The notes under the pieces: generated by a model | What the model saw: the letters and a program-made list of their open reading frames with translations, nothing else | What the model was told of the DNA's origin: nothing | The model's database searches: none | Translations under genes and position numbers: made by a program | NCBI GenBank assembly: GCA_963833055.1 | Contig: CAWHWM010000004.1 | Coordinates: 253,460 to 317,459 of the forward strand | Length of the DNA stretch: 64,000 nt | Direction of reading: 5' to 3' | From: Candidatus Dormiibacterota bacterium | Lineage (GTDB): Bacteria > Chloroflexota > Dormibacteria > Aeolococcales > Aeolococcaceae | Shown here: one piece after another, positions 1-64,000 of the stretch | Layout: each line of letters begins with the position of its first letter | Position numbering within the stretch: position 1 is the first letter of the stretch

Positions 1-9
1 CACGACACG

Positions 10-1572
10 GTGACCTTCATGCAGGAATGCCTGGTGTCGGCGCGCGAGCAGCGCGAGCAGGCGGAGGCGATGGCGGAGCTGAGCCGCGCGAAGGTCAGCG
101 AGTTCGATGTGCCGACACTGTCGAAAGTGGATGAGTACGGCCGTCCGCAGTCATTGAAGCCCTGCCAGCGTGCTGCCATCGAGTATGCCGTCAAGGCGAA
201 GCGAACCTTCATCGGGGACCAGCAGGGCATCGGCAAGACGGCCGAGGGCATCGGCACCATCGAGTACCTGGGCGCGTTTCCCTGCCTCGTCGTCTGCAAG
301 AACCGTCTCAAACCCAACTGGGCGCGGGAGCTCGCGAAATGGGTCCCGCATCGCAGCGTTTCGGTGCTGGGTGCGACACCCGATCTGTTCGCCTCGACAA
401 GCGATTTCGTGATCATCAACTACGAGGCGCTGAGCAAGTTCAAGCTCTTCCTGCACGGCCGGCACTGGGCTGCCGTGATGGTCGATGAGAGTCAGAAGCT
501 CAAGTCACCGAGCGCAATTCGCACAACCGCAGTGCGCAAGCTGGTCGAGGCGCAGAACACCGACGTGCGGCTGCTCCTCACCGGGACGCCGATCATGAAC
601 AACCCCGGTGAGTTCATCGCCCAGATCGTGATTCTCGACCAGATGCGAGCCTTCGGCGGCACCGCGAAGGAATACAAGCGCCGCTACGTGAACGGTATGA
701 ACCTCCAGGCGCTGAACGACACGCTCCGCAAGACGTGCTACATCCGCCGCCTGAAATCCGAGGTGATGACGGAGCTCGAGCCGAAGGTGCTGGCGCCTGT
801 CACGCTCGAGCTCACCAACCGCGAGGAATACGACCGCGCCGAGGACGACGTGATCACGTGGATCGAACGTCATGCAGCGGAAGATGCGGCATTCCTGCGC
901 TCACTCGAAGGCATGGACGCGCTCGCCCGTCAGCAGGCGATCAAGGACCAGGCCGCCGACGCGGGACGGCGCGCGGCGCGCGCGGAGGCCCTCGTCCGTA
1001 TCAACGCGCTGAAGTACCTCGCGGTCCAGGGCAAGCTGGAACCGGCGATCGAATGGATCGAGGACTTCCTCGAGTCGGGAGAGAAGCTGGTGGTCTTCGG
1101 GGAGCGGGTCGAGATCCAGCGGGCGATTGCCGACCATTTCCCGGGCTGTGCGCGCCTCGCCGCCACCACACGGGACGGCGCCAGACCAACCACCAACGAC
1201 GAGCTGTACGCCGAGATGGATCGCTTCCAGACGGATCCGGACTGCCGCCTCATCGTGTGCGGCATCGACGTGGGCGGCGAGGGTTTCACGCTCACGGCGG
1301 CGAGCGACGTGGTCCTCATGGAATTCGGCTGGACGCCCACCGGCATCGACCAGGCCGGCGACCGCTGCCACCGCGAGGGGCAGACGGACAGCGTGACCGT
1401 CTGGCATCTGCTGGCGGAGAACACGATCGACGACTGGATCATGGAGCTCATCGATCGCAAGCGCCGGGTGGTCGTTGCGGCCACCGACGGTCAGGAGGTC
1501 GAGGATGTCGAGCTGCTCACCGAGATCATGAAGCGGCTCGTCGAGAAGAGGAGGGCGGGCGCGGCGGCGTGA
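10..1572 (+). CDS. SNF2-family helicase, SMARCAL1/HARP-like; 5' end probably outside the window
   Basis: Motif I DQQGIGKT, motif II VMVDESQ, motif III LLLTGTP, motif V GEGFTLTAA, motif VI QAGDRCHREGQ. The frame is open from base 1. Confidence 0.9.
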   Translation: MTFMQECLVSAREQREQAEAMAELSRAKVSEFDVPTLSKVDEYGRPQSLKPCQRAAIEYAVKAKRTFIGDQQGIGKTAEGIGTIEYLGAFPCLVVCKNRLKPNWARELAKWVPHRSVSVLGATPDLFASTSDFVIINYEALSKFKLFLHGRHWAAVMVDESQKLKSPSAIRTTAVRKLVEAQNTDVRLLLTGTPIMNNPGEFIAQIVILDQMRAFGGTAKEYKRRYVNGMNLQALNDTLRKTCYIRRLKSEVMTELEPKVLAPVTLELTNREEYDRAEDDVITWIERHAAEDAAFLRSLEGMDALARQQAIKDQAADAGRRAARAEALVRINALKYLAVQGKLEPAIEWIEDFLESGEKLVVFGERVEIQRAIADHFPGCARLAATTRDGARPTTNDELYAEMDRFQTDPDCRLIVCGIDVGGEGFTLTAASDVVLMEFGWTPTGIDQAGDRCHREGQTDSVTVWHLLAENTIDDWIMELIDRKRRVVVAATDGQEVEDVELLTEIMKRLVEKRRAGAAA

Positions 1573-1594
1573 GCGACGTGGAGCCGGCCGTAGC

Positions 1595-1650
1595 GAGCGG
1601 GGACGTCGAGCCGGTTCGGGATTCCGTCCCCGGCTCGACGCTCCTTTGTT
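1595..1650 (+). terminator. Hairpin between convergent genes, possible intrinsic terminator
   Basis: GTCGAGCCGG (1605-1614) pairs with CCGGCTCGAC (1630-1639); outer GAGCG/CGCTC pair; followed by CTTTGTT. Confidence 0.55.
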
Positions 1651-1654
1651 CAGC

Positions 1655-2212
1655 TCACAGGCGGCCTGCGGCGGCCTGACCGAGGTTCGTCATGACGGTG
1701 CTCGTTGGATTCCCGCTGCTCAGATCCTGGATGATCACGACAACGGATCCCTTGACGAATTCGAAGAGTCCGCTCCCGGTCAGGAAGGCGTGATCGCCGA
1801 CTCCAGTCACATCCTGGAACCCCGGTACCCCGCCCTTCGCCGCAGTTCGCGTGCCGTCAAAGGAGGAGCCGGCGGTGGTGCCGTCGGGGTAGGACGTGGC
1901 GATGATGGTCAGGTTCCCCGCCGCCGCGGTGTAGGTGCACTGTCCGCCGTTGCCGCCGGGCGTTCCTGCATCCGTGGCCTGCCCCAAAGCGGTGGACGCC
2001 TCCTCTGCGGTGATCAATGAGCACGCACTGGTGGTCGCGGCGTTCGGGGTCGGCGTGGTTGACGATGTTTGTGTCGCTGCGCTCGTGGACGTCGCAGGCT
2101 GTGATGCCCCCGCGGGACTCGTGCCACGTGCCGAGCCGCATGCCGCGATCGCGAGCACCGCTGCCGCGAGCGCACCGCTGGAAGCGAAACATTTGGCGTG
2201 CCTGATGGTCAT
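1655..2212 (-). CDS. Lipoprotein of unknown function (DUF3558-like), 185 aa
   Basis: Start at ATG 2212 overlapping the upstream TGA (ATGA); lipobox LAIAAC; Thr/Ser/Pro linker; ACSLIT...QCTY Cys pair. Confidence 0.75.
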   Translation of the reverse strand: MTIRHAKCFASSGALAAAVLAIAACGSARGTSPAGASQPATSTSAATQTSSTTPTPNAATTSACSLITAEEASTALGQATDAGTPGGNGGQCTYTAAAGNLTIIATSYPDGTTAGSSFDGTRTAAKGGVPGFQDVTGVGDHAFLTGSGLFEFVKGSVVVIIQDLSSGNPTSTVMTNLGQAAAGRL

Positions 2213-3021
2213 GCCGGCGCCAGTGCGGGCTCGAAGCTCGCGAGCATATGACGCAATGCCTCCTGGTCCGGACCAACGAACGGGTCGGCGCCCGGAGCGG
2301 CGGCGAGCATGTCGAACAACTGCGTCCCAAGCCCGATAGCCGGCGGGAGATGGGTGCTGAGCACGACGTCGGCATCCAGTTCCTGCATTGCTCGAACTGT
2401 GTTGAGGTAGCGCGCGGAGTCCACGTTGTGCACCCACGGGCTGTCCACGGTGGCCCAGAGGAGTTGCGCGGCACGCAGATCTGCAGCCGGGACCTCGCGC
2501 GAGTCGACGCTGCCCGCAAGTGCGGCTGAGGGCATCGGTGCGCCGAAACAGTCGGAGGTGAAGCAGATCTTCGACTTGTCGTCGAGGAAGCCCACCGTCG
2601 CCGGGTTGTCGAAGAGAGGAGGGCGGAACGCATGCAGCGTTCGGTCGCCGACATCGAGCTTCTGGCCTGGGTTCAACAGGTAGACGCGGTCGAGCGGCAC
2701 CGGTCGATCGGTCGACATCACGCCCACGCCGACGAATGTCGTCACCAGGCGAGCGTTGGGCGCCGCGTCGAGGAGGTCGAAGAGTCCTCCGGTGTGGTCG
2801 CGGTCCGGGTGCGTGAGGAAGATCCACCGGACGGTTGCGGGGTCGATGACAGCGCTCAGTGCGCCGACGAAGTCGCGATCAGGCAGGCTCAACCCCGTGT
2901 CGACGACGACGGGTTCCTGCGCGTGCAGGACGAACGCGTTGATGGGAAGGAAGCCGATCCCGGGTATTGCCAGTTGATCGTTGAGCACGGAGACGTGCTC
3001 GTTGATTCGAAAGGTGTGCAT
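2209..3021 (-). CDS. MBL-fold metallo-hydrolase, FprA/ODP-like di-iron domain without a flavodoxin domain
   Basis: VVVDTG, THPDRDHTGG, FTSDCFG and LSTH metal-ligand motifs. Confidence 0.85.
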   Translation of the reverse strand: MHTFRINEHVSVLNDQLAIPGIGFLPINAFVLHAQEPVVVDTGLSLPDRDFVGALSAVIDPATVRWIFLTHPDRDHTGGLFDLLDAAPNARLVTTFVGVGVMSTDRPVPLDRVYLLNPGQKLDVGDRTLHAFRPPLFDNPATVGFLDDKSKICFTSDCFGAPMPSAALAGSVDSREVPAADLRAAQLLWATVDSPWVHNVDSARYLNTVRAMQELDADVVLSTHLPPAIGLGTQLFDMLAAAPGADPFVGPDQEALRHMLASFEPALAPA

Positions 3022-3083
3022 CGCTGCTCCTCGTGGGTGGGCGGGCGGTGTTCAGTCGCTCAGGCGGGCGGGTGGTGCACTTC

Positions 3084-3884
3084 TCAGAAGGGCACCGGCG
3101 TGGTGAGCAAGCCGACACCGGGCGCACGCCCGGCGATTGTCCAGCAGAAATCAAATGCGTCGAGCTCGATGACCTCGCCGCCGTCTCCCGCGCGCCACTG
3201 CCCTCCGGCCGGACCCGTGAGGACGAGTGTGAACGGCTGCTTGTGCCGATGAGCCCAGTCGGCGACGGCATCGGCCACAAGCCGGTCGTCGTGGCCGGCG
3301 GTCACCACCATGTCACGCCCTGTCGCACGTGAGATGTCGAGGCGGTGCATCCACGTGTCGCGCGTGAAGATGGTGTCGACAAGGTAGCCATACGCCCAGC
3401 GCTCCGCCGCAAACGGTGGATCCTGGCGGAGATGCACCATCCTGCGCATCAACGCGGGCGCGTTGCGCCGAGTCCGCACAGCGCGCCCGGCGACCGTGGC
3501 CAGGCCATCGGTCAACTGGCGCGGTGTGAGCGCAGCGCGGTCATGCACCTGACACGCATTCATTGCATCGATCATCGCGCCGCCCGTGCGCTTGCGTGCC
3601 ACACGGAAGTCGTGCACGAACTGCCGGTATGACGCCTGTGCTTCGGCCATGCCTACGACATGCGCGACCATCGACCGTACATTCCACAGGGAGCACACAG
3701 TTGGTCGCTCCCAGTCATCCGGGCTCAGCAGCTCCAGGAGGTCGATCGTCCTGGCGAATTCAGCCTCTGCGAGGATCATCGCGTCGTCGTGGCCCAGCTT
3801 GGCCAGCGTGCCGACGTCGATCGATGCGCTTCCGGCGGAACCGGGCATCGTGTTCGTCGATCGCAGCGGCGTCGCACCTGTCAT
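3084..3884 (-). CDS. Maleylpyruvate isomerase / MDMPI family (DinB superfamily) thiol-dependent enzyme
   Basis: DWERPTVCSLWNVRSMVAHV and DTWMHRLDI motifs. Confidence 0.85.
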   Translation of the reverse strand: MTGATPLRSTNTMPGSAGSASIDVGTLAKLGHDDAMILAEAEFARTIDLLELLSPDDWERPTVCSLWNVRSMVAHVVGMAEAQASYRQFVHDFRVARKRTGGAMIDAMNACQVHDRAALTPRQLTDGLATVAGRAVRTRRNAPALMRRMVHLRQDPPFAAERWAYGYLVDTIFTRDTWMHRLDISRATGRDMVVTAGHDDRLVADAVADWAHRHKQPFTLVLTGPAGGQWRAGDGGEVIELDAFDFCWTIAGRAPGVGLLTTPVPF

Positions 3885-4498
3885 TCGTCCACCCTCCTGG
3901 CTCGCTTTCTCTGCTTGTTGGTGATGTGATCCAGGTACATGTCCACCACGTCATCGATCAGGCGAAGCCAACGATCGCCGCCGGGATCATTTGCATTCTG
4001 CTGGGCCGAGAGCCCGCTGACGAGGGCGGTCCAGATGTCGAACGCTGTCGCGCCGCGGAGCCCTGCGGCGGCGAAGCGCTCACGCATCTCGTCCACGACC
4101 TGCATCGCAACCGCATACGCTTCGGCTGACGGCTCGAAGTCGGGGATGGTGCGCTGAAACAGCAATTGATATCGCTGCAGGTCTTCCATGCTGAACTCGA
4201 CGAAGACACGCGCACAGAGGCGCAGGATCGCCCTGGCCTCGTGCGGCCAGCGCTGCTCGGCGAGGCGCGCAAGGAGTTGCTGGTTGCCCTGTACGAACAT
4301 GGCCTCGTAGATCGCGCGCTTCGAGTTGAAGTACCAGTACAGCGACGGCGGGCGCATGCCGATCCGGCGCGCCACGTCCCGCAGGGAGAGGCCGGCCAGT
4401 CCTTCCGAGTGCGCCACCTCCCAGGCGGCCTCGAGGATCTCGGCGGTCACGGCTTCGCGGCGTTCTGCCTGTCTATCCCGCGTCGGGGAATCTAACAT
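3881..4498 (-). CDS. TetR/AcrR family transcriptional regulator
   Basis: HTH LSLRDVARRIGMRPPSLYWYFNSK; stop overlaps the next start. Confidence 0.95.
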   Translation of the reverse strand: MLDSPTRDRQAERREAVTAEILEAAWEVAHSEGLAGLSLRDVARRIGMRPPSLYWYFNSKRAIYEAMFVQGNQQLLARLAEQRWPHEARAILRLCARVFVEFSMEDLQRYQLLFQRTIPDFEPSAEAYAVAMQVVDEMRERFAAAGLRGATAFDIWTALVSGLSAQQNANDPGGDRWLRLIDDVVDMYLDHITNKQRKRARRVDE

Positions 4499-4524
4499 GG
4501 TTAGAACTATCGCACATCGTTAGA
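4491..4524. promoter_or_regulatory. Candidate tandem TetR operator
   Basis: Perfect palindrome TCTAAC-ATG-GTTAGA (4491-4505) over the TetR start codon, plus an imperfect copy TCGCAC-ATC-GTTAGA (4510-4524). Confidence 0.7.
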
Positions 4525-4607
4525 GAGAACGCAAACCACAGGGTCCGTCAGCTCCTCAGGCCGGGTCGGTCCCCGGCAGGCACTCTGTCGGATACTGCCC
4601 GCACCCG

Positions 4608-6092
4608 ATGAAGCGCCCAGCCGACCGTTCCAGCACTGCAATCATCGCGGTGGCTGCCGTGATGGCCGCCGGCATCACGCTCTATCAACTGAGCCGTCCC
4701 GGTTTGCTGTTCGGCATCACGCCCGACATCTCGGTCTGGATCGGGGCGTCGATCCGCCTGATCCACGGATCGCTTCCGTATCGCGACTTCGACCTCGTCC
4801 AGCCTCCGGGATTCACGCTGCTCGCCACACCATTTGCGGCACTCTCCGAGTGGGTTGGGACGCGCAACGCGCTCGCGGTCCTGCGAATCTGCACACCGCT
4901 GCTGGCAGCGGGGAGCGTGCTGCTCATGGGACGGGTGATGCGCCACCGTGGGCGCGGCGCGCTGATCGTCGCGTGCGGAGTCATGGCGTTCTTTCCAGCA
5001 GAGCTCTATGCATTGCGCAGCGGGCTCCTCGAGTTGGTCGTCGACTTCTTCTGCCTGGCCGGCCTCGCGATCATCTTCAACGGAGATTCGCTGGTTGCAT
5101 CGCGCCGCCGACTGTTCGCCGGAGGCATCGTCTTCGGGATCGCCGGGCTGGTGAAGTCACCAGCCATCGTCCCCGTGCTCGTCGTTCTCGTGCTCTGCCT
5201 GCCGGAGATTCGCGCCCGGCTGGCGCCGTTTCTCCTGGGTGTCGTCGCGGGATTCGCGGTACCGACCCTCCCGTTCTTCCTCCTCGCGCCAGGGTCCTTC
5301 GTCCGCGATGTGCTGAGCCCGCTGACGTACATACCGGTGGCACAGCGCGTCTCGATCACGTCGCGCCTCGGTGAGCTCACCGGTACCTATGCAATCGGCG
5401 GCGGCGCTGCAAGCGCGATCATCGCGACAGTCGTGATCATCGCGATCGTGATCGCCGCATTCACGATCCCGCCGCGCAGGAAACCGTCACCGCTCGAGTG
5501 GTTCGCGATCTGCAGCACCATTCTCGCCGCGATCGCACAGCTCGGACCTGCCTACTACTACCCGCAGTACGCGGCATTCATGGCGCCGTTCCTCGGGCTG
5601 CTGTTGGGCATCTCACTCGCGCGGCTGCTCGAGCAGAGATCGGCGCGAGTAACCGTGGCGATCGCAGGCGTCGCCATGGCTGGGTTGTGCGTCAGCCAGT
5701 TGATCGCCATCCGCGGCGAGTTAGCCGTCGACATCAACAACGTCGTGGATGCAGTCGTTCCTGCGGGAGCGTGTGTGCTGTCCGATGCGCCGTCAAAGCT
5801 CGTGACGACGAACCGCTTTGTTGCCGCTCGACCCGGGTGCAACACCATGATCGATCCCGAGGGCGCGACACTCTCATACGGGCTCGGGTCGGCGGGGGCA
5901 GAGCATCTCTGGACCGTCGAGGTCGAACAGTCCGACTACCTGGTCACCAGCACACCGTTTGCGGGATGGGATATTCCACCGGACGCGGCGCTCCAGGCGT
6001 ACGTGAGCGCGAACTTTCAGCTTGTACGCGACGGTGGGCTCCTGTTCTACGTGCGCAACGGGTTCCCGCACGGCGGGACAGCAGCCGGCTGA
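4608..6092 (+). CDS. GT-C fold polytopic membrane glycosyltransferase (GT87/PMT-like)
   Basis: First loop PDISVW...GSLPYRDFDLVQPPG; more than 10 hydrophobic segments. Confidence 0.75.
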   Translation: MKRPADRSSTAIIAVAAVMAAGITLYQLSRPGLLFGITPDISVWIGASIRLIHGSLPYRDFDLVQPPGFTLLATPFAALSEWVGTRNALAVLRICTPLLAAGSVLLMGRVMRHRGRGALIVACGVMAFFPAELYALRSGLLELVVDFFCLAGLAIIFNGDSLVASRRRLFAGGIVFGIAGLVKSPAIVPVLVVLVLCLPEIRARLAPFLLGVVAGFAVPTLPFFLLAPGSFVRDVLSPLTYIPVAQRVSITSRLGELTGTYAIGGGAASAIIATVVIIAIVIAAFTIPPRRKPSPLEWFAICSTILAAIAQLGPAYYYPQYAAFMAPFLGLLLGISLARLLEQRSARVTVAIAGVAMAGLCVSQLIAIRGELAVDINNVVDAVVPAGACVLSDAPSKLVTTNRFVAARPGCNTMIDPEGATLSYGLGSAGAEHLWTVEVEQSDYLVTSTPFAGWDIPPDAALQAYVSANFQLVRDGGLLFYVRNGFPHGGTAAG

Positions 6093-6108
6093 CCCACGGT
6101 GTTGCGTC

Positions 6109-6911
6109 TCACGGCTTGGGTGGCTGTGAGGCCCGCTGACTCACAAGCTCCATGTTGCTCTTGTGCACATCCGGCAACCAGTCCGGTCCGTACGTCGCAT
6201 CCGGCGCGAGCCGCGAATCGGCCGGGTCAACACCATCTCGCAACGCGTGGATGTATCTGCGATCTGCTTCGACGCGTGCGCCGACGTCGGTACCGCTGGC
6301 AACGCTGCCATGACCTGGAATCACCACCGCTGCCTCCGCCGACGCCAGAAGGTCAAGGCCATGTGTGTAATCACTGCACAGGGATCGGCGCCGCGCGGAT
6401 CGAAGAGCGGGATCTCGACATCAGACAGCATGTCGCCCGCGACGAGCACGCCGACATCTTCGACGAGCAGCCCCGCATGGCCGGGAGCATGACCGTCATG
6501 CTCGAGGATCCGGATGGCTCGACCGCTCCAGGGAATCTGCGCAGTGCCCGGTGGGAGTGCGGTGATGGCAGCCAGCGTGTCGAGCGGCGCGCCTGGAGCG
6601 AGGGCGGAGGCCATCTTGTGGTTGGCCGCGAGCCGCGCTCGTGCCGTTGCCGCGCATTTGGCGGTTCCATAGCGCGTGGCATCGCCAAGGCGGACATGCC
6701 AGAGCAGATGATCCCAGTGGGGATGCGTCGAGAAACCCATGGTCACGGTGACGCCGAGCGCATCGAGGTCGTCGGCCAGGTCGGCGAGGTCGTTGCCGTT
6801 GACGCCGGCGTCAATCAGCAGGTTCTCGATTCGCGTCCCGACAAGAATTGCGTTGCTCTGGCAGAACGTACTCTGACGGACGAAGACCCCGTCAGCGACT
6901 TCGAGAAGCAT
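6109..6911 (-). CDS. MBL-fold hydrolase, one frameshift near 6372 (probable sequencing indel)
   Basis: THPHWDH, HDGHAPGH and VAGDML in one frame; DYTHGLDLLASAEAAVVIPGHG continues in another. Confidence 0.8.
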
Positions 6912-6969
6912 CTGCTGTCAGGACGATACCGGACGTGCACCACGCCACGACCCTGACGGATCCTTGAGA

Positions 6970-7320
6970 TCAGCCGGTTGCGAGAGCCCGAAGTGCGAAC
7001 AAGACTGTCATCACCGCTCCGCCGGCGAGCCAGATCTGCTCTTCCCGACCACCGAGCCGTTTGCCGATCAACATCGCGATGGGGAGCGTGACGAGTGTGG
7101 CCGCGCCGTAGAACCAGTGAATGAGTTGCTGAGGCCGATCGCCCGTGGCCACCAGCACGAGTCCGATCGCAACCTGCACCGCAACGAGCGCGATCATCAC
7201 TTGTAGATACCGGCGGATCAGCGGCAGCAAGCGTGGGCGAAGCAAGCCCGCGATCGCGGCGACCGCGCCAAGCAGAGCCAGAACGGTCAGTACGAAACCG
7301 TACCGATCGTGGATCAGCAC
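6970..7320 (-). CDS. Small 4-TM membrane protein, unknown function
   Basis: 116-aa hydrophobic ORF with IHWFYG motif; TAGCAT -10 hexamer 6 nt upstream of the GTG start. Confidence 0.7.
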   Translation of the reverse strand: MLIHDRYGFVLTVLALLGAVAAIAGLLRPRLLPLIRRYLQVMIALVAVQVAIGLVLVATGDRPQQLIHWFYGAATLVTLPIAMLIGKRLGGREEQIWLAGGAVMTVLFALRALATG

Positions 7321-7565
7321 GAGGCTATGCTAGACCGATCGTGAACGACCGCACAGCGGGCGTGGTTGAAGCATTCGATGCACGTCTTCGGTTCGCGGGT
7401 CGTCGAATGCAGGGTGGCGCACTCGATCGTGGTCCGTATGGGTCTTTGGTCACTGACATGCATGGCTTTTGTCGCCTGACTCCGGCGACAACGGCCCCTA
7501 CCGTCCACAGCGAGTGAGCGTACAGACTCGCGCTTGATACCGCGCCGGCACCACGGAGGATCCCG

Positions 7566-7715
7566 ATGAACGCGCCCGCCCCGTACATCCACTGGGGCTT
7601 CATCCTGATCTCACTGCCGAATTTTGTGCTCATCTGCGTGATGGTCGTGCTTTTCGTCCTCGCACTTGTCGTCCCTTTCCCGCATCACCATCCGAAGGAA
7701 CCTCGCGATGACTGA
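7566..7715 (+). CDS. 49-aa single-TM micropeptide, first gene of the cytochrome b module (absent from the ORF track)
   Basis: GGAGG RBS then ATG: MNAPAPYIHWGFILISLPNFVLICVMVVLFVLALVVPFPHHHPKEPRDD; its stop overlaps the cytochrome b start. Confidence 0.8.
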   Translation: MNAPAPYIHWGFILISLPNFVLICVMVVLFVLALVVPFPHHHPKEPRDD

Positions 7716-8364
7716 CGGAGCTGCACCAGAGCGCGTGGACCGGGTCGAGGATGATGAGACCGGTTGGACCGCCTCGGTACGACGTCGCGTCGAAAAGACG
7801 TTGCCGATCACAGAGCTGCTTCCCACCAGGCAGCCGGCGTACGTCGGCTCGTGGGTCTATGTGTTCGGCGTCGTCACAATCGCGGCGCTCTTCTGGGTGG
7901 TGCTGAGTGGTGTCGTGCTTGCCTTCTTCGGCTCCGCGTGGTGGCACGTGTCGTCAATTGGGCACTTCTTCAACAGCATCCATTTCTGGTCCGTCCAGAT
8001 GTTCTTCATCTTCATGGTGCTGCATCTCTGGGGTCAGTTCTGGGGAGCCGGTTGGCGCGACGGGAGGGCCAAGACCTGGATGGTCGGCGTCGTGATCTTC
8101 ACCATCAGCATTGGCACTGCGTTCACCGGCTACGTGATCCAGCAGAACTTCGATTCTCAGTGGATCGCCATCAATGCCAAGGATGCGATCAACTCCACCG
8201 GCGTGGGCGGATTGTTCAACGCCCTCAACTTTGGCCAGATGTATGGGCTGCACGTGATGCTGTTCCCAATTGGTGTGACGTTGCTTGTTGTGCTGCACAT
8301 CGTCCAGGTGCGAGCGAAGGGTGTTGTACGGCCGATTGATGATCCGATGCAGGTGACGCCGTGA
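7708..8364 (+). CDS. Cytochrome b/b6 N-terminal (4-TM, diheme) protein
   Basis: H-x13-H in helix B (SIHFWSVQMFFIFMVLH), H-x14-H in helix D (LHVMLFPIGVTLLVVLH), and AFTGYV...WIA. Start ATG 7708 (MTDG). Confidence 0.9.
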   Translation: MTDGAAPERVDRVEDDETGWTASVRRRVEKTLPITELLPTRQPAYVGSWVYVFGVVTIAALFWVVLSGVVLAFFGSAWWHVSSIGHFFNSIHFWSVQMFFIFMVLHLWGQFWGAGWRDGRAKTWMVGVVIFTISIGTAFTGYVIQQNFDSQWIAINAKDAINSTGVGGLFNALNFGQMYGLHVMLFPIGVTLLVVLHIVQVRAKGVVRPIDDPMQVTP

Positions 8365-9368
8365 ACGCGGCCAAGGTCGACAAGAAGACGTACTACCGCG
8401 GCGTCGCAATGGTTCCGTACGACCTCTTGAAAGAAGTCGCCATCGCGATGATCGGCGTCCTCGGCTTCGTGCTCCTGCTTTCCGCGGTGCTGTCCTCGCC
8501 GGACGTCCCCTCGGTGACGCTGCAGAGCTGGTCGAAAGCGGATCCGGTCGACTTCCTCACGACCGCGTCTGGCGAGCTGGCGGGATCCACGGTGGTCGCC
8601 ACCTATGGTCCCCCTTACAACTCTGCGAGCGGATCGGTGCAAAGCTGGGGACCGCTCAATCTCCAGCAGTGGGCCGGCGTGCACATTCCCGTGAATGCTC
8701 CGTACGACTTCGTGCTGGAGCCACTCACGCAGACGACCGCCGGAGATGCGGCACTCGCATCCGCCTTGAGCACATATCAGGCCGCGTCCGCAAGTCAGCA
8801 GCAGAAGTGGCTCGCGAACTACACGACCGGGCTCGGCACGGCGACAGTCGCGTCAGATGGCACCGTGGACGTTCCGTCGGGTGACTACGGACCGGTGTCA
8901 GTGCTCATGGATCGCATGCTCACGCTCGCGCGCTCGGGCGGCCTTGACGCGCTGCTGCTGACCAGCAACCACTTCTATCAGACGGACTTCAGCCGCCCGC
9001 TGCTGTTCCTGGATGACGGCGGCTACATCGCGGATCTTGCAACCCAGCAGAAGCTCGATGGCGATGACTGGGGCGTCATGAATGAGACCGGCCGTTATCC
9101 CGGTCAGGCGTGGCTGTGGCTCTACACCATGTGGTATCAGATCCCGCCCTTCAACTCGTCGACGGGGTTCCTCGGTATCAGCGCGGCCAATACCGACCTC
9201 GCTGTGATCGGTGTGATGCTGTTCCTCACAGCGCTCCTCCTGCTGGTGCCGTTCATCCCGGGCTTGCGCGACATCCCGCGCTGGATCCCGATCCATAAGC
9301 TGATCTGGCGGCGGCACTACGCCGAGATGCGGCGTCAGGCTTCGAAAAACCTTTCCAGCGCCCCGTAG
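8361..9368 (+). CDS. Subunit IV (PetD)-like partner with a large inserted extracytoplasmic domain
   Basis: N-terminal PYDLLKE plus TM, about 200-aa soluble region, then GQAWLWLYTMWYQIPPF and C-terminal TM/PFIP; no Cys at all; GTGA overlap with cytochrome b. Confidence 0.65.
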   Translation: MNAAKVDKKTYYRGVAMVPYDLLKEVAIAMIGVLGFVLLLSAVLSSPDVPSVTLQSWSKADPVDFLTTASGELAGSTVVATYGPPYNSASGSVQSWGPLNLQQWAGVHIPVNAPYDFVLEPLTQTTAGDAALASALSTYQAASASQQQKWLANYTTGLGTATVASDGTVDVPSGDYGPVSVLMDRMLTLARSGGLDALLLTSNHFYQTDFSRPLLFLDDGGYIADLATQQKLDGDDWGVMNETGRYPGQAWLWLYTMWYQIPPFNSSTGFLGISAANTDLAVIGVMLFLTALLLLVPFIPGLRDIPRWIPIHKLIWRRHYAEMRRQASKNLSSAP

Positions 9369-9428
9369 GGGTCGGACGTGCTGCTTCGCACCGTCTGCCG
9401 TCGGGCGTCGGTGCGATCAGGCGTCATG

Positions 9429-9899
9429 TCAGATCGGTTTTCGAACCGGTGCAACGGTGGTCATCGTGAAGTAGATGACTGCAGCCACCGCCACATGCAT
9501 CGACATCAACACCGCCACGTCCTTTGGTGGCTGGTGGTGGATCAGCAACCAGGCATCCGGCAGGAAGAGGACCAGCGTTATCAGGATGGTGAGGCGCCCG
9601 TAGAGCCACTTCGGTGCAGAACTGATCCGTGTGATCACCGGCCAGCCTCCGACGCCGATCACGACGCCGATGACCGTCAGCTTCGCATAGTCACCGAACT
9701 TGAAATGCTCGTAGCCGGACGTTCCCGGGAACAGATGTGTCCCGATGGTCACCAGGATCGCATCGGCCGCGAGGGCACCGAACACGGCAATCAGTAGTGC
9801 GATGACCAGGCGCACAGGCGACGGCTGACGATGCGCCGGCGTCCAGTCCACGCGGGCGATTGCAAGGGTGCGAGCGATCAACGGGGTCCCCGCCCGCAT
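9429..9899 (-). CDS. Membrane protein, DUF6069-like
   Basis: Four TM segments, C-terminal VLMSMHVAVA. Confidence 0.6.
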   Translation of the reverse strand: MRAGTPLIARTLAIARVDWTPAHRQPSPVRLVIALLIAVFGALAADAILVTIGTHLFPGTSGYEHFKFGDYAKLTVIGVVIGVGGWPVITRISSAPKWLYGRLTILITLVLFLPDAWLLIHHQPPKDVAVLMSMHVAVAAVIYFTMTTVAPVRKPI

Positions 9900-9902
9900 C
9901 CA

Positions 9903-10442
9903 TCATTCACCCGTCTGACCGTCGACGGACTCGCGGATGAGATCGGCGTGGCCGTTGTGGCGGGCGTACTCCTCGATCATGTGGGTCACGATCCAGCGCA
10001 TGCTCGGCGAGCCGCCATCCTTGTTGGTCCGCTTCGCGAGTTGCCCCATATCGCCTTCGGCCAGCGCCTCGCTCACGCACTGACGCGAGCGGCCGACGTT
10101 CTCCTCCCAGATCGCGTGGAGCTGGTCCGGGGTGTCACCCGCGGCAGAGTGCCAGTCCCAGTCCGCGTCGGCATCCCAATCCACCGTGTCCCAGGGCGCG
10201 GCGGGCGTGTTCCCACGGAGCCACTGGGAGAACCACCAGTCCTCGACCAGCGCAAGGTGCTTCAGCATCCCGCCCAGGGTCATCGTTGAGACGGCCACCG
10301 TCGCCGCGAGCCCGGCGGCGTCCAGGCCGGCGGTCTTCCACGCGAAGGTCGCGCGCTGGAATTCAAGGAACCCGATCAGGGTGTCGGTCTCGCCGGCCGC
10401 GTCAGGTGGCTCGGGGCGTCCGTGTTCGTCGATTTCAGGCAT
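9903..10442 (-). CDS. DinB family protein (DUF664)
   Basis: TLGGMLKHLALVEDWW and HMIEEYARHNGHADLIRE. Confidence 0.9.
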   Translation of the reverse strand: MPEIDEHGRPEPPDAAGETDTLIGFLEFQRATFAWKTAGLDAAGLAATVAVSTMTLGGMLKHLALVEDWWFSQWLRGNTPAAPWDTVDWDADADWDWHSAAGDTPDQLHAIWEENVGRSRQCVSEALAEGDMGQLAKRTNKDGGSPSMRWIVTHMIEEYARHNGHADLIRESVDGQTGE

Positions 10443-10578
10443 GGCGTCGAGTTTAGGGGGAGGAACCGCCGCGGCAGGCGCTCAGAACGGACGCCAGACA
10501 GGTCGAGGCGATGTCAGGGGCCGGTAACGATCCGGCCCGGGGCGGTTTTGGCGGCGTGGGGCGTTCAAGAATCGCGCG

Positions 10579-11910
10579 GTGGTAGAACGGCTGGCTGTCG
10601 CCGTCGGTGCACCTGTGCCCGGGGGGCGTTCTCGAACCCTCCTCGAAGGACTGCGTTCGGCGGCGATGCGGCGCCGTGGACTGCTCTTCATTCGCGTGGT
10701 CGCGATTGCGGCGACGGTTGGCGGCCTGCTCGATTTTGTGGTGGCGCCACTGCAGGGCCGATTCGCGGGCGAGTTCGAGGACTACAAGGACTATCTCGCC
10801 GCAGCCCAGGCGGCGGCACACCACACCGACATCTACGCGTCATTCCTCAATCACGTCCAGCCGATACCGGTGCAGGGATTCGATTACCCACCGGTGATCG
10901 CATGGCTGTTGCAGCCACTCGCGGGACTTTCGCCGGCGACCGCCGCGACCGCGTGGCTCTTCCTGCTGCTGGCGTGCTCAGTCGCGGGGACGGCAATCAT
11001 CGCGTTCGAGCTCCTCCCGGCATCCTGGCCGCGCCTCGAGCTCACGGCAATCTTCTCGCTGCTGTATGCGCCGGTCACATACAACCTCTGGCACGGCCAG
11101 ATGAGTGCTGTCGTCTACCTGTTGCTCGCGCTTGCGTTGCGCTCGTGGCTGCGCAACAAGCCGCTCTCGCTCGGCGTGTACATCGGTGTCGCGGCGCTGA
11201 TCAAGATCGCGCCGGTGCTGTTGATCGTGTTGCTGCTCCGCCGTCGCTGGTGGTCCGCGTGCGTGTCACTCGCGGTGACGCTCGCTCTCGGTGTCGGCGG
11301 CGGCATCCTGACGCTCGGTGTGAGCACGCTCCGCGAGTACGTGACACGCGTCTTGCCCGTGCTCGGCTCGCAGAACGGATGGATCTACAACCAGTCCGCC
11401 GCGGGCGCGGTGAACCGCCTGCTTGGACACTCGGTGCTGGCGTTCCAGCAGTCGTTCCCGATCCTCACGGTCATCAGCGTGCTGCTCGTCCTTGCCGCGG
11501 TTGGTGCCGTGGCCTGGATCGTGCGACCAGCGGAGGCATCTCGCGACGTCCGCGGTGCTGAGTTCGCGCTGGGAATCCTCGCGATGCTGCTGGTCGGCAG
11601 CGTGACATGGTTCTGGCATCTCGGTGCCCTGCTCATCGTTCTGGCGGCGGTCGTCGCGCTCCTCGCGAAGGGCACCATTCGGCGGCCACGGCCCACCGTC
11701 ATCGCCGCGCTCGCCGTCCTCGTGACGACAGGGTTGCTCGCTCCGATCGTCATCGCCTCGGTCTCGATGTCCGGGCTCATCGCGCTCAGCCACACCTGGT
11801 TGTGGTGGCCGGTGCTGCAGGCGATCTCCGCTCCGGTGTTCGCCATGGGCGCACTCTTCGTTGTGCTCCTCGTGGCGCTCCGCCGCCCGTCGAGGCAGCC
11901 CGTCAGCTAA
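10579..11910 (+). CDS. GT87/DUF2029 family membrane glycosyltransferase (true start may be ATG 10666)
   Basis: DYKDYLAAA...FDYPPV, NLWHGQMS, ALIKIAP and YNQS motifs. Confidence 0.85.
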   Translation: MVERLAVAVGAPVPGGRSRTLLEGLRSAAMRRRGLLFIRVVAIAATVGGLLDFVVAPLQGRFAGEFEDYKDYLAAAQAAAHHTDIYASFLNHVQPIPVQGFDYPPVIAWLLQPLAGLSPATAATAWLFLLLACSVAGTAIIAFELLPASWPRLELTAIFSLLYAPVTYNLWHGQMSAVVYLLLALALRSWLRNKPLSLGVYIGVAALIKIAPVLLIVLLLRRRWWSACVSLAVTLALGVGGGILTLGVSTLREYVTRVLPVLGSQNGWIYNQSAAGAVNRLLGHSVLAFQQSFPILTVISVLLVLAAVGAVAWIVRPAEASRDVRGAEFALGILAMLLVGSVTWFWHLGALLIVLAAVVALLAKGTIRRPRPTVIAALAVLVTTGLLAPIVIASVSMSGLIALSHTWLWWPVLQAISAPVFAMGALFVVLLVALRRPSRQPVS

Positions 11911-11995
11911 GCCGCCGAGGGTCCCTGGGGCGGTTGCAATCCGGCCCGGCCAGGTGTCACGATCCCGCACGACCGAAGACGTGCGGGGGACAAGA

Positions 11996-12253
11996 GTGGT
12001 CGCGCTCACGTTATATGCCGAGCTTGCAGCCGCGGTTGCATGTGGGGGGCTGGCGCTGTCGCTTGCGGCCCTGTCGGGCGTGCGGAACCGGCGCACGGTT
12101 GGCGTGGTGGGCGCCTGTGTCGGGTTCTTCATCGGCTTTGTGACGCAACTCGGCCTGCCGCTGCTCGCACTCCCGATGGCCGTTTTCGCGGTATCCGCGT
12201 TGGATCGCTGGATTGACGGCCGGTCGAAGGCGCAGGTCTCGCCGACGATCTAG
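11996..12253 (+). CDS. Small membrane protein, unknown function; start uncertain
   Basis: About 85-aa hydrophobic ORF filling the gap between genes. Confidence 0.5.
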   Translation: MVALTLYAELAAAVACGGLALSLAALSGVRNRRTVGVVGACVGFFIGFVTQLGLPLLALPMAVFAVSALDRWIDGRSKAQVSPTI

Positions 12254-12266
12254 CCCTACGGCGCGG

Positions 12267-13931
12267 TTATCCGAGGCGGTAGACGGACTCGAGCACGGGC
12301 GTCGTCGCGGACCGATCGAGCGGGTTGGCAGGTGCACGCTCGACGGCGACACGGATCCAATCGGACGGAGGGCGTGCATCGGTTTGCGCCAGCACCAGCA
12401 TGTCGCCCGGAGACGCGTCGCGTTCGGCGACATCCGGCGTCACAACCTGCATGCCGAGCGAGGCGAGTCCCGGTGTGGCGTCGTCGGTGACGACATGCGT
12501 CGGTGGTGGTGGGAGGAACGCGAAGAACGCGTCGATGTACGGCGGGTCCATCGTGGATGACAGGTAGATGTGGTGGCCGTGGGCATCATCGTGCGCGACG
12601 GTGATGGCGGCGATCTCACCGGTGTCGAACGCGGGGGCGGCGAGTGACGGGTACGCCGTGTACATGTCGACGGTGAAGACGGCTCCCTGGACCAGCAGGC
12701 CGGCCGCGAGTGCGGCGGTGACGGTGCGACCCATGCCGGTTCGCGTCGAGAGCGCCCGCCGGATGCCGTCGGCGCCGAGCACGGCGAGAAGGACGAGGAA
12801 GGGCAGCATCCCCGACGCGCGGAGCGCGTGGCCGCTGCCGATGAAGGTGAGGGCCCCGGCGATCGGTGCGAACACGATCCCGAGGACGAGAAAACGGATG
12901 AACGGCTCGCGCCGCCGCTCCCAGCAGACCATGATGCCGGCGATCAGCAGCGGCGCCATGACCCAGAGCAACATGCCGCCGATCTGCGTGTTCTGCCGCG
13001 GGTTCGCGTCGCCGGAGAGGAACAGGAACCGGGGGCCGATCTCGGTCAGGTAGTTGGTCACGAACCGGCCGATCACGACTCGGAGAGGAGCGCCGTCGGC
13101 CCAGATGCTGAGGTAGTCGAACCGGGCCGTGAGAGCTCCGGGGTTGAGCACCGCATAGGCGCCGAGCACCGCGTATCCGAGCGCGACGGGCACGAGCACC
13201 CGCCACCATCCGGGCGTTCGCCGGATTCCCCACGCAACTGCGATGGCGATCGCGATCAGGCCCACCTCGAGCCTCGCGGTCGTGTACCCATAGATGGCGA
13301 ACGCGAGGAAGACGCCGGCGAAGCCGAACTGTCGCGGTGTCGGGCGCCAGCTGGAGAGGCACCAGAGCGCTCCGGAAAGCAGCGCGACCCAGGAGATGGT
13401 CTCGAACCCCACCCGGCTCTCGATGACCAGCCAGGGCGTGAGCGCGGTCAGCACCAGCGTCCCGAAGGTGAAGGCTCGCGAACCGGTCATCCGCCACGCC
13501 GCCGCGGTGAGGAATGCCACCACCGCCAGACCGAACAATGCGGCCGGGAGCCGCTCCAGGGTGACCGTCATCGGGAAGAACCGGGCCAGCGCGGCAACGC
13601 TGTACACGTAGACCGGGTTCTTGTATTCGCCAAACGCCTCGAAGAAGAGCGGGAAGTGGATGCCGTGCTCGTCGACACCGAAGTGCGCGATCGTCCACGC
13701 GTTGTAGGCGATGGAGCTCTCGTCGACATACATGCCCGGCGGGGATCCCGAGAGGTCGATGAGGTTGCGCAGCACAACAAGCAGCGCCACCACCGCGAAG
13801 GCGCCGAGCCAGATCCGCCGGTGGAGGCGTGTGCGTCGCGCCTGCTCGCCGTCGACCGGCGAACGGAGCGCTGTCTCGGGTTCGGCGGCGGTGCGCGGAG
13901 AGTCCGCAACCAACGCCGTTTGCGGTTCCAC
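12267..13931 (-). CDS. ArnT/PMT-like (GT83/GT39) membrane glycosyltransferase
   Basis: PPGMYVDESSIAYNAW, GEYKNPVY, LTPWLVIESR, YTTAR. Start GTG 13931 supported by an upstream TACTTT hexamer. Confidence 0.8.
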   Translation of the reverse strand: MEPQTALVADSPRTAAEPETALRSPVDGEQARRTRLHRRIWLGAFAVVALLVVLRNLIDLSGSPPGMYVDESSIAYNAWTIAHFGVDEHGIHFPLFFEAFGEYKNPVYVYSVAALARFFPMTVTLERLPAALFGLAVVAFLTAAAWRMTGSRAFTFGTLVLTALTPWLVIESRVGFETISWVALLSGALWCLSSWRPTPRQFGFAGVFLAFAIYGYTTARLEVGLIAIAIAVAWGIRRTPGWWRVLVPVALGYAVLGAYAVLNPGALTARFDYLSIWADGAPLRVVIGRFVTNYLTEIGPRFLFLSGDANPRQNTQIGGMLLWVMAPLLIAGIMVCWERRREPFIRFLVLGIVFAPIAGALTFIGSGHALRASGMLPFLVLLAVLGADGIRRALSTRTGMGRTVTAALAAGLLVQGAVFTVDMYTAYPSLAAPAFDTGEIAAITVAHDDAHGHHIYLSSTMDPPYIDAFFAFLPPPPTHVVTDDATPGLASLGMQVVTPDVAERDASPGDMLVLAQTDARPPSDWIRVAVERAPANPLDRSATTPVLESVYRLG

Positions 13932-14028
13932 GCCGGAAAGTATTTCCCACCCAAAACGGCCCAGGCGCAGCGTCGCGGTCACAGCCGGGTAACACCCCAA
14001 AGGCCTTTCCAGCACTAGGATGTCTCGC

Positions 14029-15016
14029 ATGCGGGCCATGCTGTTCGACGGGGTCGGACAACCACTTCGCAGCGCGGCGGTGGCGGAGCCGGTGCCGGCC
14101 GAGGGTCAGGTGCTCGTCAAGGTGGGGGCGTGTGGCCTCTGCCGCACCGATCTGCATGTCGTGGACGGCGATCTGACCCACCCAAAGCTCCCGCTCATCC
14201 CTGGACATCAGGTCGTCGGCGAGATCGTCGGTGTCGGCTCCGGGGTCGAAACAGTGCACACCGGAGATCGTGTCGGCATCCCCTGGCTCGGCTGGACGTG
14301 CGGGAAGTGTTTCTTCTGCACCACCGGCCAGGAGAACCTCTGCGACAACGCCCGCTTCACCGGCTACGACATCGACGGCGGGTACGCGGACTACACCGTC
14401 GCGGACGCACGGTTCTGCTTCCCCATCGATCGCTCGTACAGCGATATCGAGGCGGCGCCACTCCTCTGCGCGGGACTGATCGGATACCGCTCGCTCAACG
14501 CGGCTGGTGACGGCGTTCGCCTTGGGCTGTATGGGTTTGGCGCGTCCGCGCACATCGTTGCGCAGGTCGCCCGATATCAGGGAAGGCGGGTCTTCGCGAT
14601 CACGCGCCCTGGCGACACCGCGACCCAGGCAATTCGCCACCCACCTTGGCGCTGAGTGGGCCGGTGGCAGCGATGAGCCGGTTCCGGAGGAGCTCGATGC
14701 AGCGATCATCTTCGCCCCGGTCGGAGCGCTCATCCCGATCGCTCTGGGCGCAGTCCGCAAAGGCGGGATCGTCGTGTGCGCCGGGATCCACATGAGCGAG
14801 ATCCCGGCGTTCTCATACGACCTGCTCTGGGGTGAGCGGACGGTGCGGTCGGTCGCCAACCTCACGCGCCGCGACGGCACCGAGTTTCTCGCGCTCGCGC
14901 ATCAGGTGCCGGTGCACGCGGCGGTGGAGACGCTGCCACTCGAGCAGGCCAATGTCGCGCTGGACCGGCTGCGCGCCGGTGACGTGCAGGGCGCCCTCGT
15001 CCTCACGGTCAGCTGA
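14029..15016 (+). CDS. Zinc-dependent alcohol dehydrogenase (AdhP-like), +1 frameshift near 14632
   Basis: CGLCRTDLH, GHQVVG, CGKCFFCTTGQENLC, GLYGFG; C-terminal half continues in ORF 14507-15016. Confidence 0.9.
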
Positions 15017-15058
15017 TCGACGCGACAGACCGGGTCGCCACTGCGCCACCATCTGGCG

Positions 15059-17156
15059 GTGACCGAGACAAGCTTTCCCCGACAGCAGGCACGCACGCGG
15101 CGTTTCAGCCTCGGCGTCCCACGTGATTTCGTCGTCACCCCGGACGGGCGCAGGGTCCTGTTCCTGCGCACGCAGAGCGGTACCGACGCATCGACATGCC
15201 TCTGGCACTTCGACGTCGACACAGGCAGCGAGCACCTGGTCGTCGATCCTTCGGCATTGGCGGGCGAGGACGGAGCCGAGGTGCCGGCCGAGGAGCGGAT
15301 GCGCCGGGAGCGGGCGCGTGAATCCTCAGGCGGGATCGTTCGGTTCTCCACCAACCAGGAGGGCACACGGGCAGCCTTCGACCTGACGGGGCGGATCTAC
15401 GTCGCCGATCTCACCACAGGAAGGACGGCCGAGCTGCCGGCGAGCGGACGGGCGATCGATCCCCGCATCGATCCCACGGGAACACACGTCGCATACGTGG
15501 AGAGCGGAGCCCTGCACGTCGTGCCGACCGACGGTGGTCGCGGTCGCGTGCTGGCAACTCCGGAGAACGACGACGTGACGTATGGCCTTGCCGAATTCGT
15601 TGCGGCGGAGGAGATGGGCCGGCAGAGCGGGTACTGGTGGTCTCCGGACGGGTCGCAACTGCTCGTCGCGCGCGTCGACGTTGCGCGTGTGCAGCGCTGG
15701 TACATCGCCGATCCCGCCAACCCGGACAGGCCGCCGGTGGCGGTCGCATACCCCGCAGCGGGAACGGACAACGCTGACGTCACCCTGCACCTCGTCAACC
15801 TCGACGGCACGTATCGAGCAGAGGTGACGTGGGACCGCGCGACCTACGAGTACGTCGTGACTGTCGACTGGTCCGAGCACGGGTTGCTCGTTGTCGTCCA
15901 GACCCGTGATCAACGCACGATGCGCATCCTCGAGGTCGACACGGCGTCCGGCGCCACCTCTGTCTTTCGCGAGGATACGGATGCGGATTGGGTCGACATC
16001 GTCGGCGGTGTGCCCGAGAGGATGGGCGACGGAACGCTCGTCTGGACCGTGGATCGCGACGGAGCCAAACGCCTGCTCATCGGCGACGCGGTGGTGACGG
16101 CAACTGATCTCCAGGTGCGCGACGTCGTGGGCGTTGACGGGGACGTGGTCACCTTCCGAGCGTCATCGACGCCGACGGAGGTTGGCGTGTACACGTGGTC
16201 TCGCGCAGGCGGTGTCGAGCAGATGCTGCCTGCGGATGTCCGGCCAGGCGTCTGGCGCGCACGGCGCGCGGGTGGCACGACAGTGCTTGCAACACGCGAC
16301 CTTCAGCACACCGGTCTGCATGTGTCCGTCCATCGCGACGGCCGTCAAGCCGGTGTGATCGAGTCGCTGGCGGCGAGTCCATCGATCTCGCTCAACGTGC
16401 GCCTGCAGACCGTCGGTGAGCGCGACCTGCAGGTGGCAATTCTCCTGCCACACGGCTACGAGCCCGGGAGCGGCAAGCTGCCCGTGCTGCTCGACCCGTA
16501 CGGTGGTCCTGCTCATCAACGGGTGATGGCGTCGGCGAGCGGGTTCCTCGAGTTCGCAATGGTTCGCCGATCAGGGATTCGCGGTGCTCGTGGTCGATGG
16601 CCGTGGAACGCCGGGACGCGGGCCTGCATGGGATCGGTCGATCCGAGGGGACTTCGCTGCCCCCGTTCTCGACGATCAGGTCGATGCCCTGCACGCGGCC
16701 GCAGCACTCTGGCCGGACTTCGATCTCACTCGCGTTGCCATCCGCGGATGGTCATTCGGCGGCTTTCTCGCCGGGCTCGCGGCGATCCGGCGTCCAGACG
16801 TTTTCCACGTGGCGGTCGCCGGCGCTCCCGTCACCGACGATCACCTGTACGACACGCATTACACCGAGCGCTACCTCGGGCATCCGGATCAGGAGCCTGC
16901 CAACTACGCGGCAGTGTCGCTCGTCGACGATGCCGCGCGGCTCACGCGCCCGCTCATGCTCATCCACGGGCTCAGCGACGACAACGTCGTCGTCGCGCAC
17001 ACCTTGCGTTTGTCCGCAGCGCTGCTCGCTGCTGGTCGTGAACACGTCGTCCTCCCACTGACGGGCGCGACGCACATGGCGAATGACGAGGCGGTTGCGG
17101 AGAATCTCCTGCTCCTGGAGCTGGAATTCATCCGGCGCGCGCTCGGCACGAGCTGA
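15059..17156 (+). CDS. S9 family dipeptidyl peptidase IV-like, +1 frameshift near 16553
   Basis: DPP-IV propeller region (GYWWSPDG); catalytic GWSFGG, DDNV and THM in the second frame. Confidence 0.9.
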
Positions 17157-17166
17157 GGCACGCGAC

Positions 17167-18018
17167 TCAGGGGATCGCGATCATCGCGATGGCAACCACG
17201 GCAAGCAGGGCCCCGGCTGTCTGCAATGTCGTCATGCGCTCGTGGGTGAAGATCCGCGCACACAGCACGGTGAACGCGGGGTAGAACGAGGTCAGCAGCG
17301 CGCTCACCGAGAGCAATCCCGTGTGCGTGGCGTACAGGTACAGGATCACGCCGGTGCCGTCGAACACACCGCCGATGGCGATGATGCGCAGCGCACTGCG
17401 GCGGATCACCGGTGAGGTACCGGTCACCAATGCCGTGACGAGCGACGCGGCGGCCGAGCCGAACCTGCCGCTCACGAAGGCAGTGACCCCTGCGTGGCTC
17501 GCGTCGTGGAAGAGGATGAAGAACACGCCGAATGCGACCCCGGCGAAGAGTGCGAGGACGACGCCGAGACGGGCGTTGGCGGCGACGTCCCTGCTCGGCC
17601 CGTTGATGAGCACCAGCGCGCAGAGCCCGACGACGATGCCGCCCACCTGCCACACCTCGAGGTGGTCCCCACCGATCAAGCCCACCGTGACCGGCAGCGC
17701 AGCGGCGACGAACCCGGTGATGGGCGCGACGATGCCGATCAGGTTGAGCGACATGGCGCGATAGAAGGCGACCAGCCCGAAGCCTCCGATCACCCCGCCG
17801 CCGAACGCCTCGATGGCGGCTTGCGCACTCCATCCGTGGGGCAGCAGCAGAAACGCCAGCGGGAGCGTCACCAGCCCGACCGATTCGACAGCGATCGCGA
17901 CGCTCGGCGCGCTGCTCCGCCGTCCAGCGAAGCCTCCCGTGAAGTCGGCGATGCCGAGGGTCACCGCCGAGGCCATGGCGGAGAGTGGCGAGACGGGAAG
18001 ACTCATGGCCGCGGTCAC
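17167..18018 (-). CDS. EamA/DMT family transporter
   Basis: GIADFTGG, FYRAMS...VAPIT, two 5-TM repeats, LLTSFYPAFTV. Confidence 0.85.
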   Translation of the reverse strand: MTAAMSLPVSPLSAMASAVTLGIADFTGGFAGRRSSAPSVAIAVESVGLVTLPLAFLLLPHGWSAQAAIEAFGGGVIGGFGLVAFYRAMSLNLIGIVAPITGFVAAALPVTVGLIGGDHLEVWQVGGIVVGLCALVLINGPSRDVAANARLGVVLALFAGVAFGVFFILFHDASHAGVTAFVSGRFGSAAASLVTALVTGTSPVIRRSALRIIAIGGVFDGTGVILYLYATHTGLLSVSALLTSFYPAFTVLCARIFTHERMTTLQTAGALLAVVAIAMIAIP

Positions 18019-18066
18019 GGTATCCGAGCGGGCGTTCCGCGCAGATCTCGGAGCCGCAGAAGATGG

Positions 18067-20553
18067 TCAGGCGGTGGCGTCCCGCCTGATCATGTCGGGC
18101 TCGGGTCCCAGGGTCACGAGCGAGAGCTGCACCTGGTCGCGTCCGCCGCGTTTGGCCTGGTACATGGCCACGTCGGCGGCCCGGATGAGGTCCTCGAGAC
18201 GTGCCCCCTGGTCGGGAAAGCTGGCGATCCCGATCGACGCGGTGACGTGGTCGATGCCCGTGCATGCAGCGGGTATCGGCACATTGCGCAGGGCTCTGCG
18301 AAGCTCGCCCGCGACCCGGGTGGCGCCCGCCGCGGCAGCGTCGCGGAGCACGAGGACGAACTCCTCGCCGCCAAGGCGGACGGCTGCGTCGCCCGCGCGC
18401 GTGATGCGCCGCAATTCGGCGGCGACACGCTGGAGCACGGCGTCGCCCGCCGCGTGGCCGCCGGTGTCGTTGATCGTCTTGAAGTGATCGAGGTCCACAA
18501 GGATCACGCTCAGCGGCATGTCACGGCGCTTGCTGTCAGCGATCTCGGACTCGCCCGCCTCACGAAGCCAGCGGCTGTTGTACAGACCGGTCAGGCTGTC
18601 CGTGGACGCACGCCTCGCGAGCTCCTGATACAGCTGCGCGTTGTGCCACGCCATCGCGGCCGTGTGTGCGAACAGCGTCGCCGTTTCAAGGTCCTCATCG
18701 GTGAATCGATTGAGGCCCATGCGCCTGCAGTTGAGCATGCCGAGCTTGTGGTCGCCGGCGAGCAGCGGGATGAGCAGCAGCGACTCGTGCTCGAACGGGG
18801 TGTTGGGGACGGCGGCAGCAGCCGGATGCGCGCCTGCATTGCCGAGATTCTGTGGCGTGCCCAGTGCAAACGCCCAGCCATTGACCCCGACCGACAGCGA
18901 GAACACGTCGGCCATGATCTCCGCGGCCTGACGCCCGGTCGCGAACGCGGCGACGAAGCGATGCTGGTTGTGATCCGCCTCGTAGATCGAAAGGTCGTCG
19001 ACCGGCACGACGCGTTGCAACTGTTCAGCGATTGCCGCGAGGATGCGCTGCGGATCGTGCTCAGCCTGCAGTGCCAGCGCTGCACGGCTCAGCGCGTGCG
19101 GCAGGCTCTCCGGTGCGGGCAGCGCCGGGTGCGGGCGCCTGCGAGGTGACTCGTGAACCGGGACGATATCGACGGTTGCCGGGAAGCTCTCGACCCGGCG
19201 TGTCGCGAACCACGAGGCCGGGACCATCGTTGCTCCCTGGACCGCCGGCTCGCCCAGGATCACCGGTTCGCACAGCACGTTGCCCTGACCGAACTGCACC
19301 CCGAGGTCCATGAGGCTCTTGAGGTCTGCCTCGGTCTCCACACCCTCGGCGATGATGCGGGCGTTGATGTGCGTTCCGAACGACAGCAGCGAGACGACGA
19401 GCGCGCGGCGCGAGTCGCTGGAGTGGACGCCACAGATGAGGTCGCGGTCGATCTTGATGAAGTCCGGGCGGACCTCGGCGATCACGAGCATGCTCGCGTG
19501 CCCGGCGCCGGCGTCATCGATCGCGATACGGAACCCCCGGGAGCGCAGGTCGGCGACGACGCGGCGCAGCCGGGCGACGTTGGGAACCGGCACGCGCTCG
19601 CTGATCTCGAGGACGACATGCGCGGGATCGACCCCCGCGTCCTGCGCGAACTGGGCGAGACGCAATGCCGCATTCGGCTGCGCCAAGGTTGGCAGCATCA
19701 CGTTGAGGAACAGCGTCGCCGGCAACGTGTGCGCGCTCCCCTCGAGGCCGGCGCGGATGCACGCCTCATCGAGCTCCTTCTCCATGGACCCACCGGCCGC
19801 GTCGAAGAGCGCGCTCGGCACCTGCGGTCCGGCACCGGGGTTGATGCGGCAGAGCAACTCGTAGCCGAGGGTGACGCCATCGAGCAGCCGGACGATCGGC
19901 TGCATGGCGGGGCGAATACCGCCGGATTCGATCAGCGCACGGACGAGGTCCGGCGTGGTGCCCGTCTCGTCCTCCACCGTCGGATTGGGGCTGCCGGCGC
20001 TCCCGAGGCGCCGCCATGCGGGGCCGACCTGCGCCGCGACCACCTGCAGAAAGGGCAGCGCGTCGGCGCCTCCCGGCTCGCTCCGCCAAGTGATCAGCAC
20101 GGCGAGCAGGTCGTCGCCGCGTTCGACCGGGACTGCGGTGAACGGCCCGGAGCCCAGCTCCAGGCGCAGCGCGGCACGCTCACCTGCCGAAAGGTGCGGG
20201 ACCAGGCTCATGAGTGATGCCGAGAGATCCATGCCGGTCGCGGGCGAACGGTTGACGGCAGCTGCATGGATGAACGGGATGACGCTGGTTCGAAGGTTGA
20301 GGCTCGTGAGCGGCTGTCCGAGGATCGTCTCGATGCGGGCGATCAACTCCGTCTCGATGTGATCGGCGACCAGCCGGACGCGGTCGCCCTCCAGCTCGGC
20401 GAGATAGCTGCGGAATCCGAGGTCGCGGAGGCAGCCGCCGGTGAGCTCGAGCAGTTCGTCGCGCGACTCGGCGCGTGCCAGGCTGCGGCTCAGCCGCGAG
20501 AGCGTTCCCAACGCGCGGCGCGACGAGTACGCGCGCGCCTTCTCCTGTTGCAT
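18067..20553 (-). CDS. GAF-EAL-GAF-GGDEF protein; EAL and GGDEF motifs look intact
   Basis: YELLCR, FLNV, LEISE, IDDAGAG, IKIDR, AEGVET, GQG; RAGD I-site plus RLGGEEF. Start is ATG 20553 or further upstream. Confidence 0.92.
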   Translation of the reverse strand: MQQEKARAYSSRRALGTLSRLSRSLARAESRDELLELTGGCLRDLGFRSYLAELEGDRVRLVADHIETELIARIETILGQPLTSLNLRTSVIPFIHAAAVNRSPATGMDLSASLMSLVPHLSAGERAALRLELGSGPFTAVPVERGDDLLAVLITWRSEPGGADALPFLQVVAAQVGPAWRRLGSAGSPNPTVEDETGTTPDLVRALIESGGIRPAMQPIVRLLDGVTLGYELLCRINPGAGPQVPSALFDAAGGSMEKELDEACIRAGLEGSAHTLPATLFLNVMLPTLAQPNAALRLAQFAQDAGVDPAHVVLEISERVPVPNVARLRRVVADLRSRGFRIAIDDAGAGHASMLVIAEVRPDFIKIDRDLICGVHSSDSRRALVVSLLSFGTHINARIIAEGVETEADLKSLMDLGVQFGQGNVLCEPVILGEPAVQGATMVPASWFATRRVESFPATVDIVPVHESPRRRPHPALPAPESLPHALSRAALALQAEHDPQRILAAIAEQLQRVVPVDDLSIYEADHNQHRFVAAFATGRQAAEIMADVFSLSVGVNGWAFALGTPQNLGNAGAHPAAAAVPNTPFEHESLLLIPLLAGDHKLGMLNCRRMGLNRFTDEDLETATLFAHTAAMAWHNAQLYQELARRASTDSLTGLYNSRWLREAGESEIADSKRRDMPLSVILVDLDHFKTINDTGGHAAGDAVLQRVAAELRRITRAGDAAVRLGGEEFVLVLRDAAAAGATRVAGELRRALRNVPIPAACTGIDHVTASIGIASFPDQGARLEDLIRAADVAMYQAKRGGRDQVQLSLVTLGPEPDMIRRDATA

Positions 20554-20703
20554 TGCAATCGCAGGATCGGATGCGCCGTCAGCGGACCCGATGACGAGGT
20601 TGTCGCAGGGCGACATCAATAGGCGTCCGTGATGGGTGTACGCCGATTGCGGCGCCCCGCGTTACTACCCCGTCACCGCTTGGGATGGCGGTGCGTCGCA
20701 GTG

Positions 20704-20746
20704 GTCTTAAGACAATCTCCCTACCGTCAAAGGGGCACCGTCAAAG
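20704..20746. promoter_or_regulatory. Palindrome plus direct repeats upstream of the secreted peptide gene
   Basis: GTCTTAAGAC palindrome (20704-20713); ACCGTCAAAG at 20723-20732 and 20737-20746, abutting the GAGGAGG RBS. Confidence 0.45.
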
Positions 20747-20758
20747 AGGAGGATCGAC

Positions 20759-20893
20759 ATGGGGAGACTGAACCGCTGGGTCAGGCTGGGGATCGTGGTC
20801 TTCGTCGCCAGTCTCACGTTGGGGACCGCGACGATTGCAGCGCACGCGGCGCCGCTGAACGACACGCCGCAAGCACTGGTGCACGTGCACTAG
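20759..20893 (+). CDS. 44-aa secreted micropeptide precursor (absent from the ORF track)
   Basis: GAGGAGG RBS; MGRLNRWVR-LGIVVFVASLTLGTATIA-AHA|APLNDTPQALVHVH, i.e. a Sec signal peptide plus a 14-aa tail. Confidence 0.75.
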   Translation: MGRLNRWVRLGIVVFVASLTLGTATIAAHAAPLNDTPQALVHVH

Positions 20894-20949
20894 CACCATT
20901 CGGACCAGACGGGGTGTGCCGCTGAACCGCGAGCACCCCAGGTGAGATC

Positions 20950-21000
20950 GGAGCGAGTCGCGGACGCCGCCACCACCGCCGGGTGGTGGCGTCCCGCTCC
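20950..21000 (+). terminator. Strong hairpin after the micropeptide gene
   Basis: GCCACCACC-GCCG-GGTGGTGGC (20969-20990) with outer GGAC/GTCC and GGAGCG/CGCTCC pairs; no U-tract. Confidence 0.55.
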
Positions 21001-21160
21001 TCCGTCAGGAGAGGAACCGTGCAGTTCGTGATCGGTGTCACCGCCGGCAATGTCAGGAGCGCACGTGAAGACGCACAGGCAACCGACACCGATTCGTCTG
21101 ATGCTCGGTGCGAAGGTGTGACGTGGTCGACCGAGGAACGGTGCCGATCGGGAAACCAAT

Positions 21161-23032
21161 GTGGGGGATAGCTTGAAAGTCGCAGTCATGGGCAGTGCCG
21201 CAGCCGACCATGCCGTGAAACCGGCAGGGCCGGGTGTCGCGCTGCAGCCCGTCATCGACCTCATCGACCGCGTCGATCTGGGGTATGAGGCGCTGCCACG
21301 CCCGTCCGACCTGGAAGCACGGCAGGCCATCGCCGCGGCACTGACGCTTGCCCAGCACACCGGTCCCGCGGTGCTCCTCGTCCCCCTGTCTCGTGAAGTG
21401 CTGGCCGCGGCCGACCTCGATCTCACGGCACTCGCCGCCCGCCACGGTGTCAATCCGAGTGAGCTCGCCTGGATGGTCGAGAGCGAGGCGGATACCGACA
21501 TCGATGACGCGGGCCTCTCGCGCCTGCGCGACCTGCGTGAGCTCGGGTTCCTGCTCGCGGTGGACAGGGTGATGTCACCGACCCTCGATCGGCGCCTGAT
21601 CGCCGAGCTCCGGCCGGACTTCGTCTTCCTCGACCCGACTGTCGCGGCACGTCTCCAGGAGAACGAGGTGGCCAAGGCCCATCTCGCCGCGGCTGTCGTG
21701 TTCGTGGCACGGCTCGGCGGCCGGATCGTCGCCCGCGGCATCGACAGCAAGGCCACGGCGTCGGCGATGGCCGACCTCGGCGTCCAGTACGGAGTGGGCC
21801 CGCATCTCGCGCATCCGCTCGTTGTCGACGCCGCGCTTGCCGAGGCCACCGACGAGGTGGTGCCCGTCGCCTGGTTCCAGCGCCGCGAGGTGCGCGTGTT
21901 CCGCGAGCGCGGTGACACGCTGAGCGCACCGATCGAGATGGCACCGCTGACGCTTGCCGGGCCGACCGTGCTCGACGACCGTGGCTTTGCCCGGTTCCTG
22001 GTGGACGCCGCTCGCACGCTGCAGGCGGAGCACGACCCGGATCGAATTCTCGAGATCGCCGCTGACCGCATCGCGCGGTTGATGGCCGTCGACCGGCTCG
22101 CGATCTTCGAGGCCGACTGGGAGCGGCACAAATTCCGGCCGCGGGTGCTCGCGGGCATCGGGACGCAGGGATTCCTCGAGATGGAGGTGTCGCTCAACGA
22201 AGGCATCACCGGGTGGGCATTCGCTCGCGGGCAGCCATACCGGTGCGCCGACACCAACTCGCATCCGGCCGCGTCCACGATCCCGGGCACCGCGCGCGAG
22301 CCGGAGTCACTGCTGGCGATCCCGCTCGTCGCCGGCGATCAGCGCCTCGGCGTGCTCGACGTGTGGCGCGACGGTCTTGACGCCTTCTCCGAGGAGGATC
22401 TCGAGCGGTGCGCGCTGCTCGGTTTCGTCACGGCGGCTGCGTGGAGCAACGCTCACATGTACGGCGAGTTGGAGCGACGCGCGCTGACCGATGCGCTGAC
22501 CGGTCTCTTCAACATCCGCTGGTGGCGCGACATGGGGCCACGCGTCATGGCGCAGAGCCTGCGCACCGGGGCCGGTGTCGGCGTCCTGCTGATGGATCTC
22601 GACCATTTCAAGCAGGTCAACGACAGTGCCGGGCACGCCGCCGGCGACTCGGTGCTGCGCGCCGTCGCGCGCGCCATCCGTCGCGTGGTGCGCGACAGCG
22701 ACTACGCGGTGCGGTACGGCGGCGAGGAATTCCTCATCGTGCTCACCAACTCCACCGTCGAAGGCGCGATGCGTGTCGCACAGGCGCTGCAGGAGGCCAT
22801 CGCGGAGCTTCGGCCACCGGCGTCAGACGTCAAGCGGGTGACGGCCTCGATCGGCGTTGCTGTGTTCCCGGATCACGGCCAGGAGCTCGACGACGTGGTT
22901 GCGGCTGCGGATCACGCGATGTACCAGGCCAAACGCGACGGACGGGATCGCATCGCGGTGGCGCCGATCTCGCTTCGCGAACTGGCGGGCGACGATCCGT
23001 CAGCTGAACCGCTCCGCGGGCCGCTCGACTGA
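21161..23032 (+). CDS. Degenerate-EAL-GAF-GGDEF diguanylate cyclase; start uncertain
   Basis: YEALPR is present but DDFG is replaced by DRVM and EGVE by RGID; RDSD I-site plus RYGGEEF intact. Confidence 0.9.
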   Translation: MGDSLKVAVMGSAAADHAVKPAGPGVALQPVIDLIDRVDLGYEALPRPSDLEARQAIAAALTLAQHTGPAVLLVPLSREVLAAADLDLTALAARHGVNPSELAWMVESEADTDIDDAGLSRLRDLRELGFLLAVDRVMSPTLDRRLIAELRPDFVFLDPTVAARLQENEVAKAHLAAAVVFVARLGGRIVARGIDSKATASAMADLGVQYGVGPHLAHPLVVDAALAEATDEVVPVAWFQRREVRVFRERGDTLSAPIEMAPLTLAGPTVLDDRGFARFLVDAARTLQAEHDPDRILEIAADRIARLMAVDRLAIFEADWERHKFRPRVLAGIGTQGFLEMEVSLNEGITGWAFARGQPYRCADTNSHPAASTIPGTAREPESLLAIPLVAGDQRLGVLDVWRDGLDAFSEEDLERCALLGFVTAAAWSNAHMYGELERRALTDALTGLFNIRWWRDMGPRVMAQSLRTGAGVGVLLMDLDHFKQVNDSAGHAAGDSVLRAVARAIRRVVRDSDYAVRYGGEEFLIVLTNSTVEGAMRVAQALQEAIAELRPPASDVKRVTASIGVAVFPDHGQELDDVVAAADHAMYQAKRDGRDRIAVAPISLRELAGDDPSAEPLRGPLD

Positions 23033-24217
23033 GGGAGGCAGGCCGAGCGCGTCGCTGAACTTCACGCGGCCGCCGACGCGCAGCACCGAGTTCCGATAGA
23101 TACGTCCAGCGGCCGCCGCAAACAGCACGATGGTTCCGCCGACCAGCACCACGCTGACGGCGACCTGCCAGAACGGCGCCACCCCGGCCGCGATCCGCAC
23201 CGGCATGATGACCGGCGAGAAGACCGGGATGAACGAGAGGACCGTGGTCCCGACAGCGGTGGGAGACGGCGCCGCGACGGTGAGCGCGAGGATCCATCCT
23301 GCGACCAGAGCGAGGGTCACCGGCATGGCCACGCTGGCCACGTCCTCCTGCCGCGACACCATCGAGCCGACGGCCGCGTAGAGCAGCGCATACATCATGT
23401 AGCCCAGCACGAACCACACGATGCCGCTGATGACGACGTCAACACCGAGTGTGGGGATCGATACCAGCTTGGTGGCGCTGGCGAGCACGAGGGCGACCGC
23501 CGCGACGAGCACGACCTGCACCAGTGCGATCAGGCCGATGCCGATGATCTTGCCCACCATGAGCTGCCACGGCCGCACCGTCGCGAGGAGGATCTCGACG
23601 ATGCGGTTCGACTTCTCTTCAATGACGCCTGCCGCGACGAGCTGGCCGTAGATGACCATCGTGACGTAGAGAACGCCCGCGACGAGGAGGCCGATGACGA
23701 TCTGCTGGATCCGCGCCGCATTGACGGGCGAGAGCTCGTGGACGCCCACCGAGAAGTTGAGCTGATTCAAGAGGTCGCTCGGGGGAAGGTTGTGCTGCGT
23801 CAGATAGTCCGTGAGGATCTGCTGTCGCGTCTGGTCGTTGAGCGCCGTCTCCAGGGTGGGATCGACGGCTGACTGCACCGCCACAACCGTGTTGGCGCCG
23901 GTCCCGCTGACCAGCGCGTCGAGCGTGCCGCTCTGCAGATCCGCCGTTCCGGCGGCAAGGGACGCGTACGGGTGCACGTCGATGGTTTCCCCTGCCGCAG
24001 CGGCCTCGGCACGCACAGGCGCCGAGATCGACTGGGCCGATCCGACGAACCCCACCTCCAAAGACGTCGCGGATTTGTTGAAAACGTATGCCTGGAGCAG
24101 GATGTATGCCCCGATGCCGACGATGGTCAGCACCGTGGTGATCCCAAAGACGCGCGTTCGAATGCGGGACATGAACTCACGCATCGCGATCACCCGGATC
24201 AACGCCTGACTACTCAT
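23000..24217 (-). CDS. ABC-2 type exporter permease (NatB-like)
   Basis: IAMREFMSRIR, GVIEEKSNRIVEILL, LMVGKIIG, SFIPVFSPVIMPVR. Confidence 0.9.
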   Translation of the reverse strand: MSSQALIRVIAMREFMSRIRTRVFGITTVLTIVGIGAYILLQAYVFNKSATSLEVGFVGSAQSISAPVRAEAAAAGETIDVHPYASLAAGTADLQSGTLDALVSGTGANTVVAVQSAVDPTLETALNDQTRQQILTDYLTQHNLPPSDLLNQLNFSVGVHELSPVNAARIQQIVIGLLVAGVLYVTMVIYGQLVAAGVIEEKSNRIVEILLATVRPWQLMVGKIIGIGLIALVQVVLVAAVALVLASATKLVSIPTLGVDVVISGIVWFVLGYMMYALLYAAVGSMVSRQEDVASVAMPVTLALVAGWILALTVAAPSPTAVGTTVLSFIPVFSPVIMPVRIAAGVAPFWQVAVSVVLVGGTIVLFAAAAGRIYRNSVLRVGGRVKFSDALGLPPSVERPAERFS

Positions 24218-25133
24218 CGATCGGCTCATCGGTCGTCGTGCCACTCATGACATCGCGGAACAGTTGAGTCAACGCCGGACGATCGCGCCGGAACTCGTGC
24301 ACCGGGCCGGTGGCAAGCGCGACGCGGAGCACCGCCTGGTCGTCTGTGCCGTCCGCAAACTGGAGCAACCAGCGCGTGCCGTCCTGTTCGACGAGCGTCG
24401 CTCCGGCGATGCTGCTGTACCAGCCGGCCGCGGCGCCCGGCGCGTCGACCCAGAAGCGCAACGGACCGCGCTCGGTGAGCTCATCGACAGTTCCCAAGGC
24501 GACCATCTGTCCGTGGTTGATGATCCCGACGCGGTCGCAGACCCGCTCGACGATGTCGAGCTGGTGACTCGAGAGCACCACCGGCTTCCCTGAGTCCGCC
24601 TCGGCTCGCAGCACTTCGGTCATCGAGTCGACCGCCACGGGGTCGAGCCCGGCGAACGGTTCGTCGAGGATGAGCAGCTCAGGCGAGAACACGAGCGCCG
24701 CGGCAAGCTGCACACGTTGCTGGTTGCCATGGCTGAGGCTCTGGAGCTGGCTCTTTGCGCGGTCGGCGAGGCCGAGCCGCTCGAGCAAAGCGGTCGACGC
24801 ATCGCGTGCGGCTGCTCGCTTGAGCCCGTGCAACTGCGCGAAGTACTCGAGCTGTGCCAGAACGGCCATCTTCGGATAGAGCCCGCGGTCCTCGGGGATG
24901 TACCCGATGCGCTGCCGGTCCGCGAACGTGATCGGGGCGCCGTCCCAGATGACACTGCCGGAATCAGCCTCCAGGACACCGAGCACCACGCGCATCGTGG
25001 TGGTTTTGCCGGCGCCATTGGCGCCGACGAAGCCGAAGATCTCACCCGGTTGTACGGTGAAGCTGAGATCACGAAGGGCCTGGAGCTGGCCGTAACGCTT
25101 CGTGAGGTGGGTAAGTTCCAGCACGGCATGCAT
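24210..25133 (-). CDS. ABC transporter ATP-binding protein with DUF4162-like tail
   Basis: GANGAGKTT, LSHGNQQ, ILDEPFAGLDP, SSH. Confidence 0.93.
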   Translation of the reverse strand: MHAVLELTHLTKRYGQLQALRDLSFTVQPGEIFGFVGANGAGKTTTMRVVLGVLEADSGSVIWDGAPITFADRQRIGYIPEDRGLYPKMAVLAQLEYFAQLHGLKRAAARDASTALLERLGLADRAKSQLQSLSHGNQQRVQLAAALVFSPELLILDEPFAGLDPVAVDSMTEVLRAEADSGKPVVLSSHQLDIVERVCDRVGIINHGQMVALGTVDELTERGPLRFWVDAPGAAAGWYSSIAGATLVEQDGTRWLLQFADGTDDQAVLRVALATGPVHEFRRDRPALTQLFRDVMSGTTTDEPIDE

Positions 25134-25904
25134 CTTCGCCGATTCGCACCAGACCGACACGACCACTTCCGCAAGGTCCCGGATGTCACTGCCGGATTCT
25201 GGGTGACCAAGGTGTTGACGACCGGGATGGGGGAGGCGACCTCGGACACCCTCGTGCACCAGCTCCCTCCGGTCGTCGCCGTGGCGCTCGGCGCCATCGC
25301 ATTGGCGATCGCGCTGGTCCTGCAATTTGCAGCCACGCGGTATCGCCCCTGGATCTACTGGCTCGCCGTCGTCATGGTTGCTGTGTTCGGCACCATGGCC
25401 GCGGACGCCATTCACATCGAGCTCGGGGTGCCGTACGTCCTCTCGACGGCTGCGTTCACCGTCGTGCTCGGGGTGGTGTTCATCGCGTGGTATTCGAGCG
25501 AGCACACGCTGTCGATCCACTCCATCACCACACCGCGGCGCGAAGCCTTCTACTGGTTGACGGTGATCTCCACCTTCGCGCTCGGCACCGCCGTGGGAGA
25601 CATGACGGCGACGACATTCCACCTCGGATATCTCGTGTCCGGCGTGGCGTTCACGATCCTGATCGCCGTACCGGCCATCGCCCATCGATGGTTCGGCCTG
25701 AACGCGATCTTCGCGTTCTGGTTCGCGTACATCGTGACGCGCCCGCTCGGCGCCTCATTCGCCGACTGGCTCGGCGTGTCGCATGCGCGCGGCGGCCTGA
25801 ACTTCGGCTCGGGAACCGTGAGCATCGCATCCACGGTTCTGATCGTCATCGCCGTCGCGCTGCTTGCCGCGACCAATCGCGCGCCGGCAGTGGCGCAGGC
25901 CTGA
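25128..25904 (+). CDS. COG4705 / DUF347-repeat membrane protein
   Basis: KVPDVTAGFWVTKVLTTGMGEATSD, EAFYW...TFALGTAVGD, FWFAYIVTRPLGASFADW. Confidence 0.85.
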   Translation: MHLRRFAPDRHDHFRKVPDVTAGFWVTKVLTTGMGEATSDTLVHQLPPVVAVALGAIALAIALVLQFAATRYRPWIYWLAVVMVAVFGTMAADAIHIELGVPYVLSTAAFTVVLGVVFIAWYSSEHTLSIHSITTPRREAFYWLTVISTFALGTAVGDMTATTFHLGYLVSGVAFTILIAVPAIAHRWFGLNAIFAFWFAYIVTRPLGASFADWLGVSHARGGLNFGSGTVSIASTVLIVIAVALLAATNRAPAVAQA

Positions 25905-25907
25905 GGG

Positions 25908-26687
25908 TCAGAAACCGGGAAAGACGGAGCGCAAGCGGTCGAGATCGACGCCGTCTGCCTGCACCGAAGCAGGTGTGTGCTCGGGGTCGAGCCGTCCATA
26001 TACCAGGCGGACCAGAGCCTCGCCCGGCATGCGCACCTTGGCTGTCGCGGGGCCGGCTGCGTCGCCCGCGGGACGCAGCGCCACCTTCTCTGCGACAGAG
26101 AGACGGTATTCCCGGTCCGGATCGGTTGTGGTGATGTCGACCTCGATCGGTCCGCCCGCGTTCGATCCAGAGCGGCCTGCGACCGCGTCCAGGTTATCGA
26201 TCATGAAGGCGACGGCATCCGGCGCAACCTCGGCGGACGGGTCCCGAATGACGATCACGTCCCACGTGTGAATTGCGTGCTCGGACAGGCGCATCGCGAG
26301 CAGACGGCCCGCATCGGCAGGCGCTCCGAACAGGTGCATCTGCAGCGCGTCGAGTTGCTCGGCCGGCACGGCGTCAACGCGCTGCAGGAACGCCGAGTCG
26401 GCGACGAGGCTGGATTTCGCCTGCTCGTCCGGGCTCATCGCGTTCCAGACATCCCAGATCTTCGAGAACTCGTCGCGCCCCGGCGCTTCCGTGCCCGCGA
26501 GTCCCGCATCGAGGAGCAGACCGAAGATCTGTGCGCCACTGCCGATATGCGAGAGCACCTGCGCCGTGGACCAGTCACTGCAGTACGAGGGTCCGGTGAT
26601 CTCCGCCTCGGTGAGCGGTTGTGTCGCGGCGTCAAGGCGATGGTGTGATGCCCACAGCGCGGAGAGCCGATCGGTGTTGGTGCTCAT
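25908..26687 (-). CDS. MDMPI / maleylpyruvate isomerase family protein
   Basis: PSYCSDWSTAQVLSHIGSG, EHAIHTWD; GAGG RBS upstream of ATG 26687. Confidence 0.85.
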   Translation of the reverse strand: MSTNTDRLSALWASHHRLDAATQPLTEAEITGPSYCSDWSTAQVLSHIGSGAQIFGLLLDAGLAGTEAPGRDEFSKIWDVWNAMSPDEQAKSSLVADSAFLQRVDAVPAEQLDALQMHLFGAPADAGRLLAMRLSEHAIHTWDVIVIRDPSAEVAPDAVAFMIDNLDAVAGRSGSNAGGPIEVDITTTDPDREYRLSVAEKVALRPAGDAAGPATAKVRMPGEALVRLVYGRLDPEHTPASVQADGVDLDRLRSVFPGF

Positions 26688-26698
26688 GTGTTCCTCGT

Positions 26699-28963
26699 TC
26701 AGCGTGGTGACGTTGTCTGCAATGGTGGCGCGGGCGCAACCGGGCCTGGAGCGGTGGGTGCAACCGGGTCTCCCTGCTTCCAGAGGCCGGACGGCCACCA
26801 GTTGACGCGTCCGAGCAGGACGACGATGGCCGGCACAAGGATGGTGCGAACCACAAACGTGTCCATCACCACGCCGAACGCGACGCCGTAGCCGATCTGC
26901 TGAATCTGCGATCCGCCCGACGCGCCGCCGCCGGCGAACGCGAGGACGGCGAAGGTGCCGCCGAGGATCAGCCCTGCGGTGGTCACCGTGGTGCCGGTCG
27001 CGCCGATCGCTTTGCGCACCGCCTCGCGTGTCGGCAAATGATGGGACTCCTCCCGTATTCGTGTCATCACGAGCACGTTGTAGTCAGACCCCAGCGCCAT
27101 GAGGAAGACGAACATCAGGAACGGCAGGACGAAGTTGATGCCGTCCTGGCCGCCGAAGTGCACGAAGATCAACGCGGTGAGTCCCAGCGCAGCGAGGTAT
27201 GAGAGCAGCACGCTCGTCACGAGGTAGAGCGGTGCCACGAGGCTGCGCATGACGATCGCGAGCAGGATGGCGATGAGCACCGCGACCACCGGGATGATGT
27301 GCCAGAGATCCGACGAGGAAAGCTGATCCACGTCGTACGCGAAGGGCTGGATCCCGAAGACGCCCTGTGCCTCGGCGCTGACGCTCGCCCCGGCATGGTC
27401 AACGAGCGTGCGCAGCGCGGGGACTTCGCTGATCGGCGTTGCGGCACCGCCTGGTTCCACGCCGATGTACTGCACGGTGCGTCCGTCGGCGCTCACGAAT
27501 CGGGCGAGTGCCTCTGCCGCCAGCGTGTTACCGCCGTTGTGAATGGCGACCAGCTGCTCGGGCGTGAGCGCCTGCCCGGAGAAGGCGAGCGGTCCCTCGA
27601 CGGTCGCGAATCCGCCCTTTTCCTGGAGCGTCGTCTGCAGCGTCTGGAGATCGTCCGCGTGCGACCAGATCGGCGTCGCGAATTTGAAGAGGAACTCGGT
27701 GGCGTTGAGGTTGGCGCTGCCGTAGTGCTGCGAGATCAGCGCGTCGCCGGCGGCGGAGTTGGTTCCTGTCGGCGCAGACATGTCGGCGAACCCGGCGGTC
27801 GTCGTGCCGATCTGTCCGAGCGCGATCGCGCCGAAGATGATCGCTCCCACGATTGCCACCGGCATCGGACGGCGAACCACCACGGCGGCGATGCGGCCAT
27901 AGATGTTCGCGCGCGGATTCTCATCGAGGCGAGCGCGCGATGGCCAGAACACGGCGCGACCGAAGATCGCGAGCAGCGCCGGCAGCAGCGTGAGTCCTGC
28001 CATGAGCATCAGCGCGATGCCGATCGCGAGCGCCGGCCCGAGCGCCTGATAGAAGTCGAACTGCGCGATGATCAGCGACATCAGCGCGGCCATGACGATG
28101 AGCGCGCTGAAGGTGATCGACTCGCCCACGGTCGCCACCGCACGCCGGACTGCGTCCTTCGGATCGAGTCCGCGCCGCAGCTCCTCGCGCGTTCGGAAGA
28201 CGAGGAAGAGCCCGTAGTCGGTGCCGGCGCCGAGCACGAGCACGATGAGGATGAATTGCGTGATCGCCGATACCTGCACCCCGAGATGGGTGGCGCCGGC
28301 GATGACAGGGCTGGCCAGTGCGAGCACGAGCGCAGCAGGGAGGAGCGTCACCAGCGGCGCGAGCAACGCGCGGAACGCGATGAGCAGCAGCACGATGATG
28401 AAGAGCAGCGAGAACTTCTGCACGTCCCCCTGCGAGCTCTTCGACTGACTCTGCTGATCGACGAACCCGGGGATCGTTCCGGTCAGGTGGAACTGCAAAC
28501 CCGATGCGTCACTGGGAAAGGTCGCTCGGATCGCGGCGACGAGCGAGATCGCGTCGCTGCCGGCGCTGAACGGCGGAAGGTCGGTGACCACCTGCGCCTG
28601 TTCCGCGTGCTTGTCCGGCGAGAGCCCGAAGTCCTGGATGCGAAGCACCCCGGAGAGCCCGCGGATGCGCGTCTCGATGGTGGTGATCTCCTGGATGTCC
28701 GACGCTGTGAGGACGGCGTTCTCGCGAGCCGCGATCAGCGTCGCGACGCCGTGCTGCGAGTCCTGGAACGGCTGGGCGAGATCCTCTGCCTGCACCGATG
28801 GCGAGTTGGCCGGCAGGAAGCTGCTCTGCGAGTCCTTGGCAACATCCGAGAGTCCCGGGAACGCCTTGACCGACACGATCGTGATGAGCACCCATCCGAC
28901 GACGATCACCCAGCGGAAGCGAACAGAGAAGTCCCCGATTGAGCTGAAGATGCGGCTGGTCAT
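26699..28963 (-). CDS. MMPL (RND superfamily) transporter
   Basis: GAGTDYGLFL and ALGSDYNVLVMTRIREE in two 6-TM repeats. Confidence 0.93.
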   Translation of the reverse strand: MTSRIFSSIGDFSVRFRWVIVVGWVLITIVSVKAFPGLSDVAKDSQSSFLPANSPSVQAEDLAQPFQDSQHGVATLIAARENAVLTASDIQEITTIETRIRGLSGVLRIQDFGLSPDKHAEQAQVVTDLPPFSAGSDAISLVAAIRATFPSDASGLQFHLTGTIPGFVDQQSQSKSSQGDVQKFSLLFIIVLLLIAFRALLAPLVTLLPAALVLALASPVIAGATHLGVQVSAITQFILIVLVLGAGTDYGLFLVFRTREELRRGLDPKDAVRRAVATVGESITFSALIVMAALMSLIIAQFDFYQALGPALAIGIALMLMAGLTLLPALLAIFGRAVFWPSRARLDENPRANIYGRIAAVVVRRPMPVAIVGAIIFGAIALGQIGTTTAGFADMSAPTGTNSAAGDALISQHYGSANLNATEFLFKFATPIWSHADDLQTLQTTLQEKGGFATVEGPLAFSGQALTPEQLVAIHNGGNTLAAEALARFVSADGRTVQYIGVEPGGAATPISEVPALRTLVDHAGASVSAEAQGVFGIQPFAYDVDQLSSSDLWHIIPVVAVLIAILLAIVMRSLVAPLYLVTSVLLSYLAALGLTALIFVHFGGQDGINFVLPFLMFVFLMALGSDYNVLVMTRIREESHHLPTREAVRKAIGATGTTVTTAGLILGGTFAVLAFAGGGASGGSQIQQIGYGVAFGVVMDTFVVRTILVPAIVVLLGRVNWWPSGLWKQGDPVAPTAPGPVAPAPPLQTTSPR

Positions 28964-29078
28964 GCGCTCGCCCGCCGTGTGCGGCGGGACGCAGCCTCAG
29001 GGCGCGCAGGGGCGAAGAGTTCCTTCATGCCCCGGATAGTACACGCCGTGAAGCTTTTTGCGACGTGTTGCGTTGAAA

Positions 29079-30482
29079 TCAGGAGTTGAAGCCGAGTCCG
29101 GCGAGATCGAGGGCCTTGAGCCAGAGGTTGCGGGCTCCCTCATGGCGGTCGGCACGATCCAGGGACCACCGGGTCAGCTGGACCACGCCATAGCGAAGCG
29201 GTTCCGGCGGAAAGGGCAGGGGGCGCGTTCGAACCATGCGGAGCGCCGTCCGCTCCGTCCGCCGGCCTTCGAGCAGGTCGAGCATCACCTGCGCGCCGAA
29301 CCGTGAGGCCCCGACGCCCAGCCCCGTGTAGCCGAGCGCCGATGCGACGCGCCCACCATGGCTGGTCTCCCAGAACGCGCAGAAGCGGCTGCAGGTGTCG
29401 ATCGCGCCGCCCCATCGATGCGTGAACCGGACCCCTTCGAGTTGCGGAAAGGTGGCGAAGAAGTGCTCGGCGAGCTTGTCGAACGTCTGCGCGCGCTGTT
29501 CGAGCTCGACGTCGATGCGATTGCCGAAGTGATAGATGGCGTCGTACCCGCCCCAGAGCATTCGCAAGTTGGCCGTGAGGCGGTAATAGTGGAACTGGTT
29601 GCCGCTGTCACCGATGCCCTGACGGTCTGCCCACCCGATTGACGCCAGCTGCGACATGGAGAGCGGCTCGGTGACGAGGACGTAGTCGTACACCGGCAGG
29701 ATGAAGGGCCGGAGGCGGCGGAGCAATGGCCGGTCGGCATTGGTGGCGAGTGCGACACGCCGCGCAGAGACACCTCCACGTGCCGTCGTGAGATGGATCC
29801 GTTCGTCACCGGCGACGAGCCGTGTGACCGCGGTGTTGTCGTGGAGTCGCACACCTGCGTCGATGCAGGCGCTGCGCAGGCCCCACGCCAGTCTCGCCGG
29901 ATTCACGATCGCGGTTCGGTCATGGGTCCAGAGCCCGCCGTGATATGTGGGTGACGCGACCTGCGCACGCATCGCGTCCTGATCGAGCGTGTCAACGCGA
30001 TATCCCCGGGCCCGCATGACGTCCGCGACCTCGACCAGCTCGCTGTACTGCCATGGGGCCGTCGCCACGTCCACCATGCCGGTGCGCTCGAAGTTGCAGT
30101 CGATGCCGTGTGTCCGCACCGTCGACTCGATGGCGTCGAGGTTCTCGACCCCCATACGTTCGAGGGTGTCGAGCTCATCCGGAAACCGGCTGAGCCCGTT
30201 GGCGAATCCGTGCGTGAGGCTCGCGTCACAGAAGCCGCCGTTGCGGCCGGACGCTGCGGCGGCGGAACGCCTGGCCTCGAGGATGACGATGTCGAGCGCG
30301 GGGTTGCGTTGGTGAGCGAGCAGCGCCGTCCACAAGCCGGTGAAACCACCGCCCACGATGGCGAGGTCGCAGTCGGTGTGCCCGTCCAGCGCCGGCGCCG
30401 CCTCCGGCGCGTCCGGATCGTCGAGCCAGAACACCGATGGCGCGGCGTCACGAAGCGACAGATGACGAGGCTCCTGCGGCAC
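29079..30482 (-). CDS. FAD-dependent oxidoreductase, DAO/PuuB-like
   Basis: VGGGFTGL, ASGRNGG, HRWGG, GYTGLGVG. Confidence 0.9.
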   Translation of the reverse strand: MPQEPRHLSLRDAAPSVFWLDDPDAPEAAPALDGHTDCDLAIVGGGFTGLWTALLAHQRNPALDIVILEARRSAAAASGRNGGFCDASLTHGFANGLSRFPDELDTLERMGVENLDAIESTVRTHGIDCNFERTGMVDVATAPWQYSELVEVADVMRARGYRVDTLDQDAMRAQVASPTYHGGLWTHDRTAIVNPARLAWGLRSACIDAGVRLHDNTAVTRLVAGDERIHLTTARGGVSARRVALATNADRPLLRRLRPFILPVYDYVLVTEPLSMSQLASIGWADRQGIGDSGNQFHYYRLTANLRMLWGGYDAIYHFGNRIDVELEQRAQTFDKLAEHFFATFPQLEGVRFTHRWGGAIDTCSRFCAFWETSHGGRVASALGYTGLGVGASRFGAQVMLDLLEGRRTERTALRMVRTRPLPFPPEPLRYGVVQLTRWSLDRADRHEGARNLWLKALDLAGLGFNS

Positions 30483-30491
30483 TGCGGGCGC

Positions 30492-32004
30492 CTAACTGTT
30501 CGCGGCGGCGAGCGCTGTGTTCTTGACCATGATCACGGCGAGACCGTCGTCATAGACCTTGGTCCACTGCGGGTCGACCTCGAGCGCGAGCACCTCCGGG
30601 GCGTTGGGGACGTCGACGACATAGTTGATGCCCCACTCCGCAAAGATGTGCTGCCAGTCCGCGTTGCCGGTCTCGACGTCGCTCACCTCCTGCATGATCT
30701 TGTTGCCGAGGAGCGTTGCCTCGCCGAACGAGAAGACGCGACGGTTGGGATCGGGGTAGAAGCGATAGATCAGGTAGCCGCCCCAGCCGTACTGGTTGAA
30801 CATGCGCGTCCCCACGTTCGGGTGTGCTGCGAGCCAGTTCGACGCGCCGACCGGGAAGTTCGCCGCAGTCGCCCGGTCCTGATGCGCCAGTGTGGAGTGC
30901 ACGAAATACCCGGTGCCCGCGACAGCGATGACGAGCACGGCGGCAGCGCCGGCGAGCATCGCCCGGGCGCGCGGTGCCACCCAGGCGCGGACACGCCCTG
31001 ACACGTCGGTCATGCGCTCCCATCCTGCCGAGAACGACCATATGAGCAAAGGTGTTTCCGCCGCGACGAAGAGGATGGAGTGGCGCACCGCGGAGAGTGC
31101 CAGGTACGTCACCGCGAGTGTCAGACAGACGTCCCACAGCGATGGACGCCGGAGCATGAATGCGATGGGCAGCATCAGGAGCATCAGCTCGAAGCCGCGC
31201 TCCTCGAGGACGTGAAAGTTCGGTGACTGCCATTCGGCGATGAAGTTCTGCTGCACTGACGAGAACTGCGGTTGGATGACATATCCGTACAGGTGAATAC
31301 CGTTCGGGATTGATCACCGCAGCGACGATGCATCCGATGAAGATGAGGATCAGGTTTCGCACGCGGCGCTTGTGCTCGTCTCCGTCGACGCGCCGCACCC
31401 AGTGCACGAGCTCGACAAAGCCGGCGACGCCCACCGGCACGAGCCCGAAGAGAAATCCGCCATGCAGGTTCGCCCAGGCGATCATCACCAGCGGGAGGAA
31501 GTAGATCGCGCGTGACTTGCCGCGAAGGTAGCGGTCGAGCCAGAGCACCTCGAGGCAGGTGAACGTGAACGTGATCATCTGCGGGCGCGGCCCCCAGACC
31601 TCCGCACCGCCGAGACCCGCGACGCCGATGACGATCGAGGCGATGACGAGGTTGGCGCGCTCGAGCTTGACGCGCGTCCAGATGAGCAGGAAGCCGACGA
31701 AGGTCAAGGCGCCGAACGCGATGGACACGAGCGTGAGCCCGCCGACCTTGTAGACCAGGTAGGCGATGATCTCGGTGGTGTACTCGGGGTCGATCCACCG
31801 GGCGCCGGAGACGGTGAAGGTGAAGAGATCCTTGGAGACAACCTGGTGGTGGTCCACCATCCACTGGCCCGTGACGAGGTGCCAGAAGATGTCCGGGTCA
31901 CCGCCCCGCCGGATGATGACGCAGAGGATCACGACGAACGCGCCAACCACCAGCAGCTGTCCGGGCGTGATGCGACGGAGGCGACTACGTGCTGCCGACA
32001 TCAC
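30492..32004 (-). CDS. GT-C-like polytopic membrane protein, +1 frameshift near 31308
   Basis: GDPDIFWHLVTGQW, RPQMIT, WANLHGGF, INP(N)G, then FNQYGWGGYL in the second frame. Confidence 0.75.
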
Positions 32005-32129
32005 CGGGAAGGGTACTCAGTGCCGTGCTTGGCGCGACCGGGTCGCACGGGTGTCACAAATCGGGGCACGGCGGTGCTTCTCCTGATGTGGTCGAGTCCC
32101 CCGCCCTTCGAGCTCTCGGTGCCGGCACC

Positions 32130-32660
32130 GTGAACGACCTCCCGCGTTCAGCGGCCGCCGCCGGCGTCGCGCCGACGAGCTTCGACCGATTGTTCGATGA
32201 GGAATACGCGAGGATCGCAGCGATCGCGCGGCGAGTGCTCGGCGATCCGGACGCCGCGGAGGACGTCGCCCAGGAGGTCTTTCTCGACCTCCACCGCCGC
32301 TTCGGTGACAACCCTGGCGCTCAGGCGTCCGCCTGGGCGCGAACGGCAGCCGTCCACACGGCACTGAACGTGATCCGGGCCAACCGCCGTCGCACGGTGC
32401 GTGAGGAGCTCTACGCCCCCGGACCGGGGACGGTGAACGATCCGCAGTCGGCGGTGGAGACCGCCGAGACCAGCCGGGTCGTGCGCTCGGCGCTTGCCCG
32501 TATCCCGAAGCGCATGGCGACGGTGCTCGTTCTCCGCTACAGCGGCCTCAGCTACGCGGAGATGGCGTCGGCGCTCGGCATCGGCGTGAACGGGGTGGGA
32601 ACAAGACTGCGGCGCGCAGAGGCGCGCCTTCGTAAGGAGATTGGTGATGCATCCATCTGA
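32130..32660 (+). CDS. ECF RNA polymerase sigma factor
   Basis: AEDVAQEVF (region 2) and GLSYAEMASALGIGVNGVGTRLRRA (region 4). Confidence 0.92.
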   Translation: MNDLPRSAAAAGVAPTSFDRLFDEEYARIAAIARRVLGDPDAAEDVAQEVFLDLHRRFGDNPGAQASAWARTAAVHTALNVIRANRRRTVREELYAPGPGTVNDPQSAVETAETSRVVRSALARIPKRMATVLVLRYSGLSYAEMASALGIGVNGVGTRLRRAEARLRKEIGDASI

Positions 32661-33768
32661 CGGAATCCTTCGGCGCTCACTCGACGAGCCGGTTGCGATC
32701 GATCCGGCGAACCGGGCCCACATGGCGACCTGCCCGAGGTGCACCGATCGAATCAGGCGCATCAGCGCTGACGCCGGCGCATTGCAGGCGATGCTGCATT
32801 CGCCGAGTGTCAGTGTCGACGTGGACGCCGCCCGCGCGCGCCTGGCTCGAACCGAGGCGGCGTCGCTCGGCGCTGTGGCCGCGCACCGGACGGCGAATAC
32901 GCCGCGGCCGCGGATGGCACGCGCCAACCGCCTGATCGCGGGCGTCGGCATCGCGGCTGCTGCGACGGTGGTGCTCGTTGTCTCCGGGGGCGCCCAGGAC
33001 TTCCTGAGCCTGTTCCAACCGTCGCAACTCGCAGCGGTCCCTGTCACCGCATCGGATGTGCGGTCGCTCGCCGGGCTCGCGACCTATGGGACGGTGACCG
33101 GCGGGTCGTCGATCACGTTCGAGCCTGAGCCGGATGCTGCCGCTGCGGGATCCGCTGCCGCGCTCGCCGCCCCCGTCGTCGGTCATCTCCCAGCGGGGAC
33201 ACAGACCGAACCGCGGTATGCGGAGGTGTCGGGGGGCGTCGTCACCTTCACCTTCAGCAAGGCGCTTGCGGAGGAAGCGGCCGCACGAGCAGGGGGACGT
33301 CTGCCCGCGATGCCGGACGGTCTCGACGGCAGCACGCTCTCGGTGATGATCGCGCCGGCCGTGGTTGTCTCCTACGGTGTCAATCCGGCGAACTTTCTCC
33401 AGGGCGGCACCAGCCTCCCCTCGGGCCAGGCGTTCATCGTCGTGAAGACGCGCACGCCGACCGTCACCTCGACCGGCGTCACGGTGGAGCAGCTCGAGCA
33501 GTACCTGCTCTCCGTTCCCGGCATTCCGGCGGGCGTCGCGTCGGAGATTCGCGCCCTCGGCGATCCCACGCAGACCATCCCGGTGCCGATCCCCGTCGAT
33601 CTCGCCAGCGGTTCGCCGGTCAGCATCAATGGGGCGTCGGGCCTGCTCATCGGTGATTCGACCGGGTTGGGGAGTGCCGTGATCTGGCAACACAATGGGC
33701 TCGTGTACGCCGTCGCCGGAACCCTCACATCGAATGAGGCGCTCAGCGTCGCCCGTTCCACCCATTGA
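32647..33768 (+). CDS. Zinc-binding (ZAS) membrane anti-sigma factor with an extracytoplasmic domain
   Basis: HMATCPRC (HxxxCxxC), one TM, soluble C-terminal domain; overlaps the sigma stop. Confidence 0.85.
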   Translation: MHPSDGILRRSLDEPVAIDPANRAHMATCPRCTDRIRRISADAGALQAMLHSPSVSVDVDAARARLARTEAASLGAVAAHRTANTPRPRMARANRLIAGVGIAAAATVVLVVSGGAQDFLSLFQPSQLAAVPVTASDVRSLAGLATYGTVTGGSSITFEPEPDAAAAGSAAALAAPVVGHLPAGTQTEPRYAEVSGGVVTFTFSKALAEEAAARAGGRLPAMPDGLDGSTLSVMIAPAVVVSYGVNPANFLQGGTSLPSGQAFIVVKTRTPTVTSTGVTVEQLEQYLLSVPGIPAGVASEIRALGDPTQTIPVPIPVDLASGSPVSINGASGLLIGDSTGLGSAVIWQHNGLVYAVAGTLTSNEALSVARSTH

Positions 33769-34721
33769 CGGTCCAGGCCACGCTTCCGCCCGCTTCGTCG
33801 GAAGACAGCGCTGCTGTGCGCACGCTGGAGCTGACCAAGCACTACGGCGATGCCGTCGCGCTGTCCGGGCTGACGATGGTGGTGCCCCGCGGTGAGGTGT
33901 TCGGATTCCTGGGACCGAACGGCAGTGGCAAGACCACGGCGGTCAAGCTCCTGCTGGGTCTGAGCCGACCAACCGGCGGCGAAGCGTGGGTGCTCGGGAG
34001 ACCGGCGGGGCACAGGGACACTCGACGGCACGTCGGATATCTCCCCGAACTCTTTCGCTATCAGGGCTGGCTGAGCGCCGCGGAGGTGCTCGGGCTGCAC
34101 TGCCGGCTCGCGGGAGTCGAGCGATCCGCCTGGCCGGCGCAGATCGCAGGGGCGCTCTCGACGGTGGGGCTCAGCGGTCACGAGAACGCCCGGGTGGAGA
34201 CGTTCTCCAAAGGCATGCAACAGCGGCTGGGCCTCGGTGTCGCGCTCCTCGGAACGCCGGAGCTGGTGATCCTTGATGAGCCGACGTCGGCGCTCGACCC
34301 GGTTGGCCGGGCTGACACCCGCGCGATCATCCGCCACCTCCGGGATCGGGGCTGCGCGGTGTTTCTCAACTCGCACCTCCTTGGCGAGGTGGAGCAGATC
34401 TGCGATCGCGCGGCGGTTGTGTCTGACGGCCGCGTCCTCGCGATCGGCCGTCTGGACGAGCTGCTCGGCACCGGTGGAGTACGGCTACGGCTCACCGGCA
34501 TGAACGACGCCGGCGGCGCCGCGCTCGCGCGCCGCGGGCGGGTGGCCGAGCACGACGGGTGGTTCGCGGTGGACGGCGTCACCACGGACGCGGTCCCCGA
34601 CCTGGTCGCGGAGATCGTGGCGACAGGGGCGAGGGTCTACGCCGTCGAGCCGGTTCGGCAGACGCTCGAGGAGCGGTTCCTCAGCCTCCTTGAAACGGAG
34701 CGGGCGCGATGGCAGCGCTGA
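33765..34721 (+). CDS. ABC transporter ATP-binding protein
   Basis: GPNGSGKTT, FSKGMQQR, ILDEPTSALDP, NSH. Confidence 0.93.
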   Translation: MTVQATLPPASSEDSAAVRTLELTKHYGDAVALSGLTMVVPRGEVFGFLGPNGSGKTTAVKLLLGLSRPTGGEAWVLGRPAGHRDTRRHVGYLPELFRYQGWLSAAEVLGLHCRLAGVERSAWPAQIAGALSTVGLSGHENARVETFSKGMQQRLGLGVALLGTPELVILDEPTSALDPVGRADTRAIIRHLRDRGCAVFLNSHLLGEVEQICDRAAVVSDGRVLAIGRLDELLGTGGVRLRLTGMNDAGGAALARRGRVAEHDGWFAVDGVTTDAVPDLVAEIVATGARVYAVEPVRQTLEERFLSLLETERARWQR

Positions 34722-35567
34722 CGATCGCCCGGCTCACCGTGCGCGAGGCCGCCCGCCGAAAGTTGTTGCTGGCGCTCGCGGTGCTCACCGTGATCGTCAT
34801 CGGGCTGACCGGCTGGGGATTCCAGCACCTGACCACGCTCACGAACCCGGACGGCACCCCGCTGGCCGGCGATGAGACACGGCTCGCCACCTCGCAGGTG
34901 CTCGTGCTCGTCGAGTTCATGTTCAGTGGCGTGCTGGCACTGAGCGCCGTGGTCGTCGCCTCACCGGCGATCTCGAGCGAGCTCGAGTTCGGGCGTGGCG
35001 CTCTCGATCCTTGCGCGGCCGGTCAGCCGGTATCAGGTGGTCCTCGGCAAGTGGCTCGGCCTCGCGCTCCTCATCGCCGTCTACGTCATCGCCACGACGA
35101 CGCTGGAACTCGTCGTTGTCGATATCACGACGGGCTATGTGCCGCCGGGGCCGATTGGCCTCGCGGCGTATCTGATCGGGGAGGGCATCGTGGTGATGTC
35201 GCTGGCGCTCCTCATCAGCACGCGACTCTCGGGCATGACCGCCGGTGTGATCAGCCTGGTGCTGTTCTTCGTCGCCTGGATCGGCGGCATCGCCGGCGCG
35301 ATCGGTGAGGTGTTCAGCAGCAGCGCGATCAGCAACGCGGGCACGATCACGCAGCTGTTGCTGCCCACCGATGCGCTCTGGCGTGGCTCGGTCTACGAGC
35401 TCGAACCTGCGCTCTACCGAGACGTGCTCGGTGCAACGACGGAGCGCGCCGGCAACCCGTTCTTCGTCCAGTCACCGCCATCGCTGCTCTTCCTCACGTG
35501 GAGCGTGTGCTGGGTGGTGCTGATCGTCGCGCTCACGGTCTGGAGCCTCCACCGGCGCGAGGTCTGA
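34709..35567 (+). CDS. ABC-2 permease, +1 frameshift near 34988
   Basis: IARLTVREAARRK...ISSELE then GVALSILARPVSRYQVVLGKWLG in the second frame. Confidence 0.85.
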
Positions 35568-35685
35568 CGCACAGCGACTTCCCATCCGGCGCACATACGC
35601 TTGACAGCACTGGTACACGCGGACGATAGTGCGGTTCGCTCACAAAGAGAGCATCCCGTGCATCGATTGCAGAGGAGGGCTGTCC

Positions 35686-37422
35686 ATGGCAGAGAGACCA
35701 GAAGCAATCAACCCGATGGGCCGAGGGCGTCCCACGGTGAGGCGGCGTTCACGACTTGTCGGCATCGGGATGACCCTGGGTTTGAGCGCGGTGCTCTTCG
35801 GGGTCAGCGCCAACACTTCCGTGCAAGCGTCAACCAAAGTTGGGCCGCTGGCACCCGCCAAGACGGGCGAGCTCGACTGCAACGCCTTCAGCCCGGTGCA
35901 GCAGTCCGTGCGGCCGATGACGTGCACGGACATCAAGGGGATTCTCGGAGTCGACAACCAGAACACGTGGGGCGGCAAGTTCTACGACAACGGCCACTAC
36001 ATCGGTCACGACGAACCGGATGCGACGTTCGAGTCCTCGAAGCCTGGCTCCGGGAACGACGTCACCTGGGATGAGACCCTCGGATCCGATCCCAGCGCCG
36101 CTCCAACCGACGCCACGCCCGGAAGCGACGTCTCGCACTGGTTCGAGCTGACGCCGGCGCCCTGGCTTTCCATGGCGCTGTGCGACCCGAACTCGTACCC
36201 CGAGGCGCCGTGCAAGCCGAACTCCGACTCGAACGCACCGAGTGCCACCTCGAACGGCGGCGGCTCGACATTCATGGAGATGCAGCTCTACCCGCCGGGC
36301 GAGCCGCCCTTCGTGGACAGCTCGGGCTGCGACACCACGCACTGGTGTGCCGCGCTCACCATCGACAGCCTCGAGTGCACCGAAGGGTTCGCGACGTGCA
36401 ACGCGAACTGCGAGGAGCCGGTGAACTTCGCGTTCATCCAGAACAACGGTGTGCCGACCGGCGCGCCGAGCCCGCAGGACGCGAACACCGCTACCTTCAC
36501 GCCCAACTCGCACACACTGCTCATGAACCCGGGCGACCAGGTGACGATCCACATGTCGGATCAGCCGGCGCCGGGCGGAGGGAAAGCGTTCGAAGTGGTG
36601 GTTGACGACCTGACGCAGCACACCAGTGGCTGGATGCAGGCGTCAGCGGCGAACGGTTTTGCGAATACCTCCCCGGCCAACTGCAGCGGCACGCCGTTCA
36701 ACTTCCAGCCCGAGTTCAACACCGCGAAGCCGGGCAACATCATTCCGTGGGCGGCGATCCAGACGGACGTGAGCACCGAGTTCGAGACCGGCCACTGGGA
36801 GTCGTGCACAAGTCTGACCAAGCCGGTCAACCCGAATCCGTTCAACTCCGGGGACACAGGTGGCGACTGGAACGAATGCCACGGGCCCTACGAACACAAT
36901 GACGGTGGCGAGGGCGCGGAGCTCGGCGAAGCCGAGTGCTACAAGGCCGGTGACACACATCCTGGATATGACGGTCCAGGGACGTCGACTGCACCCGATC
37001 AGGCAACGGGTTGCCAGGACAACGTGTACCAGAACGGCGACCTCGACTTCGACGGGAGCCCGTACTGGCCGGAGTGGCCGACGGGCACGACCGCAGGGAC
37101 GTATCCATCAGCCTTCGTCGACTGGTTCCCGACGACTGGTGGCGCGCAGTACTCGCGGTTCTTCTTCCAGACGGACATCGCGCTGAGCGAGTCCACCTGC
37201 ACGTCCACCACGCTCAGTGGCTGCACGGTGCCGCCGAAAGGTCCGGGCAACTTCTACCCGTACTGGAGCGAGACCAAGGTGAACGGACAGTGCGTCTTCG
37301 AGTTCGGCAACGTCTCGTCCAAGGTGACGACGTTCGGCAAGGACTCCGAATACGGCAAGAACCAGTTCAAGACACTCGGGTATCCCGAGTTCATCGGCAA
37401 GAGCCACAGCACGTCCTGCTGA
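35686..37422 (+). CDS. Secreted Cys-rich protein of unknown function, 578 aa
   Basis: GAGGAGG RBS; Arg-rich N-region plus hydrophobic stretch; 18 Cys; many Asp/Gly/Pro/Trp residues. Confidence 0.85.
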   Translation: MAERPEAINPMGRGRPTVRRRSRLVGIGMTLGLSAVLFGVSANTSVQASTKVGPLAPAKTGELDCNAFSPVQQSVRPMTCTDIKGILGVDNQNTWGGKFYDNGHYIGHDEPDATFESSKPGSGNDVTWDETLGSDPSAAPTDATPGSDVSHWFELTPAPWLSMALCDPNSYPEAPCKPNSDSNAPSATSNGGGSTFMEMQLYPPGEPPFVDSSGCDTTHWCAALTIDSLECTEGFATCNANCEEPVNFAFIQNNGVPTGAPSPQDANTATFTPNSHTLLMNPGDQVTIHMSDQPAPGGGKAFEVVVDDLTQHTSGWMQASAANGFANTSPANCSGTPFNFQPEFNTAKPGNIIPWAAIQTDVSTEFETGHWESCTSLTKPVNPNPFNSGDTGGDWNECHGPYEHNDGGEGAELGEAECYKAGDTHPGYDGPGTSTAPDQATGCQDNVYQNGDLDFDGSPYWPEWPTGTTAGTYPSAFVDWFPTTGGAQYSRFFFQTDIALSESTCTSTTLSGCTVPPKGPGNFYPYWSETKVNGQCVFEFGNVSSKVTTFGKDSEYGKNQFKTLGYPEFIGKSHSTSC

Positions 37423-37440
37423 CCGGCTGAACACCGACAC

Positions 37441-37492
37441 CCGAAACAGCTGCCGGCTGGGCAAAGCGCTCAGCCGGCAGCGCTGTGTTCGG
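37441..37492 (+). terminator. Hairpin downstream of the Cys-rich protein
   Basis: GCTGCCGGCTGGGC pairs with GCTCAGCCGGCAGC, with outer CCGAA/TTCGG. Confidence 0.6.
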
Positions 37493-37577
37493 AGAGGCGC
37501 CGGCCCTTTCGCACGCCGGCGCGAGTTGGCTATCCTGCGTCGGCGCGGGCGATCGTGCCGGAGGCAGGGGGAAAGCT

Positions 37578-39236
37578 GTGAGCGACGTATCCCAGGGTCC
37601 ACTTCACGGACGGCGGTCCACCCGGACGCCGCTCGCTTCGGGCATGCGGCGGTTGTTCGCCCTCCACGAATCCGCAGAGGCTCGCGGGCTACCCGTTGAC
37701 GCCGTGCTCGAGGAACTCGAACAGCGGACGACAGCGAGCCGGCCGCTCACGCGCCGGAAGTTCCTGACCGGCGCAGCGGTTGCGGGGGCTGGTCTTGCTG
37801 TCGGGCCATCGGCGATCCGGGCGATGGCGGCCGCGCGTCCCGCGGCGTCGCGGGGACGGCAGCCACGTATCGCCGTCGTCGGTGCCGGTCTTGCCGGACT
37901 CCGTTGCAGCCACTGGCTCTGGACGCGGCATCGGATCGCATCGACGCTGTACGAGGGACATCCCGAGCGGATCGGCGGCCGCTGCTGGTCGCTGCGTGAC
38001 TACTTCTCCAACGGGCTGATCACCGAGCACGGTGGCGCGTTCATCGATTCCAACCAGTACGCGGCGCTGGATCTGGCGGCGGAGCTCGGTCTGTCCCTCG
38101 AGGACTACAACGGCGGCGAGTTGATCGGGCTGCCGGAGGTGTACTGGTTCAACGGCGGCTACTACACCTACGCGCAGGCCAGCAAGGACTGGGAGGACTT
38201 CGGGTACAAGGCGTTCCACGACGCCGTGAAGGAGTCGAACACCGCGCGCGGGCTCGCCCGTCTCGACAAGCTCTCCGCACCGGAATGGCTTGACCAGACG
38301 CCGATCGGCAGCACCTCGCTGTTCGGCCAGCTGATGATCGCGAACACCGTGTCCGAGAACGGCGGTGATCCCGGCGACCAATCGGCGCTCGACCTCATCT
38401 GGCTCACCGGCGTGAACCCGCGAACGTCACTCGATCCGCTGCCCGGCTACGACGAGAAGTGGCACATCGTCGGCGGCAACGATCAGATGGTGTCGGGGAT
38501 GGCCGCGCAGCTGCCGTCCGGGGCGATTCAGCGCGATCACCGCCTGGTGGCGCTGCGCGAGAACAGCGACGGGTCGCACACGCTCACGTTCGATGCCGGC
38601 GGGACCACCACGGACGTCGTCGCCGACTACGTCGCGCTGGCACTGCCGTTCACGCTGCTGCGCGATGTCGACATCAGCCGCGCGGGCTTCACCGCGGAAA
38701 AAGTCCGGGTCATCGACACGCTCGGCATGGGGTCCAACGCGAAGATCCACCTCGAGGTCGCGGAGAAGACGTGGGCGCGCCACGGGTTCAACGGCGTTGC
38801 GTACACGAGCCATGACAGCTTCGACGTCTGCTGGGACGATTCGGTCCCGCTCGGACCTCACGGCGCCCCTGCGCTGCTCCTCGCGTTTCCTGGTGCCAAC
38901 GCCGGCCGCAACACGCTCACCGGTGATGCGCACGGACCGTCGCCCGTCAAGGACGTGAACTGGTTCCTCGACAGCATCGATCCCATCTTCCCCGGGACAC
39001 GCGCGGCGTTCACCGGAGCGGCATACGAGGATCACTGGGTTCGCGACCCGTGGGTGAAGGGCGCGTACTCGTACTACCGCGTCGGCCAGTACGCGACCTT
39101 CGGAGAGATTGCCGCAGCCCCGCAGGGACGCGTCCATTTCGCGGGTGAGCACACCTCGATCAACAACCAGGGTTTTCTCGACGGCGCCGTCGAGACCGGG
39201 GCGCGAGCGGCGAAGGAGATCTTCGCGCAGCTCTAA
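37578..39236 (+). CDS. Flavin monoamine oxidase family protein with a twin-arginine motif
   Basis: TRRKFL, VGAGLAGL, IGGR, EHGGAFID, HFAGEHTS...GFLDGAVETG. Confidence 0.9.
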   Translation: MSDVSQGPLHGRRSTRTPLASGMRRLFALHESAEARGLPVDAVLEELEQRTTASRPLTRRKFLTGAAVAGAGLAVGPSAIRAMAAARPAASRGRQPRIAVVGAGLAGLRCSHWLWTRHRIASTLYEGHPERIGGRCWSLRDYFSNGLITEHGGAFIDSNQYAALDLAAELGLSLEDYNGGELIGLPEVYWFNGGYYTYAQASKDWEDFGYKAFHDAVKESNTARGLARLDKLSAPEWLDQTPIGSTSLFGQLMIANTVSENGGDPGDQSALDLIWLTGVNPRTSLDPLPGYDEKWHIVGGNDQMVSGMAAQLPSGAIQRDHRLVALRENSDGSHTLTFDAGGTTTDVVADYVALALPFTLLRDVDISRAGFTAEKVRVIDTLGMGSNAKIHLEVAEKTWARHGFNGVAYTSHDSFDVCWDDSVPLGPHGAPALLLAFPGANAGRNTLTGDAHGPSPVKDVNWFLDSIDPIFPGTRAAFTGAAYEDHWVRDPWVKGAYSYYRVGQYATFGEIAAAPQGRVHFAGEHTSINNQGFLDGAVETGARAAKEIFAQL

Positions 39237-39239
39237 CGC

Positions 39240-39812
39240 TCAGCTCGACGGTTGCTTCCCGGAGCCGGCACGCTGCCGGGCTCGGTACGTCCTCGCCTTC
39301 TCACGAGAGCCGCACACGCGCATCGAGCACCAGCAGCTGCGGCCGTTCTTCGAGTGGTCGTAGTACGCCCAGCGGCACGTGTCGCTCCGGCAGACCTTGA
39401 AGCGCTCCCAGGTGCTCATCAGCGTTGCCTCGACGATGGCAGTCGAGATCATCCCGAGGAAGCTGTCGACCCCTTTGCAGTCCACGCCGAGTGTGGCGCC
39501 GTGCGCCGTCAGGATCGGCCGCAGCGGCGCGTGGCCGAGGAGCTTCTGCAATCTCACAGCCACGGCGGGATCGACGTTCTCTCCAGTGTGTGCCTCGAGG
39601 AGATCGCGGAGCGCCTCGCGGGTGGCGACGAGCCGCTCCCGTTCACGTTCCGACACCGTCATGTCGGTGCCGGTGACCTCGCGCAACCAGGCCGACGCCA
39701 GTGGAGGAGTCCGGAGCTCGTCGACGCCGTCCGGCATCTCCGTGCTGTTGATGAACCGCTGCACGAGCGCAAGCGATCCCGGAGCGGGGTCGCGGGCCTC
39801 GGTCGTGCTCAT
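39240..39812 (-). CDS. ABATE domain / CGNR zinc-finger protein
   Basis: LALVQRFINS; C-terminal CRSDTCRWAYYDHSKNGRSCWCSMRVCGSREK. Confidence 0.9.
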   Translation of the reverse strand: MSTTEARDPAPGSLALVQRFINSTEMPDGVDELRTPPLASAWLREVTGTDMTVSERERERLVATREALRDLLEAHTGENVDPAVAVRLQKLLGHAPLRPILTAHGATLGVDCKGVDSFLGMISTAIVEATLMSTWERFKVCRSDTCRWAYYDHSKNGRSCWCSMRVCGSREKARTYRARQRAGSGKQPSS

Positions 39813-39859
39813 CTCAGACGGTCCTATCTGCGTGTCGTCATCGTCACCAGTATAAGCAT

Positions 39860-39888
39860 TTGACAAGTGATGCACGGTGCGGTAAGCT
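39860..39888 (+). promoter_or_regulatory. Sigma70-type promoter
   Basis: TTGACA-17 nt-TAAGCT upstream of the 39931 ORF. Confidence 0.75.
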
Positions 39889-39893
39889 GTCAC

Positions 39894-39919
39894 CAGTAAA
39901 CCAACTTAGACGGTTACTG
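39894..39919. promoter_or_regulatory. Candidate operator palindrome at the expected +1
   Basis: CAGTAAACC-9 nt-GGTTACTG. Confidence 0.55.
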
Positions 39920-39930
39920 AAACGGAGGAC

Positions 39931-40170
39931 ATGACGATGTACGGAGCGCAGCTCGTCGAGATGGCCCAGGTGGCCGAGCAGGAGCACATGCTCGAGAACG
40001 TGATGTCCCGGTCCCGTGCCCAGCAGCGCCGTGTCGCACGGCGTCACCTCGGTCCAGGCAGGGTGTCACGCGCGTGGTCGGCCTTCTGGGCACCCCGCGA
40101 CGTCGTGCTGATCTACCGCCGCGCCGGTGACGGCGCCCCGGCCGACCTGCCCCAGGGCGCGGACTGTTAG
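39931..40170 (+). CDS. 79-aa hypothetical protein
   Basis: GGAGG RBS and a consensus promoter upstream; helical N-half, Arg/Trp-rich C-half. Confidence 0.7.
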   Translation: MTMYGAQLVEMAQVAEQEHMLENVMSRSRAQQRRVARRHLGPGRVSRAWSAFWAPRDVVLIYRRAGDGAPADLPQGADC

Positions 40171-40799
40171 TCCGCGCCTTCGCCATCCTCGTCGGGATGG
40201 TCGAGGACGTTGGCGGCCATCCGACCGGCGATCCCATTCGCCACGGAGATGGCGGCGGCGCTCTCCGGCTTCCGCCTCGCCTGATCCTCGAAGCACTTGA
40301 CGAACTCATCGCGCAGCGTGAGGCGGGGGTAGGCCTCAACGACGTCCCGCCGGAAGGCTTCGGGCCACCACTCGGGGTGCCGTCCTGAGATGTCGAGGCT
40401 CGTGGCAATCGCGAGCAGGTAGCCCTCGGCGTCCTCCTCGAGCTCCGTGCCGCGCATGTGGCGCACGATGATCTCCGCCGCCCTGATGCGGCGAGCGACC
40501 GGCCATCCGGCGCCGGCGGCAAAGACCCACGCGACGTGTCCACCGGCATCCTCGAAGGGCACGGTGTGGCTGTCGAACTCGGCCACCAGACCGATGTCGT
40601 GGAGCATCGACGACACGTAGAGCAGTTCCTCGTCGAAATGGATCTGGTTCTGCGCCGCATACGAGGCGCCCCACACATACGAGCGCACGCAGTGACTCAC
40701 GATCGCTGGCGAGCAGTACGTGCTCGCGACCTCGTATGCAGCATCCGCCGTGCGCGTTCGCGGACGCGGGATTCCGGGGACAAGCTCGTCAGCGAGCAC
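40167..40799 (-). CDS. HD domain protein (cyanamide hydratase-like subfamily)
   Basis: HCVRSY, LHDIG, IVRH, ATSLDISG. Confidence 0.85.
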   Translation of the reverse strand: MLADELVPGIPRPRTRTADAAYEVASTYCSPAIVSHCVRSYVWGASYAAQNQIHFDEELLYVSSMLHDIGLVAEFDSHTVPFEDAGGHVAWVFAAGAGWPVARRIRAAEIIVRHMRGTELEEDAEGYLLAIATSLDISGRHPEWWPEAFRRDVVEAYPRLTLRDEFVKCFEDQARRKPESAAAISVANGIAGRMAANVLDHPDEDGEGAD

Positions 40800-40802
40800 G
40801 GC

Positions 40803-41570
40803 TCAGCTCCACAAGACGTCGGCAAACCGCGCCGGCAGCTCGTCCACATCGACATTCGGCCATGTCCCCGCGGGAAAGAGTCCCCGCTCGAGGTATTGCC
40901 ATGCCGCGGTGTGGTTGGCGCAGCCGGGGAGGTTCGGTCCGAAATGTGGCCGTGCGGATCGGTGTGGATCGCTGCCGGTGTGTTCGGGCTCGCTCGAATA
41001 GAGGAGCGTGCCTCTGACCGCTGCAGCGTTGCTCCCCGCGAGCGAGCAGTACGCGCCGGCGAATGAGCCGTTGATGGGGTTCTCGTAGAAGCCGGGGACG
41101 TATCCGGACCCCTTGAATGCGGCGACATATGCTGCGATGTACGTCGACGTGATCGGGTCGCTCGTCTCGACATCGCGAAAGATCGCCACACCATTGGTCA
41201 CTCCGAGCGACGCTGCCTGCTTGATCGCCTGTTGTGCGTCCGTCGTGCCCGAGGTGAACGCGCGATTCGGGTCATCGATGAGCAGAATCGCGAGCCCCTG
41301 CTGATGAATCCACTGCGCCTCGGTATTCGAGAGCTCGCTGCTGTAGATGAGATATCGCCCCACGAATTGCGGCGCGCCCAGATCGGTCTTCGTCTGTGCG
41401 ATGACGTTGCCGGTCTCGACGTTGTCGACCGTGTCGATGCCCCACCACGCTCCTCCCGAGGTGGCCGCCGGGTGCTGGGGCATGCCGATCGAGGCGTGCG
41501 CGGAGAGCGCATTCAGCAGTGCGGCGCTCGCGAGCGCAACACCTGCCATCCGCACGAAACGATGAGCCAT
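40803..41570 (-). CDS. Secreted DUF1906-family glycoside hydrolase (putative peptidoglycan hydrolase)
   Basis: Signal peptide (AHA), WWGIDT, FVGRYL, AIFRDVE, GYVPGFY, AAWQY. Confidence 0.75.
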   Translation of the reverse strand: MAHRFVRMAGVALASAALLNALSAHASIGMPQHPAATSGGAWWGIDTVDNVETGNVIAQTKTDLGAPQFVGRYLIYSSELSNTEAQWIHQQGLAILLIDDPNRAFTSGTTDAQQAIKQAASLGVTNGVAIFRDVETSDPITSTYIAAYVAAFKGSGYVPGFYENPINGSFAGAYCSLAGSNAAAVRGTLLYSSEPEHTGSDPHRSARPHFGPNLPGCANHTAAWQYLERGLFPAGTWPNVDVDELPARFADVLWS

Positions 41571-41679
41571 CGATCGCCCTCCTCGACGTGGTCCTGCCAC
41601 TGCCCGCCGGAGCAGCCGCGACATGCTAGCAGCGGCGTACCGAGGTCGAGGCGCCGGCCCTCATCGGTAGGATCGCCGA

Positions 41680-42233
41680 GTGACGGCCGAGCATGTGAAC
41701 GTCAGTCTCCGGGCAGCAACCGCGGGAGATGTCGATGCGATCGCGGCGCTGCACGTTGCGAGCTGGCTCGCCGCGTACAGCGGCATCGTCCCGGATGCCT
41801 TCCTGAGCGGTGTCACGCTGGAGAGCAGGGTCGTGCGATGGGGACAAGCGGTGGACCCTTCGGTGTCACCACACACCGAGACCGTCGTCGCTGAGGAGGG
41901 CGGCACTATCCTCGGTGTCTGCAGCTTCGGCCCGCGACGTCAACCCGCCGGAGACGGCGTGGGGGAGGTGTATGCGTTGCACGTGCGGCCCGACGTGCGA
42001 CGCGAGCGGACTTGGAAAGCTGCTGCTGGACCATGCCGTGCGGCGGTTGACCGCTCGCGGGTTTCGTCAGCTGCGTGCTGTGGGTCCTCCGCGACAACGC
42101 GAATGCGCGCCGCTTCTACGAGGCACAGGGCTGGGCGTTCACCGGCGAGGAATTTGTTGAGAACCGCAGTGGCTACGCGATCCCCGAGGTCCGGTATGCG
42201 CGCTCGTCAGATCAGGGAATGCTGGTGTTGTAG
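41680..42233 (+). CDS. GNAT N-acetyltransferase, two +1 frameshifts (about 42005 and 42060)
   Basis: LRAATAGD...EVYALHVRP, then GLGKLLL, then VLWVLRDNANARRFYEAQGW in successive frames. Confidence 0.8.
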
Positions 42234-43048
42234 AACGGGACGCTGCTCACCGGTGCGATGTCGATCCACAGCGTGGTCTGAAAACCACCGCACAGTGAAA
42301 GGGGCGTATCGGTGAGCGTGACACTCGCGCCGTCGTGGGGCGGCGTGATGAGCAACGTCTGCGTGGACGAGCATGGTGTCGGCCCGTTGATGACGTCGGA
42401 CACCTCGTACGCGAAGTAGGCGCTCTGCCCAGGACGGATCGTGATCAGCCGCACGGTCGGCAGCGTGCCGTTGTTGTTGTTCAACATCGGAGCATCGACG
42501 CTGCGCGTGACGCCAAGCTGCACCACCCGGCCGTCGACGACACCTCGCAGGTTCACGTATCCCTCGATCGTGCACGCCACCGTCCCGTCATTGCGCAGCG
42601 CGATGTCGCCACCCGACGATCCGGCGATCCCGTCCTGGTCGTACTGTCGCGCGCTGAGCATTGCGGCGGCACAGGGCTGCAGACCTGCAACCACCGGCGC
42701 CGACTGCGTCGGCACAGGCGATGGGGACGCGGACGGCAATGGCGATGGCGTCGGTGTCGCGATGACTACCGGCGGTACAGAGGTGGCCGGCGCCGGACCA
42801 ACGGTCCTGGCCCCGCGCAGCGCGAGGCTCACACCGAGCGCGCCGCCCACAACGAGCACGACCATCGCGGCCGCGATTGCCGCGCCGGTTCGCGGCCCGA
42901 TGCGAAACGCGAAACGGCCGGATCCCGCTGCACCGGCATCGGACACCGCTGCGAGCACCCGCTGCTCCGCGGCAGGTCCGGGAACTCGCGGGTCGATCTC
43001 GCTGTGCAGGCGGGAGCGCAGCGTCGCTTCGAGTTCTTCGTCGGTCAT
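42212..43048 (-). CDS. Membrane-anchored anti-sigma-like protein with a DUF4232-like extracytoplasmic domain
   Basis: N-terminal helix, one TM, Pro-rich linker, PCAAAML...NDGTVACTIEGY; overlaps the ECF stop. Confidence 0.7.
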   Translation of the reverse strand: MTDEELEATLRSRLHSEIDPRVPGPAAEQRVLAAVSDAGAAGSGRFAFRIGPRTGAAIAAAMVVLVVGGALGVSLALRGARTVGPAPATSVPPVVIATPTPSPLPSASPSPVPTQSAPVVAGLQPCAAAMLSARQYDQDGIAGSSGGDIALRNDGTVACTIEGYVNLRGVVDGRVVQLGVTRSVDAPMLNNNNGTLPTVRLITIRPGQSAYFAYEVSDVINGPTPCSSTQTLLITPPHDGASVTLTDTPLSLCGGFQTTLWIDIAPVSSVPFYNTSIP

Positions 43049-43599
43049 GCGTGTGTCTCCGAAACGGTGAGCGTTGTGGCAAGCGCGGTCAGGCCGCGCC
43101 GCACCCGGGACCGCGCGGCCTCGACGGTGCAGCCGCTGGTTGCGGCAACCTCTTCAAAGGGAAGATCGAGGTAGTAGCGGAGCACCACGGCGAGCCGGAT
43201 GTCGTACGGCAGGCGGCGCAGCGCGGTCGAGACATCGAGCGTTCCGGCGGCGTCCGGCGCAGCGATGGCAGATGTCTCAGGTGTGTCAGCGAAGCGAAGG
43301 ACCGACGACCACCGCGCCCGGCGGGTCTCGCGGCACTGGTTGGCGACGATCGCAAGAAACCATGGGCGGAGCGGTGTTCCCGGGTGGCGGTTGCCTCGCC
43401 GTCTCCATGCGCGCAGCGCTGCCTCCTGCACGGCGTCCTCGGCGTCGGTGCGGTCGAGGCGCATGGCGGTGGCGAGACGCAGCGCCGGGCCGAGCAGCGG
43501 CCGCAATTCGGCCTCAAAGCTCAGGCTCGGTTCGTCAAGATCGTGATCGATCGTTGCAGTTGACCACGACGGGTCGGACTGCGCTGCGACTTGCAACAC
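43045..43599 (-). CDS. ECF RNA polymerase sigma factor
   Basis: DAEDAVQEA, LRPWFLAIVANQCR, LPFEEVA...RSRVRRG; AGGAG RBS. Confidence 0.92.
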   Translation of the reverse strand: MLQVAAQSDPSWSTATIDHDLDEPSLSFEAELRPLLGPALRLATAMRLDRTDAEDAVQEAALRAWRRRGNRHPGTPLRPWFLAIVANQCRETRRARWSSVLRFADTPETSAIAAPDAAGTLDVSTALRRLPYDIRLAVVLRYYLDLPFEEVAATSGCTVEAARSRVRRGLTALATTLTVSETHA

Positions 43600-43642
43600 A
43601 CTCCTGATACGGGCCGCGGGCCTGAAACCGGTCGAATCGCGG

Positions 43643-44830
43643 TCAGGCCGGGCAGAGATCCACGTGTTTCACGGCGAGGATGTCCGCGACGGCGCTGACC
43701 AGCCGGCTTCGATCGAGCGTTCCGGCATCGACTGCGGCGACCAGTGCGTCCGCCGTGGCACTGGTGAGCGCGCCGACCTGCGAGGTCGCAGCCGTGTACA
43801 GGACCATGTCGGCGCCGGCGGTGATCGCTGCCACCACGGCGCGCGGAACGGAGTACCCGATGTCCACGAGCGCGCCGGCGGACAGCGAGTTCGGTGATGA
43901 CCAGTCCGTGAAAGCCGAGCTGACCGCGCAGCACAGTGGTGATGACCTCCGGCGAGATGCTCGCGGGGAGGTTTGTGAGCCCCGGCACCGTTGCGTTGGC
44001 GATCATCACGGCCGGAGCGCCCGCTGCGATGGCTCCCTCGAAGGGGAGCAGTCCAGCCTGCTGGAGACTGCTCCACGGCTGGGTGGTGGCCGGCGCGACG
44101 TCGGTGTTCCCCGATGCCTCGCCAAGCCCTGGGAAGTGCTTCACCACCGGGACGATCCCGCCCGCCTCGAGCCCCTGCAGGAACGCGATGCCGTCAGCAC
44201 TGGCCACCTTGGGATTGAGGCTGAAGGACCTGGTGCCGTCGGGGTCGCGGTTGTTGGGGCCGACGCCGTCGTCGAGGTCCAGGACAGGCGCGAGGTCCAT
44301 GGTCACGCCGGCGGTACGCATGCGCGACGCGACGGCCGTGACGAGGCTCTGGATCTGCGCCGGCGACATCGTCTCGCCCATCGTTCGCGCCGACGGCAGG
44401 GAGCCAACGAGGTTGGCCATGCGCTGGACGGCCCCGCCTTCCTCATCCGTCATCACGAGCGGCGCGATGCCGTTGGGAGCGGCGGCGTCGAGCGCGTGCA
44501 GAGCCCGCTGCGAGATTCGCCGGTGCGGATGAGCCGAAGAGGATCACGCCGCCTGCACCCGCCGCGACCTGCGCGGTGACCGCAGCGACGTCGCTCTCCT
44601 CGACCGGGACCACAAGCGTCTGCTCGGCGAGTTGCGTCAGGCTCCATCCGGCCAGCGCGCTGGTGTTGGTGCACGCTTGCAGGGGTCGCGGTTGGCGTTG
44701 GCGTCGGCGTCGGATCGGCGACGGTCGGGGTTGGGCTCGGGGGAGCGGAGGCCGTGCCGGGAAGCGCGCACGACGCCAGGACGGCGGTTGCCGCCGCGAT
44801 CGCCAGGAGTCCGGGGGTGGTTCGTCGCAT
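43643..44830 (-). CDS. GH3 beta-N-acetylhexosaminidase-like lipoprotein, three +1 frameshifts
   Basis: Lipobox LASC; MTDEEGG, DLAPVLD, VKHFPG, repaired ITDSL, AGADM across frames. Confidence 0.8.
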
Positions 44831-44911
44831 CAAGGGTTATACGGGCGGCGCCGCGATAATCGGCTGAGCGATTGTCTCCGGAATGGCTCGGCTCGGCACG
44901 AGGAGCAATGT

Positions 44912-45736
44912 ATGTCGGACATGCAATTCGGCGTGGTACTCCCTGGCGGGACGGCGACCCAGCAACTCGAGCAGGCGGTCATCGCCGAGCAGAGCGGCTG
45001 GGACGGCGTGTTCGTCTGGGAGGCCGCATACGGTGTTGACGCCTGGTCGCTGCTGGCCGCGATGGCGACGCGAACAACGCGCGTCAAGCTCGGCACGCTG
45101 CTGACGCCGCTGCCCTGGCGCCGCCCCTGGAAGGTGGCGAGCCAGGTCGCCACGCTCGACCAGCTGTCTGCCGGCCGCGCGATCCTCACCGTCGGACTCG
45201 GCGCGATCGAGACCGACCTGCCGATGACCGGCGAGGTCATCGATCTGCCCATGCGTGCCGAATACCTCGATGAGGGGATCGACCTGATCCGGACGCTCTG
45301 GGAGGGCGGGACCAAGTACCACGGGCACCACTATCACTACCAATGCGAGCGCGACGACCTGACCGAGGTCGTGCGCCCGGCACGCGAACGCATTCCGATC
45401 TGGGTCGTCGGCGTGTGGCCGAGGCCGAAGTCGATGCGCCGGGTTCTCCGCTGCGATGGCGTGGTGCCACAGATCGAGATCCCCGGCCGGCCAGGATCGC
45501 CTGACGACATCCGCGAGATGCTGGCGTGGCTCGCGGAGCGAGGTCGCGACGACCTCGATGTTGTCATCGACGGCGAGACCCCGGGCGATCCGGCCGCCGC
45601 GGCTGCTCACGTGCGGCCCTGGGCCGAAGCGGGCGCGACCTGGTGGCTCGAGACTCGCTGGGAGATGCCGCATAACAGCGACGAGCGGATGGACCAGATC
45701 CGGGATCGGCTCGCCTGCGGGCCACCCGCCGGCTGA
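44912..45736 (+). CDS. LLM-class (luciferase-like) flavin-dependent oxidoreductase
   Basis: GWDGVFVWE, VKLGTLLTPLPWRRP, LDQLSAGR, IPIWV; AGGAG RBS. Confidence 0.88.
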   Translation: MSDMQFGVVLPGGTATQQLEQAVIAEQSGWDGVFVWEAAYGVDAWSLLAAMATRTTRVKLGTLLTPLPWRRPWKVASQVATLDQLSAGRAILTVGLGAIETDLPMTGEVIDLPMRAEYLDEGIDLIRTLWEGGTKYHGHHYHYQCERDDLTEVVRPARERIPIWVVGVWPRPKSMRRVLRCDGVVPQIEIPGRPGSPDDIREMLAWLAERGRDDLDVVIDGETPGDPAAAAAHVRPWAEAGATWWLETRWEMPHNSDERMDQIRDRLACGPPAG

Positions 45737-45758
45737 GGTCGCAGGCGACCTCGTCGGG

Positions 45759-46730
45759 TTACGCCTCCGACAGTGCCCCCGCCGGCTGCAATGCCGGCTC
45801 CTCGCCGGATTCGCGGATCGATGCGGGCTGTGCCTGCGACGGCAGTTCGCCTGAGATCTCGCGCAGCGTCCGTCCGCTGAGGCGGATCGACGCCCATGCG
45901 GTACCAAGAACGATGACCGAGGCGAGCAGCACGATGCCGATCGCAAGGGTCGGCACGTTCACGAGCTTGAGCCCGGAGACGAGCAGCACGGCCGCAAGCG
46001 CACCGCGAAGGAACGCGGTCGGCGCGTAGGACGACACACTCGCCCCGATCAGGACCCCGGGGATGCTCCCGATCAGGATCGACAGGGTGAGACCGAGCTT
46101 GAAGTCTCCGAAGATGATGTGCGCGATGGCAGCCGAGCCGACCATCGGGATCGCCTGCGCCAGGTCCGTCCCGACCATCTGCGAACCGCGAAGGCGGGGG
46201 TAGAGGAACAGCAGCAGGATGATCACGAGCGTTCCGGAACCCACCGACGTGATCCCGACGATGAACCCGATCGATGCCCCGATGGCGAGTGTCGGCACCT
46301 TCTTGATGCGCAACTTCTCGTCGACACCACCGGAGGTGCCGTTGCGGTGATCGAGGTACATCTTGGTCAGCAGCGCCAGGACAGCGACCAGGAGCACAGA
46401 GCCGAGTGCCACGCTCACGATGTTCTGCACCTCGGTGGCGCTCCCGATCGACTTCAGGAAGACGACGCCGAGGAAGGCTGACGGGACAGAGCCGAGCGCG
46501 AGCCAGCCGGCGAGGTTCCAACGCACCGTGCCCCGTCCGGCGTGCACGGCTGCGCCGATGGGCTTCATGAACAGCGATGCGACCAGGTCGCTGGAGACGG
46601 CGGCAATCGGCGCGATGCCGAAGAGGAGCACCAGGATCGGTGTCATGAGCGCGCCACCGCCCATCCCGGTGAGTCCCACAGCGAAACCCACGATCAACCC
46701 AGCCAGCGCTACATACAGGTCGATGTGCAC
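45759..46730 (-). CDS. TauE/SafE sulfite exporter family membrane protein
   Basis: GLTGMGGGALMTP, VGITSVGSG, VGTDL. Start GTG 46730 uncertain. Confidence 0.85.
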   Translation of the reverse strand: MHIDLYVALAGLIVGFAVGLTGMGGGALMTPILVLLFGIAPIAAVSSDLVASLFMKPIGAAVHAGRGTVRWNLAGWLALGSVPSAFLGVVFLKSIGSATEVQNIVSVALGSVLLVAVLALLTKMYLDHRNGTSGGVDEKLRIKKVPTLAIGASIGFIVGITSVGSGTLVIILLLFLYPRLRGSQMVGTDLAQAIPMVGSAAIAHIIFGDFKLGLTLSILIGSIPGVLIGASVSSYAPTAFLRGALAAVLLVSGLKLVNVPTLAIGIVLLASVIVLGTAWASIRLSGRTLREISGELPSQAQPASIRESGEEPALQPAGALSEA

Positions 46731-46803
46731 CCCCGTCGCCCCCTTGAATACCCCTGCCGCGTTTGACGCTATTGCACTACTTTGCGGGTTGCGAGACCCC
46801 CCG

Positions 46804-48009
46804 TCAAGTCCGATCGAAGTTTGACGCTTCTGGACCTGCTGCTGTTGGGTCGATCGCACCAGATGAGGCATTTGCCGGTTGTGCACCGACGAACCGTGCG
46901 AGGTCGGCGACGGCGCGCTCTGCAGCGCGTCGAGGCCGCCGGGCTCCGTCCCAGCCCGGTTCCCAGCGGACGCCGATGACGTCGAGACGGCGCGCCGCAC
47001 GATCCACCGAGAGGTCGAAGCGGGCCACGAGCTGATCACCGTGGAGCAGCGGCATGACGAAATATCCCCAGCGCTGCGATTTGGGAACGTAGATCTCGAG
47101 CCTGAACTCGAAGTTCCAGAGCGCCTGCGTCCGCTTGCGATCGCAGACGAGGTTGTCGAACGGCGAGAGCAGGGTGGTCCGTGGTGAGAAAGCCCCCGCC
47201 TCGATCTGTTCGAGGAGCGCGATGTCCTCTGCGTGGACGTACCACCTGTCCCTGATCCCGACGGCGACCGGCACGATCACGCCGTCCGATTCCATGTCCG
47301 CCCAGACGCCGTCGAGGCCGGCATAGCGGCCGCGCAGGAAGTGGTTGCGCACGTGCTGCTTCGTGGCGATGCCCAGGGCTCGCAGCGAGCGGGTGGCGGC
47401 TGCGCGCAGGGCAACGCCACGATCCGGCACGTCGCCGACGGTCGCACCGAACCACCGGTCCGCCTCAGCCCACCGCCGGCCGCCGCCGTCTCGTCCCGCC
47501 GGCACGATCTGCTGGCGGAGCCACAGCAGCCCGAGCGAATCCGAGATCTCGCTGCGCGCACCCCATCCCGACTCGTACTTCTCCGCATGCTCTTCGAAGT
47601 CCGACGCACGCACCGAGTCAGCAGTCGACAGCCGGTCGAGGATGAGCCCGACTGCTCGTGCACGCGATGTCATCCACGTCGTCGTCTGGTGCACGCCACT
47701 GACGCGGGGCGGCAATGCCGCATGCAAGGCGCGGTCATCGGTCGGCACGATCGACGCTTGATGCGCCCAGTACTCGTACAGACGGCGCTCATCCCAGAGC
47801 AGCGTGTCGACGAGTGCGCGGTCAAACGGTCCGAGCCGGCTGAAGAGCACCAGCAGGTGATTCCGGGCGACGATCGCCGTCGGGTCAAGCTGCAGGCAGC
47901 CCAGCGCGCAGACCAGGTCATGGATCACATCCGTCGTCACCCGTGACGGTCGTGGACCGCTGAGATGCTGGCACGTCACGGCGAGACGGCGCGCATTCGC
48001 GAGTGTCAC
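46804..48009 (-). CDS. ycaQ: YcaQ/AlkZ-like winged-helix DNA crosslink glycosylase
   Basis: LQLDP (QxD motif), EYWAH, LLSPFDNLV, FRLEIYVP, R-WGYF. Start uncertain. Confidence 0.8.
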   Translation of the reverse strand: MTLANARRLAVTCQHLSGPRPSRVTTDVIHDLVCALGCLQLDPTAIVARNHLLVLFSRLGPFDRALVDTLLWDERRLYEYWAHQASIVPTDDRALHAALPPRVSGVHQTTTWMTSRARAVGLILDRLSTADSVRASDFEEHAEKYESGWGARSEISDSLGLLWLRQQIVPAGRDGGGRRWAEADRWFGATVGDVPDRGVALRAAATRSLRALGIATKQHVRNHFLRGRYAGLDGVWADMESDGVIVPVAVGIRDRWYVHAEDIALLEQIEAGAFSPRTTLLSPFDNLVCDRKRTQALWNFEFRLEIYVPKSQRWGYFVMPLLHGDQLVARFDLSVDRAARRLDVIGVRWEPGWDGARRPRRAAERAVADLARFVGAQPANASSGAIDPTAAGPEASNFDRT

Positions 48010-48041
48010 CGCTCGCTGCGGCGTTGACGCAGCGATGTGCG

Positions 48042-49163
48042 CTACCCCCAGACCTCGGCAGCGGTCTCGACGATCAGACGGAGCTTCGCCACCTCCTCGT
48101 CGTACGTCAGCACGTTTCCCTCGACGGTGGAGGAGAAGCCGCACTGCGGTGAGAGGCAGAGTTGCTCGAGTGGCACGAACTTCGCGGCCGCTTCGATGCG
48201 ACGTTTGAGGTTGTCCTTCGTCTCCAGCGTGCCGCGTTTCGTCGTGACCAGACCGAGCACAACGTACTTGTCCGGCGGCACGAAGCGGAGCGGTTCGAAT
48301 CCACCGGAGCGCGCGTCGTCGTACTCGAGGAAGAAACCATCGACGCCCAGCTCACCGAACAGCGCCTCGGCGACGAAGTCATAGCTCCCCTCCGCCGCCC
48401 ACGACGACCGGAAGTTGCCGCGGCACATGTGCGTCGTGACGCGCATGCCGGGCGGCTTGGCCGCAAGCACGCGGTTGATGTTCCTGATGTACACCTCGTG
48501 CTGGTGTTCGCGATCGCCGCCGAGCGACGCGATCAGCTCGCGCTGGCGCGGGTCGTTGAGGTATGCAAGGCTCGTGTCGTCGAGCTGGAGATACGTGCAG
48601 CCCAGCTCACCGAGCCTTCGCACCTCCTCCGCGTATGCAGCGGTGAGGTCGTCCCAGAATCCATCGAGGTCCGGGTAGACCGACGCATCGATCGCGGCGC
48701 GACCGCCGCGGTAATGCACCATGCTCGGCGAGGGAATCGTCAGCTTGGGCGTGATCCCGTCGCCGACCGTGCCGGCGAGAAATCGGAAGTGGTCCGCGAA
48801 GATCGTGTCGCGGAGCTGCACGCGCTCCGTGATGCGCAGCGCTGCGGGTGCGAAGTCGAGCGTCCCGCCGTCATTGAAGAACTGGACGTGCAACTTCTCC
48901 TCGGCCTGGGTCACGCCGCCGAGTTGATAGATGAAATCCATGTGCCACGCGGCGCGACGGAACTCCCCGTCGGTTGCGGACTGGAGCCCAACCTCGCGCT
49001 GCATCGCGACAACGTCGCGGATCGCTGCGTCCTCGATCTCCTGCAGCCTCGCGGCCGTGATCGTCCCCGCTGCCTTCTGCGCGCGGGCGTCGGTGAGCGC
49101 AGGTGGGCGGAGAAGGCTTCCGACGTGGTCGGCGCGAAAGGGTGGTTGTGTGCGTCTGCTCAT
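48042..49163 (-). CDS. Cobalamin-independent methionine synthase II family (catalytic domain only)
   Basis: PPFRADHVGSLLRP, TDGEFRR, HMCRGN, LSPQCGF. Confidence 0.92.
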   Translation of the reverse strand: MSRRTQPPFRADHVGSLLRPPALTDARAQKAAGTITAARLQEIEDAAIRDVVAMQREVGLQSATDGEFRRAAWHMDFIYQLGGVTQAEEKLHVQFFNDGGTLDFAPAALRITERVQLRDTIFADHFRFLAGTVGDGITPKLTIPSPSMVHYRGGRAAIDASVYPDLDGFWDDLTAAYAEEVRRLGELGCTYLQLDDTSLAYLNDPRQRELIASLGGDREHQHEVYIRNINRVLAAKPPGMRVTTHMCRGNFRSSWAAEGSYDFVAEALFGELGVDGFFLEYDDARSGGFEPLRFVPPDKYVVLGLVTTKRGTLETKDNLKRRIEAAAKFVPLEQLCLSPQCGFSSTVEGNVLTYDEEVAKLRLIVETAAEVWG

Positions 49164-49274
49164 CGCGAAATGCTCGTCGAGGCAGCGTACCCGATGGGGC
49201 AATTCGAGCGGGGGACCTTCGACGGGACAGACGCATTCGTCGAAGACTCGGATTCCCCTAGGCTTGCGCCGTTC

Positions 49275-49984
49275 ATGTCTGAGCCACCGCGTGACGAGCA
49301 CTCGACCGGCGGCGAGACCCGCAGGATGGCAGAGCGTCGGATCCGTCAATCGCGCGCTGACGATCGGCATCAGCGTCACCCCGTTCGGGTTGTCGTTCGG
49401 GGCCGTGTCAGTCGAGGCGCACCTGAGCCTCATCCAGGTCTGTCTGCTCTCGCTGGTGCTGTTCTCCGGAGCGTCGCAATTTGCGCTCGTGAGCGTCATC
49501 GGCGCCGGTGGGTCGTACTTCTCCGCTGTCGGCACGGCGCTGCTCCTGGGCGTCCGCAACGGGCTGTACGGCGCGCGCATCAACTCGTTGTTGCGTCCTT
49601 CCGGATGGCGTCGCTTTGCTGATGGCGGAGGTGACGATCGACGAAAGCACGGCGATGGCGGTGAGCGAGGCTCCGGCGGGGCATTCGGCTCGTGCGTTCT
49701 GGTCCACGGCGCTCAGCGTCTACGTGCTGTGGAACCTCTCGACCGTCATAGGCGCCCTGATCGGCAATGCCCTGGGGTCGCCGGCCACGACCGGGCTCGA
49801 CGTCGCAGGGCCGGCCGCCTTCATCGCCCTGCTCGCACCGCGTCTGACCACGGCGCGCATGCGCCTCGTCGCGCTCGCCTCCGGCGCGATCGCGCTTGTC
49901 ACCGTGCCGGTCGTGCCGGTGGGTGCGCCGATTCTCATCGGTGGTTTGACAGCCGTCGCGCTGCTGCTGGTGTTCGACCGATGA
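49275..49984 (+). CDS. azlC: AzlC family branched-chain amino acid exporter, probably two +1 frameshifts (about 49340 and 49617)
   Basis: PFGLSFG, FSGASQFA, LGVRNGLYG, then TIDESTAMA and YVLWN in the next frame. Confidence 0.85.
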
Positions 49985-50283
49985 AGCTCTGGGTCGCGGT
50001 GTTGATCGCATCCGCCGGATGCGCGCTCCTGAAGCTCGCGGGATTTGTCGTGCCGGCGCGACTGCTCGAGTCCCCGGTGGCCAAAAGGATTCTCGAGGCG
50101 CTGCCGGTCACGCTGCTGAGCGCGCTCATCGCCGTTTCGGTCTTCGCGACCGGGAGCCACCTGATGCTCGATTCGCGCGCTGCGGGGCTCGCCGTCGCAC
50201 TGATTCTCGTCGCCATTCGGGCACCGTTTCTGGTTGTCGTCGTGGCGGCGTGCGCCACGGCTGCCGGCGTACACGCCCTCTGA
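49981..50283 (+). CDS. azlD: AzlD domain protein
   Basis: ATGA overlap with azlC; CALLKLAG, LPVTLLSALIA; four TM segments. Confidence 0.85.
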   Translation: MKLWVAVLIASAGCALLKLAGFVVPARLLESPVAKRILEALPVTLLSALIAVSVFATGSHLMLDSRAAGLAVALILVAIRAPFLVVVVAACATAAGVHAL

Positions 50284-50326
50284 TCCGACCGACTACACTC
50301 GGGGCCCTTTTACGTGAGGTGTCGAG

Positions 50327-50756
50327 ATGTTCAAGGTTGTCGTGGTGGCCACGGACGGCTCGGAAGCCGGAGATCTGGCAATGTCGTTCGCGAAGGATCT
50401 CGCGGTCGACCAGAAGGCACGACTGCTGGTCGTCTACGTTGACGAGCTCGTGCCTGGACACGGCGGAGCCCACCACGCGCAGGCGCTCGAGCCAGAGATC
50501 AAGGACAAGGTCGCCGACCAGGTAGCGGCTCTGAAAACGGACGGTCTCGACGCAACGTTCGAGGTCCACCAGGTCAGGGTCAGCGGGCCCTGCGCACGCC
50601 ATCGCCGACGCCGCCTCGGACGCCAAGGCGGACCTGATCATCCTCGGCAGTGTCGGGAGCGGGCCGCTCAAGGGTCTGCTCCTCGGCAGCGTTGCGCACC
50701 GCCTCCTCCAGATCGCGCCGTGCCCCGTGCTCGTGGTCCCCGCGCGCTCGAGCTAG
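50327..50756 (+). CDS. Universal stress protein, +1 frameshift near 50588
   Basis: VVVATDGSE, then ADLIILGSVGSGPLKGLLLGSVAHRLLQIAPCPVLVVP in the second frame. Confidence 0.88.
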
Positions 50757-51178
50757 GAGGTTCCGGTCGCCGGCACCTCGCTGAGCTCCAGCAGGTGGCC
50801 GTCAGGGTCGCGGAAGAAACAGCGAACCTCATACCCATGATCGACGGGCGGTGTGAGAAAGACCGCGCCGCGTTCCATCAAGAGTGCGTAGACCCCGCGG
50901 CAGTCGCTCACCCGGAAGGTCATCTCGCTGCTCACCCGGTCCGGCTGTTCCGGCGGAGCAAAGGTGACCGTCGGCTTGTCGGTAGTCGGTCCTCCGCCGG
51001 TGACAAGGAGCAACCACGTGCCGGCGCAGCGGAACACGGCGCTCGTGCCGCCATACTCGCGCACCAGCTCCGCGCCAAGGACATCGCGGTAGAAGGTCAC
51101 GGATCGCGAAAGCTCGGAGACAACGAGCAGGTGGGTGAGCTCAGCGCCGCCCGGAAACTGCGCCGTCGGTTCACTCAC
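50753..51178 (-). CDS. VOC/glyoxalase family protein
   Basis: HLLVVSELSRSVTFYRDVLG and FFRDPDGHLLEL. Confidence 0.9.
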   Translation of the reverse strand: MSEPTAQFPGGAELTHLLVVSELSRSVTFYRDVLGAELVREYGGTSAVFRCAGTWLLLVTGGGPTTDKPTVTFAPPEQPDRVSSEMTFRVSDCRGVYALLMERGAVFLTPPVDHGYEVRCFFRDPDGHLLELSEVPATGTS

Positions 51179-51283
51179 ACCGTCACCCTAGCAGCGGCGA
51201 TGGTGGGCCGCACGACGTCCCGGCAACCTTGTCCCATGAGCGTTCCGTCGTTGGTTTCAAGGGAAAGAGCGGAGTAGGGTGAG

Positions 51284-52243
51284 ATGGTGCACGAGCATCA
51301 TTCGGAGCCGGCCCACTCGCACCCGATCCCCGCGGACGCGGATCAGCGTCCGCTCGTCGTCGCCCTCTGTCTGATCGCGCTCTTCATCGCCGTCGAGGTG
51401 GTCGCGGCGGTGCTCGCCCGCTCGCTGGCGCTCCTCTCCGACGCGGCGCACATGCTCACCGACGTCGCCGCACTTGGCGTATCGCTGGTCGCCCTCCGAC
51501 TCGCGCAGCGCCCGCCAAAAGGCGGCCTGACCTTCGGCCTCAAACGCGCCGAAGTGCTCGCCGCGCTGATCAGCGGAGCGACGCTCCTCGTCCTCGCCGC
51601 CGTCCTCGTCTTCGAGGCGGTGCTGCGCTTCACGAATCCCCTCCCCGTGCAGGGCGTGACAGTGATCGTCATCGCACTCCTGGGAATCGTGGTCAACCTC
51701 GCCGTGACCTACCAGCTCTCACACGCGAGTCGCCGCAGCCTGAACATCGAGGCGAGCTTCCGGCACATCCTCACGGACCTCTACGCCTTCATCGGCACCC
51801 TGATCGCCGGCATCGTGATCGTCGCCACCGGCTTCGAACGAGCCGACGCAATCGCATCAGTGGTGGTCGCCGCCCTCATGGTCTACGCAGGCATCCGCCT
51901 CCTCGGCAAAGCCGGCAGGGTTCTGCTCGAAGCCTCCCCGGCCGACCTGGACCCAGAGGAGATCGGCACCGCACTCGCGGCGCACCCGCACGTCGTCAAC
52001 GTCCACGACCTCCACGTCTGGGAACTGACGTCAGGCTTCCCATCGCTCTCCGCCCATGTCCTCGTCCACCCAAAGGACGACTGCCACGCGATCAGGCTCG
52101 ACCTGGAACGATTCCTGGAGGAGAAGTTCCACATCAAGCACACGACGATGCAGGTAGACCACGCTCCGGACGAATACCTGCACGTAGAACGCCTCGTGCC
52201 AACCAAGGAAAGACAGCCCGCCAAGACAAATCGTCCAGCGTAG
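51284..52243 (+). CDS. Cation diffusion facilitator (CzcD/ZitB-like)
   Basis: His-rich N-terminus, DAAHMLTD, HILTD, HDLHVW, HTTMQ. Confidence 0.93.
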   Translation: MVHEHHSEPAHSHPIPADADQRPLVVALCLIALFIAVEVVAAVLARSLALLSDAAHMLTDVAALGVSLVALRLAQRPPKGGLTFGLKRAEVLAALISGATLLVLAAVLVFEAVLRFTNPLPVQGVTVIVIALLGIVVNLAVTYQLSHASRRSLNIEASFRHILTDLYAFIGTLIAGIVIVATGFERADAIASVVVAALMVYAGIRLLGKAGRVLLEASPADLDPEEIGTALAAHPHVVNVHDLHVWELTSGFPSLSAHVLVHPKDDCHAIRLDLERFLEEKFHIKHTTMQVDHAPDEYLHVERLVPTKERQPAKTNRPA

Positions 52244-52442
52244 AAAACGGCACTAAGCCCGTAAGGCGACAGGGGACGGGCGGCCGCACCCAGCGAATTT
52301 GGTAGCGACCGAGGAGCGCGACAATCAGGCTTGCGCGACGAGGGAGCGGACAAGCCAATTGTCGCGCTCCTCGGCGCTACCAAATGCGCTGGGTGTCGCC
52401 CGTCCCCTGTCGCCTTACAGGCTTAGTGCCGTTTTCTACGCT
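52237..52442. repeat. About 205-bp imperfect palindrome between convergent CDF and nur stop codons
   Basis: Arms 52237-52333 and about 52350-52442 are reverse complements with five discrepancy sites; loose pairing extends to 52219/52456. Confidence 0.95.
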
Positions 52443-52456
52443 CGGACGGCTTGGCG

Positions 52457-52909
52457 CTACCCAGCTTCGACTACCGCTTCGTGCGCGGTGGCGGCGCAAT
52501 CGGCGCACACGCCAAGTACCGCGAAGTGGTACGGGCGGAGTTCGAAGCCGAGCCGGCGCTTGGCGCCTTCTGCCATGGCCGCGAAGAGGTCCTCCGGTGC
52601 CTCGATGGTGGCGCCGCATACCTCGCAGACGAGGTGGCCGTGCGCCTCGGTCGCCAGGTGGTATGTGGCGGCACCGTGTCCGAGGTGCGTGTGGACGACG
52701 ACGCCCAGGCGCTCGAGCTCCTCGAGATTGCGGTAGACGGTCGACGGGTGGACGTCGGGAGCGAGGGCGCGGACCGCGACCAGGAGCTCCTCGGCGGTGG
52801 GGTGGTGCACGCCCTGGACCAGGGCGGTGAGGACCAGCCGGCGGGCGGTGGTCACCCTGGAACCGCCGTCGCGGAGTTGGGCGACGAGTTCTTCGACCGT
52901 GCTGCTCAC
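52457..52909 (-). CDS. nur: Fur-family regulator, Nur-type
   Basis: STVYRNL, VVHTHLGHGAATYHLA, HLVCEVC, YHFA, CADC. The HxH-LGHG segment and distal His match the Streptomyces Nur nickel site as I recall it. Confidence 0.75.
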   Translation of the reverse strand: MSSTVEELVAQLRDGGSRVTTARRLVLTALVQGVHHPTAEELLVAVRALAPDVHPSTVYRNLEELERLGVVVHTHLGHGAATYHLATEAHGHLVCEVCGATIEAPEDLFAAMAEGAKRRLGFELRPYHFAVLGVCADCAATAHEAVVEAG

Positions 52910-53040
52910 TTGTTAAGGATAGCCCTCGTGGCGGCCATCGCCTGGACGGTGCAATTGGCTCCTGGACGCTGTTGCGTGCTGGTCGCGTTTTGATACGCTG
53001 AGCAGGCTTCTGACGTTCCAGGCACATGAGGAGGAAGCGC

Positions 53041-54139
53041 ATGGCCGCCACGACGTCTCGTCTGAGCCGCATCCGTGGCGCGCTGACCCCCCGGGAGTGG
53101 GGCCGGGTCGGCGGCATGTTCGGCTTCATCATCGGGCTCTACGTCGTCGGCTGGGGCGTCTTCATCGTCGCAATCCTGCCCGAGCACTCGAAGTTCCTCG
53201 GGATCGGGGTCGCTGTCACGGCGTACACCCTGGGTCTCCGCCACGCGTTCGACGCTGACCACATCTCGGCCATCGACAACACCACCCGCAAGCTCATGTC
53301 CGAGGGCAAGCGGCCGCTGTCCGTCGGTTTCTGGTTCTCCCTGGGGCACTCGTCGCGTCGTCTTCGGGCTCGGCGTCGGGCTCACCTTCGCGGCCAGGGC
53401 GATCATCAGCCAGGTCAGCAACTCGAACTCGACGATCGAGACGTTCGGCGGCATCATCGGCACGCTCGTCTCGGGGACATTCCTCTATTTGATCGCGATC
53501 CTCAACCTGATCGTGCTTGTCGGGATCATCAAGGTCTTCGTCGAGATGCGACGCGGCCGCTTCAACGATGACGAGCTCGAGCAGCAGCTCAATGCGCGTG
53601 GCCTGATGACGCGGTTCTTCGGCAAGCTCATGCGCTCGATCAAGAGCCCGTGGCAGATGTACCCGGTCGGCATCCTGTTCGGCCTCGGGTTCGACACCGC
53701 CACGGAGGTCGCATTGCTTGCGGCCACCGCGGGCGCAGCGACCGCCGGACTGCCCTGGTACGCGGTCCTGAGCCTGCCGATCCTGTTTGCCGCCGGCATG
53801 GCGACCCTCGACACGCTCGACGGCTCGTTCATGAACTTCGCGTACGGCTGGGCGTTCTCCAAGCCGGTGCGCAAGGTCTACTACAACATCACCATCACTG
53901 GACTCTCGGTCGCTGTGGCGATGCTCATCGGCACGATCGAGATCTTCGGATTGCTCGCCGCGCAGCTGAAACTCTCCGGTGGTTTCTGGGATTTCATGTC
54001 CAGCTTCAACATCAACGAGGCCGGATTCATCATCGTCGGACTCTTTGTGGTGACGTGGGTCGCGGCGCTCGCCATATGGCGTTTCGGCCGCATCGAACAG
54101 CGATGGGAGCGAGCGGCGGAGCTCCGTCGAGCCGCCTGA
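53041..54139 (+). CDS. NiCoT (HoxN/HupN/NixA) high-affinity Ni/Co permease, +1 frameshift near 53357
   Basis: Signature RHAFDADHI, FWFSLGHS, LFGLGFDTATE, TLDTLDG; GAGGAGG RBS. Confidence 0.93.
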
Positions 54140-54149
54140 AGCTCGGTCC

Positions 54150-56687
54150 CTACTCCGCCGCGATGGCTCGGAGGATGTCGACCCGCGCAGCGCGGAACGT
54201 GGGGATGATCGCCGCGACAACTCCGAAGAGCCCGGCTGCCACCGCGTAGAGGATCAGGTTCCCGCCCGGGATCGCGACATTGGTGATCCCGAGGTCGTGC
54301 AACGATCCGGCGACCACGACGCCGAGGCCGAGACCCACGCGAGCCCGAGCACCGCGCCAAGCAGCGAGATGATCACCGACTCCCAGCGCACCATCGACCG
54401 CGTCTGCGATCTGGTCATCCCCAGCGCGCGCAGGACGCCGATCTCGCGAGTGCGCTCGAGCACGCTGAGCGCCAGCGTGTTCGCGATCCCCAGCACCGCG
54501 ATGATGATCGCGAAGGCGAGCAGCGTCGTGATCAGGTTGAGAAAGCTGTCGAGGCCCTGGCCGACGAAGGTTCGATACTGGGAACGGCTCATCGCCATCA
54601 GCAGCGGGAACGCATGCGCATCGTGCTGCAAGGCCGCTTCCGCCGCACCGGCTGACACGCCCGGAGCAGCGTTGGCAAGGACGAACTCATCGCGGGCTGC
54701 TGGAACGTTGGGCTGCACGGTCGCGAGCGAAACGATGTAGCCGCTGACGAGCGCATTCGCCGTGTAGATCCCGCCGATCCGGATTCGTTCGGTCGAACCC
54801 TGCGGGAAGTTGAACGTCACGGTCTGACCCATGTGCACGCCCGACGCCGTCGCCTCCGTCGAATCCACGATTGCGGTATTCGTCGCGCCGATCGACGAGG
54901 CGGCGCCGGAGACCATGTTGAGCGTCAGCACGCTGCCGAGTTCGGTGGGGTCGATGGCCGCGATGCTTTCGGAGCTGCCGCGTATGAGCACAGGCGTCGC
55001 ACGGACCTCGGTGACGTCGGTCAGCTTTGGGTCGTGCGACAGCGCAGTCGCCAGGTCGGTGTTGAAGTCGGGCCCTTGGGCGAACACGATGAAATCGGCG
55101 CGGAGCGTTCCTTCGATGGCGTTGTTCGTCGAGACACGGACGGAGTCGGTGAGCACCGCGACGCACGTCACGAGGGCGAGTCCGATCATCAGCGCTGCTG
55201 CTGTCAGCGCTGTGCGCCGCGGGTTGCGCCGTGCGTTCTCTCCGGCGAGCAATCCGGCCGCACCGCGCAACCGCCGGATCGGCCAGCCGAGCACCGTGGC
55301 GACGGGAACCACCAGCAGTGGGGCGAGCAACGCGACGCCCAGGAACACGCCCAGGAACCCTGCGCCGATCAGTTGCAGCGTGACGCTGTTGGTGGTGAAG
55401 AGCCCGGCGATCAGAGCGGCGCAGCCGAGCAGGAAGATCACCACTCCGACGGCGATGCGGCGGCGCGGCAGGTCCTGCGTCTCGGGCAGTGATTCGGAGA
55501 GGGCCGCAACAGGCGCGATACGGGTTGCGCGACGCGCGGGGAGCGTTGCGGCGATGACCGTGACGATGGTGCCGACGAGCACCGAGATGATGACGGTGCG
55601 CGGGAGCAGCGTGACACTGCTCGTCGCGCTGGAGCCGAACAGCGACAGCAGGGCCTTCGCGATGAGGATGCCCACTCCGAATCCGAGCAGGGACGCGATG
55701 AGCCCGGTGATTGCGGCTTCCACCAGGACTGAGGTCATGACCTGCGCGCGTGTCGCGCCGAGGGCGCGCAGCAGCGCGAGCTCACGAGTCCGCTGCGCCA
55801 CCAGGATGTTGAAGGTATTGATGATCAGGAAGCTGCCGACGAACAGGGAGATGAACGCGAAGACGAGCAACGGCGTGCCGATGAAGGTGCTGATCGTCAA
55901 CTCCGTGCTCTGCTCAGCGGCAGCGGCGGCCTGCTGCCCGGTCTCCGCTTCGGCGTAGCTCGGCAGTGCCGCCGCGATGCGCTCGCGAAGTTGGATGTCC
56001 GTGACTCCGCTCTGCGCGCTGACGAGGATGCTGTCGAACTTGTTGTCACCCTGGAGCACGCGTTCCGCCGTTGCCTGGGTGAAGAGCGCGATGGTTGCTC
56101 CTGCAAGGTTGTCCGAGCTGCCGTAGCCGGCGATGCCGCTGATCGTGAAGTGCTCCTCGACGCCACCGAGGATGACGATGGGCAGGGACTCACCGATCAC
56201 CAGGTCGTTCTTCGACGCCGTTCCTGCATCGATGACGACATCGTCGGGCTGTTCCGGCGGCGTCCCGCTGCGCAGGCGATACGGCGAGATGCTGCTGTCG
56301 GTGATCCAGTTGGCGCCGAAGTTGGGCGGTCCGTTGCCGCCAATCGGTTTGCCGTTGTGGCCGATGAGAGTCGCGCCTTCGCGGAAGATGTCGCCGACAG
56401 CATCCTTGACGCCCGGGACAGCGCGAACTGTGGCGAGCAAGTGAGGTCGGGACGGGGTGGTTCTGCCCGCCACCGATGCCGCCCGAGGATCCGGCGATCG
56501 GATGACCGTGAACGGTCACCGCGACACCGGCGTTCGCCGTCGAGAAGATGCTGGTGAACGTCGCGTTGATCGTGTCGGTGAGGACGAACGTGCCGGCCAC
56601 GAACGAAACGCCGAGGATCACCGCGATGGTCGTGAGCGCCAGGCGGAGCTTGTGCGACAGCAGGCTGCGCAGGCTGACCCCGATCAC
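54150..56687 (-). CDS. FtsX-like ABC permease, two frameshifts (about 56445 and 54340)
   Basis: HKLRLALT, QRTRELALLRALGA, ERTREIGVLRALG; duplicated MacB/FtsX layout. Confidence 0.88.
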
Positions 56688-56708
56688 GTCCGTGCGCCTC
56701 GCGTCCGG

Positions 56709-57483
56709 TCAGTCACCGAGATGACGCATGACGTCGAGCACGCTGTCAGCAGTCGGCGCCTGCATCTCACGCACGACATGGCCGTCGGCGAGGAAGACAA
56801 CTCGGTCCGCATGCGCAGCGGCGATCGGGTCGTGCGTGACCATGATGATCGTCTGCCCCAGCGCCGAAACCGCGTGGCGGAGGAAGTCGAGCAACTCGGT
56901 GCTGGCACGCGAATCGAGGTTGCCGGTCGGCTCGTCAGCGAAGATGATCTCCGGCTGACTCTGCGAGTGCTCGCGCAGCGGCGACACGCTGCTGCTGTCC
57001 TCCCGAGAGCTGATTGGGCCGGTGCTTGAGCCGGTCGCCGAGCCCGGTGATGCGAATCACGTCGGCGAGCGCCGCGGGGTCTGGTTTCTTGCCCGCGATC
57101 GTGAGTGGCAGCACGATGTTGTCGAGCGCCGAGAGGGTGGGCACGAGGTTGAAGGACTGGAAGATGAACCCCACGCGGACGCGCCGCAGCATCGTCAACT
57201 GGCGGTCGCTCAGACTGCCGAGCTCGACGTCGCCGATGTGCACGGTTCCCGACGTCAGCCGGTCGAGGCCGGCGATGCAATGCAACAGCGTCGACTTGCC
57301 GGAACCGGACGGTCCCATGATCGCGCTGAACTGACCCTTGCCGAATGCGATGGTGATGTTGTCGAGCGCTCGCACCAGCGCATCGCCCTTGCCGTACTCC
57401 TTGACGGCATCGGTGGTGCGCGCCGCGATCTCGTGCGAGTCGGATGCGGTGGTGGAAGCTCCCGCCGGGCTGGTCGTCGCCAT
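56709..57483 (-). CDS. ABC ATP-binding protein (LolD/MacB-like), +1 frameshift near 56962
   Basis: GPSGSGKST, LSGGQQQR, then IIFADEPTGNLD and VTH. Confidence 0.9.
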
Positions 57484-57532
57484 TTCGCTGCCAGGGTAGA
57501 CGAAGACCCGTTTGCCGCCGACCGGCGCGGGG

Positions 57533-59699
57533 CTACCCCCGAGTTGCCTCCGGCCCCGGCGTGGCCTGCACCTTGAAGTACGCCCAGAACAGCACTGAGG
57601 CGGCCCCGAACGCAACAAAGAGCGCAACCGTCGTCCAGAACGGCTCGGTGTGCCGGGCGGCCGCGCTGGTCTGGGGCCGGATCATCACCTCCACAACCGC
57701 AAGGCAGGCGATGCCGAACAGCGCCGCCCAGACCCCCCGATGCCAGCGCACCACGCGCTCCCCCGGGAGGAACCGGAGCGGGACCAAGCCGATGACGAGC
57801 CCGACCATCCCGCTCAGGAAGAGCGCCGCGAGAAAGTTCTCGAAGAGCGCGAGCCCGAAGCTGGCGGGATCCGCCGACGCGGCGCTCGAGACCGGTACCC
57901 ACACGAGCCAGGCCACGATGCTGACGATCAGCGTGCCGAGTGACGCGATGGCCACCTCGTGGCCCTCCTCGCGGCTGTTGAGATGCCCGGTGAACACCAC
58001 GCCGCCAATCAGCCCGTAGAGGTAGCCGGGCTGGAAGTCCGTGATTCGCGAGATCAGGACGCACACCACGGCGACGAGCAGGGCGCTCGGCAGCGCACGG
58101 AGTCTCCAGTGCCCGACATGGTGGCGAGCACGCCGGTACGCGCCGCTCGCGAGCGCGCTGACGGCAACTCCCGCGACAAGCGCCAGCACGGCGCCGACGA
58201 AGAGCGCGAGCGACCGGACATTGATGCCGAAGCCGGGGTCGAGCATCGCCGCGAGCACGCCGCCGGCGAGCACGACGATCACGAAGCTGAGGGCACCTCG
58301 CATCGACACGGTGAGCCCGCGACTGCGCCGGCGAAGCCGGGTGGTCCAGCCGAGCCGTCGCTCCCACCATCCGCGAATGCGCTGGTGGTTCTCCTCATAC
58401 GTCCGGTTGAAGAGTTGCGACGGGAAGGTGATCAGCAGGATCAGGCCCACCGTGATCAGGGCGTTGACGAGTGCGCTGAGCGGTGCACCGACAAGTGCGG
58501 CCGGCGACGCCAGCGAACCGCCGACGGTCGAGAGGATCGAGGCCGCCGGCGCGGGCGGCGGTTGCCCGATGTGACCGAGGGTCAGCAGTGCGGGCACGTT
58601 GCTTTAGGCCGCCCGCCGCGATGCAGAGCTCGTGGGCCGGTGTGCACGCGAGGGCGTTGATCTCGGTCGGCACGTTCTGCATCTGGTTGAACGTCGCGCC
58701 GTTGTTCGTCGTCGTGGCGATCACCGAAAAACGCCTTGCCCTGGGCGTCGAGGAGGCACGTCTCGCCCTGACATGCGATCTGCCAGCCGAACGGGTATTT
58801 CAGCGATGCGGTCGAGACTGTCCAGGACGCGCCGCCGTCGGTGGTGTGCATTGCGACCCCTGGGCAGGCGGTGACGAACTGGCCACCGCACTGATCGCCG
58901 CCGACCTCCCAGCCGTCTTCGGGCGTCTGGAACTCGATGTCGACCATCAGGCTGTAGTAGACGCTGCCGATCGTGCTGTGCTGATCCGGTGGCCCAGACG
59001 GTGGTGAGATGTCCCGCCAGCTCGCACCCAGATTCGCGGTGAACCAGGCGCCGGGACCGGACGCGAAGCAATGCCGCGTGTCCAGGCAGCGGACTGTTGC
59101 CAGGTCGTTCGGACGCCGCTCCGTGTGCCGTCCAGGTCGCCCCGCCATCGCGGGTGGTGAGGACGGTGCTCGTCACCCGCGACGGGCTGTTGCTCCCGAC
59201 GGCGATGCACGTGTTCACATGCGCCGCAGCCGATCGAGGTCACGATCTGATCGGCCGGGACCGAACCCACCGTCCACCGGGCCCCTGCGTCGTGTGTGGC
59301 CAGGAGCGTGGTGTCCCCCGTGTAATCGGTCCCGCCGACGTAGCAGACGGATGCTGCCGGGCACGAGATCGAGAAATCGGTGAGCCCGGTCGTCGATGGA
59401 AGCGTCGTGGTGGCCCATGTGCGACCGTCGTTGTCCGTCGTCGTGATGACACCGCCACCGGCATTTCCGCCAACGACATAACAACGAATGTCGCTCGGGC
59501 AGGTCGCGTCGTCGTAGGTCGTCCCAGCCGGCAGGTCGGCCGTTGGAACAGCCACAAAGTGCTCCGTCACGAGGCTGCCCAGCGCGGATGCGTCCACAGT
59601 CACCGCCGCAAACCCAGTCGCGATCAGCGCCACGACCGCGGACGCGAGGACACGTGCCGTCCGTCGCCCCTTCGCGTTGCTCCCGAACGCTGACCCCAT
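57533..59699 (-). CDS. Probable single gene: signal peptide, about seven Cys/BNR-like propeller repeats, then an FGLLP-motif membrane domain; four apparent +1 frameshifts
   Basis: Repeats C-x4-5-C...T-x-D-x-G-x-x-W run through ORFs 58947-59714, 58721-59218, 58582-59148 and 58395-58724. Removing one A from CCTAAAG (about 58605) joins them to 57533-58597 (GYLYG, GLVPLRFLPG). Confidence 0.65.
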
Positions 59700-59781
59700 C
59701 CGCAGTACTCCCAACCTGTCGGAGATCGCGGATCGTACTCGGGAACCCAGCCCTTCGGGGAACGCTTGCTAGAGTGGATTG

Positions 59782-60471
59782 GTGACCGCGGCCGAGCTTC
59801 CCGTCGGCGAGCGCAAGGCGCAGGCCGTCGAGGAGATGTTCGACCGCATCGCGCCTCGCTACGAGCTCGTCAACCGCGTGATGACCCTCGGGCTCGACGC
59901 CGGCTGGCGTCGGCGCGCAGTGCGCGAGCTCCGTCTGGAGCCCGGCGCGCGCGTGGTCGATCTCGGCTGCGGCACAGGCGACCTCTGCAGGGGCCTCGGA
60001 CGCGGCGGTCTTCGCGCAGTCGGCGTCGACATGGCTGCAGGCATGCTCGCCAAGGCCCACACGTCGGCCCCGCTGGTCCGGGCGGACGCGCTGCAACTCC
60101 CCCTGGCGGACGCCTCGGTTGACGGCGCGATCAGCGGGTTCGCGCTGCGCAACGTCGTGGACATCGCCGCTTGCTTCCACGAGGCCGCGCGAGTGATCCG
60201 TCCAGGCGGCCGGGCCGTCTTCCTTGAAGTGTCGGAACCTCCGAACCCGATCGTGCGACTCGTGCACGCCGTGTACTTCCGCCGGATCGTGCCGATGGTG
60301 GGTGGGCTGCTCTCCGACCGGAATGCGTACCGGTATCTGCCGGCGTCCACCGCATATCTGCCGCCGCCGCCCGAGCTGCTTCGGTTGCTGACCGAGGCCG
60401 GGTTCACCCGCTGCCGGAGGGTGCAGCTCGGGTTTGGCGCTGCTCAGCTGCTCATCGGGACCCGGCGATGA
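59782..60471 (+). CDS. menG: Demethylmenaquinone methyltransferase
   Basis: MFDRIAPRYE, VDLGCGTGD, FALRNV, RPGGR, YRYLPAS. Confidence 0.93.
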   Translation: MTAAELPVGERKAQAVEEMFDRIAPRYELVNRVMTLGLDAGWRRRAVRELRLEPGARVVDLGCGTGDLCRGLGRGGLRAVGVDMAAGMLAKAHTSAPLVRADALQLPLADASVDGAISGFALRNVVDIAACFHEAARVIRPGGRAVFLEVSEPPNPIVRLVHAVYFRRIVPMVGGLLSDRNAYRYLPASTAYLPPPPELLRLLTEAGFTRCRRVQLGFGAAQLLIGTRR

Positions 60472-61646
60472 GCGCCGTGCAACCGGCGCAAACGGCGGCG
60501 GTGGCCCACGACGATCTCTTCGACGCGTACCGCGCGGGCGACGGTGTCGTCCTCCAGTTCGGGCCGCATGGGCTGGCCACCGCCGGTTCCTCGCAGGCGA
60601 TCGACATCGCGGCAGGCCCGGACCACGTGCGTCGCGCCGCAGCGCTTGTTCAGTCAGCGCTCGATCGCACGGCGGGCCATGGCGTCGCCATGGGCGCGCT
60701 GCCGTACGACGGCAGTTGCGGCGCGGTGATCCGCCTGCCGGAGCGTGTCGTCCGGGGATCGTCCCGTCACCGGGAAGTCGCTCCGCAGCCGGACTGGGTG
60801 ATCAGAGCGCTCGTTCCCGATCCGCTGCCTGTCGAGTACGAGGCCGCTGTGGAGCGCGCTCTCGAGGCGATCGACGCAGGTGCGGTCGACAAGGTGGTGC
60901 TCGCGCGCACCCTGCTGGTGCAAGCGGATCGTCCGATCGACGCGCGTCTCGTCGCGCGACGCCTCAACGCCGGGGAACCCGGAGCATTCGTGTACCTCGT
61001 CGCGCTTCCGGGTGGCGCATCCACCCTGGTCGGCGCGTCACCGGAGCTCGTCGTCCGTCGCCGCGGCACGAAGGTGTTCAGCGATCCGCTCGCCGGGACC
61101 GCGCGGCGATCGCGGGATCGGACTCGTGATCGCGAGATCGCGCAGCAACTGCTCGATGCGGTCAAGGAGCAACGCGAGCACCGCCTGGTTGCCGAGGCGG
61201 TGGCCGACGGCCTGGCGCCGTTCTGTTCGAAGCTCGTGGTCGACAGCGAAGCCGGTCTGACGTCGACCGCGACGCTCTGGCATCTCCACACCGCTATCAA
61301 AGGGACGCTCAAACCCGACGCGCCTGACGCGCTGACCATCGCTGCCGCGCTCCATCCCACGCCGGCGGTGTGCGGGACGCCGCAGCCGGCAGCCGCCGGA
61401 CTGATCAGCCGCCTCGAGCCGTTCGACAGACGGTTCTTTGCCGGGCTCGTGGGCTGGGTCGACGCGCTCGGTGACGGGGAATGGGCGTTGACCCTCCGCT
61501 GCGCCGAAGTATCAGGTGCAACGGCTCGCCTCCACGCCGGCGCGGGGATCGTGGCAGGATCCGAGCCCGCGCTCGAGGATCTGGAGACCGAGGCGAAATT
61601 CGGAGTGGGCCTGCGAGCCCTCGGGGTCGAACCGGGTCAGGTCTGA
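60468..61646 (+). CDS. menF: Isochorismate synthase
   Basis: [42 protein letters not shown]. Confidence 0.9.
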
Positions 61647-61647
61647 G

Positions 61648-63357
61648 CTAGAGGGCGAGCGCGGCCGAGACCGTGCGCGACACCTCTCGCGCGCAACTCG
61701 ACGGCGCGCTGCCGTTGTACGCGAACCCGGACGAGCTGCACGCCTCCCGTCGCCGCCGCCTCGTTGATCGCCGGCACGAGGACTCGAGCGCTGTCAACGG
61801 TGCGGACGCCGGCGCCGGCAGCACGCGCGATCGCCTCGAGATCCAGCCCATGCGGCGTGCCGAAGAGCAGCTCGAACTCCTCGCGCGGCAGTGACGCCTG
61901 GGGCAGCATCGAGAAGATGCCACCGCCGTCGTTGTCGATGACGACGATGACGGCGTTCCTGCAACGCCGCGCTCCCCAGAGCAGGCCCGATGCGTCGTGG
62001 AGCATCGACAGGTCGCCGAGCAACGCATACGTGGACTCCGTTGACTGCGGCGATGCCGAACACGGTCGACACCAGCCCGTCGATGCCGCTCGCGCCACGA
62101 TTGGCCATAACTCGCAGGCCGTCGCGAGGGCGCATGTACGCGTCGACGTCGCGGATCGGCATGCTCGACCCGGCGAAAAGCACACCGCCGTCCGGGATCG
62201 CCGCAGCGAGATCTCGCGCGATCCGTCCCTCGAACGGCTCGTCCCATGAGTCGAGCAGTGCGTCGACCGCATTGCGAACAGCGCGATCGGCGTCATGCCA
62301 TTCGTCCGCCCATTGCGGTCGCGTCGCGGGCAGGGAGGATGCGGCGGCAAGCAGTGCGGCTGCGACTTCCGGACGGATCCTTGTCGATGGTGAGAGTCGC
62401 GCGACGGTCGGGGTCGGCCACAAGGTGATCCGGGTCGACGATGAGCAGCCGGTCGGCGCTGCGTACCAACTCCTGCACACCCCGTGATGTCGGTGCCGCA
62501 CCGAATTGGATGACCAGATCCGGGTGATACCGCTCCCGGAAGCCGGCGTCGGCGGCAAGCAGCGTCCCCGCCGACAACGAGCCACCGCGGAGACCCGATA
62601 ACGGCTCTGCGAGGAGTGGCCAGCCGCGTTCGGCGCACGCCTCGATAAGTTCATCTGGCGGAATGCGCAGCCGTCCGGCGACCACGACCACCCTGTGGCC
62701 CGTGCTCACCTCGCGCAGAAATGCGGGCATGTGATCGGGAAGCGAGTGGCTGACTGTCTGTTTCGTTGTACTTGATCGGTGGCGCGTCCAGTTGCTGCCC
62801 ACTCGGCATCAGCGGTTCGCGAAATGGCAGATTCAGATGGACCGGCCCAGGCGGATGGAACCGGACAGCCTGGTGGATCGCCGTCTGCCCTGCTCCGAAC
62901 CAGCGGTGACGCTCATGAGGTGCAGCAACAGGGCACGCCCATGTCGTGGAACCACTTGACGAATCCGCCGAAAAGATTCTGCTGGTCGATTGTCTGATTG
63001 GCGCCGACACGCTGCAGTTCAGGAGGCCGGTCTGCGGTCATGACAATGATCGGAATACGTGACAAGGAGGCTTCCACCACTGCCGGGAGGTGATTGGCGG
63101 CCGCCGTCCCGGAGGTGCAGAACATTCCCACCGGCTGACCGGTCGCAGCCGCGATACCGAGCCCGAAGAATGCGGACGACCGCTCATCAACGTGAACGTG
63201 CAGCGTGATTGCCGGATGCCGCGCGGCAGCAAGGGCGATCGGTGTGGATCTGGAACCAGGCGTCATGCATATATGCCGTCACACCGCCGCCGACCAGAGC
63301 GTCGAGCAACGTGGTGACATATGCAAGCGCGACGTCGCCTTCGGTGGGCTCGGTCAT
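61648..63357 (-). CDS. menD: SEPHCHC synthase MenD, five apparent +1 frameshifts
   Basis: [64 protein letters not shown], read across frames. Confidence 0.92.
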
Positions 63358-64000
63358 ACCGCGGCGAGAAGGTGCTCGTCGACAAGGGGTCGGCACGGCG
63401 TCAGCCAGCCATCGACCGGGATGAGCGGCTGCGCGACAACGTCCGATTCGAGCAGCAACGCCGTACCGGCGCCGTGCGCATATGGACTGTCTGGTAACGA
63501 CGCCGCGAGCGCAACGACGGCAGCGAGCCCGACGGACGTTTCCAGGGCGCTGGAGGCGATCGCGGGAACTCCCGCGGCGTCGGCGGCACGGAGCGCCTCG
63601 CGCACGCCGCCGATTCGTTGCGGCTTGATCACGATCGCGTCAGCTGCATCGAGCTCTCGGAGACGGCGTGCGTCGGCGGTTGTCCTGATGGAGGACTCCG
63701 CCGCAACGGGCATCGCAATCCGCCGGCGCACGGCCGCGAGTTCCTCCAGGGACGTCACCGGATCCTCGACGAGCTCGATGTCGTATGAGGAGAGTCGAGC
63801 AAGCATGAGCACGGCCGTCTCGCTGTCCCACGCACCATTTGCGTCAAGACGAATCTTGACGTTCGGTCCGCATGCCGAGCGCACGGCCGCCACGCGGTTG
63901 AGCGATTGCTCGTCGCCGACCTTCACCTTGACGGTGGCGCAGCCGGAACTCAGCGCAAGCGCTGCGGCGACATCGGGCGCCAGACGCGGGACCATCGCAT
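63354..64000 (-). CDS. menC: o-Succinylbenzoate synthase, 5' end outside the window
   Basis: KVKVG, RLDAN, VEDP, AESS, IKP, SSALET; ATGA overlap with menD. Confidence 0.88.
   Translation of the reverse strand, partial: AMVPRLAPDVAAALALSSGCATVKVKVGDEQSLNRVAAVRSACGPNVKIRLDANGAWDSETAVLMLARLSSYDIELVEDPVTSLEELAAVRRRIAMPVAAESSIRTTADARRLRELDAADAIVIKPQRIGGVREALRAADAAGVPAIASSALETSVGLAAVVALAASLPDSPYAHGAGTALLLESDVVAQPLIPVDGWLTPCRPLVDEHLLAAV

Follow-up and report, generated by a model that had tools for sequence, protein, structure and literature searches.

A candidate peptide or membrane partner of a soluble GAF-EAL-GAF-GGDEF enzyme encoded by a small gene of Candidatus Dormibacterota

Between the genes of two c-di-GMP enzymes, here called UP and DN, a Candidatus Dormibacterota contig carries an open reading frame of 44 codons (sORF), and the question is whether this frame is a gene, with which of its neighbours it belongs and what its product may do there. 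The frame lies in a window of 64,000 nucleotides, the whole stretch of DNA that was analysed. A preliminary description had read it as a hidden gene for a secreted 14-residue peptide that would act as a signal on the GAF-containing enzymes next door. To our knowledge, the inputs of most GGDEF and EAL enzymes are unknown; GAF domains are known as small-molecule sensors. The host organisms are uncultured peat-soil bacteria. The features of the locus are collected in Table 1.

Table 1. Features of the sORF locus. Positions are those of the window.
Feature	Position	Strand	Description
UP	18067..20553	-	Soluble GAF-like-EAL-GAF-GGDEF enzyme (Pfam), divergent from the sORF; GGEEF and RxxD present
Promoter-like block	20659..20716	+	GCGTTACTACCCCGTCACCGCTTGGGATGGCG..GCGTCGCAGTGGTCTTAAGACAAT; nearly invariant in all 40 genus genomes, ORF-less ones included
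Palindrome	20704-20713		10 bp, perfect, GTCTTAAGAC; inside the promoter-like block
Shine-Dalgarno sequence	20746..20752	+	GAGGAGG, 6 nt ahead of the ATG at 20759
sORF	20759..20893	+	MGRLNRWVRLGIVVFVASLTLGTATIAAHAAPLNDTPQALVHVH; 44 codons and TAG stop (20891-20893)
Sec-type signal peptide or TM helix, codons 1-30	20759..20848	+	Basic n-region with conserved R-W, hydrophobic core, A/V-x-A at -3/-1
Tail, codons 31-44	20849..20890	+	Variable S/T/P/N/D/Q linker (9-11 residues), then C-terminal (V/A/L)HVH
Hairpin 1	20911..20939	+	GGGG..CCCC stem, invariant loop GCCGCTGAACCGCGAGC; begins 18 nt past the stop
Hairpin 2	20950..21003	+	GC-rich stem-loop GGAGCGAG..GGACGCCG..CGGCGTCC..CTCCTCC, without U tract
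DN	21173..23032	+	Degenerate-EAL-GAF-GGDEF enzyme, 280 nt downstream of the sORF

Forty-four open codons are in themselves unremarkable here, since 119 ORFs of at least 30 aa were counted in 12 kb. The sORF was intact (43-45 aa) in 24 of the 46 genomes of one Candidatus Dormibacterota genus, and its Shine-Dalgarno (SD) sequence, ATG and stop position were kept in 24 species. Two more genomes carried frameshifted copies, which may be assembly errors. The SD sequence read GAGGAGG or AGGAGG in all intact copies and in the paralogues, which bears out the strong ribosome-binding site first described. Codon-position entropy was 0.43/0.27/0.73, with the third position the most variable, and pN/pS over the whole sORF was 0.39. 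Indels were multiples of three only, and GC3 (0.86) equalled that of real genes. The stop codon alternated among TAG, TGA and TAA, so recoding is not involved. In public data 40 protein clusters of 38-45 aa were found, the exceptions being two longer gene calls with an upstream start. On these comparative sequence data the sORF is almost certainly translated and under purifying selection. Judged by its layout it is an autonomous small gene, with its own promoter-like block, a strong SD sequence and a terminator-like hairpin. The remaining two frames were closed by 20925 and 20945, in agreement with the earlier remark that an indel could not turn the frame into that of a normal secreted protein. 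The gene is only in part hidden, since several MAG annotations already list it as 'hypothetical protein'. We also considered the sORF as a broken N-terminus of DN, with which it shares a frame. This was rejected, as three in-frame stops lie between the two and DN begins at its EAL domain in all species, its start codon alternating between TTG and GTG behind an SD of its own (GGGGGA).

The promoter-like block (GGTCTTAAGACAAT), the SD sequence and the peptide layout were also present together at two paralogues and at the distant copy of the P0044 lineage. Because a scan for consensus sigma-70 promoters gave zero sites at the block, its promoter role can only be inferred. The GGTCTTAAGAC palindrome was counted four times in the genome, where by our own estimate about 0.8 occurrences would be expected. 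On the other side of the gene, the strong hairpin noted earlier was found again as hairpin 2, with hairpin 1 before it. The loop motif of hairpin 1 is not a genomic repeat, having a single occurrence in the genome. Hairpin 2 begins 57 nt past the sORF stop and has a folding energy of -40.5 kcal/mol here and of -29 to -43 kcal/mol in 30 of 30 genomes. Its apical stem differed in sequence between genomes (GCC..GGC vs GGC..GCC) with the pairing kept, and its GACGCC..GGCGTC core recurred 3' of the G009 paralogue. The sORF transcript probably has its 3' end or terminator in hairpin 2. A scan for U-tract terminators gave zero sites, a search of positions 20000-21800 against Rfam (E up to 10) returned chance-level matches only, none better than E=0.7, and the whole leader, when folded as a single sequence, scored no better than its shuffled versions (z = -0.25).

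The described setting between two soluble c-di-GMP enzymes was confirmed, as both UP and DN contain EAL, GAF and GGDEF domains and neither has a TM segment. The N-terminal domain of UP, a weak GAF match (E=0.036), is missing from DN, and the EAL domain of DN gave a Pfam match to its second half only. A permease, c-di-GMP enzymes and an ABC-2 exporter make up the neighbourhood that is otherwise conserved. A link to the downstream ABC-2 exporter pair was rejected, as most genomes that lost the sORF still have the pair. No TPR or HTH receptor and no RiPP-modifying enzyme family was found in the conserved neighbourhood, the domains of the neighbours being EAL, GAF and GGDEF only. This agrees with the earlier expectation of a partner other than an RRNPP receptor.

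UP adjoined the sORF in all 26 sORF-bearing genomes. It was deleted, with no orthologue elsewhere, in 14 genomes that keep DN, and the sORF was degraded or deleted in all 15 genomes with a readable DN upstream region. The decaying forms were 31 aa long with a degraded hydrophobic core (pN/pS 0.65), were cut down to 5-22 codons or were deleted, and the deletion scars differed between lineages. DN orthologues (75-84% identity) persisted in 15 genomes without the sORF. Five changes were placed on the DN tree, which gave 4-5 independent contrasts, all concordant (sign test p=0.125). The distant P0044 lineage has a UP orthologue (73.5% identity) divergent from its sORF and no DN at the locus. The fact that the sORF decays wherever UP is lost indicates that the sORF product and UP probably work together, although regional decay is a partial confound of this co-loss because the two are physically adjacent. 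From these patterns of gene content we consider it very likely that the sORF is coupled to UP, not to DN.

The tie first proposed to both GAF-containing enzymes is thus supported for UP (26/26, the co-loss and P0044) but not for DN, which persists without the sORF. Loss of the ORF from relatives that keep the enzyme pair had been named as grounds for giving up the peptide reading, and no genome was found with the pair and without the ORF. The suggested co-variation of tail and GAF domain gave a negative result. Distances of the six residues before HVH were compared with UP and DN domain distances, and Spearman rho ranged from -0.16 to +0.16; the central GAF of UP was about 98% identical across species while the tail varied. 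Of the peptide-signal idea overall, the genuine selected gene and the link to UP therefore stand, but not the link to DN or the GAF co-variation.

Two paralogous sORFs, 46-52% identical and with the R-W motif retained, lie elsewhere and have no DN-like gene downstream. One of them lies 224 nt from a membrane PAS-GGDEF-EAL gene; c-di-GMP enzymes make up ~1% of genes here (our own estimate from about 34 GGDEF and 22 EAL loci). Of the four non-canonical loci, two (that of the G009 paralogue and that of the P0043 type) had no c-di-GMP gene in the DNA at hand. When 1.84 billion representative proteins were searched exhaustively with a profile, four clusters only were returned, and no credible homologue was found outside the genus among 161 genomes of the order. 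The sORF family is therefore narrow. The peptide had no match in Pfam or NCBIfam. We searched the literature for diguanylate cyclases that have a small peptide or protein as partner, and for work on c-di-GMP in Dormibacterota. Nothing comparable came up, and so far as these searches show the sORF-UP pairing has not been described before.

The product of the sORF is MGRLNRWVRLGIVVFVASLTLGTATIAAHA followed by APLNDTPQALVHVH, the junction being the predicted cleavage point. Three Arg (R3, R6 and R9) lie in the n-region and residues 10-28 form the hydrophobic core, with a Kyte-Doolittle 19-residue maximum of 2.07 here (range 2.07-2.22). A28-H29-A30 precedes the tail and G22 occupies position -9. 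The Sec signal layout of the preliminary description was confirmed in each of these parts. The residues M1, R3, W7, G11, V13, A17, S18, L19, L21, G22, T23, A24 and A30 were invariant. Signal peptidase I (SPase I) requires small residues at -3 and -1. Position -1 was Ala in 40+ sequences (Gly in P0044), -3 was Ala or Val, and -2 was free (Ser, His, Thr). With the signal-peptide call judged by rule, a charged n-region, an h-region, small -3/-1 residues and a helix breaker were all present for a Sec-type SPase I signal. No Tat motif (S/T-R-R-x-F-L-K) was found in the sORF product, which has no RR pair (R-L-N-R-W-V-R), and no lipobox, as there is no Cys among the 44 residues. Conservation fell steeply past residue 30. 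At the C-terminus HVH was kept via synonymous codons, with CAC changed to CAT in L009 and L016 and Val encoded by GTC, GTT or GTA in paralogues. HVH is found in most members, but in the distant one the end reads VNVH, and V-x-V-H is all that the whole family shares. The suggestion that the HVH end might bind metal is weakened, since the first His is Asn in that member. Export and cleavage of the product are on balance the likelier outcome from its sequence, and a cleaved secreted peptide agrees with the data only slightly better than a membrane-anchored mini-protein does.

Our main reading is that the sORF product is an exported peptide cue, and we give this explanation as a whole a probability of about 0.4. 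The Sec pathway would bring the 44-residue product into the membrane. Signal peptidase I would most likely cut after A/V-x-A, between AHA and AP here and between ASA and ST in most species, and a peptide of 13-15 residues would be left outside the cell. The only constrained part of this peptide would be the C-terminal V-x-V-H (HVH), and the remainder would be a flexible Ser/Thr/Pro spacer. The sORF and the divergent soluble UP would form a two-gene module, in which the exported peptide is a self-made extracellular cue whose state or re-uptake may be read by UP and so set the c-di-GMP level. Phr and AimP pro-peptides serve cytoplasmic receptors encoded beside them. By analogy, we propose only tentatively that UP receives the sORF product as a feedback signal. 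No part of UP lies in the membrane or outside the cytoplasm, so a secreted peptide would need re-import, and no dedicated importer for it was found. Pherotype-like specificity was absent, the tail co-varying with no domain of UP or DN. It is rather doubtful that the soluble GAF-EAL-GAF-GGDEF enzyme has its cognate ligand in a self-produced, Sec-exported oligopeptide with V-H-V-H at its end, bound after re-import or via a retained membrane helix. If it had, the two would be a direct peptide-to-c-di-GMP pair without a transcription-factor receptor between. Such a peptide cue would be the first known for any c-di-GMP-metabolising enzyme, and the peptide might also be the first of its kind to serve as ligand of a GAF domain.

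The product may instead stay uncleaved as a small membrane protein with a single N-in/C-out helix, whose conserved cytoplasmic N-tail (MGRLxRWVRLG) binds UP and so holds it at the membrane or regulates it there. The outer terminal His would then report an extracytoplasmic condition, e.g. pH or metal. The N-terminal part (about codons 1-27; pN/pS = 0.23) is the best conserved, with little or no change in W7, R3, G11 and ASLxLGTA, and even the 46-52% identical paralogues keep the R-W motif. AlphaFold2 predicted one continuous helix over residues 2-35 (pLDDT 91-94 at residues 1-20) and a disordered tail. In the linker (pN/pS = 0.70) length is kept and sequence is not, as in a fixed-distance spacer, and every member has a tail of 11-15 residues. 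No re-import would be needed to explain the coupling to a cytoplasmic enzyme, and UP is soluble with an extra N-terminal GAF-like domain that DN lacks. However, small -3/-1 residues with a free -2 occur in every member, paralogues and P0044 too, and have no obvious role in an anchor. The hydrophobic stretch of ~19 residues with Gly, Ser and Thr is also more like a signal peptide than a strong anchor. We dropped the argument that the N-terminus is too conserved for a signal peptide. A control signal peptide from the same genomes, that of the secreted protein at 35716-37419, was by our reading roughly 60-70% conserved, similar to the sORF N-terminus, and N-terminal conservation is thus not diagnostic. 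Taken as the explanation of the gene, such an anchor is possible but on the whole unlikely.

The co-loss with UP can be explained equally well if the exported peptide is an output rather than an input. It would be an effector, e.g. a surface or matrix peptide or one that binds metal or protons, with GGTCTTAAGAC as an operator under the local c-di-GMP pool that UP makes or degrades; once UP was gone, proper expression of the gene would fail and the gene would decay. A palindromic operator-like site accompanies every gene copy and the palindrome lies at three other places in the genome, which fits a small regulon. Co-variation of tail and enzyme would not be expected, and none was seen. Several points make this reading improbable. 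No c-di-GMP-responsive regulator or riboswitch was identified and Rfam gave no match. The palindrome block stays upstream of DN after sORF loss and is therefore not specific to the sORF. Nor could a function be proposed for a 14-mer with V-x-V-H as its sole fixed part.

In another reading the sORF is a cis leader of DN, much like attenuation leaders or monitoring peptides. Its translation, possibly with a stall at V-H-V-H-stop, would rearrange hairpins 1 and 2 and in this way set the transcription or translation of DN. The sORF does lie on the DN strand, 280 nt upstream, and is followed by two conserved hairpins, of which the second sequesters at its base CTCCTCC, an anti-SD-like sequence. V-x-V-H-stop disappears last in decay (the 31-aa forms end in VQVH or VLVH), and the VHVH codons show low synonymous divergence (pS 0.12). 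Nevertheless DN (75-84% identity) is kept in 15 genomes in which the leader ORF, and often the hairpins, are deleted, and no DN accompanies the sORF in the P0044 lineage or at the paralogous loci. Purifying selection on the amino acids of the hydrophobic N-terminus would be needless in a pure leader, and there is neither an Rfam match nor a U-tract terminator. By ribosome geometry, the signal of a 44-residue product cannot leave the tunnel before termination, so SecM-like force-sensing is implausible. We regard control of DN by such a leader as very improbable. It is scarcely credible that the sORF is a chance frame in conserved non-coding DNA: high-GC genomes are rich in spurious ORFs, strongly conserved non-coding blocks also occur in the flanking intergenic DNA and GTGCACGTGCAC at the sORF end is a 12-nt palindrome, but three-base periodicity, the low pN/pS, indels only in threes, HVH kept despite synonymous His and Val codon changes, and a peptide layout retained in paralogues with unrelated flanks all argue against it.

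The sORF follows one soluble GAF-EAL-GAF-GGDEF enzyme through gain, retention and loss, and its product is thus a candidate input or membrane adaptor of that enzyme. The candidate is testable with a synthetic 14-mer tail and one recombinant protein. A well-supported small-protein family is added to a phylum without cultured members. The results also show that a micro-gene annotated as 'hypothetical protein', or not at all, can be given a partner by comparing how genes decay across genomes.

Among known systems, the exported peptide cue is closest to the RRNPP pro-peptides (Phr of Bacillus, PapR, and AimP/arbitrium of SPbeta-like phages). These too are precursors of ~40-45 residues with a Sec signal and a short tail, have a constrained extreme C-terminus after a variable pro-segment, and are encoded beside the gene of a co-occurring cytoplasmic protein. 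The sORF differs in that its partner is a GAF-like-EAL-GAF-GGDEF enzyme, not a TPR/RRNPP receptor, that it has no sequence similarity to them (Pfam, NCBIfam and PHROG-independent searches were empty), and that its C-terminal motif is the same in all species and does not diversify with the receptor.

Prli42 tethers the Listeria stressosome (PMC6614362, PMC9840623). Like the sORF product, Prli42, MgrB and SafA have fewer than 50 residues, one helix and a short basic cytoplasmic N-tail, and are linked to a larger signalling protein. MgrB and SafA act on PhoQ. Prli42 serves a soluble cytoplasmic complex, as proposed here for the sORF product. Unlike the sORF product, none of the three has a conserved signal-peptidase site. 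The sORF partners are c-di-GMP enzymes, its product has no homology to these proteins and its binding to UP is putative. SecM, MifM, VemP and the amino-acid operon leaders resemble the sORF as small export-signal ORFs upstream of a same-strand gene with conserved hairpins after them. The sORF is, however, too short for its signal to emerge, is separable from DN, has its own promoter-like block and stands alone at paralogous loci. YfiR acts on the diguanylate cyclase YfiN/TpbB (PMC4887326). The logic is like that proposed for the sORF, in that an exported product encoded beside a c-di-GMP enzyme controls the enzyme. With its ~190 residues YfiR is a folded protein of the periplasm, and the cyclase that it controls is membrane-bound, whereas here a 14-mer or a 44-residue helix would act on a soluble enzyme.

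The 44-codon ORF (sORF) lies between the genes of two c-di-GMP enzymes, its left neighbour UP and its right neighbour DN. Re-reading of the window showed that the preliminary description of the peptide, the remaining frames and the hairpin was accurate. A six-frame search of relatives, all of them MAGs with an estimated completeness of 61–92%, recovered intact copies of 43–45 codons and 61–89% identity from 24 of the 46 genus genomes. Column entropy was 0.43, 0.27 and 0.73 at codon positions 1, 2 and 3, and pN/pS (Nei-Gojobori) was 0.39 overall, 0.23 in codons 1–27 and 0.70 in the linker. All indels among relatives were +3 or −3, the stop varied between TAG, TGA and TAA, and GC3 (0.86) equalled the value of real genes here; the G+C of the window is about 66–68%. 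Public protein collections held 40 clusters of the family, all annotated as 'hypothetical protein' and 38–45 residues long except for two longer gene calls with an upstream start. Only two divergent members were added when 1.84 billion representatives were searched exhaustively with a profile, and no sequence relative is known beyond the genus-level group. From these sequence patterns we conclude that sORF behaves as a translated gene and that its family, as yet unnamed, is narrow. It was rejected as a broken N-terminus of DN because three stops separate the two in their shared frame.

Features of the sORF region (positions in the window)
Feature	Position	Strand	Description
Membrane-protein gene	17167-18018		
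UP	18067-20553, left of sORF	-	weak N-terminal GAF-like, EAL, GAF and GGDEF domains; GGEEF and RxxD motifs
UP central GAF	18712-19128	-	
Mini-ORF	20554-20616	-	M-x-P-C-D-x-L-V-I-G-S-A-x-G-A-S-D-P
Inverted repeat	20600-20616		(A/T)TGTCGC-AGG-GCGACAT
Palindrome	20703-20713		GGTCTTAAGAC
sORF	20759-20893	+	44 codons; GAGGAGG six nt ahead of start; product MGRLNRWVRLGIVVFVASLTLGTATIAAHAAPLNDTPQALVHVH
Hairpin 1	20911-20939		3' of sORF stop; invariant loop GCCGCTGAACCGCGAGC, single occurrence in genome
Hairpin 2	20950-21003		3' of sORF stop; -29 to -43 kcal/mol in 30/30 genomes
Spacer	~21010-21085		poorly conserved
Pre-DN block	21085-21172		GACAC(C/A)GATT(C/T)GTC(T/G)GA(T/C)GCTCGGTGC(G/C)AAGGTGTGAC; kept up to DN start in 40/40 genus genomes
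DN	21173-23032, right of sORF	+	degenerate EAL directly at start, then GAF and GGDEF

Two further copies (L018 of genome G011 and L019 of G010) carried a single frameshift, and UP was present at both. Assembly error is the likely cause, since both came from long-read MAGs with frameshifts in neighbouring genes too, DN is split in L019, and UP genes are split in other MAGs of the same project. It is possible that the G011 copy is a real pseudogene, with a paralogue beside a PAS-GGDEF-EAL gene as its replacement. Related contigs were titled Dormibacteria or Dormibacteraeota and originated from palsa, peat and Danish soils. The window itself belongs to a Candidatus Dormibacterota MAG; this uncultured phylum of the Terrabacteria is either a sister group of Chloroflexota or included in it (PMC10608941).

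The invariant or nearly invariant residues of the product are M1, G2, R3, L4, R6, W7, R9, L10, G11, V13, A30 and H42-V43-H44, together with the segment A17-S18-L19-x-L21-G22-T23-A24. A site with Ala or Val at −3 and Ala at −1 is common to all family members, position −2 alternating between Ser, His and Thr; a distant member reads V-T-G|S-T. Past residue 30 conservation collapses into a linker of Ser, Thr, Pro, Asn, Asp and Gln that is constant in length and not in sequence, and the tail totals 11–15 residues. The HVH end is retained despite synonymous changes (two orthologues have CAT in place of CAC, and paralogues GTC, GTT or GTA for Val), so the constraint acts on the peptide, although GTGCACGTGCAC at the HVH-coding end also happens to form a palindrome. 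Since decaying copies terminate in VQVH or VLVH, and the most divergent member in VNVH, the motif in its general form is V-x-V-H-COOH. AlphaFold2 predicted a single helix over residues 2–35 (pLDDT >90 for 1–20) and a disordered tail. A control signal peptide from the same genomes proved similarly conserved, so N-terminal conservation is no usable argument for anything more than a signal peptide. A 174-residue secreted protein starting MKPIRLSIIAGAAGVALLVAGVEVHA|AVAPSTPIAIVSVH... (L020, G008:C1:1764172-1764291) matched at E=0.05 and has a similar layout of signal, VHA site, S/T/P stretch and V-S-V-H. The likeness may be accidental, or it may point to an origin of the micropeptide in the N-terminal part of some larger exported protein.

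Every one of the 26 genomes that carry the 44-codon ORF had UP immediately divergent from it. Sixteen genomes of the genus lacked sORF; a DN orthologue (75–84% identity) could be located in 15 of them, and there UP was deleted between the permease gene and the promoter block. No UP orthologue was found anywhere in the 14 sORF-lacking genomes searched, where the best matches were paralogues of 44–52% identity; control genomes gave 85–87%. The deletion scars were unlike between lineages, and the last UP codons persisted in one. What is left of sORF in UP-less genomes is a 31-codon remnant with Arg and Gly in the hydrophobic core and a pN/pS of 0.65 (KD 0.6–1.2 in three of four, versus 2.1 in intact copies), an 18–22-codon remnant, MVHVH and a stop, a 5' stump, or nothing. 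The DN gene tree was rooted with the sister genus, where both sORF and the palindrome are absent; sORF-lacking genomes fell in five separate places on it (minimum changes 5). The independent UP/sORF contrasts numbered 4 (well-supported branches) to 5, all concordant (sign test p=0.125), so few pairs that the test is unable to reach 0.05; recombination between species could lower the number of truly independent losses. The converse case is the independent lineage P0044 (MGRLNRVFRVGLVIVAAAFSVGTATFAVTG|STVATVVHPALVNVH), which is divergent from a UP orthologue (73.5% identity) and has the same promoter block; an unrelated 340-residue protein takes the place of DN behind it.

Adjacency, joint loss and the P0044 case suggest that sORF follows UP, not DN, with the caveats that independent events are few and that sORF and UP are physically adjacent. 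Of the tie to both GAF-containing enzymes proposed earlier, the part concerning UP held and the part concerning DN, which persists without sORF, did not. The comparisons show sORF to be real, autonomous and coupled to UP. A leader of DN was rejected, as the two are separable in both directions, the hydrophobic residues are under selection and a 44-residue chain is still mostly within the ribosome at termination. The ABC-2 exporter was dismissed as a partner because its gene pair was not lost together with sORF. The ancestral order was likely permease(+), UP(−), sORF(+), DN(+), ABC-2 pair(−).

An APC-type amino-acid permease gene lies between the membrane-protein gene and UP in many relatives (L034, L035, L045 and others); its loss in the window's genome (G000) and about eight relatives indicates that the left flank (window ~17000-18100) was repeatedly remodelled. 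At the P0044 locus a CHASE3-HAMP-GAF-GGDEF membrane sensor (L111 946-2871) precedes the UP orthologue on the same strand, so that the micropeptide there has another pair of c-di-GMP genes around it. The G011 paralogue (…ASASTGPFPPPPPHVH) lies 224 nt behind the PAS-GGDEF-EAL gene, which is multi-TM; c-di-GMP enzymes make up about 1% of genes here by our estimate (~34 GGDEF and 22 EAL loci). The G009 (…ASASTGSHEPPPPVHVH) and P0043-type paralogues had no c-di-GMP enzyme neighbour within the available DNA. No DN-like gene followed sORF at the G009, G011, P0044 and P0043-type loci (4/4).

A conserved block ~45–100 nt upstream of sORF ends in the perfect palindrome, and block and SD accompany every copy examined (orthologues, both the G009 and G011 paralogues, and P0044). 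The 3.39-Mb genome has four copies of the palindrome (C4:274163, which is the copy in the window, C5:12324, C6:250963 and C6:251003), versus ~0.8 expected from base composition by our estimate. A LuxR-type response-regulator gene lies behind one copy, and a 383-codon ORF behind two tandem copies spaced by 40 nt. The palindrome may be a regulator's operator. The apex of hairpin 2 differs in sequence between genomes with pairing retained, its GACGCC..GGCGTC core recurs after the G009 paralogue, and it has no U tract; we infer that the sORF transcript ends at this hairpin. Beyond the spacer, the pre-DN block is retained even in genomes that have lost the entire sORF leader. Its substitutions have no three-base period, so it is not coding, and it had no Rfam match; its probable role is that of a promoter, operator or 5' UTR belonging to DN itself. 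The mini-ORF, whose first 19 codons are conserved in the L001–L027 equivalents, starts just upstream of UP's conserved ATG (20553) and runs out of frame into UP in most genomes and in frame in the window. Its first codons overlap the inverted repeat. Its CCC-TGC-GAC does not vary at any codon position, the third included, and what is constrained may therefore be DNA or RNA and not a peptide.

Neither UP nor DN has a transmembrane segment. The central GAF of UP is about 98% identical across 18 species, whereas divergence is 22% in its N-domain, 9% in EAL and 11% in GGDEF, and 13% in the DN GAF; constraint on this single sensory domain is unusually strong. The suggested tail/GAF co-variation was not borne out: distances of the six residues before HVH against any UP or DN domain gave rho from −0.16 to +0.16, and thus no pherotype system. 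If UP reads the peptide, the invariant end must be the part read.

We favour a reading in which the sORF product is an exported micropeptide working with UP. Cleavage at A-x-A would be its more likely fate (probability about 0.6), because the −3/−1 pattern, alone among its features, would be superfluous in a membrane anchor. A cleaved 13–15-mer with a V-x-V-H end would then be present outside the cell as a cue feeding back on UP, with a re-import step that has to be assumed; export, cleavage and signalling direction are putative. A close rival, somewhat less likely, is a helix of the Prli42 or MgrB kind that stays uncleaved and uses its conserved basic N-tail to hold UP at the membrane or regulate it there. 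Still less probable is an output under UP control, which would account for the joint loss too.

As a putative exported micropeptide, the product resembles the Phr, PapR and AimP pro-peptides in layout. It falls outside RRNPP systems because their TPR receptor and co-diversification are both missing; no TPR receptor was found in the conserved neighbourhood, in agreement with the earlier proposal of a partner other than an RRNPP receptor. Small membrane regulators are similar in size and possible role. sORF is not a leader peptide. The literature searched described no micropeptide dedicated to a soluble GGDEF/EAL enzyme, and we would class the sORF product with the known peptide and mini-protein partners of signalling proteins.
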